61,971 nt of DNA, filler included, from Choristocarpus tenellus KU-1152 (GCA_964200185.2; 10 parts of 10 records of this genome joined end to end with filler, not necessarily neighbours in it); one strand, 5' to 3'. Positions 1-61,971 are shown, numbered from the whole stretch's first letter. Notes: generated from the letters alone by a model not told the origin. Program-made: numbers and translations.

Positions 1-328
1 GGGGGAGGGTCTATACAAGGGTGTCCATTTGGGCCCTGACCAGGAAACGTGTGCTTACATTATCCACCCGTCACATGAAACCAAATCACCCAAAAATGCG
101 CCCCAGACAGCCAGCACTCCGAGTCTGGAACATACTCTGCATGGGACCTCATGCAGGACTTCTGAATTTTAAACTGAATTTTAACCAATCTCTCAACACT
201 ATAGATCATTCAAAACACTTCTTGCCTATTTTCGGTAGTACCTTGACCACAATTAACACTGTAATGCTCCTTTAGAAGAAACTATATTGATCTCGATGAG
301 TAAGTTTACTTGTTGACCATTCTTCCGC

Positions 329-2107
329 ATGACCTTCGTCGTCATCTTCAAGCAGGAAAAAGTTGTGACAGCCTTTGCTTTCAGAAATAAGCAACTCCAG
401 AAGGAACACAAACAGGCCAGAGCAGTGCAGGTCGATAAGCATGCCAGGATCCTAAACAAACTTAGCAGAACACAGGAGGATGCCCTTACTAGTGTTTCCA
501 TTCACCAGAGGGGCTGTGCTGGGCGCCTTACCAAACGAAGGCAGGAGAAGGATCGACATCATAGGAAGGTCCTTCAGGTAGAGCTGGCCGGAGTCAGGCA
601 TGCAGTTAGACGTGTGTGGAAGGAGCATAGTCACTGGCTCTGCCCATTGGTTACACATTCCCGATCTTGGAGAGGTAATAGTGGAAGCAGCAGTAATAGA
701 ATTATCAGGCAAGTGGGGGAAGGAAATGACACACACACTCGAGGCAATATTCAAAGCAGAGATGTTTTAAGAGGGAGAAATCAAGAGGTCACAGTGGAGG
801 GCATCAACGGGACTGGCAACAAGGCAATCCATCACAACCCGTCCTCCTCCAATGAATTAACGCGCATTAATGAAATTGCTCATTGTAGGACCAGCTGGGA
901 TGGAACAGAGGTATTACATGGTCCCAACGAAATTAATTCACAGATGAACTCCCAATTATACAGAGAAGGAGCTCTGGGACCCTGCCAAGGTGTGAGCAAC
1001 GCACAAATAAAAAGTGTCACAGTGGAGGGTGTCTGTCTCCCTTGCGTTGAAGCTTCCTTCCAGGGAGAGCACCCCTCACAAAATCCTTCACAACCTAAGG
1101 TTCAAAACTCAAATGCCAATTTGCAGCAGCAGGAGTGCTCTTCAGCCACCAGATCCCTGAGGAGACAGTCTGGTCGTCATGAGGATTTGGGCAAGGAGAT
1201 CGAAGATCAGTCCAAAGAAGGCAAAGTGGGTATATCAAAACATAGGCAAGGTCACCCACCCCACTTGCCATCAAAACCTCACAGTGGTAAGCCAGTTCAC
1301 CCACACCCACCATGCAGAAACAGTGTATCAGGTATTGAATACGTTCGAGCATCCAGGGATGGACTGGGTAGATATTGTTGCAAAAGAGTAAGGGGTGTCA
1401 AACAAGGTCTTCACTCAGTTCGGCAACCTAGTGGGAGGGCTAGGTGGAAGACTTCAGCAGCCCAGAGGAAGGCATCCACCCAGAGTAGGGAGCATGGAAC
1501 AACTACCCTTATTGCTGAGTCAGCCACCACCATCGGCAAGCCCCACATGTTTTTGCCCCATTCAACGGGCAGTCTGCAAGCCTGTGAGATGGATGAGCTT
1601 CAGATGAATACTCCACAACCTGCAACAACACCTGATGATACTCACAGGGTGGAAAAAACGAGGGAAGAGGATCGCAAGAGGTACCAACGCCAAGCTCAAT
1701 CAGCTGGGGGAGGAGGGACTGTAATTCTCAACGATCTGGAGAGAAAAACATTAGTAGCTCTGGGCAGGAGGGGCAGTCTCGAAGACCTTTGGCTCTCTCC
1801 ATCACAGACCTTACCGTCAATACTGGATATGGGAGCAATAGTAGAGGAAACAAACGATACTGAATTGCAAACCAGGGCATTGTCAGGAGAAGAGAGAGAG
1901 ATGGAGCAACTGCGGGAGGCGAGGACAGAGACATTAATGGGGTCGGAGGAAGATGCATTTGAAGCAAGCAGGACCAGGGCAAGCCCTACGGCCAATACCT
2001 TGCAAGAGGGAATAGTTGATGTTGCAGTGGAAAAACTCGTGATGGCCCTGCAAAAGGTGGAGGAGGAGACACACCATAACCTTCAGATGTTCCCCCTCTT
2101 CACCTGA
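329..2107 (+). CDS. Unidentified 592-codon ORF, probably a large terminal exon of a mostly disordered protein
   Basis: Only long open frame here; other frames I translated have many stops. Basic, coiled-coil-like N-terminal part and acidic C-terminal part; no motif recognised. Confidence 0.55.
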   Translation: MTFVVIFKQEKVVTAFAFRNKQLQKEHKQARAVQVDKHARILNKLSRTQEDALTSVSIHQRGCAGRLTKRRQEKDRHHRKVLQVELAGVRHAVRRVWKEHSHWLCPLVTHSRSWRGNSGSSSNRIIRQVGEGNDTHTRGNIQSRDVLRGRNQEVTVEGINGTGNKAIHHNPSSSNELTRINEIAHCRTSWDGTEVLHGPNEINSQMNSQLYREGALGPCQGVSNAQIKSVTVEGVCLPCVEASFQGEHPSQNPSQPKVQNSNANLQQQECSSATRSLRRQSGRHEDLGKEIEDQSKEGKVGISKHRQGHPPHLPSKPHSGKPVHPHPPCRNSVSGIEYVRASRDGLGRYCCKRVRGVKQGLHSVRQPSGRARWKTSAAQRKASTQSREHGTTTLIAESATTIGKPHMFLPHSTGSLQACEMDELQMNTPQPATTPDDTHRVEKTREEDRKRYQRQAQSAGGGGTVILNDLERKTLVALGRRGSLEDLWLSPSQTLPSILDMGAIVEETNDTELQTRALSGEEREMEQLREARTETLMGSEEDAFEASRTRASPTANTLQEGIVDVAVEKLVMALQKVEEETHHNLQMFPLFT

Positions 2108-2391
2108 TGTGTGGCAGGAGTCCAGGATAGTACGCTGCAGTCACTTGAGATGAGTTGAGTGTGCATTTTAAATTTAGAAATTACATCGTCTCCTGGACAA
2201 CTCAAAGAGGACTGATGCAAGGATGTACTTCAGGCATGATTCTCCAAGCCCAGTGTTGTTGATAAGCCTATAAGGTCCACTAAGGAGGGTACTTACCTGG
2301 ATCTGGAGCCTCTAGATCGGGAACCTATTGTACCAGTTATCATACAATAAAAGATCTCATCCTGCTTTCATTGATCCTACTATCTCTTCTC

Positions 2392-2645
2392 AACCCAAAG
2401 CATTTAAGAGTGTAGGAGTTTTGCCCTGTTTGTCTGTTTGGGACTTGACTTCCCACGTCTTTTTCAAGCCCCTTTTCGGTTTTCTGTGCGAACACACTTA
2501 AAATGTATACGTCTATGAAAGGTGTGTCCGGAGCAAGGATATTGGCTCTTGCTAACAAATACAATAACCAAAAATAATCAAAATCGCAACATTGGATTTA
2601 TGACCCCGAATGGACTCAGCCCCACCCTCTTAAATGCTTTGGCTC
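2392..2645. mobile_element. Tourist-like MITE, family B
   Basis: TIR AACCCAAAGCATTTAAGAG...CTCTTAAATGCTTTGGCTC, 3-bp TSD CTC; body similar to 10685-10942 and 56949-57208. Confidence 0.8.
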
Positions 2646-3745
2646 CTCACCTTGTTGTTTTCTTCTCTTTGAGTCCTACTTCAGTTCTCCCAGTCTCTAA
2701 GTTGGATTTGTCACATTTGCGATAAACCTCTCCGATAGCATTGATGCTTGATATGACTTGAGATCTTCATGAGGTTCATGAGTCCCATCCACATGTGATC
2801 GTCGACATTCATTCGACCATGCCTGTAGGTGCACCTCCTTCTCCTTCCTCGTGAAGACATTATCTGAGTCCACGGGTCAGAGGTGAAAATCCTGTCTAGA
2901 TCTTTTCCCCCACTTCCTGCTTATTACTAATTGATTGCAACAAGGGTCCAGGTAACAGACTCAATGGGAAATATGAAGATTGAAATTGCTTGTTGGAGAG
3001 AGCATATGATTGGTGGTGTGATGGCCCACTGACTATGCCGACTAGGGCCCCACCCACTAACTAAATTAAATAATGAGATACCATTGTGCCACCAGAGGAC
3101 ATAAAGTCGCAAAACTATTATCTGCCCTAGTGATACAATGTTGTCCATTTTTTTTACATTATTGCATTCTAATGTTATTCCTGTTCTGGAAGTTACTTTG
3201 TTGAATGTCAATAATCAATTCCCATACACAGTCCAGACCCCCAAGGATGAATTACTGATTTCATTCAAGCACATAGATAGTAGTTCAGAAAATAGATAAT
3301 ACACTTACACCATTTGAAGTGTTTATCAAAGACACAAGTTATCCTGAATTGAGGGAGATGGCATATTTTGACTGGGACTATCTACATCTAATTGATGGTG
3401 AGGGGTAACTGAGCACCAAAATTTCTTAACCCTTTACAACCATTTGAAGAAGTAAATATCACTACTCTTCCTTTTGTCCAATGTACTCCACTCGAAAAAA
3501 AGGGCAGTTATTATCCTCTACACCCTTTTATGTTCCTTTAGTCTCCGTTTACTCCTCTCCATTGACATATACTCCCCTGAGATATTGAAAGTATCAGCTC
3601 ACTACTAAGCACGGAAAAGTTTGAACAGTCAAGGCATCGATGCTTTGTGAAAGGGAGAGAAATATCGTTGTTGTTGATGAGAAAATATGTTGAGACTAAG
3701 GATCAAAGTATCTGGGGGGGGGGGGGGGGGGGGGGGGGGCGGGCT

Positions 3746-3777
<32 letters not shown>

Positions 3778-3788
3778 GTTTGTTTGGG

Positions 3789-3888
3789 NNNNNNNNNNNN
3801 NNNNNNNNNNNNNNNNNNNNNNNNNNNNNNNNTTAATTAATTAANNNNNNNNNNNNNNNNNNNNNNNNNNNNNNNNNNNNNNNNNNNN
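3789..3888. other. Artificial contig spacer (first of nine)
   Basis: 44 N + TTAATTAATTAA (stop in all six frames) + 44 N; identical spacers at 8859-8958, 13708-13807, 26284-26383, 30672-30771, 45340-45439, 49409-49508, 54794-54893, 59043-59142. Confidence 0.99.
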
Positions 3889-4706
3889 CTCACATTCCAA
3901 TGGTCAAACACCTGCATCAACTATGCAAGGGGATGGGCATCCCTTGCACTATGGAGGGCGGTAGCCCTTTCACAGTCGACAGGAATCTCTGCATGGATCT
4001 GGTGTTTCACACAGGGGCACTAGCGGGCGCCGGAACAGCTCCCTACAGGGACAAAGGTCTTCTACTAGACATCACCTTCGCAGAGGTACAGGCAACCTCC
4101 CACTTAACCCACTCTTCCACCAGCAATGGTGTATGTAGCTGCTGTTGCAGCCAAGGCGCGAAAGTGTACCCACTACAAGGGCTCCTTTGATCCTCGTAGT
4201 TATAACCTCAACACCTTCGCGTTGGAAAGGTTTGGGCGCCTCAGCAAGGAAGCGGAATATTTCCTGGATGAGCTAGCTACTCACATGGTGAGGGGGAGAG
4301 GAACTAGAGGATACAGCAGAAAAGGAGTAGTCAAATCCCAGCTACGCTAGATTGTCTCGGTGACTACGTCATAGGCACTGTCTAGACGTGTCATGTGTTT
4401 TAAGCTAGATTCACCAGGGAGATGGGCAAGGAGGGGTTCATTGGATTCTTGGGAGACCTCCCTAGTTCCCCTCGGGGCACAGGAGTAGGTAGATTGGAAG
4501 TACAGGAAGGCAGTAGTAGTACAATATTGATAGTGGTGAAGCAGCAGATTAGTGTTTTTCACATTTAGAGTGTTTTATAGTATTTTCACATTTATGATAT
4601 TTTATTTCTTTAGGGCTTATACTAACATATATATATATATATATATATAGTTTTTATTTATGTCCCCCCTGACACATCAACAAAAAATGTCAGAGGGCAT
4701 AATAAT
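3889..4706 (+). mobile_element. 3' fragment of RLE-type (CRE/R2-like) non-LTR retrotransposon, frameshifted
   Basis: MDLVF...LLLDITFAE...K.THY.GSF...FALERFGRL...KGVVK resembles a PD-(D/E)xK restriction-like endonuclease C-terminus; followed by 3' UTR, hairpin and ATAATAAT tail; homologous fragments at 21560-24720. Confidence 0.75.
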
Positions 4707-6003
4707 GATAGAAATATTTATTTATTTGAGATACATTTCACATTTACGACAACAGTACTTTTTAACATTGAATTGATTTTTCCCCTGACACATCTTGAAA
4801 ATGTTAGAGGGAAAATATTATGTAGATAATATCAATAATTATGGATCGTCATCGATATAGTACAGTGTGAAGCATATATATATATGCCTACATGTCCTAT
4901 ATATTATATATTGTGATAAGGAACCAACCTATAATTTACAAAGTCTAACCGCATCCATGGATAATGCCACATGTCAGAGGGCATAATAATAAAATATTGC
5001 CACAAACACAAGAGGATAAAATAGTTCGCTATTTTCATAATATAATTTGGTACTGTACATCCGTTTTCTCTAATTTTTTCAATATTGTCCAATATTGTCC
5101 AATATCCAGCGAATCCAGCTAATCCAGCCGATCAGAAATTATTACTTACAACTTCCCCGTTTTTTTTTATGAGAAAGCGGAATTTTTTGATGATACCAGA
5201 AGAGAGAAGTGAGGTATTCCAGGAAGGGGTACACAGGATAAAACTTCCTTCACGGACCTTAAGCCCACGACCTCCCTCGAAACCACTGCAGTAGGTGTTG
5301 AATAGGTGAAGGGGTGGTTTTCGTCACGAGGAGAGCTACGTGGAACGCGAAATTTGTTTTTTTTGGTGGTAAAAGCGAGGTACTTGTACCTGGGCCTCCA
5401 TAGCCATGAGCAGGTTCACCCACGAGGTAGGTGTCATCACACTTTGTCTAAGCATTTTTTGAATGCCCTACGTAGGATAATTGATCCTTCTCTAATAGGG
5501 GGTGCATTTGAAGAATATTTGTCGAGTTGGGGCTGATGTTCTATGGTCATTTACGCCAGTCTTTCGAATTATTCATGTCTGGCGACCCTTTGCGGTTGTG
5601 CAAGATGTCCTATTTCACATGGGGCACTAGAATCTTGATGATAGTTGTTGGTAATGGGTTTGGCAGGCATCTTTGCAGCGTTTGTGTGCTAATATGAACG
5701 GTGGGGTTGTATTGACAAGTGGTTTGTTAGAGATTGAAATGGCATAAGAAGCTTCGGCAAGGTCCTTCCCCTCTATATTTGCCATCCTTTCTGCTACATT
5801 GGAACCTGTTTGAACTGGGGATTTCGATCCTGCTGTGTACGCATCCGACGTTCTCAAACGAGTAACTTTTGTTGTACTTCTAATTGTGCACAAAGAAGAT
5901 AGGCTATGAGTTGGCAATGCAGCTCCTCAACCACTCCACTGTGTTCTCATTGTGATTGCACAATGCTCCTCTTTTTCCCGTCAATTGAATTCCTTTCTTG
6001 TAG

Positions 6004-7327
6004 GGAGGGGGCCTCGTGGAGGACCTGAACCAGCTCGATGACTGGAATATGGACAATATTGCTTCTCATCTGCGGAAACGTTTCAAGGTGCAGAGACCAT
6101 ACACCTCTTTAGGGAACATCATGGTTGCAGTGAATCCCTTTGAGTGGCTAGATCTCTACGACGATGACCTGGGTTTGGCCTACCAGGAACCAGGACGGGT
6201 CAACCTTCCGGCACACATTTACAAGTCAACTGCGGCTGCTTACAGGTTAAACTATGTTTGCAAGACTATTTCTGCGAATTATTTTCCGAACCGATACGTT
6301 TACAGTGCGCTAGTTCATGTCTTGCAATATTTGTATGTAGATGCTCTAACACGTGGCTTCACTGCCTCTCCCTATTGTGATCGATTAAAGGGCGCTTCTG
6401 GAGGGTCAAGGAGATCAAAGTATCCTTATTAGTGGAGTGTCTGGGGCAGGCAAGACGGAAACAGCAAAACTGCTACTTGGTCACCTGGCCACTGTTGCTG
6501 GTTTAGAGGAGGGGGAGAAGGGCAGCGATCGCATACAGCATATGGTAGAATGCACAGTCGTGTTGGAAACCTTTGGAAATGCTGTAATGGTGAGATTTAG
6601 CAAGTGAAGCGATTGATGAACTGGATCATTCAAGTTTCGCTCTTTGATGGCCTCACAGCTAGCTAGTTTCAGTTGAATGGAAAAGCTTAGTAGGGCAACT
6701 TCTACACATCCTTTTGGTTGAGGTCCTTTTATATCTTTTATGTGTCCATCAGCTTTCAAGAGCAGCAACAAACTTGCTCCAAACTACTGACTCTATTTTA
6801 TGTATGAACATGATATGAACATGATATCCCCAGATGGGCAACAACAACAGCAGTCGGTACGGAGTGGTCACCCAGCTGCAATTTGATGGGGATATCCCCA
6901 AGGTGACCGGTTCTTTTAACCGGACATACCTGTTGGAGAAGAGTCGTGTTGTTACTCGAATGTCAGATGAACGCAACTTCCATGTCTTCTACCAGATGGT
7001 GGGTTCTGATGACGAGGGATTTAAGGACAGTCTACATCTCAGCGGTAAGCTTTTTCAGTCCAGATGACTGGCCCTTTAAAAAAAAGTATGTTGTAGGAGA
7101 TGTTGATCGATGTCTTTTATTTTTTTGTAGCTGACGTATTTGTCTTCCTGGTTTGTGCAGGCAAGACATCAAATGACTTCTCCTATCTTCACACCAAGGC
7201 ACCTGCAGAGGACCAGGACTTCACGGGATTGGCAGATGTACAAGATGCAGTTAGAGAGCTGGGCATTGGTGAAAGAGAGGAGGCCGACATCTTCAAAGCC
7301 TTGGCAGGCTTGTTGCACCTCGGCCAG
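6004..7327 (+). CDS. Myosin heavy chain, N-terminal part of motor domain (exons 6004-6245, 6391-6589, 6834-7044, 7161-7327; partial)
   Basis: Phase-compatible GT-AG exons: PYTSLGNIMVAVNPF, LPAHIY, QSILISGVSGAGKTE (P-loop), LETFGNA, NNNSSRYG (switch I), YLLEKSRVV, ERNFHVFYQ, LAGLLHLG. Confidence 0.93.
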
Positions 7328-10300
7328 GTGTGTTGTTTTATTATTTAGATTAATCTTTGCCCCAGGCTGTACTGAGTAATGTAGCAGATGAGATGTACCA
7401 CCCTTGGGTACACAGGTGTGCATTTCACTGATATCTTGTATCTTGCACAACCTTGCACTAGTGATCCCCCCAGACAAGTACGTGTGTGAAGATTTATCAT
7501 AGAGAGCAACAAGATTTATAATGATACAGCAGGTAGTCCTTGGGGGCAATGGGGGTTGGCAAGCATCTCAGGAAATTTTGTATGCAGTTGTGTGTCAGCA
7601 AACACCTATCAACCCCTATGTTCCGATTCTGTAATCCCCTCCTGTACCTGTACCTTCTGGGGTGCATCCATGGATACTCTCTAGTGCTTCCATGACAAGA
7701 AAATGAGAAGGAAGTAATTTAAATATTTGTGCTCCACCTGTAACAATGAAGACACCAAAAATTTATAATGTTGCTACTGCTGTTTCTGATTCAAACCAAA
7801 GGAAATAGTCAGAAAAAAGAAAAAAGAGAGGTCAAATGTATATATTGATAGTTGGGAAGGCTGGTGTGATGTGTGTGGTTGATTCTCACTTCTGCAAAGA
7901 AGTAATACAAGAGAGGGTTATCCTGGGCAACTATATATGTATATATATTATATGTACATATCTATATACCGACATGCTGCAAGTGAGGTTCTGAACTGTG
8001 TGCAGTTTGGTGTTACAATACAGTGGCCAAGGTTGGCCCTTGGCTGAGGAAAGAAGGGTGGGAGGGTGCAGTGAAAGAGGAAGTAGATGCAAGATGCTAG
8101 GAATCAGGACAGAGGGTCAGGGGTGAATATGGTGTTCATGTGGAGGCACCGAGGCCCTCGAAGTTGATTGCATGAGAGGGATTGGGCAGTGGAGTGGGAA
8201 GAGCACAAGAGCAGGACTTGAAAGTGATGGTTAAATCGAGAAAATCGCCCCCCAAATGAGATAAGGAGTGCAGGCAAGCAATGCACTGCAGGTATGGTAG
8301 AGACAGTACAGCACAAGTTGTGCTTTCATATGGTTCAGGCAACTGATTTTTCTGTCAAGCTACATTCCACGTGTGAAGCGCTCTTTGATGGTAAATAATG
8401 TTATTTTTATAAATATTGACCGAAATATCTTGGAAAATTCTTGGGACAGACAATATCACAGATACAATTTTTTCTGGATTTGGAAAGAAACAAATGTTCT
8501 GTGCTAAGAGTCAACTATAGTTATGAAACGTTTTTTCCAAGTCTTATTCGCTAGTGCATGTTAAAGATCGTGGCATTTAAGAATAATTATAACTAGGTTC
8601 AAGTCATTTTTATAGGTACATCTAAATTACAAATCTGATTATTTCAGTGATGTGCAGTGTACAATTGTAATCTGTTGAATTATGTTTTGAAAATGTTAAA
8701 CGTATTTCTTGAGTGTGGGTTTTTATGTGTTAAAAAAACGTTAAACAAAATTTCTCTACGATGTTTTTGAACTTGACATCAGATTGAGCTCATGGAGACT
8801 ATTTTTATTTTTTAGCGAGTGCGATGTTGAACTGTTCATATGGGAAGAAGAGGGGGGGNNNNNNNNNNNNNNNNNNNNNNNNNNNNNNNNNNNNNNNNNN
8901 NNTTAATTAATTAANNNNNNNNNNNNNNNNNNNNNNNNNNNNNNNNNNNNNNNNNNNNCAGTGTGTGTCGGCGATCCCAAAAAGGAACCTGTCCCTGACA
9001 CGTCTGACATTTTGCAGATGTGTCAGGGGGAAAATATTGTTATGTCCTCAATCTTGTCAATTTCCAAAATCTACATTATACCAGTATATCCAAATCCGCC
9101 GTTTAGGGGTAGGGTTACACATATTGCTTAGGGGTAGAAGTATACAGATCGTAGGGGTTCCCTAATGTACATCACACAAACAGGTAAGTATCCGTTAAGG
9201 ATTTTTTCTTGATTTGTACTCGATCCCCTCACCCATGAATATTTTGTTAATGGAAAGGGCTACTAAAAATGCATTGATGTATTTCTTAACTAGAAAGTCA
9301 ACACGTTTTATCAGTAGTTCGTATTCGATCTGCCCTGCTGAACCCGAGTGTGATCTCTCCTGTCTCCTTACGATTTGAAACTTCCTGCGACTGTAACTCT
9401 CCTAGACTTGACTCATGACACGGGGCGCGGCGGCTGTTGGGGAACGGAATGATGATGGACACCCGACCCCACTTCTGAGTTCGATGTGTGTTGCTTTTTC
9501 GATGGTCATCCGAAGAGGAGCAGAGGGACACCACCCCATGGAAGTGGTCATGTCAACAAGCGGCTCGACATGTAATCCCTTTACTTGCGTTGAGTTCGCT
9601 GAGGTTAGTGTGTTTCCGAAAGTCACGCAACCTTCACGTTGGTTTCATGTTCATGGAAGTCTCTTATGATTTTGTGTCTATCTGCATGTTCTCTGACCCC
9701 AGTTTTCCTCAGGGAATGATGAAACTGGCGGATGTAAGATGAGAATTGGTACTTGCAGTGCAGATTATGGGGAGTGTTGATTCCAATTCCCAGGAGGCGC
9801 AAGGTGGGTGGAAATACTCTGTTCCCCTTGACACCGAAATCAGAAGAGTGTCTTTCCAGTAGAGATGTCCTGGGACGCATCCCTCCTGAGGTATAGACCC
9901 TCATCGAACCCAGCCTTTCTGAATACGTCTCTAGCAGATGAAACGTCAATTTCTGTCCTTGGCTTCCAGCCTACATATCTTCTTGTGTCGCCATCTATTC
10001 ACAAAGGGCATAATGGATGTTCAACCTCACGCTCTAATGGGGCGAAATTTGAGTGCTTCTTTGACCAACATTGAGTGGGAGGGGATGGGAGCCCCGTATG
10101 ATTGTTTGTTGGCATATGCGCTGTTGAGTTGTGATCAGTGCCATGCTCAACCTCAAATTTCTCAGTCTTGCGAGAATTATGCTCAACAGTTCGTGTCTGC
10201 TAGGCGTTCGTGCGGTAGAGTTGAAAACTATTCAGCACAAAGTTATTTACTTAGAGTGGAGGCAAACCAATTGAGAGGTAGGCAGTTTTGGACCTTTCTG

Positions 10301-10456
10301 CATTCTAAGTAATCTCTCTTACTCTGTGCAATACACTCTTTCATTGCTTCATGTTCAAAATAGCGTATATAAAATGGATGTCCCTCCTTCCACAAACAAA
10401 GTGACACCACAATTTAGCAAAGCCTCTTTCTGCAATTGTACAAAAAAACTCTTTTT

Positions 10457-10977
10457 GGCCGGTAGTATCTTAGAGGGTGTGTATTTTTAGCCCAGGTTGT
10501 CTATTCAGGGCATGATATGGTGTTGTAAGACATCCCATCCTGATGCCCGTTTTGTGGGTGAGTTTCCTTTGGATGTGGTTCAGGCAAGGAAAATGCGTTC
10601 AAATGAATAAAATTGCTTTTACATTTGATACATGCACTTAGATGACAAAGAATAACTACAGGTCCACACAGACCCTGAATGGAAGAGCAAAAGTATCTTT
10701 GAGGGTAGAGCCGCGTCCATTTGGGGGTCAAATCCAATGTTGTGATTTTGATGTAATTTTGATTATTGTGTTTGTTGGGAAGTGTCAATATCCTTGTTTC
10801 GGACACACCATTTCATAACATACACGTTTTACCTACTCCTAAACATTTTGGAGTAGGTAAGAGTCATTAAAAAAACCATGGGAAGCCAAGCCCCAATTGG
10901 ACAAAGAGGGCAAAGCTCGTACCCTCTAAGATATTTTCACTCGGAAGCGTGACCCCCCCTCTAGGATACTATGGGCC
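10457..10977. mobile_element. MITE family D (inside C, contains B)
   Basis: TIR GGCCGGTAGTATCTTAGAGGG...CCCTCTAGGATACTATGGGCC; flanks TTT/ATT. Confidence 0.7.
10685..10942. mobile_element. MITE family B (innermost nested copy)
   Basis: TIR GAGCAAAAGTATCTTTGAGGGT...ACCCTCTAAGATATTTTCACTC; flanked by GGAA on both sides; reverse orientation to the 2392 and 56949 copies. Confidence 0.8.
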
Positions 10978-12266
10978 ATTTGCTCTTCCTCAGGATCCTT
11001 AAAATGCAGCCCTGCCTACTCTCAACTGGTTTGACTCATGGCCCCTACCTCTTGTCACCTTCACTACAAATGATCCAACCACTGACGGTATGGAGCGTGT
11101 AGAGTTGACTAGGAATTGAGGAATCAGAGGTAAGGAGGAGGAGGAAGGGGTCTATGACCTCCCCACACCTTTGAAGAATGACCTGATATCACCCACCTCC
11201 CCAAAGTTTCTTCTTATCGTCCCTGCCCCTATCGTGTTAAAGTTTTTTTGTGCATATTTGGAGAAAGTCAAGACAATCGTTCGTGGGTTTGTGTGTGACA
11301 AGTGCATGTCTGAGTATTTTCAGGTGAGCACAGCTGGAAAACTGGGCTTGTCATGATAGACACATTTAAGATAGTTGAATGTTATCAAACGGCACAACAT
11401 AAGATGTATCTTCCATCCCAACCAGCAACTTTTCACACCTTTAAATCAGTGTAAGGGCTCCTTCCTATGTCACCTCCGATTTCTTTTTTGTGCATGAAAA
11501 CCACTCATTGATGAAAGGGAAGCTTCATGTACGCAAAAGGAGGCGGGAAATGCAATCACTGGGTGTGATGCCTTAACCCTACAGTACTTAAGTTGGACAT
11601 GGCAGCTTAGCCGAAGGTACTTCCGGCGTGCTAAAGGGGCAAGAGTGCAATGAGACGTTTCAGTAGTGGATCTCTCGTGGCTTGTGTATGAGAAGTTTCA
11701 GTGGATCTGTTTATGGAGTCCTTAGGGTGGAGGGCATGTATTGTATTCCTAGTATGTAGAATAGTGTACACATACTGGAACTACGGTACAAAGTGAGGAC
11801 CTCAGCCCTTCCAACACAGCCCTTCCTTGGCGATCAAGACTATAATCTACTTTTTCCTCGTAACTCATTTGGTTCCATTGTTGTGGGCTCAGCACAGTTC
11901 GTAGAGAGCATGGCCTGCAACATATCAATGAGAAGCTTATGGTGAGAGTTGACAGCATGGTCAAGACTTACTATGATGTCCAGTCAGGCTCCCTCTACAT
12001 TAAGGTGGTCCAATTCTCCTTGCTATTGGGTTAGTTATTGTGTCTGCTGAGGATTGCTGGTTGATATGGGGACCATTCGTTCCTTTGACTTATTTCTGCA
12101 CTAAAACACACGGGTATTATGTCTTTGGTCTCTTGTTTTCAGAAAGCCGAAGCAGAGATAGGTACAAGTCTGGCTTACGAGTAAAAACGTGCTGGCTAAG
12201 GTTGATGTTGCTTCATTTGTGTGTTTGGTCTCATTGGGCCCCGATGAGTTTAGAGATGTGTGCTAT

Positions 12267-13260
12267 GAATACTAGGGGCATCTCATTAGCAAACGCTGGT
12301 AAAGTTCTACTCAAGGTTGCTGCTTGACGATTGGGAGATTACCTGGACTGAGACAAAATACTACTTGACGAGCGGCATGGTTTCCGGCTCTGATGCTCCA
12401 CAGTCGACATGATGTATACTGTATATGCCCTCCAAGCGCTTGGCTGAGAAATGTCCTTATTCATGTGTTTTATGGACCTACAAAAAGTATGACTCTATTG
12501 CCCATGATCTCCTTTGGACTGTTGCTTTCCAATTTTGGAGTGCCTGAGAAAATGATCTGAGTCATTCATCAATTCGATGATGGAATGCGGGCATGTGTTT
12601 TGCATTGATGACGAAGAGTGTACGGATTGACCCGAGGTTGGACAAAGCTTTGGCAAAGATGTGTTTTTGTTCCCAAGCTCTTCAACCTCTTATTCTCTGC
12701 AGCACTAAGCATAACTGTCAAGGAGTTCACCTCTGACCTGTCATCTCCAGCAACCTTGTTGTCATCAAGAGGCTACTAGGTCAGAGGTGGAGTAACAGGG
12801 AGTGGGTTGGGCTTTTTGCTGATAGGCATTGTGTCCAAGACTCAACCGGAGGAATGACCAGGATGATGATGATGATGATTGTGGATATGGGCAGTTCATT
12901 CAGGCCGACAGAGTTGGAGCTTAATACGGAGACCATGTGCCTTTGACCTTCCAACAGGCCCAGAGACACCATGCAGGTCCTGATATTGGACCAACACTAA
13001 GATCAGACCGATAAGTTTGTTTACATTGAAGGCACCATCAGTGATGAAGCTGATATGACTGCCGAGATCAATCAGCAGGTCCAAAATGCCGAGTTGTTTC
13101 TGAAAGTACAACAAAGTATTTTATGACAGAACCACAGGTGTATCACTTGGAGTTAAGATTTGAATGCTCAAGGCTGAAGAACCTGATATTATGTTATGTT
13201 GTGTGACACTTATCTTGACTGGACTGAAGAGGCAAAAAACACTGAATTATCCATGGTCAT
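12267..13260 (+). pseudogene. Degenerate reverse transcriptase of an RTE-like LINE
   Basis: RGISLANAGKVLLKVAA*RLG...HGFRL*CSTVDMM...LFMCFMDLQK...FGVPEKMI*VIHQFDDGMRACV...LFNLLF...KI*MLKAE, with many stops and frameshifts. Confidence 0.85.
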
Positions 13261-13820
13261 TAACTATCTTAACGTGGCTAAGTCATGGGCTGGCCCGGTA
13301 CTAATGTGTTCTGCCAGGGCCAATCCATGACCATCAACGCGTTGAACATGGCTGGACCATGGGCCAGCCCAATCCGAATATATTTTATCAGAGTCAGTTC
13401 AATTGTCTCGACTCTCTGAGCCACTGGCCGGCCTGGGGTAATGGCCCAGACCCTGGCCATGCTAACTGCCCGGACTGATGTAGAGTCCTTCGTCTTTAGA
13501 GGCAATATTATTGAGACCACACCAGGGAAGTATGTACCCTGGTGCGTCAATTTGATGCTAGGTCGGAGAATACTGCTCAGCACAAATCAGTGGGACACAG
13601 CACTGGTGGTCAGCACCCAGAAAGGGTCAAAGTATCTGGGGGGGGGGTATCGGCGTCCGTTTTTCACCCTTTTTTCGATTTTCATTTTTTTGGTCTGATT
13701 TGGTCGCNNNNNNNNNNNNNNNNNNNNNNNNNNNNNNNNNNNNNNNNNNNNTTAATTAATTAANNNNNNNNNNNNNNNNNNNNNNNNNNNNNNNNNNNNN
13801 NNNNNNNACGCTGGTCAATA

Positions 13821-14000
13821 GACTCAACGTATCTGGGAGGGGGGGGGTGGTCTACACCAGGGTGTCCATTTGGGTCAAAATCATGAAAAGTGCATTTACA
13901 GTAACCGTCCGACGTGTGCAACCAAATCACCCAAAAATCGCTACATGAAAAAATTGACCCCAAATGGATAGCCACCACCCCCTCCCAGATACTTTGAGCT
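13821..14000. mobile_element. MITE family A (poly-G TIR), full copy
   Basis: TIR GACTCAACGTATCTGGGAGGGGG...CCCCCTCCCAGATACTTTGAGCT, TSD ATA. Confidence 0.85.
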
Positions 14001-15019
14001 ATAACCAAGGGACTGGATCAACCTTCTCACCATTATATACACACATAAAATTGATAGGCGTACCACTACAATGAACTACAGTTGCTTGTTCGAGGGTTGA
14101 CAGGATATCATACTGCGCCTTCATAAATAGGCTCTATTCTCAACACACCGTATGAAACAATGATAAATGGCTTCATTCACTAAAAATATATGTATCTGTA
14201 ACAATCCCTTCCCATCCACAGTGAAAATAGGCATTCTACATTTATGCTTGTCAGGGAGTTAGTAGTGGGTATATGATCCTCAACAACAGGTGGTACTAAG
14301 TTATACTAATTATTTGTACAAACCCGGAGTCGTTTTTTACTTGTGATGAGACCGTGGTTGCTTGGAAGATTGCTGTGGTCATGTACAGGTCATACTGGTC
14401 AATTTTCCTGTCATCATCGTCAGGAGTTTAATGATGAGATATTACAAACGTACACGTACTCAATTCATTGTCATGTTGAAGATCAACTCATCATAAGGCA
14501 ATGAAAAGGGAATGTTTAAGAAGTAGTCTGAGTTTTGTGGGCGGAAGGATTCTGGTGGTAATGTGGTACGGGGAGGGAAAGGCGAGGAAGGAAAAAGAAA
14601 AAGTAGGCCAGGGGTGAACGGAGAGTCAAGGGCTGAGTGATTAGGAGGCAATAGAGGTAGGAGAGAAGTTAAAGGAGTGGTTGGTAGGTGGAGGCACAAG
14701 GTAAGAAGGAATGGTCAGTATGTAAAGAAAACCGAGGGCTGGTGGTATAAGACGAGGAGGGGCTAGAACAAGACAACCTCCGAGCAACCTCTCCCACCCA
14801 CCCACCCTGTCGCTACTGGGTGGGTGGGCGGGATACTGGGTAAAGGGAGGAAAGGACAAGTTCGGATGGGGTAGATGCCTTCCAGTTCAAAGGCACGGCA
14901 GTAAGTGGATGATGAAGGGGTGTTCTTGGGTGATTGTGGAGTGTTGAGTAGAGTGGTAGCTTGTGTGGGGTTGGGGGGAGTGGTAACTGGTGTAGGATAG
15001 AGTGGGGTTGAAAGGTGTG

Positions 15020-15295
15020 GTGGTGACTGGAAATCAGTGGCGAAAGGGTCGCACTGGTTGGTCATCAGACGCGGGGGATGACTGGAAATCACTGGCAAAG
15101 GGGGTTTGCACTGGTTGGTCAGCGAAGGTGAGCGGTAGCCAGAAATCAGTGAAGGAGGTTCACAGTAGTTGCTCATCAGAGGTGGGCACTGGCTGGAAAA
15201 AAATTGCGAGAGGGGTTTGCATTGGTTGGTCATCACAGGGGGGGGACGTGACAGGAAACCAGTGGCAAGGGGTTTGCACTGGTTGTTCACAAGTA
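15020..15295. repeat. Degenerate tandem repeat, about 5 units of ~55 bp
   Basis: Recurring GACTGGAAATCA.TGG...GGGGTTTGCACTGGTTGGTCATCA. Confidence 0.75.
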
Positions 15296-17073
15296 AGTGG
15301 TGGTATGATGTAGAGGAGGAGAATGGGTGGAATGCAAACATAGAACAAAATAATCTAGAATTCGTGAGCAAAACAAATGCTCACTATACCTACAACGTTT
15401 CCCGTGACATATTTTGTGCACACATTTTCCAGCTGATGTTGAAGAAGTAGTTCAAATTTCTGTTCTTTATGGGGAAGTCTTGTTCCGTACACTGCTGGGG
15501 GGAGTCCTACACAGCATTCCTACAGGTGAGATAGAACATTCACTCAAAAGTTACAACTACCTTACGTACACGCATTGTCCACCGAACACACATTTTCACA
15601 GTGTAAATAATCCAGACCCATCATCAATCCAAAAGAGGAAAAAATTAAAAGAAAACAGTGTCGACCTTGTAACTCTCATGCCATGTCCCGCATCGAGCTC
15701 AGCTTCTCACAAAACCGACAAAAGAAAATAACAAAAGTACATCTAGTGTACAGGATACATTATTCCCTGTTCATGTTCTTTAAATTAGAAAACACACTAT
15801 TGTCGTAAGTCCTTTGTAAATTACAAACTTAATATCCCACAATATCAATGGGGAACAAAAATGAACACACACATCATACAAAACCCAGTGTGCCCTTACT
15901 GCAACCCACCCCCCAATGCCATGCACAATATCCTCCGGCATTGAGGAAGAGAGACTATTATAATTTCTTGTATTATTATGCAATGCAATAGAAGCACAAT
16001 ACGATTGGGAAAAGGGAGGGAAAATTGGAATAGATCCAGTGTCACAAATCGACACATTGGCATCGATAAAGTTGTACCTCAAAAGAGCACCACATCAGCA
16101 TACTTTCCAGACTGCTTACAACGAAAAAGAAAAAACGCTGCTAATTTAGTGAGTCCATTAATTAAGAAGAACACTACCTCTTACGTTCTTCTTTCACTCA
16201 CAAACCCTACTGATACAACACCCAATCAGTAGAGTGGAGAAAGTATTCGCTCCCACATGTATAATGGGGCACCTGATCCATGCTGTTCTGATGTCCTAAG
16301 TCTTTCAAAGAAAGAAAACAAAAACAGCATGAAGGCATAGACGGGTATAGGAGAGAGGTTTAGCTTCTCTCTTACCTTTCACTCGTAACTCATCAGTGAA
16401 CTTTGATTCAAACAATACCATAATGATCAAAAACACCTACACAACACACAACCACAAACGTTCACCCAAAGACCATCAACTAACGAACACAGCAGAATTC
16501 CTTTCAACATGGAACAAACATAATATTCCACACCTCTCCAGCATCCACGATGTTGAGACTCAAAACGCCTCTGAAACCACTTTGGTTTGGCCAATATTGA
16601 AAACTGGGAAAATCAGCAAAGGAGACGGCAAATTTGTGAGATCCTGAGCAAAGCCCTTCAAGACTCCACAGCATTGTGCTCAAATATCATGCAATCGATA
16701 TGCTTCAAGTCTCTTCCCATTGCCCTCACCTCACCCACTTTACAACTGCGACAAACCCCAAAGCAATTATAGTCTTAATGATGTTTTCACGATAATCTAC
16801 CTCACTCTTACGCTACCTACAAGACGCTGCTTAATCTCAGAAACTCAATTTCGATTTTCTCCTGCACCTCTTCTACATGCTCCCCTACAATACGTAAGCA
16901 TTGACACTGTAGACACTCCTAACTTTACACAGTAAGTCCTATCTCATCCGTTCCCTGGAAACAAGAAGCAAGAAAGTGCTCCTTAAAACCAACTCCATAT
17001 GTTCTCTTATAAACCAACCAATGATTCAGGGCAGATCAACGACAAAACCTTTTATGGTACCAAAACCTTCATA

Positions 17074-19294
17074 TCAATGATGTGACGCTGCCTGTTGTGC
17101 CCTTCGTGCATGCCTGGCTGCCTCACGCTCTTGCCCCAGGTCAACTTCCATCATCTCCATACCAACCTCTGCATACTCGTCTTTCTCTTCAGAATTGTAG
17201 CCATCATCAGCCATCACAACATTTCCTGGCTCCCCAGTCTTTGGTTCCTCCTCGTCATTATCTTCGAACTCACCAGTGCGCACAATCTCATTCTGTGCAT
17301 TTACCTTCACCTCACGGTTGCCCCAACGTCGATCCTTCAGTGTACATAGGGCGTACAACTTGATAACAGCTCCCCAGTACTGCACCAAGATGAAAGGCAT
17401 GATTAGCCAGAACCAGCGACAAGGAGGTCTGGGTCTGGACCATGTGAAGTACATGATAGTCTTCATGATACGCGTCACAACAATGTACACAATAAAGGCC
17501 ACCAGAATGAACATGTTCTGTTCCCAGAAGCAGTAGAACAAGATTGCCATGGGACCATACACCATAGTGAACGGAGAGATCATCTTGTCCAGAGAGGTGA
17601 TCGCCAACCACGGGTACTTGGCCCACACACTTCGCTCAAGGAAAAGCATCTTGATGTCACTGCGCCACGAGTTGCGACTCCAACGAAGCAACTGTGAGCG
17701 GAGCTTCGAACCTGCCTCAAATTGAGTGCTGAGGGTGCAAACCTCACAAATCTGATGCCACATTTTGTAGTTTGACATGATACACAGTCGGGTAAGGCAT
17801 TTGTCATCACCAGAGAGCTGGAGCTGGCCAGCAAAGTGCTCATTGAGGAAGTAGTTCTTAAATCCATCAAAGCGGAAGAGCTGAGTGCGGTAAGCCATGG
17901 TTCGCCCTGAGAGGCAAGTAGATCCACCACCCATGAACGTTGTTGCACGGTATTCAAGATACCGCTGATAGAGACGCATGTCCTGAAGACGAAGAAAATG
18001 GAAAAAAATAGAAAGGGCTAAGCATGATAAGAGAATCCTACATTCCAGTGACCTAACCACTTCTCAACCATATCTAATTGAAGTTGTCTAGGGTATCGAT
18101 GTAGGTCATTCCTATCTCGAATAAAGTAGTGCACAAAATGTTGTCAAAGCAAAGCTGACACTACACATTTGAGCTGGTTAAGTTTGAGAAACGGAGGGAT
18201 GACGGATGGTCTCACCATCATGATGTCTGAGAAGCAGAACTTGTCACCCTTAGGCCGGGCAATCTGGCGAGTCCCACAGCCTCCCATCGATGGATCTTTG
18301 AACGGCATGATTAGGCTCTTAAGCACTGCGGGCCCGTAAAGCGCATCATCATCAGCGAACACTGTGATCTCTGTGTCGACGTAAGCAAGACCCGTATACA
18401 TAGCCGCCCGCTTTCCTGGCTTTGATTCCTCCACCACACGTATAATAGTAGCACGTGGGTTTACCGTCTCCACAATGTTGAGCACCTGAACAATGTATGG
18501 AGGTGATGAGCACACGATTGAGTAGTTGCAGAGAAACTGCCTTGTATTCTGGCGAAGCGACGAGCAATTGCACCTACAAATAACAATCTCTGTACAACTA
18601 CCGAAGGGTGACATTGAGAGGATGACTGTCGGATGTACGTTGGAGATGTGCTTGAGATAGTGGAAAAAGGTCAACGGTATTCGAAAAAGGAACTGGGGTA
18701 AAAACTGTGAGGCACGTAGAGGATTGTGTCAGAAGTTGTGACACAAGTTACATTTCTGACAAGGCACGTGGTGCGAATTGCCTACCGCATGACCTGGTAC
18801 TTCCAACATGTTAAGGGAGAACATTTGGGAGTGAGAATGACAAGAACGGGAAATTGTTCGTGGCTGAATTCGCCACTCATTTTCCAAAACCACTTATTGG
18901 TACCGTGTAAATCACTCTCGTTCAAGCCTGGCATACCTGGATAAAAGAATTTCATAGGGGGTTGGACGAAGGAAAACTGTAAGTTCACCTGCTGATAGGA
19001 GTTTGTGTCCACCACAACCACGATGGTCTTTGGTCGGTTGTCCACCCAGCTCTGTAGGCATTCCTCGAACCCTGGTTCAGGCATGTAAACTGGGATGATC
19101 ATAGTCATCATCTGGGTGGAGACTGGCACATGCCCAGGTCCCAGCTCCTCTGAGATAGGAATCGGCTTGTACAACAAGCTAGGGATTCCCTTCAGGATAA
19201 GGTAGGCACCCCATCGCCATATTCCAATCCAAAGAGGAAGGAAATATATGGGGTCAAAATGAAACCATGGCGTGTTTCCTTCAGCGAGAGGCAT
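17074..19294 (-). CDS. Processive GT2 polysaccharide synthase, Cps1 / hyaluronan synthase / type-3 capsule synthase-like, 494 aa (exons 19294-18989, 18485-18216, 17982-17074)
   Basis: Three phase-0 GT-AG exons; IIPVY, VVVVD, KPGKRAAM, FADDD, CLSGRTMAYR, LSGDDKCLTR, QLLRWSR (D,D,D,QxxRW); N- and C-terminal hydrophobic segments; WGNR near the end; acidic tail. Confidence 0.93.
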
Positions 19295-19943
19295 CTCGTC
19301 CCTAGTGGGATGAGACCACACTCAGCCAATGTCTCCAAGTCCCACCAAACCTTCTCCACAAATGTCAACGCACTTTCTTCCGAAAGTAAGTTAGAACAGG
19401 CCCCGCCAAAAGCTGAATGCGAGGTTCTGATCCCAACTCTAAACCCTTCGGTTCTCTAAAAGTACCAAATGTCTTGGGAATGTGATACGCTCCTAGTCAC
19501 TTCAAACCTTCCCTCTACAACAATATGTGTTACACCTATGACCTCTGACTAGCGGAAAGTTGAGAGATGTATGGGATGAAATGAGGGTAGGGTCTTAGAT
19601 TTAGATGGGAGACCAATTTTTATTATGGAACCCTCATTATTGGAATGATACACGCGCGCATTGATTCCGCCGCTAAGGGATAACATAGGTATTATTTGAA
19701 TCATTCGCGCGTATTGGATCCATGAGAAAGCATGGACCGGTAAGAAAATTGTTCTACGGAAAATATTTCAAAAATACTCTCAAATTTCGGATGCTCTTTC
19801 TTAAGGTAAAAAATTCGACTGTGTTTGGTATACAACTGACGTTCTTGGAGAGGTGGAACTACTTGCTACATAGAATAGTGAGATAGAAAAATATAGATAG
19901 TATCGGTTGGACACCAAAGTATGAACTCTGATGTGAGAGGCTC

Positions 19944-20902
19944 ATTATTATTATTATTGTATTCTCTAACATTTTACAGATGTGTCAGGGAAAAATCAAT
20001 AAAAACAATTCACATGTAGCGAGGTAAGGAACGTCTTTGACATTTGATCTTAACTTGTGAGTATTTTTTGCACACATGTCAGAATAAAACCTAAAAATAT
20101 ATACTTTTAACATTTTGCAGATGTGGTAGGGGGGAAAAATATATAATGTTTTTTAGCATTTTGAAGATGTATATATATTGTCTTATTATTATGGTCTTTG
20201 ATGTGTTCCAAATGTATCTATATATTACTTTGCCGTTTGATATATATATAATATCTATTATTTTGATGTTTTAGGAATGACTCATGCTGTCTGAGAATAT
20301 CAGACTCCAAGGTTTAGAATATATTCAAGAGCTAAAGTATTGGGGGTACAAATCATTCCTCATTTTCAAACAACTTAGTATCTATTCAAGATCTACTATG
20401 TATATGTATATAGGAATTTATGAAAGGGGAACTATTTATTGTACTACCTATTATATACACCTTCCAGAAATTGAGGTGGAACTGTCAAGGAATCCGATTC
20501 CCCATATTTTATTATTATGCCCTCTCACATTTTGCAGATTCCCTTATTGTAACGAAGGTGTAGATATATCCATGAACGGTACATAATCTCACAACATACC
20601 GTCAACGGTTTAAAGGTGTTTTTATATATATTTTTATGCCCTCTGACATTTTGCAGATGTGTCAGGGGGAAACCAATGAAAACTATATACATATGTGTAT
20701 ATAAAATGTCCTAAACATAAGAATAGTGTTTATATCCTCTGTCACCTTTTCTAGATTTTGAGTTTGTTATTTTTGTTTTTGTGAGAGATTATGTAAAATG
20801 TATACGGGCGGACATTTTTTTTTTGGTTAAAGTAAGAGGGGATAAAATGTTAGAGGGGATGTTTTATTATCATGCCCTCTGACATTTTGCAGATGTGTCA
20901 GG
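19944..20902 (-). repeat. Cluster of solo retrotransposon 3' hairpin motifs in AT-rich DNA
   Basis: ATTATGCCCTCTGACATTTTGCAGATGTGTCAGGG variants near 19965, 20107, 20511, 20635, 20865; also 4667, 4782, 4971, 9003, 23650. Confidence 0.75.
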
Positions 20903-21559
20903 TACATATCTGAATATAAAGAGGAGATAATAATATACATATTCTTCTATACATTACTCATATTCTGTGACAGATTCTGGGTTCCATGGAGTTTTGTGTC
21001 AAATCACAATGTCACGAACAAATCCATATTTTTGAAGTTTATACGTTGATATATCCTCATCACATAAGTGTAAAAATAGGTTAAAAGGGTATTTGCTAGG
21101 ATGAAGAGAGATTTGTAGCAAACAAAAGATCGTATGTTCAAGACATGAGTGTTTTGAGAGATGTAAAGGCGAGGAAGGACGAAAATAATTGAGACGGAAA
21201 AAATTTAAAATGTGTTGAAAGGGGTGTTTGTTATTGGTGTAGGTGTAAACTATGAATAAGGGTAGCAAATAATCTTACTCACTTCTTCTAGTTGGTATTA
21301 CATATATTATACCTTTGGCTTCGTCGAGGTCGCTTCCAAATCGTTTCGTTGCCCTCCACAAGCACCGAAATAGTTTTGAACAAAAATATATCTCATTCAA
21401 AAAGGGGCCCTTAAAAAGTGCTCCGGCAACATTTACAAAAATATATATATCGACACTTTTCCCCGGTCAATTTTGGGTCAAACCCATCCTCCGTAGTACG
21501 CTCCATCCTCAATTTTTGAAATCCACTGCTATATGAAGCCTTGACCAGATTGGATGTAG

Positions 21560-22540
21560 AGAGGACAGAGCCAGAAAGATATTGGAGGAAAGGGGTGTCA
21601 AGTCATAAGAACCCTCGTAGTGGGTGCACTTTCACTTATCGGCTGCAGCAGCAGTTATACCATTGCTGGTGGATCAGTGTGGGGTGCTGCTTGGACTTCC
21701 GGAAATGCAACATCTAGGAGGAGGCCTTTGTCCTGGTAAGGAGCCGATCCAGTGTCCGCAAGTGCCTCAGCATGAAAGACCACACCCATGCGGAGGTTCC
21801 GGTCCACTGTGAATGTGGCACCATCCTCCGTAGTGGAAGGGATGCCCATTCCCTTGATTAGTTGACCTAGACGCTTAAGCATCGGCATGTGCTAGTGTAC
21901 CTATGAGCCAAACCAACTGAGAGGCAGGCAAGTTTGATCCCTTTTGCATTGTAAGCCATATTTCTTATCCTGTGCAATACATCCTATTTCAATTGCTTTA
22001 TGCGCACACTTAGTGTACGCAAAATATATTCCCCCTTTCCACACACAAAGTGACACCACAATTCCAGGAAGGCTCTTTCTGCAGTTGTACAAAATGGCAT
22101 GCTTTTTCCCTTTCTCGGGATGATTAAAATGCAACCCTGCCTACCTCTGAGTTGGATTGACTTTGTCCCCATGCCATAGGGCAGGTATGAGCGTGTCGGG
22201 TGTCAACAGCATTATATGCCTCCTGCACCCGGCCACCAGGCACCTGTTTGATAGGACCTCCTCCCTTCCTAGGGATCTGCTGGCAGTAAGTCTAAGCTCT
22301 ACGGAAGGGATCTGGCATGCTGGTTCCAGGAGTTGCGTGGTGGCCCATGCATTTGTCCCTTGTTTATTCTGGCTTCAGTGCTGGCTCAGGGGCTAGCGAA
22401 GAACTTTTCCTCCCTTGTTCTGTATCATCTGGGAATTTGGCCAATTGCATCCGCAAAGAGTCAAACCAGATCCTGTTCAGGAGGTGGTGGTCTGTTGCAT
22501 ATTACGTTTCTATCATCGGCGGAACGGTATAACTGCAAGA
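21560..22540 (-). mobile_element. RLE-type non-LTR retrotransposon fragment split by a MITE
   Basis: ...SLGREEVLSNRC...HAHTC (zinc-knuckle-like), then the MITE at 21905-22163, then GMGIPSTTEDGATFTVDRNLRMGVVF...GLLLDVAF, homologous to 3900-4190. Confidence 0.75.
21905..22163. mobile_element. MITE family C
   Basis: TIR GAGCCAAACCAACTGAGAGGCAGGCA...TGCCTACCTCTGAGTTGGATTGACTT; flanks TAT/TGT. Confidence 0.8.
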
Positions 22541-22699
22541 GAAACTGGTTTCCCTTTAAATTTTATTACGCTTTCTGACATCTTGCCCATGTGTTAGGTA
22601 AAAGCTAAACCAAATCACAAGTACCCTTGTAGAAACAACCATTATCGTTAATTTAAGAGATACCTATCCAAAACTATTTTATATTTGATTCCTAGCTAT

Positions 22700-23050
22700 A
22701 CAACAATGCTCTCTTGAACATTGGCGATTTCATTGTTGTGTGCAGACTGCTGCTATGCCTTTAACCTAGCTTAGCCCTATAAAGGTGGGTGGAGATCTAG
22801 TGAAGCACCCCAAGGATCTGACAGGCCTCTTCTCGCCCATCTGGCAGGCGTTTCTTGCTCGAAACGTATGATGTGTCTCGAGAGGGTCACTAGTACAATA
22901 ACGGACAATTTACATCTATGGTAAGCGGGACCTAATAGCCCCTTTCCTACTGCACCTTCCGGCCCCTCTTCCCCCCATTGTGTGTGTGGCCAACTCATCC
23001 AAAAAACTTTCTGCCTGCTTAGTACAGTATTTGAGTACATTTGTGTACAT
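22700..23050 (-). mobile_element. 3' fragment of the same RLE retrotransposon
   Basis: VTLSRHIIRFEQETPARWARRGLSDPWGASL matches the C-terminus encoded at 4350-4480. Confidence 0.65.
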
Positions 23051-23177
23051 GTCACCTTCGCAGGGCTAAGCTAGGTTAGCCATAGGAGTATAAACATTTC
23101 TTGTTGTCCTTGAACAAACTTTTGGGGGGGACATTGTCATTTGTGTTGTTAGTTTCCAAATAGTAAAAAGCATTTAA

Positions 23178-23421
23178 GAGTCAAATCAATTTAGAGTTAG
23201 GCAGATTTGGACCCTTTTGCATTTAAGCCATAATTCTTACAATGTGCAATACCATTACGTTATGGGCACAATAGTGTATGCAAAATTGATATTCCTCCTT
23301 TTCACACACAAAGTGACGCCACAAGTAAGCAAGGCCTTTTTCTGCAATTGTACAAAATGGCGTGTTTTTTACTTTTCTTGGGATCCTTAAAACTCAACCC
23401 TGCCTAACTCTCGATTGACTC
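23178..23421. mobile_element. MITE family C
   Basis: TIR GAGTCAAATCAATTTAGAGTTAGGCAG...CTGCCTAACTCTCGATTGACTC; body matches the other C copies. Confidence 0.8.
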
Positions 23422-23450
23422 CTTATAATATGGTTATGATTTTTCCCTGG

Positions 23451-23629
23451 GGCTCAAAGTATCTGGGGGGGGATGGCGGTTGTCCAATTGGGGTCAATTT
23501 TTTCACGTCGCGAGTTTTGGGTCATTTGGTTGCATGCGTTGGATGGATCATTGCAGCACACATTTTCTGGTTTTGACCCAAATGAACACTCTATGTAGAC
23601 CGCCCCCCACCCCCCAGATACTTTGGGTC
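23451..23629. mobile_element. MITE family A, full copy
   Basis: GGCTCAAAGTATCTGGGGGGG...CCCCCAGATACTTTGGGTC; reverse orientation to the 13821 copy. Confidence 0.85.
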
Positions 23630-23647
23630 CTGACACACACACATATA

Positions 23648-24350
23648 TATTATTATGCCCTCTCAAACTTTGCAGACGCGTACCAGGGAAAAGTTAAAGC
23701 TATATTATAAGAACCCCGGGAAGAAAAAACGTTCGTCGTAAATGCAAAAGATATCTCCCCAAAAAATAGTAACTTATTTGAAAACTACAATACTACAATG
23801 CTCCCTTAAACATTAGTAACTACAATGTATTTGTATACACTGCTGCTACCCCTCTGTCCTAGCTTAGCCCTACAAAGGTGGGGGACGAGGTAGGGAGGCA
23901 TCCCAAGAATCTGACACCCGTAAGCTCCTTCTTGCCCGTCTGCCTGGTGTATCTATCTTGAAATTATTTACACACGTCAATAGAGCCACTTTGCAGTGAC
24001 GGACGCTATCTATATCTCAAACGGGACTTGACCACCTCTTTCCTACCATATCCTCCCATTCCCCCCCCCCCCTGCCTGTGTGGCTAAGTCATCCAAAAAA
24101 CGTTCTGCTTGGCTTCCAAGGAGCCCGAAACTTTCTATCGCAAAGGTGTTTAGGTTAAACTTACAAGGGTTCAAAGAACCTTGCAGTGAATGCGCTTTTG
24201 TGGCTCGGCTGCAGCAGCAGCAGCTACATCATTGCTATGTCGATGAGTGGGACAGACAGGAGGCCGCTTGCACTTCTGGAAAGGCAGCATCTAGGAGGAG
24301 GGCTTTGTCCCCGTAGGGAGCTGAGTCAGTGCTGCAAGTGCCCCCCAGCA
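23648..24350 (-). mobile_element. RLE retrotransposon 3' end with terminal hairpin and tail
   Basis: The minus strand carries the decayed RLE domain (GDKALLLDAAFPEVQA), 3' UTR, then CCCTGGTACGCGTCTGCAAAGTTTGAGAGGGCATAATAATA. Confidence 0.7.
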
Positions 24351-24582
24351 TGGCACATCTCGAAAAACACCAACAGCACAATGATAGTATATATGTGTCC
24401 ATAGCCGTCATCGGTACATATATATGTATATAATTAATAATTTCACACCGATCTGCCGAAATCCCAAATATCTGGAGGTGAGTTAACGTTGACTACAACT
24501 GTTATATAGCCACATATGCAGCAGGGGAGAGAGGGACTGGGGGGTATTGCAGAAAAGGGCCTGCCAAGTGTTTTTTGAGAAA

Positions 24583-24720
24583 GGTGATCTCCACCACTCC
24601 ACCAGCTCCTCTCTCTAGACGTGCCATGCACTTCAAGCTAGAGAAACCAGGCAAGTGGACAAGAAGGGGCCTAATGGATTCTTAGGATGCTTCTCTAGCT
24701 CCTCGCCCACCTTTGATAGC
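24583..24720 (+). mobile_element. Short 3' fragment of the RLE retrotransposon
   Basis: LSRRAMHFKLEKPGKWTRRGLMDS matches LSRRVMCFKLDSPGRWARRGSLDS near 4380. Confidence 0.6.
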
Positions 24721-24765
24721 ATATACTGTTGGCAGTCGCCTCTAGGATCAGACCGATCTTGATAA

Positions 24766-25039
24766 GGTTGCCCAACATGTTAATTGACGGTCAGCATATC
24801 GAATAAAAGCTCTTGATCTAAGCTATCGATATCCGAAAAGAAATTCTTCGACAAAATTATTTTGGTAATGTTAAATTTTAACCGAATATTTTGGGACAAC
24901 CTTGAAAACATTTTGGAATAAAAAATATCACGACCAAAAATATTTTTTGTCGAAGAATTTCTCTGCGGAAATCGATAGATTTATTAGATCGAGCGCTTTC
25001 ATTCGATATGCCGATCGTCGACTAACTCGTTGGGCAACC
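24766..25039. mobile_element. Foldback (near-palindromic) non-autonomous element
   Basis: Inverted arms of ~100 bp: GGTTGCCCAAC...GCATATCGAAT...AAATTCTTCGACAAAA / TTTTGTCGAAGAATTT...ATTCGATATGC...GTTGGGCAACC. Confidence 0.8.
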
Positions 25040-25399
25040 CTTTAAAAAAAAATCAAGATTAGTAACCGCCAAAACGGTACGTGGGCGGGCCTCGGCTTAA
25101 TACTGTTTAAACCACTCACAGGACACTGTGACTTCCAATGAGCTACGAGTTGTTACCTGATGGCGTTTACGTTGTAGTGCGGTCACTCCCTGTTGGATTT
25201 GAGTTCGTTCAGTGCCGCTGGGAGGCCAGGAGCAAGGAATATCAGTCGAGGATTTCCGTTCGTCCACAAGGCGAGAAGGGGGAGGTCGTGGAGTGCTGCA
25301 GCTGGACGTTCAAACCAACGAAACACAGGCATAGTTGCGACCTGGATGGTGAGCACTAGGCTGTTAGAACAAAACAGGCCTCCCCAAGGAGTATGTTGA

Positions 25400-25871
25400 A
25401 CAGGTTAAGGGGATGAGACAGATTTTACAAGAGAGAGGTTTGTTTATCCCAGGGATGACCAAGGACGGGGGCAAGGACAGCAATAAGAGCATGACCGTGG
25501 CATATGTTATTGGGGAGCAGCCGGATTTCAAGGTGGTAGAACGGAGTCTTAACATTTTGTTTGAGCGTCTTGGAGGACACTGCTTGATGCCTCCAAAGTA
25601 CCACTGTGAATTGAACCCGATAAAGATTATCTGGGGGCAGTCGAAGCACTATTTTCGAGGCTGCTGTGATTACACGTTGCCTGGAATGAGAGCCAACATT
25701 CCTGCCAGTCTTACGGAGGAAGGGGGGCAGTCCAGAGTAATTGTGGAGAGGTTCTTTAGGATGAGCATTGCTTACCACCTGATACATTCCAAGGAGAAAG
25801 GCATGGAGTGCACCAAATTCGACAGGGTGCACAAGACATTTAAGTCTCACAGCAGGACTGCACCTTCATAA
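25400..25871 (+). pseudogene. IS630/Tc1/mariner-type DDE transposase C-terminal remnant
   Basis: KGMRQILQERGL and PKYHCELNPIKIIWGQSKHYFRGCCDYT (family pattern PKFHCELNPIE..W); the catalytic E reads K and the N-terminus is missing. Confidence 0.8.
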
Positions 25872-28637
25872 TACCTAATTTGACTTGGCATGGATTGTCT
25901 GGTTCAGAGGTTGGGGCCCCCATGAGCGAGCCTTAGTCAGCAGGTGACAACATCGCATAAACGGGAAATAATGTAAAGAGAATGGAGAGACGACAATACG
26001 CATGTTCTCCAGATGAAGATGGCCTCTTCTGGCGTCAAAATCGTTCTTAAATGCGACGTTCGCGCGCACCGCATTTCACCCCGCGCGCGGACTACTTGAT
26101 TTAAGTATGGTCCTGTATTTCTCACGATTACTCTAAGTTGACCAACCGAGACCCATCAAATAAGGTCAACCATGCTGATGCGATTACAACAAACGAATTT
26201 TCGTGAAAAAATATGTTGTTGATCGAAGGTTATGGCACGACAAAGGGTCAAAGTATCTTGGGGGGGGGGGTGGTTTGTGAGGGNNNNNNNNNNNNNNNNN
26301 NNNNNNNNNNNNNNNNNNNNNNNNNNNTTAATTAATTAANNNNNNNNNNNNNNNNNNNNNNNNNNNNNNNNNNNNNNNNNNNNTGAAGGGGGGGTGGTGG
26401 GGGAGGCAGCAAGAACCGATATTAAAAAAAAGAAAAGGTGGTTAACGTTTAACAATGTCCTTGCACATCGTTTGATGCACCTTGCTACAAAGTATTTAAA
26501 TAAAAAAACCCCTATAAAGTGAACAAATATATATATTAACAAAAGAGAGGGACGTGTGAGTAAGACTTACAGGGGGCACTAAACAAAAAGACAACACAAT
26601 AATAATAATAATAGTATAAAAAATAATAAGAGTGGTGATGATAGAGTACAGTAGTATTACTAGCATCGTGGATAAGGCTAAGTAAGAGGGTATTGGATAC
26701 CCCTTGCCTTGCACCTCAGTCAATTCACCCGTTTGTGTGTCAGTCTACACTCCATCATTCTATCCATCGTTCTATCAATCAATCAATCGCACTCAATCTC
26801 TACGAATTGCATCATATCATATCATATCATATCATATCATATCGGTATGAATATTAATTTCAAAAAATAATAATAATCAGAATGCTTTCGCAGAACCTAA
26901 CCCTAACCCTATCAATACATAAACTACAATACAACTCCTAGAGAGTACAGACAGGTACCAATACATAAAAATTCAGATTAAGCACACTGTTGTTCTTAGC
27001 CCACTATAATATCACATACTATCAATATAATAATAATATGTAATAATAATAATATGTATGTATATATAGCTTAGTTCATCTCAACTAAACTATGTCACCT
27101 ATAATACTGACCTTTACAACCTCTACCATCTTGGATAAGTACTGTAATATACCATCACCTGTGCAACTTGCAAGCGTAGGCATCCTACAGGCCTTAGTCA
27201 ACTGAGGGAGTTGAAACAGATTGGAAAGGAAAGGAAAACACTCACCTCATGTGCCATCCTTGGCCATTGCCACACCAGAGGGATTTGAAACATATCCTTT
27301 TTAGTTTTTTCCGGTTATCCAGGAAAAAACAAACGAAAAAAACCCAAAAAACACACACACACAATGATGATAAAGGTCAACAGACATCAAAAGACACACG
27401 CAATATATATATATTTACATGTGGAATTATCTTCAACATTATACATATAATATAATATATATATATATATGTATAGGTGCTCTTCTTTTATTTTTTATTT
27501 TTTATCGATTCTGTTCTGTTCTGTTCTGTTCCATTCCAATACATTCCACTCCAGATCATTGTCGGGTTGAGGTTAGGGTTAGGGCAATGGGTGGGAACAG
27601 TAACCTACGCAGAGGACCTCAACGAGCACAAATCGATTTCAAAAACTGACTTTTGATATAAAAAAACAAAACAAAAAACATAATTGTTTAAAAAAAAAAG
27701 AACATGTCGAAAGGCTCACGCAGACTTCGCAGACTTCAGTCACCCATCTCCAATCCATCTAAGGGACACACACACACACGCACACACACACACACAACAC
27801 ACATAAGACACACACACACATCGGGAAGGAGTCGTCTGTGGTACTGGTACTGGTACAGTACACAAGCCGGACAACAGGATGAGAAAAATGTTCTGATTCC
27901 CCCACACAACAACCACATCACAAAAAATAAAAATAAAAAGTTGGTAAAATCATCAACGGGATGGCTGCTGCAATTGCACAGAAGTACAATGCACGTAAGA
28001 ATACACACACACACATAACACACACGTAACACATGCCTACATGCATGTATCCTCTCCCACTGATAGACAATACTCCGTGAGAAAAAAGGGTGGCATTCAC
28101 TACTTCAAAAGAGGGCATCACAAGAACGGATTGTAGGTTCGAGTCATCATGGGAGGTCAACATCAAGACACAGCAGAAGAAGATTACAATTCTCCTTCCC
28201 CTCCCCCTCCAGAAAAAAAAGAGAAAGAACGGCTACGGTCATTGTTCTTGGTACACGTGCTTATCTGAATCATTTCCGTCATAAAGATGGAACCATTAAT
28301 ACTAATTCAATAAACAAATAAAGATGAGATAATTCCAAAAATGCAACGCTCTAGATCCCCTACAACACACACTAAATTTAGATATTTTTTTGACAAGGAC
28401 AACCCCATCTTGGGGGAGGCATCCCTTGGGGGTGAACAGGTGAATCCAATCCCCTCCACCACGACTGTAACTCCAGAGTGTGGCACACTTGATATCAATA
28501 GTCACCAGAAACAAGCAAAAATGTTGGATGACTGGTAAGCCGACACACATGACAGACACAGGGTACTCCACAAAGGATCACGCCAATTACTATAGCAATC
28601 CCTTCAAACACAGAAACACTTGCCATTACACGTTTTC

Positions 28638-28906
28638 AACACCTGAGGATATACCATCCTTGCACTATATAACACTTGAGGCTATACCATCCTTCCATTA
28701 TATAACACTTGAGGCTATACCATCCTTCCACTATATAACACTTGAGGCTATACCATCCTTCTACTATATAACACTTGAGGCTATACCATCCTTCTACTAT
28801 ATAACACTTGAGGCTATACCATCCTTCTACTATATAACACTTGAGGCTATACCATCCTTCCACTATATAACACTTGAGGCTATACCATCCTTCCACTATA
28901 TAACAC
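28638..28906. repeat. 33-bp minisatellite, 8 units
   Basis: AACACTTGAGGCTATACCATCCTTC(C/T)ACTATAT head-to-tail with no spacers. Confidence 0.97.
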
Positions 28907-29039
28907 CACCACGGGACGTACATGAGAATAGTGGGAAGGCGTGACCCAAAGGTGTGACTCAAAGAATCTCAGAACTGAACACACAACATGTTCTTACTTA
29001 TAAAAATAAATGCAATAAAAAATATATTACTAGTACTAT

Positions 29040-29077
<38 letters not shown>

Positions 29078-29139
29078 GTACCAGTAGTACGGCATTGAGT
29101 CCCAGTCCTGAATCAAGTATTCAATAATGCCTAACTGAC

Positions 29140-30504
29140 CTGCGTGCTCAATTCAAAGTCCGCGGGCTTCATTCTGTGAGGAAATGCATTGCCGCTTGTG
29201 AGACCTTCCTTGTGAGGAACAATCCCCAAAAAGTACCTGAGTTAGGCAGTTAGGTCAAAGACAAAAGATGGTCACATCAACAGCATTGTCCATGAGTCGG
29301 GGCATCGAATCACCACCTCCCCGCATCACTAATCACCACCCAGAGGAGAACAAACTAGAACCCTAACCCTACCCCACACACCGAGTTCTAGCAAAAAAAA
29401 AAAATGAACAAAAAAAAACCGAAACCGTTTTTTCCTGTACAAAAAGAGAGGATCAGACTGGCTCTATTCCTGGGTTTCTTGTGTACCGAAAAACTGTCAA
29501 CACAACTGAAAATACATATTTTTTGAGATTATTGGAGATGGATTACACAGGAGGCAACTGACTACCGTAGCTGTACTCACATAGGACAGTGAACTGTTTC
29601 AGCCCAAGGTCGAGACAAGCACACTATACCACATAGAAAAAAATAAATAAAAAATAAACCAGGGTATGGAGAGGGTGTGGGCAGAGGGCTCACTTCACAT
29701 TGCAGCATCCACACAGTTGTGACTGTTTAATAGCGCGCGCACCCAATCAGGAGTAGTCTCATTATTTCTACACCGATACCATTGGTCGAACACTCCGAAG
29801 AACTAAAAAGGATTCAGGTGTAGAAAATAGCAATTGAAGTGTTAACAGGAACACAATGATGATAGTGTCAGAGACAGGTGTGCCTCCCCACCCTTTTGGG
29901 ATCCCCTGACACTGGTGAGAAAAATGCACACAGTGAAACAGACATTCTCGTGCACCACCTTTTGTCATTGACGCCTGTCAAGGTGATGTGGGGTGGGTCA
30001 GATGCACGAACGGCCCACAGTAACCCCGACACGAACGGTAAATTCAAACCAGCAAAGCCCGAGATTCGTATTTTCTGTTCTGACTGGTCGCAACCAATCA
30101 CATTGGAGATCAACTTACACCCTTCACTCTGGGGCCGTCCACACACCCTCAGCATGCCCTCAGTCTCATCTCTCACCTCCTTTCTAACCTCATCTCTGGT
30201 GGTTCTCATCACACCCCCCATCACACAGAACCAGGTCCCATAACAACAATAATATTAAAAAGAGAAAAATATTAATTAACAACGTAAGGAACGGAGAGTT
30301 GAAACAAAGTTTTACAGCACTAAAACAAACAAAAAATCACCCGACACAGAAAGCACATGGGCAACAAACAACCTTCTAAACAAAAACAGTCCATCATTCA
30401 TTCCAACACCCATCAATCACAACAAGACTCTCCTCACCTAGCCACTGGATGGCTTAGCACCATGGTCCTTGTAGGCAGGCAGTAGATGAGTTGCAAGCAT
30501 CGAA
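29140..30504 (-). CDS. Short exons of an unidentified gene
   Basis: AG/GT-bounded segments at ~30438-30504, ~29581-29623 and 29140-29236; the last two join in frame as CLSRPWAETVHCPMYFLGIVPHKEGLTSGNAFPHRMKPADFELSTQ. Confidence 0.4.
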
Positions 30505-30859
30505 CCTGCGAGCAACGCACGCAAGCCAAAAGAAACATAAACAGCATCACCATAATGCACATCCCAAGGATGAAGGGGGGGGGGGGGGGGGGGGAAAAAA
30601 AAAAAAAAAAAAAAAAGGTTTTTGGGGGGTGGGGAAGAAAAAGGTGTGGAAAAAAAGGGGTTTCTCCTTTCNNNNNNNNNNNNNNNNNNNNNNNNNNNNN
30701 NNNNNNNNNNNNNNNTTAATTAATTAANNNNNNNNNNNNNNNNNNNNNNNNNNNNNNNNNNNNNNNNNNNNATGGGAGGTGCTTTCTTCCCTCTTTCTCC
30801 CCGGCGGGTTTGGGCCCTCATTCACATCTTACCCCCCCCCCCCCCCCCCCCACGCTTGT

Positions 30860-32011
30860 GAGCATACAATAGCTGCTTTACGATGCAAACAACAAGGGGG
30901 AATGAGCTTGAGCGTCCTCCTCAGGTCATCATTACCAGGTAACCAGCAGCACACAAGCTTGGGGATAGGAGCAGCAGCAGCAGGAGGGTGTGATTGTGCC
31001 CAGGGACGGAAAACAAAACAGAGGCGTTGACACGGGGACCCATAACGCATTCCTCACCCCAAATCCATTTTTTTAAAACGAGATTACAACCACAGGTGGT
31101 GTGTAGAACCTAATGCCTTTTTGGTCTTACGACTGTTACTCCCATGGTGCTTCCGATGGCGATGTGGACAGTAGCATGTAGGGGGGCTTACAAAGAGCAA
31201 TCCAATTCAAACGAATTCAAACAAATTCAAATGAATTCAAATGAATTCAAACAAATTCAAACAAATTCAAACCGAAGTACAAGCTGCTGTGGTACTTCCA
31301 AAGGAACACTACCTTGTGTTTTATAATATGCCAACAAACACACACACCAATATATATATATTTATATATTTATATTTATATATATTTTAACTCGTCGGGC
31401 AAGTGAACGGTTTTTAATTTATAATACCAAGGACTTTAAAAAAAAGAGGAAAAAAGGATACCTCATTTTCAAAAACGTGAACAAGTTGCGCCACCAAGGG
31501 AGGGGGTCATCGTCTTCCATTAAACTGACTGCAACCCTCTACACACCGAACAAGACACACACACACACACACAACACACACACACACAACACACACACAC
31601 ACACACATACACCCTACGGGGGCTAGACTATTCATACACTATAACACTAAGCATAACGATTTTTGTTTAATCTGTGCCAAATTGCACAGCATACCGCGCC
31701 AGCAAGTCAAGAGTCGACAACCAACACAGCCGCAGGCATCATACTATTGCAAAGATCACACACGGGAGGGAGGGTTTTGTCCGAGGCAAGTGTCTGCAAG
31801 GGATCGGACTGGAGGCGCTTAGTCCTGCAAGGTCCACAGCAAACTACGGTACCGGTTCTGCAGTTCTCGCCAGTGGTACTTTCGAAAAGCAAAGATCGAT
31901 CGGGAAACACGAAGGATAATAACTTCTTTTTTTTGTTATTTGCAGACAATATTCACCGGCTCTAAAATGTATCGTTTTTTTTTTTCTTCTACCTAACTCA
32001 TCCAAAAAGAG

Positions 32012-32046
<35 letters not shown>

Positions 32047-34242
32047 AAACATTTCTTCAAGAGACTACTGCACTCGTCTTGCTTTTTTGTCCCTGAAGAA
32101 GACGACAAAAAAAATAAATAAATAAATAAATAAATAAATAACGTCGTATCGTTTCGCACTCGTGTCTCACACGCGCCTGCCTCCACCAATGACACACGCC
32201 TTAAGGAGAGGAACGGGCAAAGACGTATGTACATTACATCGCAAGCAGTGCCGACAAAGAGATGTGACAACGATGGATGACACATGTCTCACACTTCAAA
32301 CCGTTTGTGCATGACTGAGTTGGATTTCTCGCAGCCCTTGCTGCGATTGCATTTTACCTCTCAAGAGAGAGAGGGAGAGGGAGAGAGAGAGAGAGAAAGA
32401 AAGAGAGAGAGATAAAAAAAGAGCTCACACCCCATCCAGCCTTCAACCTCAATACAACGACAAACGCCTTCCAGATGAATGTACCGTGAAAGATCCCAAC
32501 ACAATGGCACAGCATATAAGCAATCCACAAACACACGGGGAACTAAACTCTCACCGCATTTCCTTGACTAGTTGCATCAGAAGCCCCAAAATTGCCACCC
32601 CCAAACTCCTTGAGCATAGCCTGCCTCCTTAATTCCCACGACACCCCTGCCACAATCAATCTCCCAGCTGTGCCATCTGCCTTACTTCCCCTACTCTGTT
32701 GCAAGTTTTCACCCCTCCTTGAAGATGCACTCTGCCCACCAAAGGTGCCTGAAACTTGGCTTATTCCCCGTCCGCTAGGTGCCCCAGCAGTCGCCACTCG
32801 GTCTGGGCCACGGGGTCGGGTTGCTGCCATGGCAGGGGGATCTTCGTGAAATTCTCCTGTAAGGAGAACACGACGGTTCTGGGGTGAGCGATCTTCACCG
32901 TCTCAAAAAAGCGTTTGGAACAAGATAGGGAGGGGATAATAAAATATTTGCCATACATGAAACTGCATGGTGACCTAGATCTTTAGTGGTTCCATCCTTG
33001 CTTGTTACAGGTGGACGGTTCCTTCAACACGAGCGTGTAGCAAACAAATTAAGAAGTAAATTGGTGTGAAGCACAGAACCCAAAAAGTAACATTGTGGGA
33101 GAGGTTTGGGGGGAAAGAAATAGCGAAAAAATATGACATTCCCATGGTAGTCACCCTGGCGAGACAGGTTTGTGGCAACGACGTGCTCCTCCATAATCAG
33201 GGACAGTGGGTCGTCCGATAGCCCAGGCACTGCAACCTGCACCTGTGAGTTGAGGGAGAGCATGATCAAAATCCTAAACGGCGTAATTGGTACTAATACA
33301 ATGATATTTTCAATCTCCAAGTCGGATCTCCATGTTGATGAGGTCAACGCAAAAGCTGGCAATCAGGAGGGTGACTAAAATATTGGGTGGAATGAAAAGG
33401 CAGGATCCCGATCAAATGAAGATTGACGTTGACCTTCTAAGGCACAGTAATACCAGACCAGAGCAAACAGGAGTAGGAAATGATTACGTCGCAAGGTGAG
33501 GTGGGGTCAAGATACAGGTAGGACGAAGAAAAAATGTCCTGTCAACCACAGTCTACAGTACCATAGTGTGGGAGACCAGAGAGATCACTAATCAATTGAC
33601 TGTTTACATCCAAGGGTGTTCATCAGAATCTTGTGCCGGAGGAGATAAAGGATTCCCGGTAGTCTCCCCTCCGACTCAACCTAGGGAGCGAAATTGACAC
33701 AGTTCCATTATTCATTCTCCAATTACTCAAATATAGGTTTGAGCCCTTGCAACTAGTTGCGGTAGGTGCACAACTTCCGTTCCATCATCCTGGTAGTTAA
33801 CCTGTGCGGGGATGACATTTCCATAGCGTCGCTCCTTTCGTCCACGTCCGGTATGAGCTGTCACGAATGCCAGCGACTGTTGCGGAAAGAGGTCGTTGCT
33901 CCCATCATCGTACGTAGATTGCAACAAGCCTCTTGAACTTGGTGGACTCTGGTTAGTCAATTCATTATTGCCTTTGAGGCGTGCCTGCTCAAGTGGATAC
34001 GAAGAGGCTATTCCCTCACGAGGAAGCTGCGAACACTCCCTCTCTGTCTCTAGGTTTCTGAGTAGAGGTTCCCTGGGCAAGCAAGGAGTATACAAAGATG
34101 AAGATATTTTCAGAATGTGTGAAAATGACACTTGAAGGTCTCGAACAAATGAGGCAGTATCATCAGACTCTCTTACCATGCAACAGGTTTCCTCAATAGC
34201 TTCATGCCGTCGTTGCCTGATCCAGATATTCAGAAAGTGCAA
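30860..34242 (-). CDS. Unidentified multi-exon gene divergent from the methyltransferase
   Basis: Exon-like segments with splice signals near 33800-34240, 33150-33237, 32555-32860 and 31462-31525 (LMEDDDPLPWWRNLFTFLKM); full structure not resolved. Confidence 0.4.
31204..31272. repeat. 10-bp tandem repeat, 7 units
   Basis: AATTCAAA(C/T)(G/A) repeated. Confidence 0.9.
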
Positions 34243-34492
34243 TCAACCTCTAAATCTGAAGGTAATTTTGCGGACTCCCTCCTTGTGTTGATTGTATAAT
34301 ACTACAAATAAGTGAAGTATAAAGTGTCCCCAAAAGAACCAAATTTTGAGTTTTCTACACCAACACCTCAATATGCTACATCCCTATGATGTTGTGAGGA
34401 CCAAGCATGAACATTAATCAACCACATACAGAACATTGACTACAAGTGGAAGTACGGGGTTGCCGTCCTTGGTGTCCTGGCTGTCGCCGAGC

Positions 34493-36638
34493 ATGCCTAT
34501 CCATTCGTGCTGGATTCAATCGCAAGGGTTAAGACTGGCGATTGCAGTGACAGCATTAGCCAGTATCGTGGGGCAAGGGGAAGGACTTCACCCTATGAAT
34601 CCTCTAGCGGGATGTGCCAGAACTATGTCAGTCCGATCTCGTTGGCTGACACATCCTAGGTCCTTTGTTTTACTGATCTCCCCTGCTGACATTGGTGGAG
34701 GAAAAGGACACTATCCTGGTGTCGCGTTGGGAGCCATGGGTCGGAGGCGAGGATCATCTGATGGGGAATTTGGTCAGGGAGTAAGACATGGGACGAGTGG
34801 AAGGGGAAGGGGCGAGGGTGGGCCATCCCACAGACGGGATAGTTATGATGGAAGACGGAGTAGTGGTGGACGTACCCGGAGAGATGGCATCATTCCCAGT
34901 GGCCAAGGTGGAGGTTTCCGGAGAGGGGAAGGTAGTGTTGGTGGTCAAAGTCGGAAGGGGGGGGTCTACGGCGGGAGACGGGAAACATTCGAAACTCGAA
35001 GAAACGTTGATGACAGTGGTCGGGTTCATAGGGAATCATCCAATGGTCGAGGGGGTAGAGGAACTTACCGGGGCGAGAGGAAGTTCGTCGGCAGTGGTCG
35101 TAGTAGTGATGGAAGGGGGAGGAAAAGTGGACGGGGTGGTGCGTATGCGGGAGACGTGTCAAGGTTTGACTCGGGACAGCGCGCTGGTACTCTTGGTGGA
35201 GCGCGCCGCTCCTCTTCAAGAGAATGGAGCACTGAAGGCAATGATGATCATTCCTTCAAAAATAATATGGACTACGATTATGACTCTTCTCTCAGCCTTG
35301 GTGACGAGGCCGAGGGAGAAGAGATCGACCCAATGTACAAGCCGGCTTCTGGTTGGATGAAAGATGAGCTTTGTGAGTGTCACTCCTCACTCGCCATTCC
35401 TCATCAAATTCTTCAATAATCCATGGCTCAATGGCTATCAAATATCCATTTTTCGGACCCTCTTCTCCGATAGGCTGTGAAGCCCGTCACTCATGCAAAC
35501 AAATTTTGCCTCACCTGCACTCCCCCCCTGCCACCAGCAACCTTCCAGGGTCAGTCATCGGCAGAGGAACAGTTGGAGGAGGTGAACTCAAATGTTGACA
35601 ACGTCTATGGCATCAACCCTGTGCTCAATGCCCTTCAGAGCAACCGTCGTGAGGTGCTGATGCTGTATGTCCAGGATGGTCTAAACCCAGCCAACAAGAA
35701 GGATAGAGCTGCAGCAGATCAAATACATGACATTGTGCGGGAGAATGATATCACGTAAGCACTCTTGTCCCTGCATACCCTTGTACAGACATTTCTTAAA
35801 CCTCAGCTAAATTGGAGCCCTTTAATAACTGTTAAGACTGTGCAGTTCTCAGTCAAATGCCCCCCCTCACCCTTCAAGAGGATGAACCCAAGACATATTT
35901 TGTGGGTTGAATTCCTAAATGATGAAGTTTCCTTCTCACAGAGTTATTTTTTGCTTTTTCCCATTTCACAGGACCACGATCATGGACAAGGGCTATCTGA
36001 ACACCCTCTGTGGTAATAGGCCCCACCAGGGATTTGTTCTCAAAGCAAAACCGCTCACCTTTGAGCCCATCATCTGCCTCGATGGTCCAGAGGAAGGGGA
36101 TATCGCTGAGGGGACATCAGGGGAAAGTGTGGGAACTGACTCAAGGGCAGAGCAGGTGTGGCTGGCCCTGGATGAGGTGACAGACCCACAAAACTTTGGT
36201 GCGCTGCTCAGGTCTGCTCACTTTTTTGGGGCAACAGGAGTGGTGGTATGCTCAAAAAATTCGGCGTCGCTCACTGCCACGGTAAGCAAGGCAAGTGCAG
36301 GAGCAATGGAGACAATGACAGTGCACTCTACCAAAAATATGATGCGCTTTCTGAAGAGTAGTCGAGAGAATGGTTGGCGCATCATTGGTACAGCCATCAG
36401 TGAGCGTTCAACAGCACTTGAGGAAATAGAGCCCCGGGCGGCGCCAACAATAGTTGTCCTTGGTAATGAGGGTTATGGATTGAGGACAAATGTTGTTCGG
36501 GAATGTGATGTGTTGGTAGAGATCGAGAAGTTCTCCAGTCCTGGAGCTACTTCATCCACGGTAGACTCGCTCAATGTCAGTGTCACTGGTGGAGTTATGC
36601 TCTTCCATCTTTTGTCAGGCAAGGCAAGATCGCCATAG
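34493..36638 (+). CDS. MRM1: SpoU-family organellar rRNA 2'-O-methyltransferase, MRM1/RlmB-like (exons 34493-35372, 35538-35754, 35972-36638)
   Basis: Phase-compatible splices; VYGINPV, HQG, LALDEVTDPQNFGALLRSAHFFG, VSKASAGAME, VLGNEGYGL, VDSLNVSV. Start codon uncertain. Confidence 0.9.
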
Positions 36639-38360
36639 ACCTGACCATTGGGTGTACTGTGGTATCTGCACCTTACGCACCCTTCACAGATCACCCCCAA
36701 AGAGACGGTAAATTCTGTCTCATGTAATGTTGTGGATTGTACTTGGTAGATCCCTAAATGTATCTCACACACTTTTGGGTGTTCATCAATTTCCTTTTAT
36801 TGATCTATAATGAAAGCATTGTCCAAGAGGGAAATGATACGTACTTTCTCGTTATAACCTGACCAAGGTACAGATCTCAAAGGGTTACACATTACTTCAT
36901 AGCTCTTGAGGATGGAGTTTCACTTGCCTGTGGGAAGATGGTAAATAGTGTAGGTGCAATGATATTTATAATAGTGTGGTGACAAAAGGTTAGGTACTCC
37001 TAAGCATCTGCTCTTTTACTTGATGCAAGATTTTAGATTTTGATTAGCATCAAACTACAGACATTTTCACTTTCTCAATGTGGTTCCAGTTGAAAATAGA
37101 GCAACTGCCATCTTGCCGGTGTTCTGCATGGTGCTAGCATGGGGATCACTTTGGCATACCAACTCAAAGTGCGTCCATAGTCGAGCAGACTATTAATTAG
37201 TGATTGTGAAACCTTTGCATCATTGACACTTGACAGGTTCTTGTATTTCCACAGACTTAACAAGATAACTTTACCGCCTCATCATTTCATAACCTTATCA
37301 TACACAACATCCCACTCTTCAACCCAACCTTCCTACAAATATAGTTATCGTTCACTGACATGCTATATTCTCAAGTCCATCCACTACTCTCAACTCTTGT
37401 TCCCAGCTTGAGCACTGTCTGTCAACTCAATTTCCTGTGAGTTTGACTATGGGTACTATGAGGGCAATAAATTACTGACCAATTTTGGATTGCACATTAT
37501 GTCTTCAAGAATTATCTTCTCATCTTAAACATAGCAGGAGGGCAAGGAGGTCAAATGAACATTATCAACCTCCACCCGTTAATGCTACCACATACTCATT
37601 AAGTGCGCACTGAACTTTGTTATTATACCTGTTCTTCACTTTGTAGATGGATTGGCAAGCTTTGATACTCTTAACTGTTTCTCACTTGATAGATGGATTG
37701 GAAAAATAACCTCACATTAGTATGCTTTTCAGCAAACAAAGAGTCTACATCTCCTTGTACACCATAACTCGGTCACCATTGACCTACTCTTTGATACTGT
37801 TGCTGTAGTTCTTCAACACTAAACCAGAGTGAAATTGATCAAGCAGAGTAAAAAGGTGCTTGCCACTTCAGAAGAGTTTAACTACCTCTTCTATGATGCT
37901 CGGAAGTAGTAAATCAAGCCTGCAAATATTTTGCTGGATGCTACAATACAGTTCTATATCAACGCTTGATTGGCATTAGGTGACATGGAGGGACGTGTTG
38001 CACACAAGGGAGAGGAATAAAGAAAAACCTAAATACATACATCAGCTGGAGTAACAACAGATGCCATGCACTGCAACATTCACCTCTCACAAGAGCAGCA
38101 CTACCTCTAGTGGCAAGAGGAAAGTGAGAAGGAGTAAACCCTTTGCTCCGGTGTTCTCATTAAAAGAAAAAAAAAGAAACTTGTTGTGCTCTCAATAAAA
38201 GAGTGTTCCATGTCAGGCCACGGATGCAACACAGATTCGATCGCAGCAACTGTATCCTTCCAGAAAGGGTGCAGTGCACACCTCAAGCACTGTCGAATAC
38301 TTCCTGCGATAGTCCTAAGTCATAAATCTTATGTGCAGCAACCAGGTGCCTGATGCATCA

Positions 38361-40046
38361 TCACACCCATGCCTCAATGATGCTGTATCCAATCAAGATC
38401 TCACTGTTCACCTGAAAACACTGCACAAGGGAGGGTGTTGTGTATCATTCCCAGGTCCCACACTGAGAGAAAGCATCACAGAGAGTCGTGCTTCAGATCA
38501 ACAGGGGGAGAACCCCAGCCTTGCCACCGAAACAAGCATTCCAAGCACTGGTGCAGGTGCAGGAATAAGAGATTCACATACACCCATTTACCGATGGCTA
38601 AACTGAGCATAGATTAGGATGCATCCAACGCGAAATCCTATTACGGATGGAAAGCAGAAAATGTGGCACAATAGAATACCAACTCCCTAAGAGGGAAATA
38701 AACTCACCTGGTATAGATTGGAGAGACTTTGGTCAGAGCTCGGTTCAAAAGAATTGTTACAGTAAAGAAACTAGTTGCCGCAGGTTGAGATACAGCAGTT
38801 GAAGTTAACCATGAGGTGGACAGAGAGAAAGGAATAATCTAGTTAAATCAACGACATCCATAGTGAAGGAATATTGTACGAAATGCGTATTCTTGATTGC
38901 ACCTATGTATTCAGTTACTAGACTTGGTCAGTACAGGTTGCTCTTATTATGAGGGGTTATATTTTTTGTGCTGTGCAACTGAGTAACCATGCTGTGCCGA
39001 TACTTGATTCTTCTTTGTGAGTCAAGGTGCTTGAAAGACAGCAGTGTAGTGTGTACTACTTCTGAGTATATGCTATGTTGTACTTGGAAATGAGAGAAAC
39101 AAGGACAATTAAAATGGGCGGATTCCATACTTCATAAAGAAGTCATTGTCTCTCTAGGACAAAGCCCTGAACACCCACAAGTCAACGTAAGTGCAACAAA
39201 ACGTATACAAATGCTTTAAAGTACTCATCTGATCATAATGTGACATCTTGGAAAAGGAGCTGAACCCTTCAACTCTGTCATAAAATTCATGCAAACAAGT
39301 TCAAGCAAAACACGATGTACATGATAGCAAATGGTTAAGTGACAATGCCGTGTATTACAAGTACTGCGCCCCTTTCATCTCACCAGGGGTGTGCCTTCCG
39401 AAAGCTGCAACTGGGTCCGAAGAGAAGCCTGTAGCTGCAAGAGTTCAAAGAGGGGCAAGGACCATCAAACGTCAGTGAGGTTGGACGAGACATGGGGTTA
39501 CCTAACAAAGTCTAGAAAAAGATGGAAGACCAAAAGTTCAAGATAAGCATAATAAATCTTAAATGGACACCTGACCCTTGTATTCTTCTAGAGTCTTGAT
39601 ATTGGAGTTGACCAATTTGTGAAGCAATTGCAGAGTCCAGAAGAGGCACAACCCTTCTGAGGAAAGGAGCAAAAAGATACGACATGGGCCCCCTACGCGC
39701 ACTATATAAAGCGATGATGTGATGAGGCTTGAGCTACACGCTTCCTTGCAGTAATTACCTCAAAGCAAGTCCATGAGCTAGGCACCAAGAACTTCGTCTT
39801 CCTCAAGATGGGGGCGTTGGCAATGGGTTTGAAGTGCACCCTGACTGAGGATCAGTCAGGAAGAGGAAGGTAGAAGGAAAGGGATCGATTAATCAAGGCA
39901 CTGTCAGTCGTGATAGAGAGACTGCTAAGGCGCCAAGACACTAAAGTGCTGGAAGCAGACCTTTCTCAGGGACAGGAGGCAATGATTCAGGTCCAGAATG
40001 TGGGAGGGGAGTTTCGATTGTCTTCGATTCAGCAGGATCACGTTCC
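38361..40046 (-). CDS. ATG12: Ubiquitin-like autophagy protein ATG12 (exons 40046-39961, 39844-39759, 39434-39384, 38770-38708, 38420-38361; start possibly split AT|G with AT at 40174-40173)
   Basis: Five phase-compatible GT-AG exons give ...PEKVRVHFKPIANAPILRKTKFLVPSSWTCFELQASLRTQLQLSEGTPLFLYCNNSFEPSSDQSLSNLYQCFQVNSEILIGYSIIEAWV*, matching the ATG12 pattern APILK..KF / LF.Y.N..F.P..D / LY.CF / Y....AW. Confidence 0.93.
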
Positions 40047-40493
40047 CTGCCATTGCAGAATGGGTTGAGTGTAGATGACGATGACACAAAAAAGGCGAAG
40101 ACGCTCGTCAAGAGTGCTGTATTGGAAAAACTGCCTTATCTGAATAACAAGGTGGGGATTTCAGTAGGGTACATTTCGGAGGTAGTGGAAAGCGCAAGGC
40201 ATTGGCTCGAAATTAAAAAACATTCTGAAGGCAAGCAAACGAAATAAAATAGTAGCTGTGGATGGCGAAAGCGATCCTCCATCCTCACATTCAAATGTCG
40301 AGGTCGGTTGGAGGATTGGAGGATGCCTACCTCAACCTACTTTCTTGAATCCTGCGCGCTACTGGGCATCAACACTGCGCGCCACTTCTTGGGCTCACCC
40401 TTTCTTTGTAGTTACTATGTTGGGAAGGAAAGGGACAGCAGAGCACAACCGTAGGCCCAGGTACCCCATCCGTGTAGGAAGGAATTTGATCTC

Positions 40494-43400
40494 ATGTTGA
40501 AGTCGTTGATCTGGGGGTCCAGCGGGTCATCCCTGTTCGGTAAGGCAAAGCCAACTAATCTTACAAAAGTCATTTGAATTTGGATACACCATCTATTACA
40601 CTGTCCGTACTATGAAACTCTGATGCGCAGAGGACAATGGAGATACCTCTGGTACCGGAGCTGAGGCGGAGATCAATAACCGTGTAAGAGACCTTGATCA
40701 TGAAGAAGCTCTAGGCCTCGCCTTGGAATGGGGAGCAACCCAAGCCCATACTCATGGAGAGCACGCAGTTACGAAGACAGATGACCCCTTCCTAAACAAT
40801 GATCCCGAGTTTGTGCTATCCTTTGCCCAAACGACGGAAGAAAAGGGTGGATTCGATGTCCTTCCGAGACCTCTCAATACCAGACTCACCGGGAGGCACC
40901 ACAGGCTACATATGGAACACGTTCGAAGGTTGACACGGTCCATGATGGCTGCTCACGACTGTGCGGGCGTGGCCCAGGCACTTGCTACGCTTCACCTTTT
41001 GGCTGGTGGCTTCGATCCGGACGTCTACCGATATACAGTGTCAATACTCAGACGATCTGGTGATCACAAAGTGCGTGGAGACTAGCTTGCACGCTCGGTT
41101 TAGTTGAATAACCAGAGGATACAACAGGGTTGATGGAGAAGGGATGGAGAGTAGCTTCTTAGGTTCTGTTGTCTAGGTGGAATCTCAATGCAATGGTGTT
41201 TTCAATTACACGGTCTATTGCACATAGAGGTGTGCTACGAATGCAGGATGAAAACTATGCTTGGATCGTCGTTGGTTCTACTCTGCTCACGCACTGCAAA
41301 ACCGAATATCTGAGGGAGTTGCTGCTTCCTTTCCCTGACTGTCGTAAACATGCTCAGAGGACAATCATGTACTTTCGTAAGATTCTGGGGACTAGAACCC
41401 GCTTTGTTAACCAGACCATGGGTGAGGAGACAAGGGGAATCATCCGCGACTTTGTGAATTACCTGGTGGACAAACAACGGTATAGGGATGCCTTGGAAGC
41501 GTTCAAGGTGAGTATCTGCACGTGATGGTCAGGTAGTGAATGGATGGCGTGCTTCATGTATAGAAATATTTTTAATCTCCCTTGATTGTGGAATTATTTC
41601 ATCTTGTTGTATTCCCGGTACCAATTACCAACACATTGTACTTCCTTCACACAACACCTCACCTGTTGCAGGGGATCTTCGAGAGTTCTACCCACTACCT
41701 CAGGAGAGACCCTCAGCTACAAGCTCATGCTGCAATCATTCGCTTGGGAGTGTCCTTGCTTGAAAGTGCCTATGCAACCAAGGGTCTAGATCAAGAGGTT
41801 AGGAAGCAGGCAGAGGAGAGATCAGAAGACGAGGATGAGCAAGATGAAAGAGGAAAGGAAACAACAGAGATTGAGCTAGTGCGTATCCCTGACCTTCACA
41901 GGCCCCTACCCCTTGTAGAACCCCTGCAAGAATGCCTGAAAGGCGGTCCCGGGGGGCATGAACGTGCTCGCCTGCATGCCATTGAAGCTCAGAAACTGCT
42001 CTCAATGGCAGCATCAGCCAACCCTGGAGATACAAGTGTGGCAGTCTACAAAGCCATCCTTGCAGCAGCATCAGGTAATGTGGAAACTGGTGTATCTGAC
42101 CTAGAGAATTTTGTAGTCCGAAACCCTGGCCCCAGCAATATCAAGGCACGAGCCACCCTTGTGGGTCTCCTTGAGTTGGAGAGAGAGGGAAAGATTGGGA
42201 GATCACATAAGTGTGATGTGGGTGGAGGAAAGAGTGATCAGAACCAGCATCAGGAATTCACATCAGCCAGGCTTGTCTGTGCCCTCAAGGATTGGCTGGT
42301 GGCGGATCCTCTTGAGGCACAGGCTGCTCTAGGTCTCGAAGAGCTTTTTTGGTCCAGTGGGTCCAACGATGTTATTGATGAGGAATGGCTGATTAAAGCG
42401 CTGGTCTCGCAGATTGAGGTCCATTGCACCAGTCAGAACACGGCCGCATTAGCCTTGAAGCTGTGGGAAGCACTGGCACGTGTGCTGGGACCACTACGGG
42501 TTCAGGATTCCCCGACACCACTGGCAGCAGTGCCAAGGCCAGCAAGGTGCAAGGAGGAGAGCGCGGAAGGGGGGGATGTACCAGGTGAAGGTCTGTCTGC
42601 CTGTAGTGGGGCAAAAATGGTTCTGCTTGACCGACTGCCCCTGGCTGGAACAGTGCATGCCGCACTGTATGGAAATGATCGTCCCTGGGGGGATACGGAC
42701 CTTGATGCTGCTGCTGCTGCTGCTGCACCAATCAAAGTCACCTCTGGCCTGCCAAGTGTGCCTGTGACTCATCCGTGGTTGGAGGGTTTGGACCTTGGTT
42801 GGTGGAGTGATGTGTTCTTTGGTGCAGAAGAGGTCTTGTCGAGGGCGAGCAGGAATAGAATAATCGATGGGAGGGACAAGGGCAAAGGTAGAGGCAGCGA
42901 ATGCATTAGTCAGGATGGCTTTGACGATGAACCTTGGTGCAGGTGGGTGTCATGGGGTGAGTTTGTGCACGTACTCTCAAGGGTTGTTGTGTGTAAGCAG
43001 GAGGACGAAGGAGAAGAATAAGGCCTCCTCAGGCACGTATTAAGTTCTGGCAAGTGAGGTCTAGCAGGCTGATACATGGAAAGGCAAATTTGGGTGCTGG
43101 GATGTGATGTGATCTGTCTGAACACAACCTGGAAGAGTAAAACATGAGCATCATTTGTTACTGGGAGACTATCATCCTTCTTTTGTGCACTCCCTTCCCC
43201 CACTTTCTTCCCCCCTCCCCCCCCCAAACCTACTCTATAGTTCAATTTTGTTTGCTAACATCATGCTACTCCCGTTATGCACACCTCTGAAGCGAGGACG
43301 AGGATTGTGTAGTTGGTGATGTTGCTGAAGCTATAGGTCATCGCACATGCCTAGCAGAGGGTGGCGATGGTGGCCTTCTTTACTACTTTCCCCCAGAGGA

Positions 43401-43600
43401 TGGTGGTGCAGGCCCAGATCTGCGTCGAGGACAGGATGGGGAGAGAGGTGGGGAGGGGCGAGCAAGAGCTCAAAAGAGGAGAAGGGAAGAATCGAGCAAT
43501 GGTGATGGAGGGAAAGGAGAAGAAGGGAGAGGTGGACTGTCCCCAGGAGGAAGAGGAAGAGGAGGAAACAGTGGTCTCTCTCTAGAGAGGAAGAAGAGGA
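40494..43600 (+). CDS. Unidentified helical/TPR-like protein, multi-exon
   Basis: Exons ~40494-40539, 40631-41070, ~41300-41507 and 41672-~43000 (long open frame), plus later segments; weak unverified resemblance to Pol I factor TAF1A/Rrn11. Confidence 0.6.
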
Positions 43601-45168
43601 AGCGAGAGAAGAAGGAGGAGAAAAGGAGGAGAAAGGAGGAGAGGAAGAAACGGAAGGAGGAGGAGGAGGAGAGAAAAAAAAAAAGGAAGGAGAAAAAAAG
43701 GAAGCGCGGTGTGGAGGGGAAAGAGTTGCCAAGAACAGACAAAGAACAGGCAGAGGTGAAGCGGGATGGAGGGGGGGACCTCTGTACAGGGATGGGGACA
43801 GAGCCGGGATCTATGGACTCGGTCACGCAGCGACTGCTGATGGGAGTCAAGAAAGTGGAAGAGATGGAAAGTACTGGAGGCGCATCTGCAGCGACTGTGA
43901 GTCGTACGGTGTTGTTGCTCGCAGCCTTTCCTCCACTCCCCTGCCCCCTTTTCCTCCCTGTTTTGCTAACCCTAACCCTGATCCTAACCTCGATCCTATG
44001 CGTTTTTGTTGAGGGGAGGAGGATTTATTTCTTTGTGGACGCAGTACGTTTTGGATTACTCCAGATTGTACCTTCTTTTCAAAGTACTCAAGTCCTGTAA
44101 GTGAATACGGCGAGGTGGCCTGCCTGCATCGTGGTGTTATTTTTTGTGTTGTTGTCGTTGTTTTGTTTTTATTATTATTATTATTATTATTTATTTATTT
44201 TTAGGTTACTCTTGACATGGTGTCGTACGATTCTCGATCGGGGGGGTATTTCAAGCTCATTCCCCTAACCCTTTTGCACAGGGACTGCTCATGTGCTGAA
44301 TTGGGTTGTATATCGAAGAATCCAATCAGATCAGATCGGCACAGAGCAGCAGTGTGGTGCCTCCTTCTGTTGACAAGGGGGGAAACAACAACAACAACAA
44401 AAGCCTACTTCTTGCGTGATGTCCTTTCTTATCTCTCTCTCCTTGTCGCTGGGCAGAAAGGTGAGCGAGAGGCTGGAGAAGCTGCACATGTGATTGTCAG
44501 CAAAAATTTAAAAGAATCGGAGGCCATACTGACCAGGGCCTCGACAGGTCCACTTCCGGGTGGTGGCGAGAAAAGCAGTAAGGGTGACGGTGAGAGGAAA
44601 AACTTCGAGCGAGGTTAAGTAACTGACGTACTTAACCTTTTAACCTCTTACGAGGAGTGCTCTCTTCTTTTCTTTTCTTTTCTTTTCAAGGCATGGTGTG
44701 CATTGTAAATGACCCCAAGAAGAGGAGTACATAAGGATTGTTGAAGGTAGCGAGTGGGTTTTGTACGCCTTGGTGTGGCATGGTTGCGCAGGATGACTGC
44801 TGAGAGGCAAGGAGAACCTTCTCGCTGGGACGAGTTGTTTTGTTGGCGTGGAAGGAGTGTCGACTCCAAGTCAGAGCTTCTCTTTTTTGTTTTCTTGCTC
44901 GTGTCGTTGAGGCCCCTCTAGGTTGGCTTTCTTCAAATCATCTCAAGGTCATCAAGGTATAGAAGCAGTCAAGGGTCTCTTGAAATTATGTTTACGATGC
45001 AAGATAGGTGAAACAGTCCGCCTGCCTGGAATACACCGGCTCTTTCATCTCTAGTCACCCAAAGTCGCCAGACTGTGACTGCTCTCACCCAATTATGGCT
45101 CTCTTGCCCCCCACCTCCTTGAATGCTGTTCCTTGGCTTGCCCCCGGTTGTGTTGAGCATTTGTCCCT

Positions 45169-45337
45169 GACCCAAAGTATCTGGGGGGTGGGGGGGTCTA
45201 CACCAGGGTGTCCATTTGGGTCAAAATCAGGAAAGGTGCACTCACATTTCCCATCCAATGAATGTAACCGAATCACACAAGAATTGCCCGAAATGGACAG
45301 ACACCACCCTCCCCCCCCTCTCCAGATACTTTGGGGC
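45169..45337. mobile_element. MITE family A, full copy
   Basis: GACCCAAAGTATCTGGGGGG...CCAGATACTTTGGGGC; left flank CCT, right flank CC then gap. Confidence 0.85.
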
Positions 45338-46205
45338 CCNNNNNNNNNNNNNNNNNNNNNNNNNNNNNNNNNNNNNNNNNNNNTTAATTAATTAANNNNN
45401 NNNNNNNNNNNNNNNNNNNNNNNNNNNNNNNNNNNNNNNGGGGGGTAGAGGGTAAAGGCCCACTACAAGGAAATAGACAAAAAAAACGAGATCAGAGGCA
45501 CGTAAAAGCAGAAGAAACTTGTGACAGGAACAACCAGACAAAAAAGAGGAATCTTATTATTACTACTATTTGTTGAATGCAAAGGATCAAACTTATGTGT
45601 ATGCGAGAGTCTGCCTGTATGTCAACACCAGGGATGAAAAATACAAGATTATTTACTTGGGCACCAGCACTCTCCAGTTGTCCCATTGCCATTGCATGGC
45701 TTGAGTCCTCACTATAATGCTCTCACTAGTACAGCAAAGGTTACGTACGTACAACTCAGGCACTAAAAAAAAAAGAAAGTTCAAAACCAAGAACAGTATC
45801 AACAAAGACAACTTCTGTGCTACACACACGCCTACCATATAATACAAGAACCATCACCCTAAACTCTCTCTCTCCCTCAAACGTGTCCATGAAAACATCA
45901 TGTGTGAGAATAATAAAATAATTGAACCTGTCACACGATAATCTAAAAATAAAATAATTGTACTCTATAATATCAACAGACATGGCTGTATCGCAGATAA
46001 CACATAAATCCCATTCATTCTTCTCACTTCTAGAACATCACATCTTTCATACATAGGGCCATATGGCTGTCCCACAAGCAATCAGATCTATCAACACATC
46101 ATTATCATTACTAATGCAACAAACTATTCATCTCCTAAACCAATCATCTCACATCCCGCTCACTAAAAGAACCCAATACCCCCAACAAAAAAACACTACA
46201 AGCAC

Positions 46206-48896
46206 CTCACCATTCTCATCCTCCACAATCAACACCTCCTCCGGCTTGGCCATCCTGGTGATCAAGACGTGTCTCATCTTTGTCAACGATCCACTGTAAA
46301 CACTCCTACGAAAGCTTGGTGCTCCTGCCAATCCCAACCCCAATCCCAACGGAACCTGAGTCGGAAACCGAACCTGATCCTGAAAAAAAAGAAACAAAAT
46401 AGAAATAAAAAAAACACACACACAAACACAACCAAACCAATAGCACCATTACTGTTATTAATATCATTATGAGGTCACACACCAAAGGAGCACATACATG
46501 CTAGAGCAGATTTTCATTTTTCTTTTTAAATTCTTAACGTAGCAATACTCAGAGCAATACTATCACAATTGCTAGTGCTATCCAATTTGGGGGAAGATGG
46601 GTGAAAGGGCAAGAGGTATATACATATATACATACATACATAAAGTAGGTGTCACCACAAACATCAGAAAACAGGTTACAAAAAACGGTTGGTGCATTAT
46701 CCAATTTTTTTTGGTATCAGTTCTTTCAACAACAAAAAAATCTTAACTCTTGTAAAAAGAAAAACTAACACAATAACATTTTTGTTTCGACAAACAATAC
46801 ACAATCCCATCGTAAAAAATACTATATATAGAAAATTTCTTTCCAATAAAAAAACATAAAACATGAGCACAACATGGGTTTCAGGCTTAGGGACAGATTA
46901 TTATATTACTTTTTCCAAATAAACACCTTCCTGTTTCCCCCAGTGAAGAACACACAACACAAACGACACGGATTCTAAGAACGATTTTTATTTTTCATAT
47001 ACACACACATATATAAAAGTTTAATGTCTGTAAATACATCAGTCATCATGTACATTATATCGCAGTTCCCCAACAGGGGCATCAAACTCAACTGCTTTAC
47101 TGTCCTTCAGCAGAGGTATACTGTTTTAAAATCCTACTACTTCATCAGTTCAGTTCCTTCAATGCACACCACACCACATATGATACAGTTGACACCCAAA
47201 CAAGAACCACACCATGGCACCTGGTACAGGTCCTGGCTGAAGTGGTGATAGAAGTCCAAACAGATCTTGAAGATCTCATCATCCGGTACCTCAGATATTC
47301 GAACCTGAGGTACAGGTACAGGTACAGGTAAAGGTACAGGTACATCATCACCAACAAAAAAAGGATAAAAAATAACACAGCATTATACCACTCGTCATTG
47401 TTCTTCCGGATTACAACCTATGTACCACAATTGACAAGAAAGGGTACACTACCAATGTCATTTATTCCTCTCCATCAGACACAGTCGATCATCTGTACAT
47501 TGCAGGCGTTTCTCCAGCAAACAAAATAAACAAAAAACCCGATACAGTTTAGATGTACAACCAATGAGACCTATGCAGCACTACTATCCCTGTCAGCTGC
47601 ACAGCAGAACAATGAAAAAAAAAGCAAAATAGAGCCAGTTACAATTAAAAAGGAGAACGCATCACACAGGTACAAAAACTACTACCACCATAGGTACTAT
47701 TTACAAAACTCGATAAACAAAAAATATAGAAAACAAAAAAGTTAAAAGTATACAATTTTCTTTCAGTTCATAAATGACACAATACTCATATTTATCCTTT
47801 TACAACACAGTAGTTAAGGAATAGGCAGCAGTCACTCACCAGGTAATCCATCCCTGCCAACAACAGCTCTTGCGTCTCCCGACTTTCCAACACACTCAGG
47901 TGTGACTTCATGAAGCCTAACAAAAAATATACACACACACACACAAGGTCAAATAAATTAATAAATAAAAAGATATATATCGTTCAACATCGCACATTGT
48001 TAAAAATATAAAAATATAAATATATATACACACACACACACACACCAAAAAGTGATATACTACCTCAAAAAGAGAGGGCTGTCATACCTTTTGGGCGATA
48101 GGTTCAGGAACAAAAGTGCAAATAGTAAACTACAGCTGCATAGTATAGTATACTTCGCTAGAACATGAGAGCTGCATATATATGCATCTGTACTGCACGA
48201 ATCTGGGTGGAAGCACTAGTCACTTCTGTGTAAGATTTCGGAACAAACCCTAACCCTAACCCTAACCGCACAAACCCTAACCCGACTGCTGTGTAGAGGC
48301 ATAAAATGTGTTTTTGAGCACAATTAGTAAAACCTTCTGGAGGATGTACACTCAGACTTAACAATGTGTCATACATTGCCCGATGAAGGAAGAAACTTCA
48401 CCAGGAGATAGAAACTGTCACTTACCTCTCTACATCCATACAGAATAGGACTTCACCTTTCAACAATAGTAGGAAAAAGAAAAGCTACTAAAAAGGGCAC
48501 AAAGAAAGGAACATAGCTCAACACCAGCACTACTAGCAATGCAACAACCACAGAACAAAAACCAATACATCCCAGGGTTAACACCAATTAAATAAAAAAT
48601 AAAAATACCACTCCTATTCACTAAACAAATCAATAATGGCAACAACTCTTGCATCAGAACCACTCCATAAACAAGTAAAATGAATTAATCCCAGAGTACC
48701 ACAAACTCTTGAAGTCGACTTACTGTGTAGACATCTTCACGAGACACTTGCTAAAAAAAGGAAAGAAAAAGGTAGTAGTACCCCTACCGACCCAATTGGA
48801 GACAGTACATTCTTAACCTAAACTTCTGAAACGATTTTTTTTTCACTACAACACAAAACAGCAGCGCTATTAAAAAAAACTCCTAAACACTGCATT

Positions 48897-48955
<59 letters not shown>

Positions 48956-49098
48956 CAACAACAAACACAAAACGTAAAATTTTACACTTATTTTTCTTTC
49001 GTACCGGTGAAGAACAGCGCCAACTTCTTCAGGAAAACCTGCTCCACCTCGGTGGCCTTCTCAAAAGGACCCGCCAAGTCCACATCCGGCTTGATCAC
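46206..49098 (-). CDS. XPO1: Exportin-1 (CRM1), internal exons 49098-49005, 47916-47840, 47304-47221, 46379-46206
   Basis: EQVFLKKLALFFTGFMKSHL; ISEVPDDEIFKICLDFY; RHVLITRMAKPEEVLIVEDENGE (CRM1 signature); phases compatible. Confidence 0.95.
48901..48952. repeat. (AG)n microsatellite in an intron
   Basis: Perfect AG run; other microsatellites at 26811-26843 (ATCAT), 29041-29079 (ACT), 55415-55471 (TAA). Confidence 0.95.
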
Positions 49099-49331
49099 CT
49101 GAGACAACTGCATGAGCAATAAACAAAACAACACATCACATTATATCATACCAAAAGAAAGAAAAAAAATCACCGATATATTCATTCAACAGCCACAACC
49201 ACCTCTACAACCTCAACCTCCCCCCCCCCTTAACCAAAAAGTCTTCCATCTCTCTAAACATACCATACTAACAAACACTACCAACGGGCTGACTGGCATC
49301 TTACTCAGGCCCTTTGAGGTATGATCCCCTC

Positions 49332-49377
<46 letters not shown>

Positions 49378-50104
49378 ACCCCCCACGACGCGACCCACAA
49401 CAGTCAGGNNNNNNNNNNNNNNNNNNNNNNNNNNNNNNNNNNNNNNNNNNNNTTAATTAATTAANNNNNNNNNNNNNNNNNNNNNNNNNNNNNNNNNNNN
49501 NNNNNNNNGTTGCCGGGCCAGGACTGTATTCAAACCCAACAAAATACATACACATAAGGTCAGAGCACCCTACAGTACTTGGTGTAAAAGAGGAGTGTCA
49601 ATATGCACCTTGTAACCCAATCTTCCTAAAATTTCGATAACCAAACACCTGTATACTCCAAAAGTATGGGAGTAGCTTGTATGACCCAAATATCTGACAC
49701 ACATCGGGTTAAGATAATGCCCAACCCCAGTGATTTTACCTCCAACGTTGCCCAAGAATGTTCACTCTAATTTGATCCATAACCAACAAGATTCAGGATA
49801 ATGCCTGGGGTCAAATTCATGTAACGGACTGTTTCCAGGACAATAGTCTGAATAATGTACTCTCTAATTTCTGGTGTGTGGACAACAGTTTAGTTGCATG
49901 TAACACTAAAGTGATCAAGTTGTATTGCGCAAGTATAATGTTATGGATGTGTGGAATATTAAGTTGAATGACATCAAAGTGCCCTTCAATCATCTACTGC
50001 TCAGTATAGTATCAATACTAGTCACACCTAACCTCCAACTTACAACTGCTCACAACCATTAAATTTTCCCTTGAACACCAGGCTCTGCACCAGGGAGTTC
50101 TGAC

Positions 50105-51420
50105 CTGATGCTTGGTCGTCCTCCAAAGGTCTCATGGCTGTATTAACCAACACGGGAATCACCCACTGCTCCCACACCACCTTCTCCTCCTTGAGCATCA
50201 GCCCGAATATAGACTTCTTCACCTGAGGTGAAACCGGAAAGAAGCGGTGCGTGTGTGCGTATTTGTATGTGTATGGCAGGCATACTTGGGGCTAATAAGA
50301 AAATGTTCGTAATCAATGAGATACGATCACACTGCTTCACATAATTGGAGCTGAGTCCCACGAAAATTGCGTGTGCCCTCATCTCACTCTTCGCATGAAG
50401 AAGCTAATGGTTATCCACCCCTTGGCAAGATCCGGTCCAGCTGGAGAGAGGCTCTGCCAAAAACCTTCCATCGCCCCATCCACCTGTGTGGGAGTATGCA
50501 GTGTAGCGTTTCGTGGTGAGTAGCTCGAGGCTATTGTAGGTACGCACAGTATGCTGTCAAAACAACGTGCCACACCATAAGGTTGATAAAGATGAGACAA
50601 GTGAACTCGTTCATTTCTTAACCTGAAGAAACTCCATCTGCACTCACCGACTTGTCAACATCCACAGCTCCGCAACGGGCGAACGACAAGTTGAAGTTAT
50701 CGCAGTGCGACTACACATCGTTCGGTGCCATCGTGCCATTAACATGCCCAAGGGCATTTGTCGCACCCCAGCGCCGAATTTCCCAGTTATGTGGAAGGTG
50801 TACGCAAGGTCGAGATCGTTCGCCCGTTGTTGATGTATTGTAGGCGAAGATTCGAGGTGAAACAAATACGCATGGTGAGTGAGAGACATCATAGGGTCGT
50901 GAGATGAAGATAGAAGCAAACTGTTTTCGAAGCCCCAGAGTGGGCTTAACACAGCTTTGCTCGACGTTGAGCCAATTAGGTGATTTGAACTGAGTGGTAC
51001 ATGCATTACGAAGTACGACCCATTACCCCAAAGGCAACATTCTCCCGTTCCCCTCCGACCCACTTGCACTCATCGCCCACCTCTCGAGGACGTAGAGCAC
51101 CCGGTGCTCGAATGAAGAGGACAGTATGTAGCAGGCATTGCAAGGCATCTCGAACGTAGTACTCGTGCAGTTCCTGTCCCAGAGGAAAAATGGCGAAAGA
51201 GGCGCTAATAAGTAAACAATGATGGGTATCTCGATACAACCTAGAAAAGTACGTCTCGGCTCCGGGCTGACTGCACCAACCAGTGGCGGCGCCAAGATGC
51301 AACTATAATCCCCAAGGTATGAGTTCCCTACATCTTGGACAGTGAAGGAAATGAGTGGGATATTGCAAGAGGATTGGAAGAACGTACCAGTTCCTCGAGA
51401 ACGTGCTCCTTCAGATTCAT
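50105..51420 (-). CDS. ATG101: Autophagy protein ATG101 (HORMA), exons 51420-51388, 51173-51081, 50710-50648, 50483-50388, 50222-50105; 3' end missing
   Basis: MNLKEHVLEELELHEYYVRDALQCLLHTVLFIRAPG...SHCDNFNLSFARC...ITISFFMRRVKKSIFG...EEKVVWEQWVIPV matches LHT.L..R and WE.W of ATG101. Confidence 0.88.
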
Positions 51421-51638
51421 GGACCTCAACAGAAATGGAGGGGCAGCGAGAGAGGGATGCTATAATACACTAATCTTCTGTCCTCCTCGCTGAAAACTTT
51501 CCTGCTACAAGCAGTGCAACGGCAATTCTCAATTCTCCGTTCTTCGTTCTCTGTTCCCCATTCTACGTTCAGTCATCACTCTGTTTAGAGAGAGTTAAAA
51601 GAGAGTAGAGGACCCTAGAAACGCCGACTAAACGGAAT

Positions 51639-54407
51639 ATGGAAACCCCAGATGAGGAAAGCAGGGATTTGGTGAGGGACGGGACTACAAGGGGTGTGGG
51701 GGTCATGGAAGACTCAGGCTGGGGTTCTAGGGACAAGGACGAGGTGGATTTGGGGACTGAAGTACGTTCTCATCAAGGCAAGGAAAACGTTTGCCTAGGA
51801 ACTCTCCATAGTAGTAACCATGGTTCAAGGACACCATGCAACAATACCCAAAAGCCAATGTCTATGGCAGAACGATTCCCATCGCAGATCAAGGGGGAGG
51901 AAGAATGGGAAGAAACCTTTCCAGATAGAAGAGGAGGCACGAATGAAGGTAGCAAGGAGGACAACCTCCTACGATTACTGGTTTGCAGGTGGGTTTGAAT
52001 TGTGTGTCCGTGCATATCGTTCGTTGGAATATTGAAGCTACGTGTTCTGACAACCACCTGGACTACTTACTGTGATTGGACATTCTATTGGAGAGGTGCC
52101 AGACCTATCACTAGTTCATCTCATAGACTCCCTCCTAACTGAATCAAGGGTATGAAGTAGAAGCTACTGTTGTGCTCAAAGTAGAACGTACATAGTTGTT
52201 TGTTTCCATGGGCGAAATGGTGAAATGGTTGCCTTTTCTTCCCTCACCGATTCTCTATACTCCCCCCTCACTGAATGACCTCGCACGGTGAACTGTGGTT
52301 TCTGCATCTCAGCTTCAACGTTGGTAATAGCCCCCTGGAAGACTTGTCGCCGTGGATACCAGCGGGCGGTGAGGGTTTCGACCTCATAGTGATTGGACTC
52401 CAGGAGAGCACATACAAGGCAAGGGAGGAGAGATAGAAAGTCAACAAAAATGGTGCACTAGGACTTAAGGCGCATTCGCCTACCTCATCCCTGCACCTAT
52501 CCCTCCAGAACATTGCAATACGTTAACGTTCGAAAATCTGTCTGGAATGTGTAGAGTGATGTGATTCCTCTCATCCTGATATAACCCCCACCTTCCCACC
52601 TCCCTGACTGTTCAACTAACGCCCACTCTAGGCACCGAGGCAAAGCTCCCCCCTTCCTCATCTGGAACCAGTCCGGAGCCCCCCCTCAAGATGGCAGTTT
52701 GGGGCAGGAGGAAGTGGACTCCGCTCGCCAGTTTGTCCCATCCTCTTCTCACCACTTGACCACGACGTGAAGTCACAGTTAAGCGACTCTGGTCGAGGTG
52801 GGAATGAGAGACCCCGCTCGTGCCAGATCCCCTTGTTTATTTCACAGGTGGGGCTTACAGCCCCTCCCACAAGCTTGGAACGCCCAAAGTCTTTGCCAAA
52901 CCCTGGACTTTTTTCAGGGGCACAGCTGGCTGGGGTGAGGAAGATGGCCAGGGAGTTCCCTCGGGGTATCACCCACATTCCACGTTCCTTCAACAGTGAG
53001 TCAAGTATGTCTGCCACTCTTGATGCGTCTGAGGTAGGGGTGAGGGCAAGATTTGGGGAGGAAGGAGAATATGCAACAGTAGAGGCTGCAGCACCACTGA
53101 GGTCAACGGTGTCTGCAATACAGGGGTGAGTGATCGCTTGGGGGAGGGTGCTCAGGAAACTGTAGCTGTATGTGGGGCATGCAAGTTCGAGGCAAGGCAG
53201 AAAAAAAGCTGTTACTTTTGTTCCTGGATGTGGACATGTATTTATGTGTCCATGATTTTGTTGTTAGTCGTCAGTGTGGTGCTTGCTAGCATTGTGAGTT
53301 TTGTCGAATGCACAAAGGCGTGATACATGCACCCACTGAATTATTTCATTCAACCAAATTGACTGGCCTCCTCCCTCCCATCCCTCAACCCCTCCACCCC
53401 AACCCTATCCTGGTCATTCTCCCCCCTCTTTGTTACCTGAATCAATGCAATCTGTGTGCTCAGGCCTCAAGAGGGTAAGAAACCGAAGGGTGCTACCCCT
53501 CACACTACCACAGGTTCCACTATGAGCGCCCTGAAGGCCTTGGGGGCATTGTCCAGTGAAGCATCATCGCCATCCCCGTCCAAGGCTGTACCCCTTTCTG
53601 TTCAGTCCAATCATCGGTTTCCCTGGGAAGGTACAATCCGCCCAGCAACTGTAATCCCTCGAATGCCATCCGATTCCTCTCCCCCCTTTAGGAGGCACAG
53701 CTTAGCTGCTTTTGGGTCATCTCTGCAGGTGGACACAGCATCATCTGTTAAAGTTGTGAAGAATGGACAGGCAGTGGCAGGAGTGGGTGATGGGGAGTAT
53801 GTTGTGGGAGTGGGAAAAGGTGTAGTCAGAGCAGCACCAGAGGGGGAAGGGCTGACGATGAAGGGCGCTGAGAGTGAGCAGCAGAGTGTTTATGTTGATG
53901 ATGGTGAGGAGGAGGATGACGAGGATGACGAGGAGGAAGAGGAAGAAGAGGAGGAGGCGATAAAGGTTTTTTCTCCGGCTTTGGCTAAAGGTGTTTGGTG
54001 AGTTTGCTTACTGAGTACTCTGACACCTTGAGTGGAGGTGAAAACCAATGAAATGACAACATACTCTCTTTTCCCTTGTTACGGGGGATGCTCTCTTTAT
54101 CACTGCTCTTGCATACATCCAGTGGGAATGGGAAAATAAAGGGGGAGTGGTACGCTTTGGTAGTCGGAATGGGAATGAAAATGATAGTATGTAGTTAATC
54201 CTCTAGCCCCAGATGACACCTTCCTTTCGAATCTCAGACTGCTTGCAGTATGTCCCATGAGAATTTCACTGTGCCATTTCCTGCCCCACATATTGTCCTG
54301 AGCAATACTGAAGATTGTACTACGTGTTTCAGAGTAGTCAGTTCTGCACAAGTGTTGGGGCATAAAAAAAAGCTCTTGGACAGTTATGACCAGGAAGTGT
54401 TCCAAGG
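51639..54407 (+). CDS. Inositol polyphosphate 5-phosphatase, N-terminal part (exons 51639-51988, 52313-52418, 52632-53125, 53464-~53997, ~54249-54407)
   Basis: LRLLVCSFNVGN...WIP..GEGFDLIVIGLQESTY is the first part of the 5-phosphatase (EEP) fold; the downstream catalytic motifs are not in this contig. Confidence 0.75.
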
Positions 54408-54893
54408 TGGGATGTGGTGGGGAGGGGTGGGTTCAGGTGAGGTTTAGTGCCTGCCGGATTATTTTTTTTTTTGTAGGGGGCTGGCAGGGAGAAGAGAGAG
54501 AGAGAGAGAGTTCGCTCAACCTGCTTCACTGTCCGTCTTTGAATGATGGCAATGGACAGGTGCATATTGCGTGTGTCTTGGCGGACCCTTTTTTTTTCTG
54601 TTGTGCACGAATATGGTTGGTATCATTTCAGCAACATAGACTCATGCATTCTTGTGAAACGGAGTCTTCTTTTCCCTACTTCCATATGAATTCGTAAGTT
54701 CATCCTATCGTACAGTGCTTATGTGGACGGAGCCGTCGCCTCCCCCCCCCTTCTACTTGCCTGGTATTGTGTGTGAATATGGATGTGGTGTGGNNNNNNN
54801 NNNNNNNNNNNNNNNNNNNNNNNNNNNNNNNNNNNNNTTAATTAATTAANNNNNNNNNNNNNNNNNNNNNNNNNNNNNNNNNNNNNNNNNNNN

Positions 54894-54964
54894 CAAAAAT
54901 TGCGACATGGAAATATTGACCCCAAATGGACAGCCGCCACCCCCCCCCCCAGATACTTTGAGTC
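54894..54964. mobile_element. MITE family A, end fragment
   Basis: ...GACCCCAAATGGACAGCCGCCACCCCC...CAGATACTTTGAGTC; other ends at 1-110, 3700, 13624, 26245, 58998, 61932. Confidence 0.8.
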
Positions 54965-55421
54965 CTTTCACTCATTTTACGGATGCTGACAAATGTGTGC
55001 TAATTTCCACTTCTTTTTAAAAACAATTTTGTTGAGGATTTTTTTGGTGTGTCGGAAAAGTTGCAAACAATAGAGAAGTAGACGCTTTCAAGTCAAACTT
55101 AGAACTTCATCCATATGAAAAAAAAAATAGGGGTGAATAGCAATAGATTGAAAAAACAGACTCAAAATGTAAACCGACCAAAACCTGGACACCTCTTCTT
55201 GTTTACTGTGACTCATGGTTCAGAGATGGTATCTCTGAAAGAAATGCTCTGATACCCACTTGCATTAAGATACCTGCTTGCAGCAAGATGAGACAACAGA
55301 GTATAATGGAAGGTACTCAGACAAACAAGGAAACGGCTCACCCCTAACACTACCCGTTTCCTGAAGAAGATTATCCCCAACTTTAATTCTTTGCCAGCAC
55401 AATAATAGTGATAAAAATAAA

Positions 55422-55474
<53 letters not shown>

Positions 55475-55640
55475 TAGTGAGACTTCCACCCGGCGTGAAA
55501 ACTCGCAATGAAATTGCCATAACAATTCGGAGAGATTTTTTTTGTGAGCCCACCGGGGCCTTGTGGTACTCCCTATCATTGTCCAAGCCCTCTCTGCTTC
55601 TATCCCATGCTAGCCTTGATCTCTACACCTCCTGGAGCAG

Positions 55641-58246
55641 GAAATCTCGGAGTACATAGCAGACAGGCAACTTGGAGATAGCCTAGGGGCTCGCATCAAG
55701 AGGCATTTCCGGTTTTTCTATTTCAAGACTTCTGTTTTCGATGAGAGATCTGTGATGGCCTATGTACCCTGGCATCTTTGTCAGGAGGTGCTTCAGAGCA
55801 CCCATGCTGTTGCACTGAGGGCTGCTGGAGTACTGCAGGTGAATATAGGTGCAGGGAAGGGTACATGTGACATGCATAGGAGCTGACAGTGAAGAGAGGC
55901 TAGAGATGTGCGAATGCTGTGAGCTGTTGACAACTCTGGTTGACAGTTTCATTCTATATTGGGCAAAGCCATTTCTAGAGGACAGTGCTACCCATGCAGT
56001 CGCATCCTTTCCCGAATCCAATCAGAGAGAGAAAGAGAGAAAGAGAGAGAGAGAGACAATAATAAGAAATACGAGGAGATTGCATGAGTGGTTAGTTCAG
56101 GGCAATAGGTTGGGAAAAATTGTGCAAGGATTTTCCTGGATACTTAATGGACTTGAAGGGGGTTGGCCTAACAATAACAACAACAGTAATAATAACATCA
56201 ACACAAGATTAGTCTTGTGAGTTGTGTACAAATGGGGGTTGAGAAGCATAATCTGGGAGAGGTTGGTAAAGGATGATTCTGGTCATATGCCAGATGGCGT
56301 ACTAACATTGAGAATACTACTTCTTGTAGAAGGTTGTTTGGAGGCACACCCTTGCATCAGAGAATTGATCCTTCACCCTAACCCTAACCTATATTGTGAA
56401 GTCTTGTTTCGTCTTCTACAATGCCCTTCCCAACAAGGTTGTGTTTTACTCACTTGCCTCTTGATCAGGATAATAGCTGCTCGGATGAGGTGATATTGAA
56501 GCTTGCAAGGTGCCTCATGCCAATGGAGCTCGATTTTAGAGAGGAAGTGTGCCAACAGGGCGATCTCATCCTTCAGGTTTCGTGCAACTTGCTATCAACT
56601 AGCTTAGAAACTATGCATCCAACAGCTCAATAGACCCCCCTCATTCAGCTACAACGATATCTGTATTCAAGGCACAAGGTGTTATTTTTCTCTATGTGTT
56701 GCTCTCTCTTGTTCACATCAGACAGAGACAACCAACTCATACATCACCAAAAGCAGTGTTTACCAGTCTTGTGGCAGCTCAGTATCCTTGATATCGGTTT
56801 GACAATAGTGAGGCTTAAAGCACACCCTAGTCTAAGCTGGTGCTGGCCTTGGCTCTGCCCAACCCCACCCCATAGGGTGCTGTCTTGTCTTGTGGTATTT
56901 TAAAGTACATTTGTGAGCCCCTCGAGATTAATGCAAGAGTTGATCATTGAGTGAAAGTATCTTAGAGGGTACGAATTTTGCCCTGTTTGTCCATTTGGGA
57001 CTTGGCTTCCTATGGGTTTTTATGATATATTACCTACTCCGAAATGTTTCCGAGTATGTAAAAAGGTATACCTTATGAAAAAGGAGTGTCTGGAACAAGG
57101 ATACTGACATCACCAAACAAACGCAATAGCCAAAATTACATCAAAATTGCAACATTGGATTTTGGCCCCCTAATGGACACGGCTCTGCCCTCTAAGGTAC
57201 ATTGACTCATTCTTCTCATCATATTGAAAGTGCGGGTCTGCCCATAGGCACACCTTGAATGGAAATCTGACTTGGATCAACAACTAGCACTTATATGTCT
57301 AATACCTTTTTCTGTAAGTGGTAGAAGCTGTACACCCTCATGTTTACTTCTCTTGTTTCTCTCTCTTTCACTCTCAAGGGAAGTTGTAGCATTTTCTTGA
57401 GGTCGCTAAGAGTCAGACCAATTGATAGGTAGGCAGGTTTGGAACCGTTTTCATTCCAAGCCATCCTCGTTACCCTGTGCAGCACACTCTATTTAAATTG
57501 CTTTAAGTTCACAGTAGTTTACGAAATGTTGATACTCTCCCTTTCCGCACACAAATTGATACCACACTAGAAAATAGCATATTTTTTCCCTTCCTCTGAA
57601 TCCTTAAAATGCAATCCTGCAAACCTCTAGGGTGGTTTGAGTCTAAGTGCTATGACCATCTTTGGTACACTTTACTAATTCGCAAAGTACATCTTCAATA
57701 GAGGTGTACCCCTTTTTGACAGGGTATCTACTTGGACGCGCACACTAGTTATTCTACCTGACTAACTTGATGGCAAGCTAACACATTCAACCCATCAAGT
57801 CTGTTACGACAACTTGCTGGTATATCTCATCAAGCATCTGCCTTCTCACCTTACTAGGCGTTTTGCACGGAAAATCACATCTCTATGCCTCGTTAATGAT
57901 ATCCTACCCAACACCTGTCTTCCCACACCTCGGGTGCTGACTTCACCCACTACTTTGTACCTCCTGTTCTTCACTTGCAACCACTAAACATACCACCAAC
58001 CCTGTGTTCTAACCCTGACCCTAGATGTACTTTGTGGTGAGGGGGAGGATAGAAGCTTACTTAGACGAGACTAGAACAGAAGATCGTCGCCGGTGGAGTG
58101 CCAGAAGTTCTTTTAGAAACTGGTCTGCAGAGAGCGGGTCATATCCAGGGACTGGAAGGGTAGGGTGTACAGGCACGTATCTTGGGGTGTGGGGACCAGG
58201 GTCCTTGTGGGGCCTCAATAACATCTTGATGGGAGGGAATATGGCG
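55641..58246 (+). CDS. Cyclic-nucleotide-binding-domain ion channel, C-linker and CNBD exons (~55641-55838, 56469-56576, 58025-58246)
   Basis: EISEYIADRQLGDSLGARIKRHFRFFYFKTSVFDE (C-linker); LARCLMPMELDFREEVCQQGDLILQ joined to MYFVVRGRIE (CNBD); phase-0 splices. Confidence 0.8.
56949..57208. mobile_element. MITE family B in the channel intron
   Basis: TIR GAGTGAAAGTATCTTAGAGGG...CCCTCTAAGGTACATTGACTC, TSD ATT. Confidence 0.85.
57410..57643. mobile_element. MITE family C in the channel intron
   Basis: TIR GAGTCAGACCA...TGGTTTGAGTC, TSD TAA. Confidence 0.8.
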
Positions 58247-58569
58247 GTGAGCAACCACATGCATACTTTGTGATAGGGTTAGGGGTAGGATTAGGGTGTA
58301 AGTTGTAGGGCAAAGCGTGTTGAAGTCTGAGCACAGACGTTTGCTGACTCTCATCTTGCCCTCCCCCTCCTACCCTCTCCCCGCTGGGTTTGATTCCTGT
58401 ATTGTTTGGGGCCCCAATCACCCAAGCAGTAAGAGTCCTGTCTATTGCTACAGCTAGATATGGGTCCCTTTTTCAGAAGGAACACCCTCTCTGTCCTTAG
58501 CATCAAACTATTAACCATGTTTGTAGTGGAATATTTATTCACCCTTTGCACCCTCTCGCAGCATGAAAC

Positions 58570-58766
58570 CCCTAACCCTAACCCTAACCCTAACCCTAAC
58601 CCTAACCCTGGGGTCATAAACATATTACTGGAATACGTCTCTGTAGTTATATCTGGTATTAACCATTTTCCAATCGAGGAAGGTTTCTGTACTGAATCGG
58701 GATCATGGGTTAGGGTTAGGGTTAGGGTTAGGGTTAGGGTTAGGGTTAGGGTTAGGGTTAGGGTTA
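58570..58766. repeat. Inverted interstitial telomere-like arrays
   Basis: (CCCTAA)6 + 97-bp core + (GGGTTA)10. Confidence 0.95.
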
Positions 58767-59345
58767 GAATGAGTAGGACGAACATCGATCTTGACTCCTT
58801 TCAGCACGCTTCAAGCTTCCCCTTGCAGTCTTGACTTCTTGAACAATTCCTTTGTTGCGCACTAGTAGCATGAAACCAATCCGCCCCTTACCCTCACCCT
58901 GATTGATTTATACTAATGGCAACATTATGTTACTTCTAACAATGGGCAACATGTGAGGTTGCCTGTCCTTGCTGTGTCAACTAATCCCCACCCCTTTGGC
59001 TAAAAGTATCTGGGGGGGGGGGGGGGGGGACCTGTTTTTTGGNNNNNNNNNNNNNNNNNNNNNNNNNNNNNNNNNNNNNNNNNNNNTTAATTAATTAANN
59101 NNNNNNNNNNNNNNNNNNNNNNNNNNNNNNNNNNNNNNNNNNCCCCCCCTCCCTCCCCTCCCTCAAGTAGCTCTTCTCGTGTGAGGATTAAGACGGAAGA
59201 AATTGATTCAAGTCTGTAAGTGGTGTAGGTAGGTAAGCAAATGATAAGGGGGGGAGGAATTTCGTGGGGAGAGCGGTGTGTGACTGGTGTAAAATTATTC
59301 CGCAATTGACTCTTACTGTAGTGTTCTATTACCTTTAAGGCGTTT

Positions 59346-59479
59346 ATGTTTCTGAAAAGAGTTAAGTGTAATAGTAGGTGTGTGGCTGGTGTACGGGCAA
59401 TGGATTGTAATAATGTTTCTGAAAAGAGTTAAGTGTAATAGTAGGTGTGTGGCTGGTGTACGGGCAATGGATTGTAATG
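59346..59479. repeat. 67-bp tandem duplication
   Basis: ATGTTTCTGAAAAGAGTTAAGTGTAATAGTAGGTGTGTGGCTGGTGTACGGGCAATGGATTGTAAT twice. Confidence 0.95.
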
Positions 59480-59962
59480 TGTGTGTTTATGTGTGGGTAT
59501 TTTATTGTCCATTCGAGACAGCTGTTGCAAGGTGCCGGATATTTTTGCATTGTTTTCTCGCTAAGCCAGACGTGTATTTTTCCTGTAAATGTACCGCTAA
59601 CAATGTTCTTTAAACACCTCTCTACATATAGACACATTCCTGGAGATAGGTGGTGTAAATATATATGGTCACGGGCCAGACCCAAGTATTGGTTAGAGTT
59701 CAGCGAGTACGGCACCGCTATGGGAGGGATTCAGGGCCTATGGTGGCTTGCTGTTATTGAAAGCGCCCCGACTTGTCACTTCAAGTAGGTTTAGTTCGGT
59801 ACCTGGGTTGGAGACCTCTGGTTGAGGCCGTCGGTGTGGGCCTTGTTCCATCTTCCAATTCCTAGTGCGTATGAAATTGGTGTTTCAGGTACTTTCCTAT
59901 GAAGAGCCGGTTCTTCTTGGATCGAGTTTACATGAACCAGGTAGTTGGTTCGTAGTGTGCAG

Positions 59963-59997
<35 letters not shown>

Positions 59998-60114
59998 GTT
60001 TGTGTGCGTGTGCGTGTGCTGTGCATGTAGGTACTGAGTAAAATGGAACAGTGGCATTGCAGCTTTTGATACATTCTTGTCTCTCTTTTCTCTCTCTCTC
60101 TCTGTGTCATGAAG

Positions 60115-60822
60115 GTACTACCCTGATGCTGAGGATGTGTACAAGGGGGCAACTACGGTGACTGCAGATGAGGATGCTCAGGGACTGGAGGATCCCATCA
60201 TTGCACCGGTCAAGGCCAAGACGTTTTCAAAGCTGGAGAAGGAGGTGCGAGTTTGTGTGGGCGGAAGGGTGGGCTCAATAGCAAAGCATAGCTGTAGTAT
60301 TAGTGGCAGTGGTGGTGGTAATGGTAATGGTAATACTAGAGTATATATTCCTGTAGAGTACTGAAGTAATGATTATACGACAATGATGTGGATAGAATAT
60401 GTACTGTAGTATATTGATAGTAAAATTTGAATTTATGCAATTTTTGTTTTACGGCGATCGATTTGAATATTTTATTTATTTATTTATTTTAATTAGTACT
60501 AGTACTAGTGCTAGTAGTTCATGATGGTGGTGGTGGTGATTAGGCTGTTCCTCCGGTACGATAAACGATAGATGGTCTCTTGGTGGAAGCGTGCTCTATT
60601 AAAACATTTTATTTATTATTACGGTGGTAGTGTGTGGCTTACTCTCTCGGTTTTTTCATTTCTTCACCGCCTTCTGTTTTCTTGTGATGTTTTTGGACAT
60701 GGACATCTCAGTCTCAGGTCAACGCCTTTCCAATTTTTTTGTTTTTCATTTGTGCTTTAATAAAAAAATATATAATACATAAAATGTACGCACAGTTACA
60801 AAAAAAAAAAAATGTACTATCA

Positions 60823-60882
<60 letters not shown>

Positions 60883-61214
60883 TCTTTCATGGGTGTGTAT
60901 TTTTCAAGGGTGAAGATTTTGTGTTTCTAGTGTCTTGGGGCATGTACATACTTCTTGGCGGTTGCTAAAACAATATATTTTTTTTGTTAAAAGCAAAAAA
61001 AGGCTTTTCTGTGCGCTTTTGAATCTCCGATTCATAACCCCGCGTTCTGTTTGGGTTTAAAAAAAATAAATGAACAGGTTCCAGAAACAAAGTGCTCCCC
61101 ATCATTTATGACCTCCCTCATGGAAACGCCTACCTTGGTACGGCATGTGGCCCTGGTGGGACAATTGGGCCATGGCAAAACACTCCTCATGGATGTGCTG
61201 GTGGGACAGACCAG
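60115..61214 (+). CDS. EFTUD2: U5 snRNP 116-kDa GTPase SNU114, two exons (60115-60244, 61078-61214)
   Basis: YYPDAEDVY...DEDAQGLEDPIIAPVK; FMTSLMETPTLVRHVALVGQLGHGKT (G1 motif). Confidence 0.92.
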
Positions 61215-61971
61215 GCAAGTGAATAAAGTGCTCCGTTCTCCCACCCCCTCCCCCCACTCCATTCTTGAACTTGAGTGTGTGTTTGTGCTGTTCCACGTGG
61301 ATAAGATTACCCCCCTGTGATTTATTTATTTTTTTTGTCTTGTGGCGTTTTTTTTATTCTTATAATTTTATTTTTGTAGTACGTCATAATAATATACTTG
61401 AGGGGAAAAAAAAAGAAGAAACATGTAGGTGTGAGTTGGTCGTGTACAATGTTAGTGCATGACTGGAAATTTGGGGGAGGGAGGGGGGGGGTCTTGTAGA
61501 AAAGAATTTGTGGAAATAAATAGAGGGCCTCTGACGGCTGTGAACAAACACAAGTGTGGTGGTGTTTGATATTCATACTGCAGTGTTGATCTTTTGCCTG
61601 CCTGCCTGCCTGAGTGTGGTGATGATGGTAGTGGTATGCAGAGTTGGTCCCTCAGTACAATGACTGGAATGGGGTGTCGAATTGAGTGATTGTAATAATA
61701 TTGGGGGAAAGTGTCTCCTATTGGCTGAGTGTGACAGCGGTTACGCAATTGGCAGTTTCATTATTTTTTTGTTATTGTTAGTATTAATGGATATCTACCT
61801 TTTTTTGTATATCGTGTCCCGTACCCTCTCCATTTCATTGTTATATTTTATTTCATTTATGTGTGTCCAGAACATGTGAGCGTTGGTATCGGCACTACCC
61901 CCCCGATACAGACATAAAAAATATTTTAATTGTGTCAAAGTATCTGGGGGGGGGGGGTGATTTGTGAGGGG

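What the first reader, a model, noticed from the sequence alone, without database searches (positions are those of the whole stretch)
38358..40046. ATG12 without the C-terminal glycine: candidate non-covalent ATG12-ATG5 system
Seen: the last exon reads GAG GCA TGG GTG TGA TGA = E-A-W-V-stop-stop, while the rest of the gene is intact with clean splice phases. Established: canonical ATG12 ends AWG, and that Gly is activated by ATG7/ATG10 and joined to ATG5; Gly-less ATG12 that binds ATG5 non-covalently is known in Plasmodium, Toxoplasma and Komagataella. Inference: this alga has independently lost ATG12 conjugation, or this is a non-conjugating paralog. A GT follows the Trp codon, but by eye I found no downstream AG|GGN-stop exon that would restore a terminal Gly.
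Basis: partly seen in the sequence, partly recalled or inferred. Interest (0 to 1): 0.8.

Follow-up and report, generated by a model that had tools for sequence, protein, structure and literature searches.

The report
Brown-algal ATG12 ending in valine
This expressed ATG12 autophagy gene really ends in valine instead of the glycine needed for covalent attachment to ATG5, but every brown alga sampled shares this, so it adds one lineage to an already known pattern of conjugation loss.

Summary
On the minus strand the last exon reads GAG GCA TGG GTG TGA TGA (38375-38358). Contigs of three runs show no differing letter. One run (X3) behaves like RNA: it shows the three downstream introns spliced, and one unbroken contig runs from the last exon through both stops into a ~785-nt 3'UTR, so nothing splices after TGG.

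This is the syntenic ATG12 ortholog, not a paralog. It is under strong purifying selection (dN/dS 0.055 against Discosporangium).

The valine is not private to this alga. Nine other brown-algal species in five orders end EAWV, from genomic DNA in five and from protein models in four. The Val codon varies synonymously (GTG/GTA/GTT) and the stop codon varies too. Tribonema, diatoms, a dictyochophyte, oomycetes and fungi keep the glycine (131 of 156 fetched relatives).

The best reading is one GGN>GTN change in the brown-algal stem. The protein then most likely works in a non-covalent ATG12-ATG5 complex, as in Apicomplexa, Komagataella and probably Chara.

That mechanism is inferred. ATG10 and the ATG5 lysine could not be examined. 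The start codon and first exon are unresolved.

Such losses are reported at least 16 times among 94 eukaryotes, so this is a new member of a known kind.

The parts
38364..38420 (-). Last coding exon of ATG12, 19 codons, CFQVNSEILIGYSIIEAWV. The terminal Val codon GTG is at 38366-38364.
   Evidence: Pfam APG12 profile 68-86 of 87. X3 joint 38420>38708. 15 of 19 residues match the Discosporangium last exon.
38358..38363 (-). Tandem stop codons TGA TGA directly after the Val codon.
   Evidence: No differing letters in X1, X2 or X3 contigs.
37574..38357 (-). 3'UTR (~785 nt), contiguous with the last exon in RNA-like contigs.
   Evidence: X3 record 14 covers 37574-38423 unbroken at depth 469. No joint leaves 38367.
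38708..38770 (-). Coding exon 4, FLYCNNSFEPSSDQSLSNLYQ.
   Evidence: Pfam APG12 profile 48-68. X3 joints on both sides.
39384..39434 (-). Coding exon 3, LQASLRTQLQLSEGTPL.
   Evidence: X3 joints 38770>39384 and 39434>39759. Matches Discosporangium and other brown algae.
39759..39844 (-). Coding exon 2, (V)RVHFKPIANAPILRKTKFLVPSSWTCFE. Its first two bases complete a codon begun in exon 1.
   Evidence: Pfam APG12 profile 2-25. 28 of 28 residues match Discosporangium. X3 joint at its 3' end. Its 5' border is inferred.
39961..40046 (-). Putative coding exon 1, the disordered N-terminus (...ERDPAESKTIETPLPHSGPESLPPVPEK). It starts after the acceptor cag|GGAA, ends AAAG|gt and has no in-frame ATG.
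   Evidence: A 'PP..PEK|V' motif lies at a phase-1 donor, as in relatives. The same cag|GGAA acceptor occurs in Discosporangium. It is not supported by X3, which has depth 0 over 39973-40425 and no joint at 39844. Inference only.
40289..40400 (-). Speculative 5'UTR exon ending ...GAAT|gtgagg, so that AT + G of exon 1 would form a split start codon. Its upper end is unknown.
   Evidence: Direct reading. Discosporangium has an analogous GAGAGAT|GTAATG upstream of its acceptor. No read support.
35477..37252 (+). Convergent neighbour, a SpoU-type rRNA methyltransferase. This is the syntenic marker of orthology.
   Evidence: ORFs. PF00588/PF08032 homologs. The same convergent neighbour occurs in Ectocarpus, Ascophyllum and Scytosiphon. 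The X3 contig ends at 37252.

Best explanation
This is the single syntenic ATG12 ortholog of an early-branching brown alga. Its closest relative in the data is Discosporangium mesarthrocarpum.

In the stem lineage of brown algae, one base change (GGN to GTN) turned the C-terminal glycine into valine. The stop codon stayed in place, and the valine has been kept by selection ever since.

A ubiquitin-like protein without a C-terminal Gly cannot be adenylated by ATG7, passed to ATG10 or joined by isopeptide bond to the ATG5 lysine. The protein therefore most likely assembles with ATG5 non-covalently, and that complex acts as the E3 for ATG8 lipidation. This is what has been shown for Toxoplasma, Plasmodium and Komagataella phaffii.

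Shown here: the sequence, its expression, the absence of a Gly-restoring splice, orthology, purifying selection, and lineage-wide conservation of Val.

Inferred: loss of conjugation, non-covalent ATG5 binding, and loss or redundancy of ATG10.
For: - Sequence and reads: GTG TGA TGA is present, no run shows a variant, an unbroken RNA-like contig crosses the stops, and no downstream Gly-stop exon exists.
- Domain match: the APG12 match of the window exon and of brown-algal orthologs stops at profile position 86 of 87. Tribonema reaches 87 of 87.
- Position of the Val: the Ectocarpus ortholog aligns with Arabidopsis ATG12b (1wz3) and human ATG12 (4gdk) up to their penultimate residue, so Val occupies exactly the Gly position.
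- Codon variation: the terminal codon is GTG in the window, Discosporangium, Ascophyllum and Ectocarpus, GTA in Laminaria and GTT in Scytosiphon. Stops are TGA, TAA or TAG, and the 3' flanks are unrelated.
- Outgroups: Tribonema has GGA TAG.
- Survey: of 156 fetched ATG12-like proteins, 131 end in [WYF]G, 9 end in EAWV (all brown algae) and 1 ends in EAWA.
- Tree: the Val-ending sequences form one clade (92/99). The window groups with Discosporangium (97/95), and Tribonema lies outside.
- Selection: dN/dS is 0.055 over 85 codons, with dS 1.25.
- Synteny: the same convergent SpoU methyltransferase lies downstream.
- Literature: non-covalent ATG12-ATG5 in Gly-less, ATG10-less species (PMC11764061, PMC12005411 and PMC6652269, all citing Pang 2019).
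Against: - No ATG10 or ATG5 sequence could be examined, so loss of the E2 and the state of the acceptor Lys are unknown.
- No protein-level evidence exists for brown algae.
- The strict conservation of Val and of the stop position is not predicted by simple relaxation after loss of conjugation. It hints at a role for the tail that I cannot specify.
- The 5' end of the gene is unresolved: there is no in-frame ATG in exon 1, and X3 has depth 0 over 39973-40425.
- X1-X3 come from one study. X3 is not on record as RNA, and contigs drop rare isoforms.
Confidence: 0.7

Rival explanations
1. ATG12 in brown algae is conjugation-dead and no longer part of the ATG8 E3. It is retained for another role, such as ATG3 binding or a non-autophagic function, and ATG8 lipidation runs without an ATG12-ATG5 complex.
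For: The Gly is absent. A whole apicomplexan lineage, the piroplasms, has dispensed with the ATG12 system altogether (PMC11764061). ATG16 is said to be absent from non-Archaeplastida algae (PMC11449223).
Against: Strong purifying selection acts over the whole ubiquitin-like domain (dN/dS 0.055). The family's conserved core motifs are retained (alignment). Experimentally studied Gly-less ATG12s still bind ATG5 (literature above).
Confidence: 0.15
2. A canonical Gly-ending ATG12 paralog exists elsewhere in the genome, and this gene is a divergent, non-conjugating duplicate.
For: I could not search this genome itself. Protein searches list only the best hits and depend on shared words.
Against: The gene is in the conserved syntenic position. 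In some searches every named brown-algal hit is the Val type or a truncated model, while Gly-type proteins at 36-50% identity from fungi, diatoms and oomycetes were readily found.
Confidence: 0.05
3. A Gly terminus is restored after transcription, by a minor splice isoform using TGG|GT, by RNA editing GUG>GGG, or by proteolytic processing.
For: GT follows the Trp codon. Contigs drop rare variants. Leishmania ATG12 is reported to need C-terminal processing (PMC10104450). In Discosporangium a 15-nt GT..AG is followed by GGA TAA.
Against: No joint leaves 38367, and the X3 contig shows no differing letter. No AG|GGN-stop lies in the 3'UTR. The 3' flanks are not conserved between species, and the Discosporangium pattern is absent from the window and far too short for an intron. 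There is no Gly anywhere in the last 10 residues that processing could expose.
Confidence: 0.04
4. Sequencing or assembly error: the true codon is GGG.
For: X1-X3 are from one study, and X1 may be the assembly's own data.
Against: The same Val terminus occurs in the independent genome assemblies of five other brown algae, with three different Val codons.
Confidence: 0.01

Closest known systems
Non-covalent ATG12-ATG5 systems of Apicomplexa (Toxoplasma, Plasmodium) and Komagataella phaffii (Pang et al. 2019, as cited in PMC11764061, PMC12005411 and PMC6652269)
   Same: ATG12 lacks the C-terminal Gly but is otherwise a conserved, selected ubiquitin-like protein. The trait is fixed across a lineage.
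   Different: The origin is independent: other stramenopiles keep the Gly. Here the Gly position is kept and filled by a strictly conserved Val, with the stop codon unmoved. ATG10 absence and ATG5 binding are not shown.
Chara braunii ATG12 (Norizuki et al. 2019, PMC6652269)
   Same: A multicellular photosynthetic organism whose ATG12 has no C-terminal Gly. The finding is bioinformatic, and a non-covalent complex was proposed.
   Different: In Chara the loss looks recent and patchy, since Nitella keeps the Gly, and ATG10 was searched for and not found. In brown algae the change is shared by all five sampled orders, including an early-branching lineage, and ATG10 was not examined here.
Canonical ATG12 (human 4gdk, Arabidopsis ATG12b 1wz3, yeast 3w1s)
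   Same: The same domain over its whole length, with the same ...AW-x-stop ending.
   Different: The last residue is Val, not Gly, so ATG7/ATG10-dependent isopeptide formation is not expected.
Survey of ATG conjugation systems (Zhang et al. 2022, Autophagy 18:2969), known to me only through citations
   Same: It reports loss of covalent ATG12 conjugation at least 16 times among 94 eukaryotes (PMC11764061).
   Different: I could not read it, so I do not know whether a brown alga is among its cases. No held paper mentions the brown-algal Val terminus.

Membership tests
ATG12 (Pfam PF04110, ubiquitin-like autophagy protein) | APG12 domain over the full length | tested here: met
   Window exons hit profile positions 2-25, 48-68 and 68-86 in order. 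Each exon alone scores below the 22.8-bit cutoff (18.6, 22.2 and 14.0 bits). Brown-algal orthologs score 85-92 bits. The joined window protein was not submitted to any search tool.
ATG12 (Pfam PF04110, ubiquitin-like autophagy protein) | Orthology to recognised ATG12 genes | tested here: met
   The convergent SpoU neighbour is conserved. The tree places the window with Discosporangium inside the brown-algal ATG12 clade.
ATG12 (Pfam PF04110, ubiquitin-like autophagy protein) | C-terminal glycine used for activation and conjugation | tested here: not met
   GTG (Val) is followed by TGA TGA. Profile position 87 is unmatched.
ATG12 (Pfam PF04110, ubiquitin-like autophagy protein) | Ubiquitin-like fold | not tested
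   Sequence evidence only: the Ectocarpus ortholog aligns end to end with solved ATG12 chains 1wz3 and 4gdk. No structure was predicted.
Non-covalent ATG12-ATG5 system | ATG12 without C-terminal Gly, fixed in the lineage | tested here: met
   The window alga plus 9 other brown-algal species (10 taxa, five orders) end in EAWV, with synonymous Val codons.
Non-covalent ATG12-ATG5 system | ATG10 (E2) absent from the genome | not testable with these tools
   No ATG10 query sequence was available by reference. Only this 14.6-kb piece of the genome is in hand.
Non-covalent ATG12-ATG5 system | ATG5 present and bound to ATG12 without an isopeptide bond | not testable with these tools
   This needs the ATG5 sequence, a complex model or biochemistry. 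PMC11449223 lists ATG5 among the genes present in most algal lineages.
Non-covalent ATG12-ATG5 system | The gene remains functional (expressed, under selection) | tested here: met
   X3 spliced contigs at depth ~1000-1270. dN/dS 0.055.

The most novel reading that the evidence does not exclude
All brown algae, a major complex multicellular lineage, run autophagy with a non-covalent ATG12-ATG5 complex that arose from a single Gly-to-Val substitution in their common ancestor. The strictly conserved terminal Val would have acquired a structural role of its own at the ATG5 interface. This would not yet have been described for the group.
Probability: 0.3. Interest if true: 0.45.

Novelty: new member of a known kind. 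Interest (0 to 1): 0.3.

Why it matters
- It dates a loss of covalent ATG12 conjugation to the base of the brown algae and shows it is independent of the alveolate, yeast and charophyte cases. Sister stramenopiles keep the Gly.
- The Gly position is not simply lost. It is replaced by a Val kept under selection through synonymous codon turnover, which suggests the C-terminal tail still matters in a non-covalent complex.
- Ectocarpus is genetically tractable, so the prediction can be tested directly: no ATG12-ATG5 conjugate band, but ATG12-dependent ATG8 lipidation.
- Algal autophagy reviews that assume conserved ATG12/ATG5 conjugation residues (PMC3407069, PMC11449223) would not hold for brown algae.
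- Many public brown-algal ATG12 gene models are wrong: some read through introns and some are fused to TEN1.

Tried and rejected
- The look-up of sequencing runs found no run on record as RNA. X3 is treated as RNA-like only because of its joints and its exon/intron depth contrast.
- phmmer of single exons against PDB sequences gave nothing. An ortholog was used instead.
- Zhang 2022, Shemi 2015 and Pang 2019 are not held, so I could not check whether brown algae are already listed.
- The 'ATG10' hit in a Saccharina paper was ATG101.
- A TEN1 profile search of the window piece and of the Discosporangium locus was negative.
- A search for a conserved upstream coding exon between the window and Discosporangium found only low-complexity proline matches.
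- The Sphacelaria last exon was not found on its contig.
- Rejected: the ATG at 40053-40051 as start codon. It is out of frame with the conserved PEK|V junction and would terminate early in exon 2.
- Rejected: the 15-nt GT..AG plus GGA TAA in Discosporangium as a Gly-restoring intron. It is too short and absent from the window.
- The joined spliced protein was sent to no search tool. Searches were exon by exon, by reference. Joining was done only inside scripts, for dN/dS and the tree.

Full report
**What is in the sequence**

The gene lies on the minus strand. The last exon (38420-38364) encodes CFQVNSEILIGYSIIEAWV and is followed by TGA TGA. The text GAG GCA TGG GTG TGA TGA occupies 38375-38358.

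Three exons, each submitted by reference, hit Pfam APG12 (PF04110) in collinear order. Exon 2 (39844-39759) matches profile positions 2-25, exon 4 (38770-38708) matches 48-68 and exon 5 matches 68-86 of 87. The only unmatched end position is the glycine. Exon 3 is 39434-39384.

The joined spliced protein was sent to no search tool. All searches were exon by exon, and joining was done only inside scripts.

**Reads**

No run is on record as RNA. Four runs of one study hold the stretch.

Contigs of X1 (whole stretch, possibly the assembly's own data), X2 (38235-38591) and X3 show no other letters and no indels.

X3 behaves like a transcriptome.
- It has joints 38420>38708, 38770>39384 and 39434>39759. 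All have CT..AC ends, which is GT..AG on the gene strand, at depth 1007-1270.
- Introns sit at about 50-100 depth, and the intergenic DNA sits at 1-2.
- One 850-nt X3 contig (depth 469) runs unbroken over 37574-38423. It goes from the acceptor of the last exon through the Val codon and both stops into a ~785-nt 3'UTR.
- No joint leaves 38367.

A scan of the 3'UTR found no AG|GGN-stop. The one near-match, at 36683, lies beyond the transcript end in the neighbouring gene.

There is one caveat: contigs can drop rare isoforms.

**Who it is**

The convergent downstream neighbour is a SpoU-type rRNA methyltransferase (ORFs). Its best relatives, at 57-75% identity, include Scytosiphon promiscuus. Dictyochophytes and diatoms follow at about 50%.

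A phmmer search with exon 2 against 1.84 billion representatives gave 15 hits. The best, at 97% identity, is from Discosporangium mesarthrocarpum.

In the Discosporangium contig the same exons are present. Over 85 codons the two species share 74 residues, with dS 1.25, dN 0.069 and dN/dS 0.055. The window therefore comes from a different species, an early-branching brown alga. The gene is under strong purifying selection.

**The key result: the valine is lineage-wide**

Full-length relatives end the same way. The species are Laminaria digitata, Undaria pinnatifida, Scytosiphon promiscuus, Cladosiphon okamuranus, Ascophyllum nodosum, Ectocarpus siliculosus, E. fasciculatus and two other Ectocarpus species. 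All end in EAWV.

At DNA level the codon after TGG and the stop that follows are:

| Taxon | Codon after TGG | Stop |
|---|---|---|
| Window | GTG | TGA |
| Discosporangium | GTG | TGA |
| Ascophyllum | GTG | TAA |
| Ectocarpus | GTG | TAG |
| Laminaria | GTA | TAG |
| Scytosiphon | GTT | TAG |
| Tribonema minus (Xanthophyceae) | GGA (Gly) | TAG |
| Tribonema-like metagenome contig | GCA (Ala) | TGA |

The 3' flanks of these genes are unrelated to each other.

Of 156 ATG12-like proteins fetched, 131 end in [WYF]G. These include diatoms, a dictyochophyte, oomycetes and fungi. Nine end in EAWV, all from brown algae, and one ends in EAWA. The rest are truncated or intron-read-through models.

Pfam alignments of brown-algal orthologs stop at position 86 of 87, while Tribonema reaches 87 of 87. 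An Ectocarpus ortholog aligns with Arabidopsis ATG12b (1wz3) and human ATG12 (4gdk) up to their penultimate residue. The Val therefore occupies the Gly position exactly.

In a maximum-likelihood tree the Val-ending sequences form one clade (92/99). The window groups with Discosporangium (97/95), sister to the other brown algae. Tribonema and the Ala-ending sequence lie outside.

ATG12 is followed by the same convergent SpoU gene in Ectocarpus, Ascophyllum and Scytosiphon. This is the ortholog, not a paralog.

The simplest history is one GGN>GTN change in the brown-algal stem, kept since then through synonymous turnover.

**Mechanism**

Established knowledge says the terminal Gly carboxylate of ATG12 is adenylated and thioesterified by ATG7. 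It is then passed to ATG10 and joined to a Lys of ATG5. A Val terminus is not expected to support this.

In Toxoplasma, Plasmodium and Komagataella phaffii, which lack ATG10 and the Gly, ATG12 binds ATG5 non-covalently and still supports autophagy. This is the work of Pang 2019, as described in PMC11764061, PMC12005411 and PMC6652269.

By analogy, and given the strong selection on the whole domain, I take brown-algal ATG12 to work in a non-covalent ATG12-ATG5 E3. This step is inferred. I had no ATG10 or ATG5 sequence by reference and hold only 14.6 kb of this genome.

The strict conservation of Val and of the stop position goes beyond what mere relaxation predicts. It suggests the tail still contacts a partner.

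**Known or new**

Chara braunii ATG12 lacks the Gly, and ATG10 was not found there (PMC6652269). The same paper says Pang 2019 reported ATG10 loss in lineages including SAR.

PMC11764061 cites Zhang 2022 for at least 16 independent losses among 94 eukaryotes.

Neither Pang 2019 nor Zhang 2022 is held. No held paper mentions the brown-algal terminus. One algal survey and one review instead state that the ATG12/ATG5 conjugation residues are conserved in algae (PMC3407069, PMC11449223).

I therefore file this as a new member of a known kind. It may already be tabulated in a paper I could not read.

**Unresolved: the 5' end**

The first coding exon I infer (40046-39961) ends ...PPVPEK at a phase-1 donor, as in relatives. 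It begins after the acceptor cag|GGAA, which is also present in Discosporangium. It has no in-frame ATG.

The ATG at 40053 is out of frame and would lie inside the intron.

A possible solution is a 5'UTR exon ending in AT, which would give a split start codon. The window has GAAT|gtgagg at 40289/40288, and Discosporangium has GAGAGAT|GTAATG.

X3 gives no support for this exon. Its depth is 0 over 39973-40425, and there is no joint at 39844. The tool warns that a hole proves nothing. I could not lay reads a second time.

Noticed in passing
L004, L005 and L006; proteins P0128, P0137, P0138, P0140, P0141: In Ectocarpus, Undaria, Scytosiphon and Cladosiphon the public gene models fuse a TEN1 domain (PF15490, CST telomere complex) to ATG12 in one ORF. 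In Ascophyllum TEN1 is a separate gene whose stop lies only about 10 nt before the ATG12 start codon. This may be model merging, read-through or a true bicistronic or fusion transcript. No TEN1 was found in the window piece or in the Discosporangium locus.
   Followed up: partly
L002 4001-4621 (P0134, JGI metagenome 3300081568): An ATG12 from an uncultured relative of Tribonema, with the same PRA1 neighbour as Tribonema in L007, ends EAWA (GCA TGA). This is apparently a second, independent Gly loss within the Phaeophyceae-Xanthophyceae group.
   Followed up: partly
window 39973-40425: The RNA-like run X3 has depth exactly 0 over three whole bins, covering the inferred exon 1 and the promoter region. 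Exons 2-5 sit at ~1000. X4 has 151-nt pieces at 39974-40124 and 40128-40278. This is unexplained. The start codon of the gene is therefore not established.
   Followed up: partly
L001 4806-4830: In Discosporangium, TGG is followed by a 15-nt GT..AG (gtgtgagcattccag) and then GGA TAA, which mimics a Gly-restoring mini-intron. It is too short to be an intron and absent from the window, so it is probably coincidence.
   Followed up: yes
P0121, P0122, P0124, P0126, P0127, P0130, P0133: Many public brown-algal ATG12 gene models, including those named for Discosporangium (P0121) and Sphacelaria (P0122), read through an intron and lose the true C-terminus. Automated surveys would miss or mis-score ATG12 in these genomes.
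   Followed up: partly
window 36911 (run X2): One low-depth X2 contig carries a 28-nt loose end GGGTTAGGGTTAGGG..., a TTAGGG-type telomere-like repeat, next to the 3' region of the SpoU gene. It is probably a chimeric or low-coverage contig.
   Followed up: no
window 40426-45000 (+): A divergent plus-strand gene starts about 380 bp from ATG12 exon 1. X3 shows a GT..AG intron at 40539-40629. Long ORFs lie at 40723-41085 and 41582-43021, and their function was not examined. Proline/serine- and glutamate-rich low-complexity ORFs lie at 43331-43850.
   Followed up: no
alignment A1; window 39786-39776: Brown-algal ATG12, including the window sequence, carries a lineage-specific Cys in the motif SSWTC. 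Tribonema has Phe at this position, and human and Arabidopsis have Ile or Phe. The position is probably buried, and its significance is unknown.
   Followed up: no
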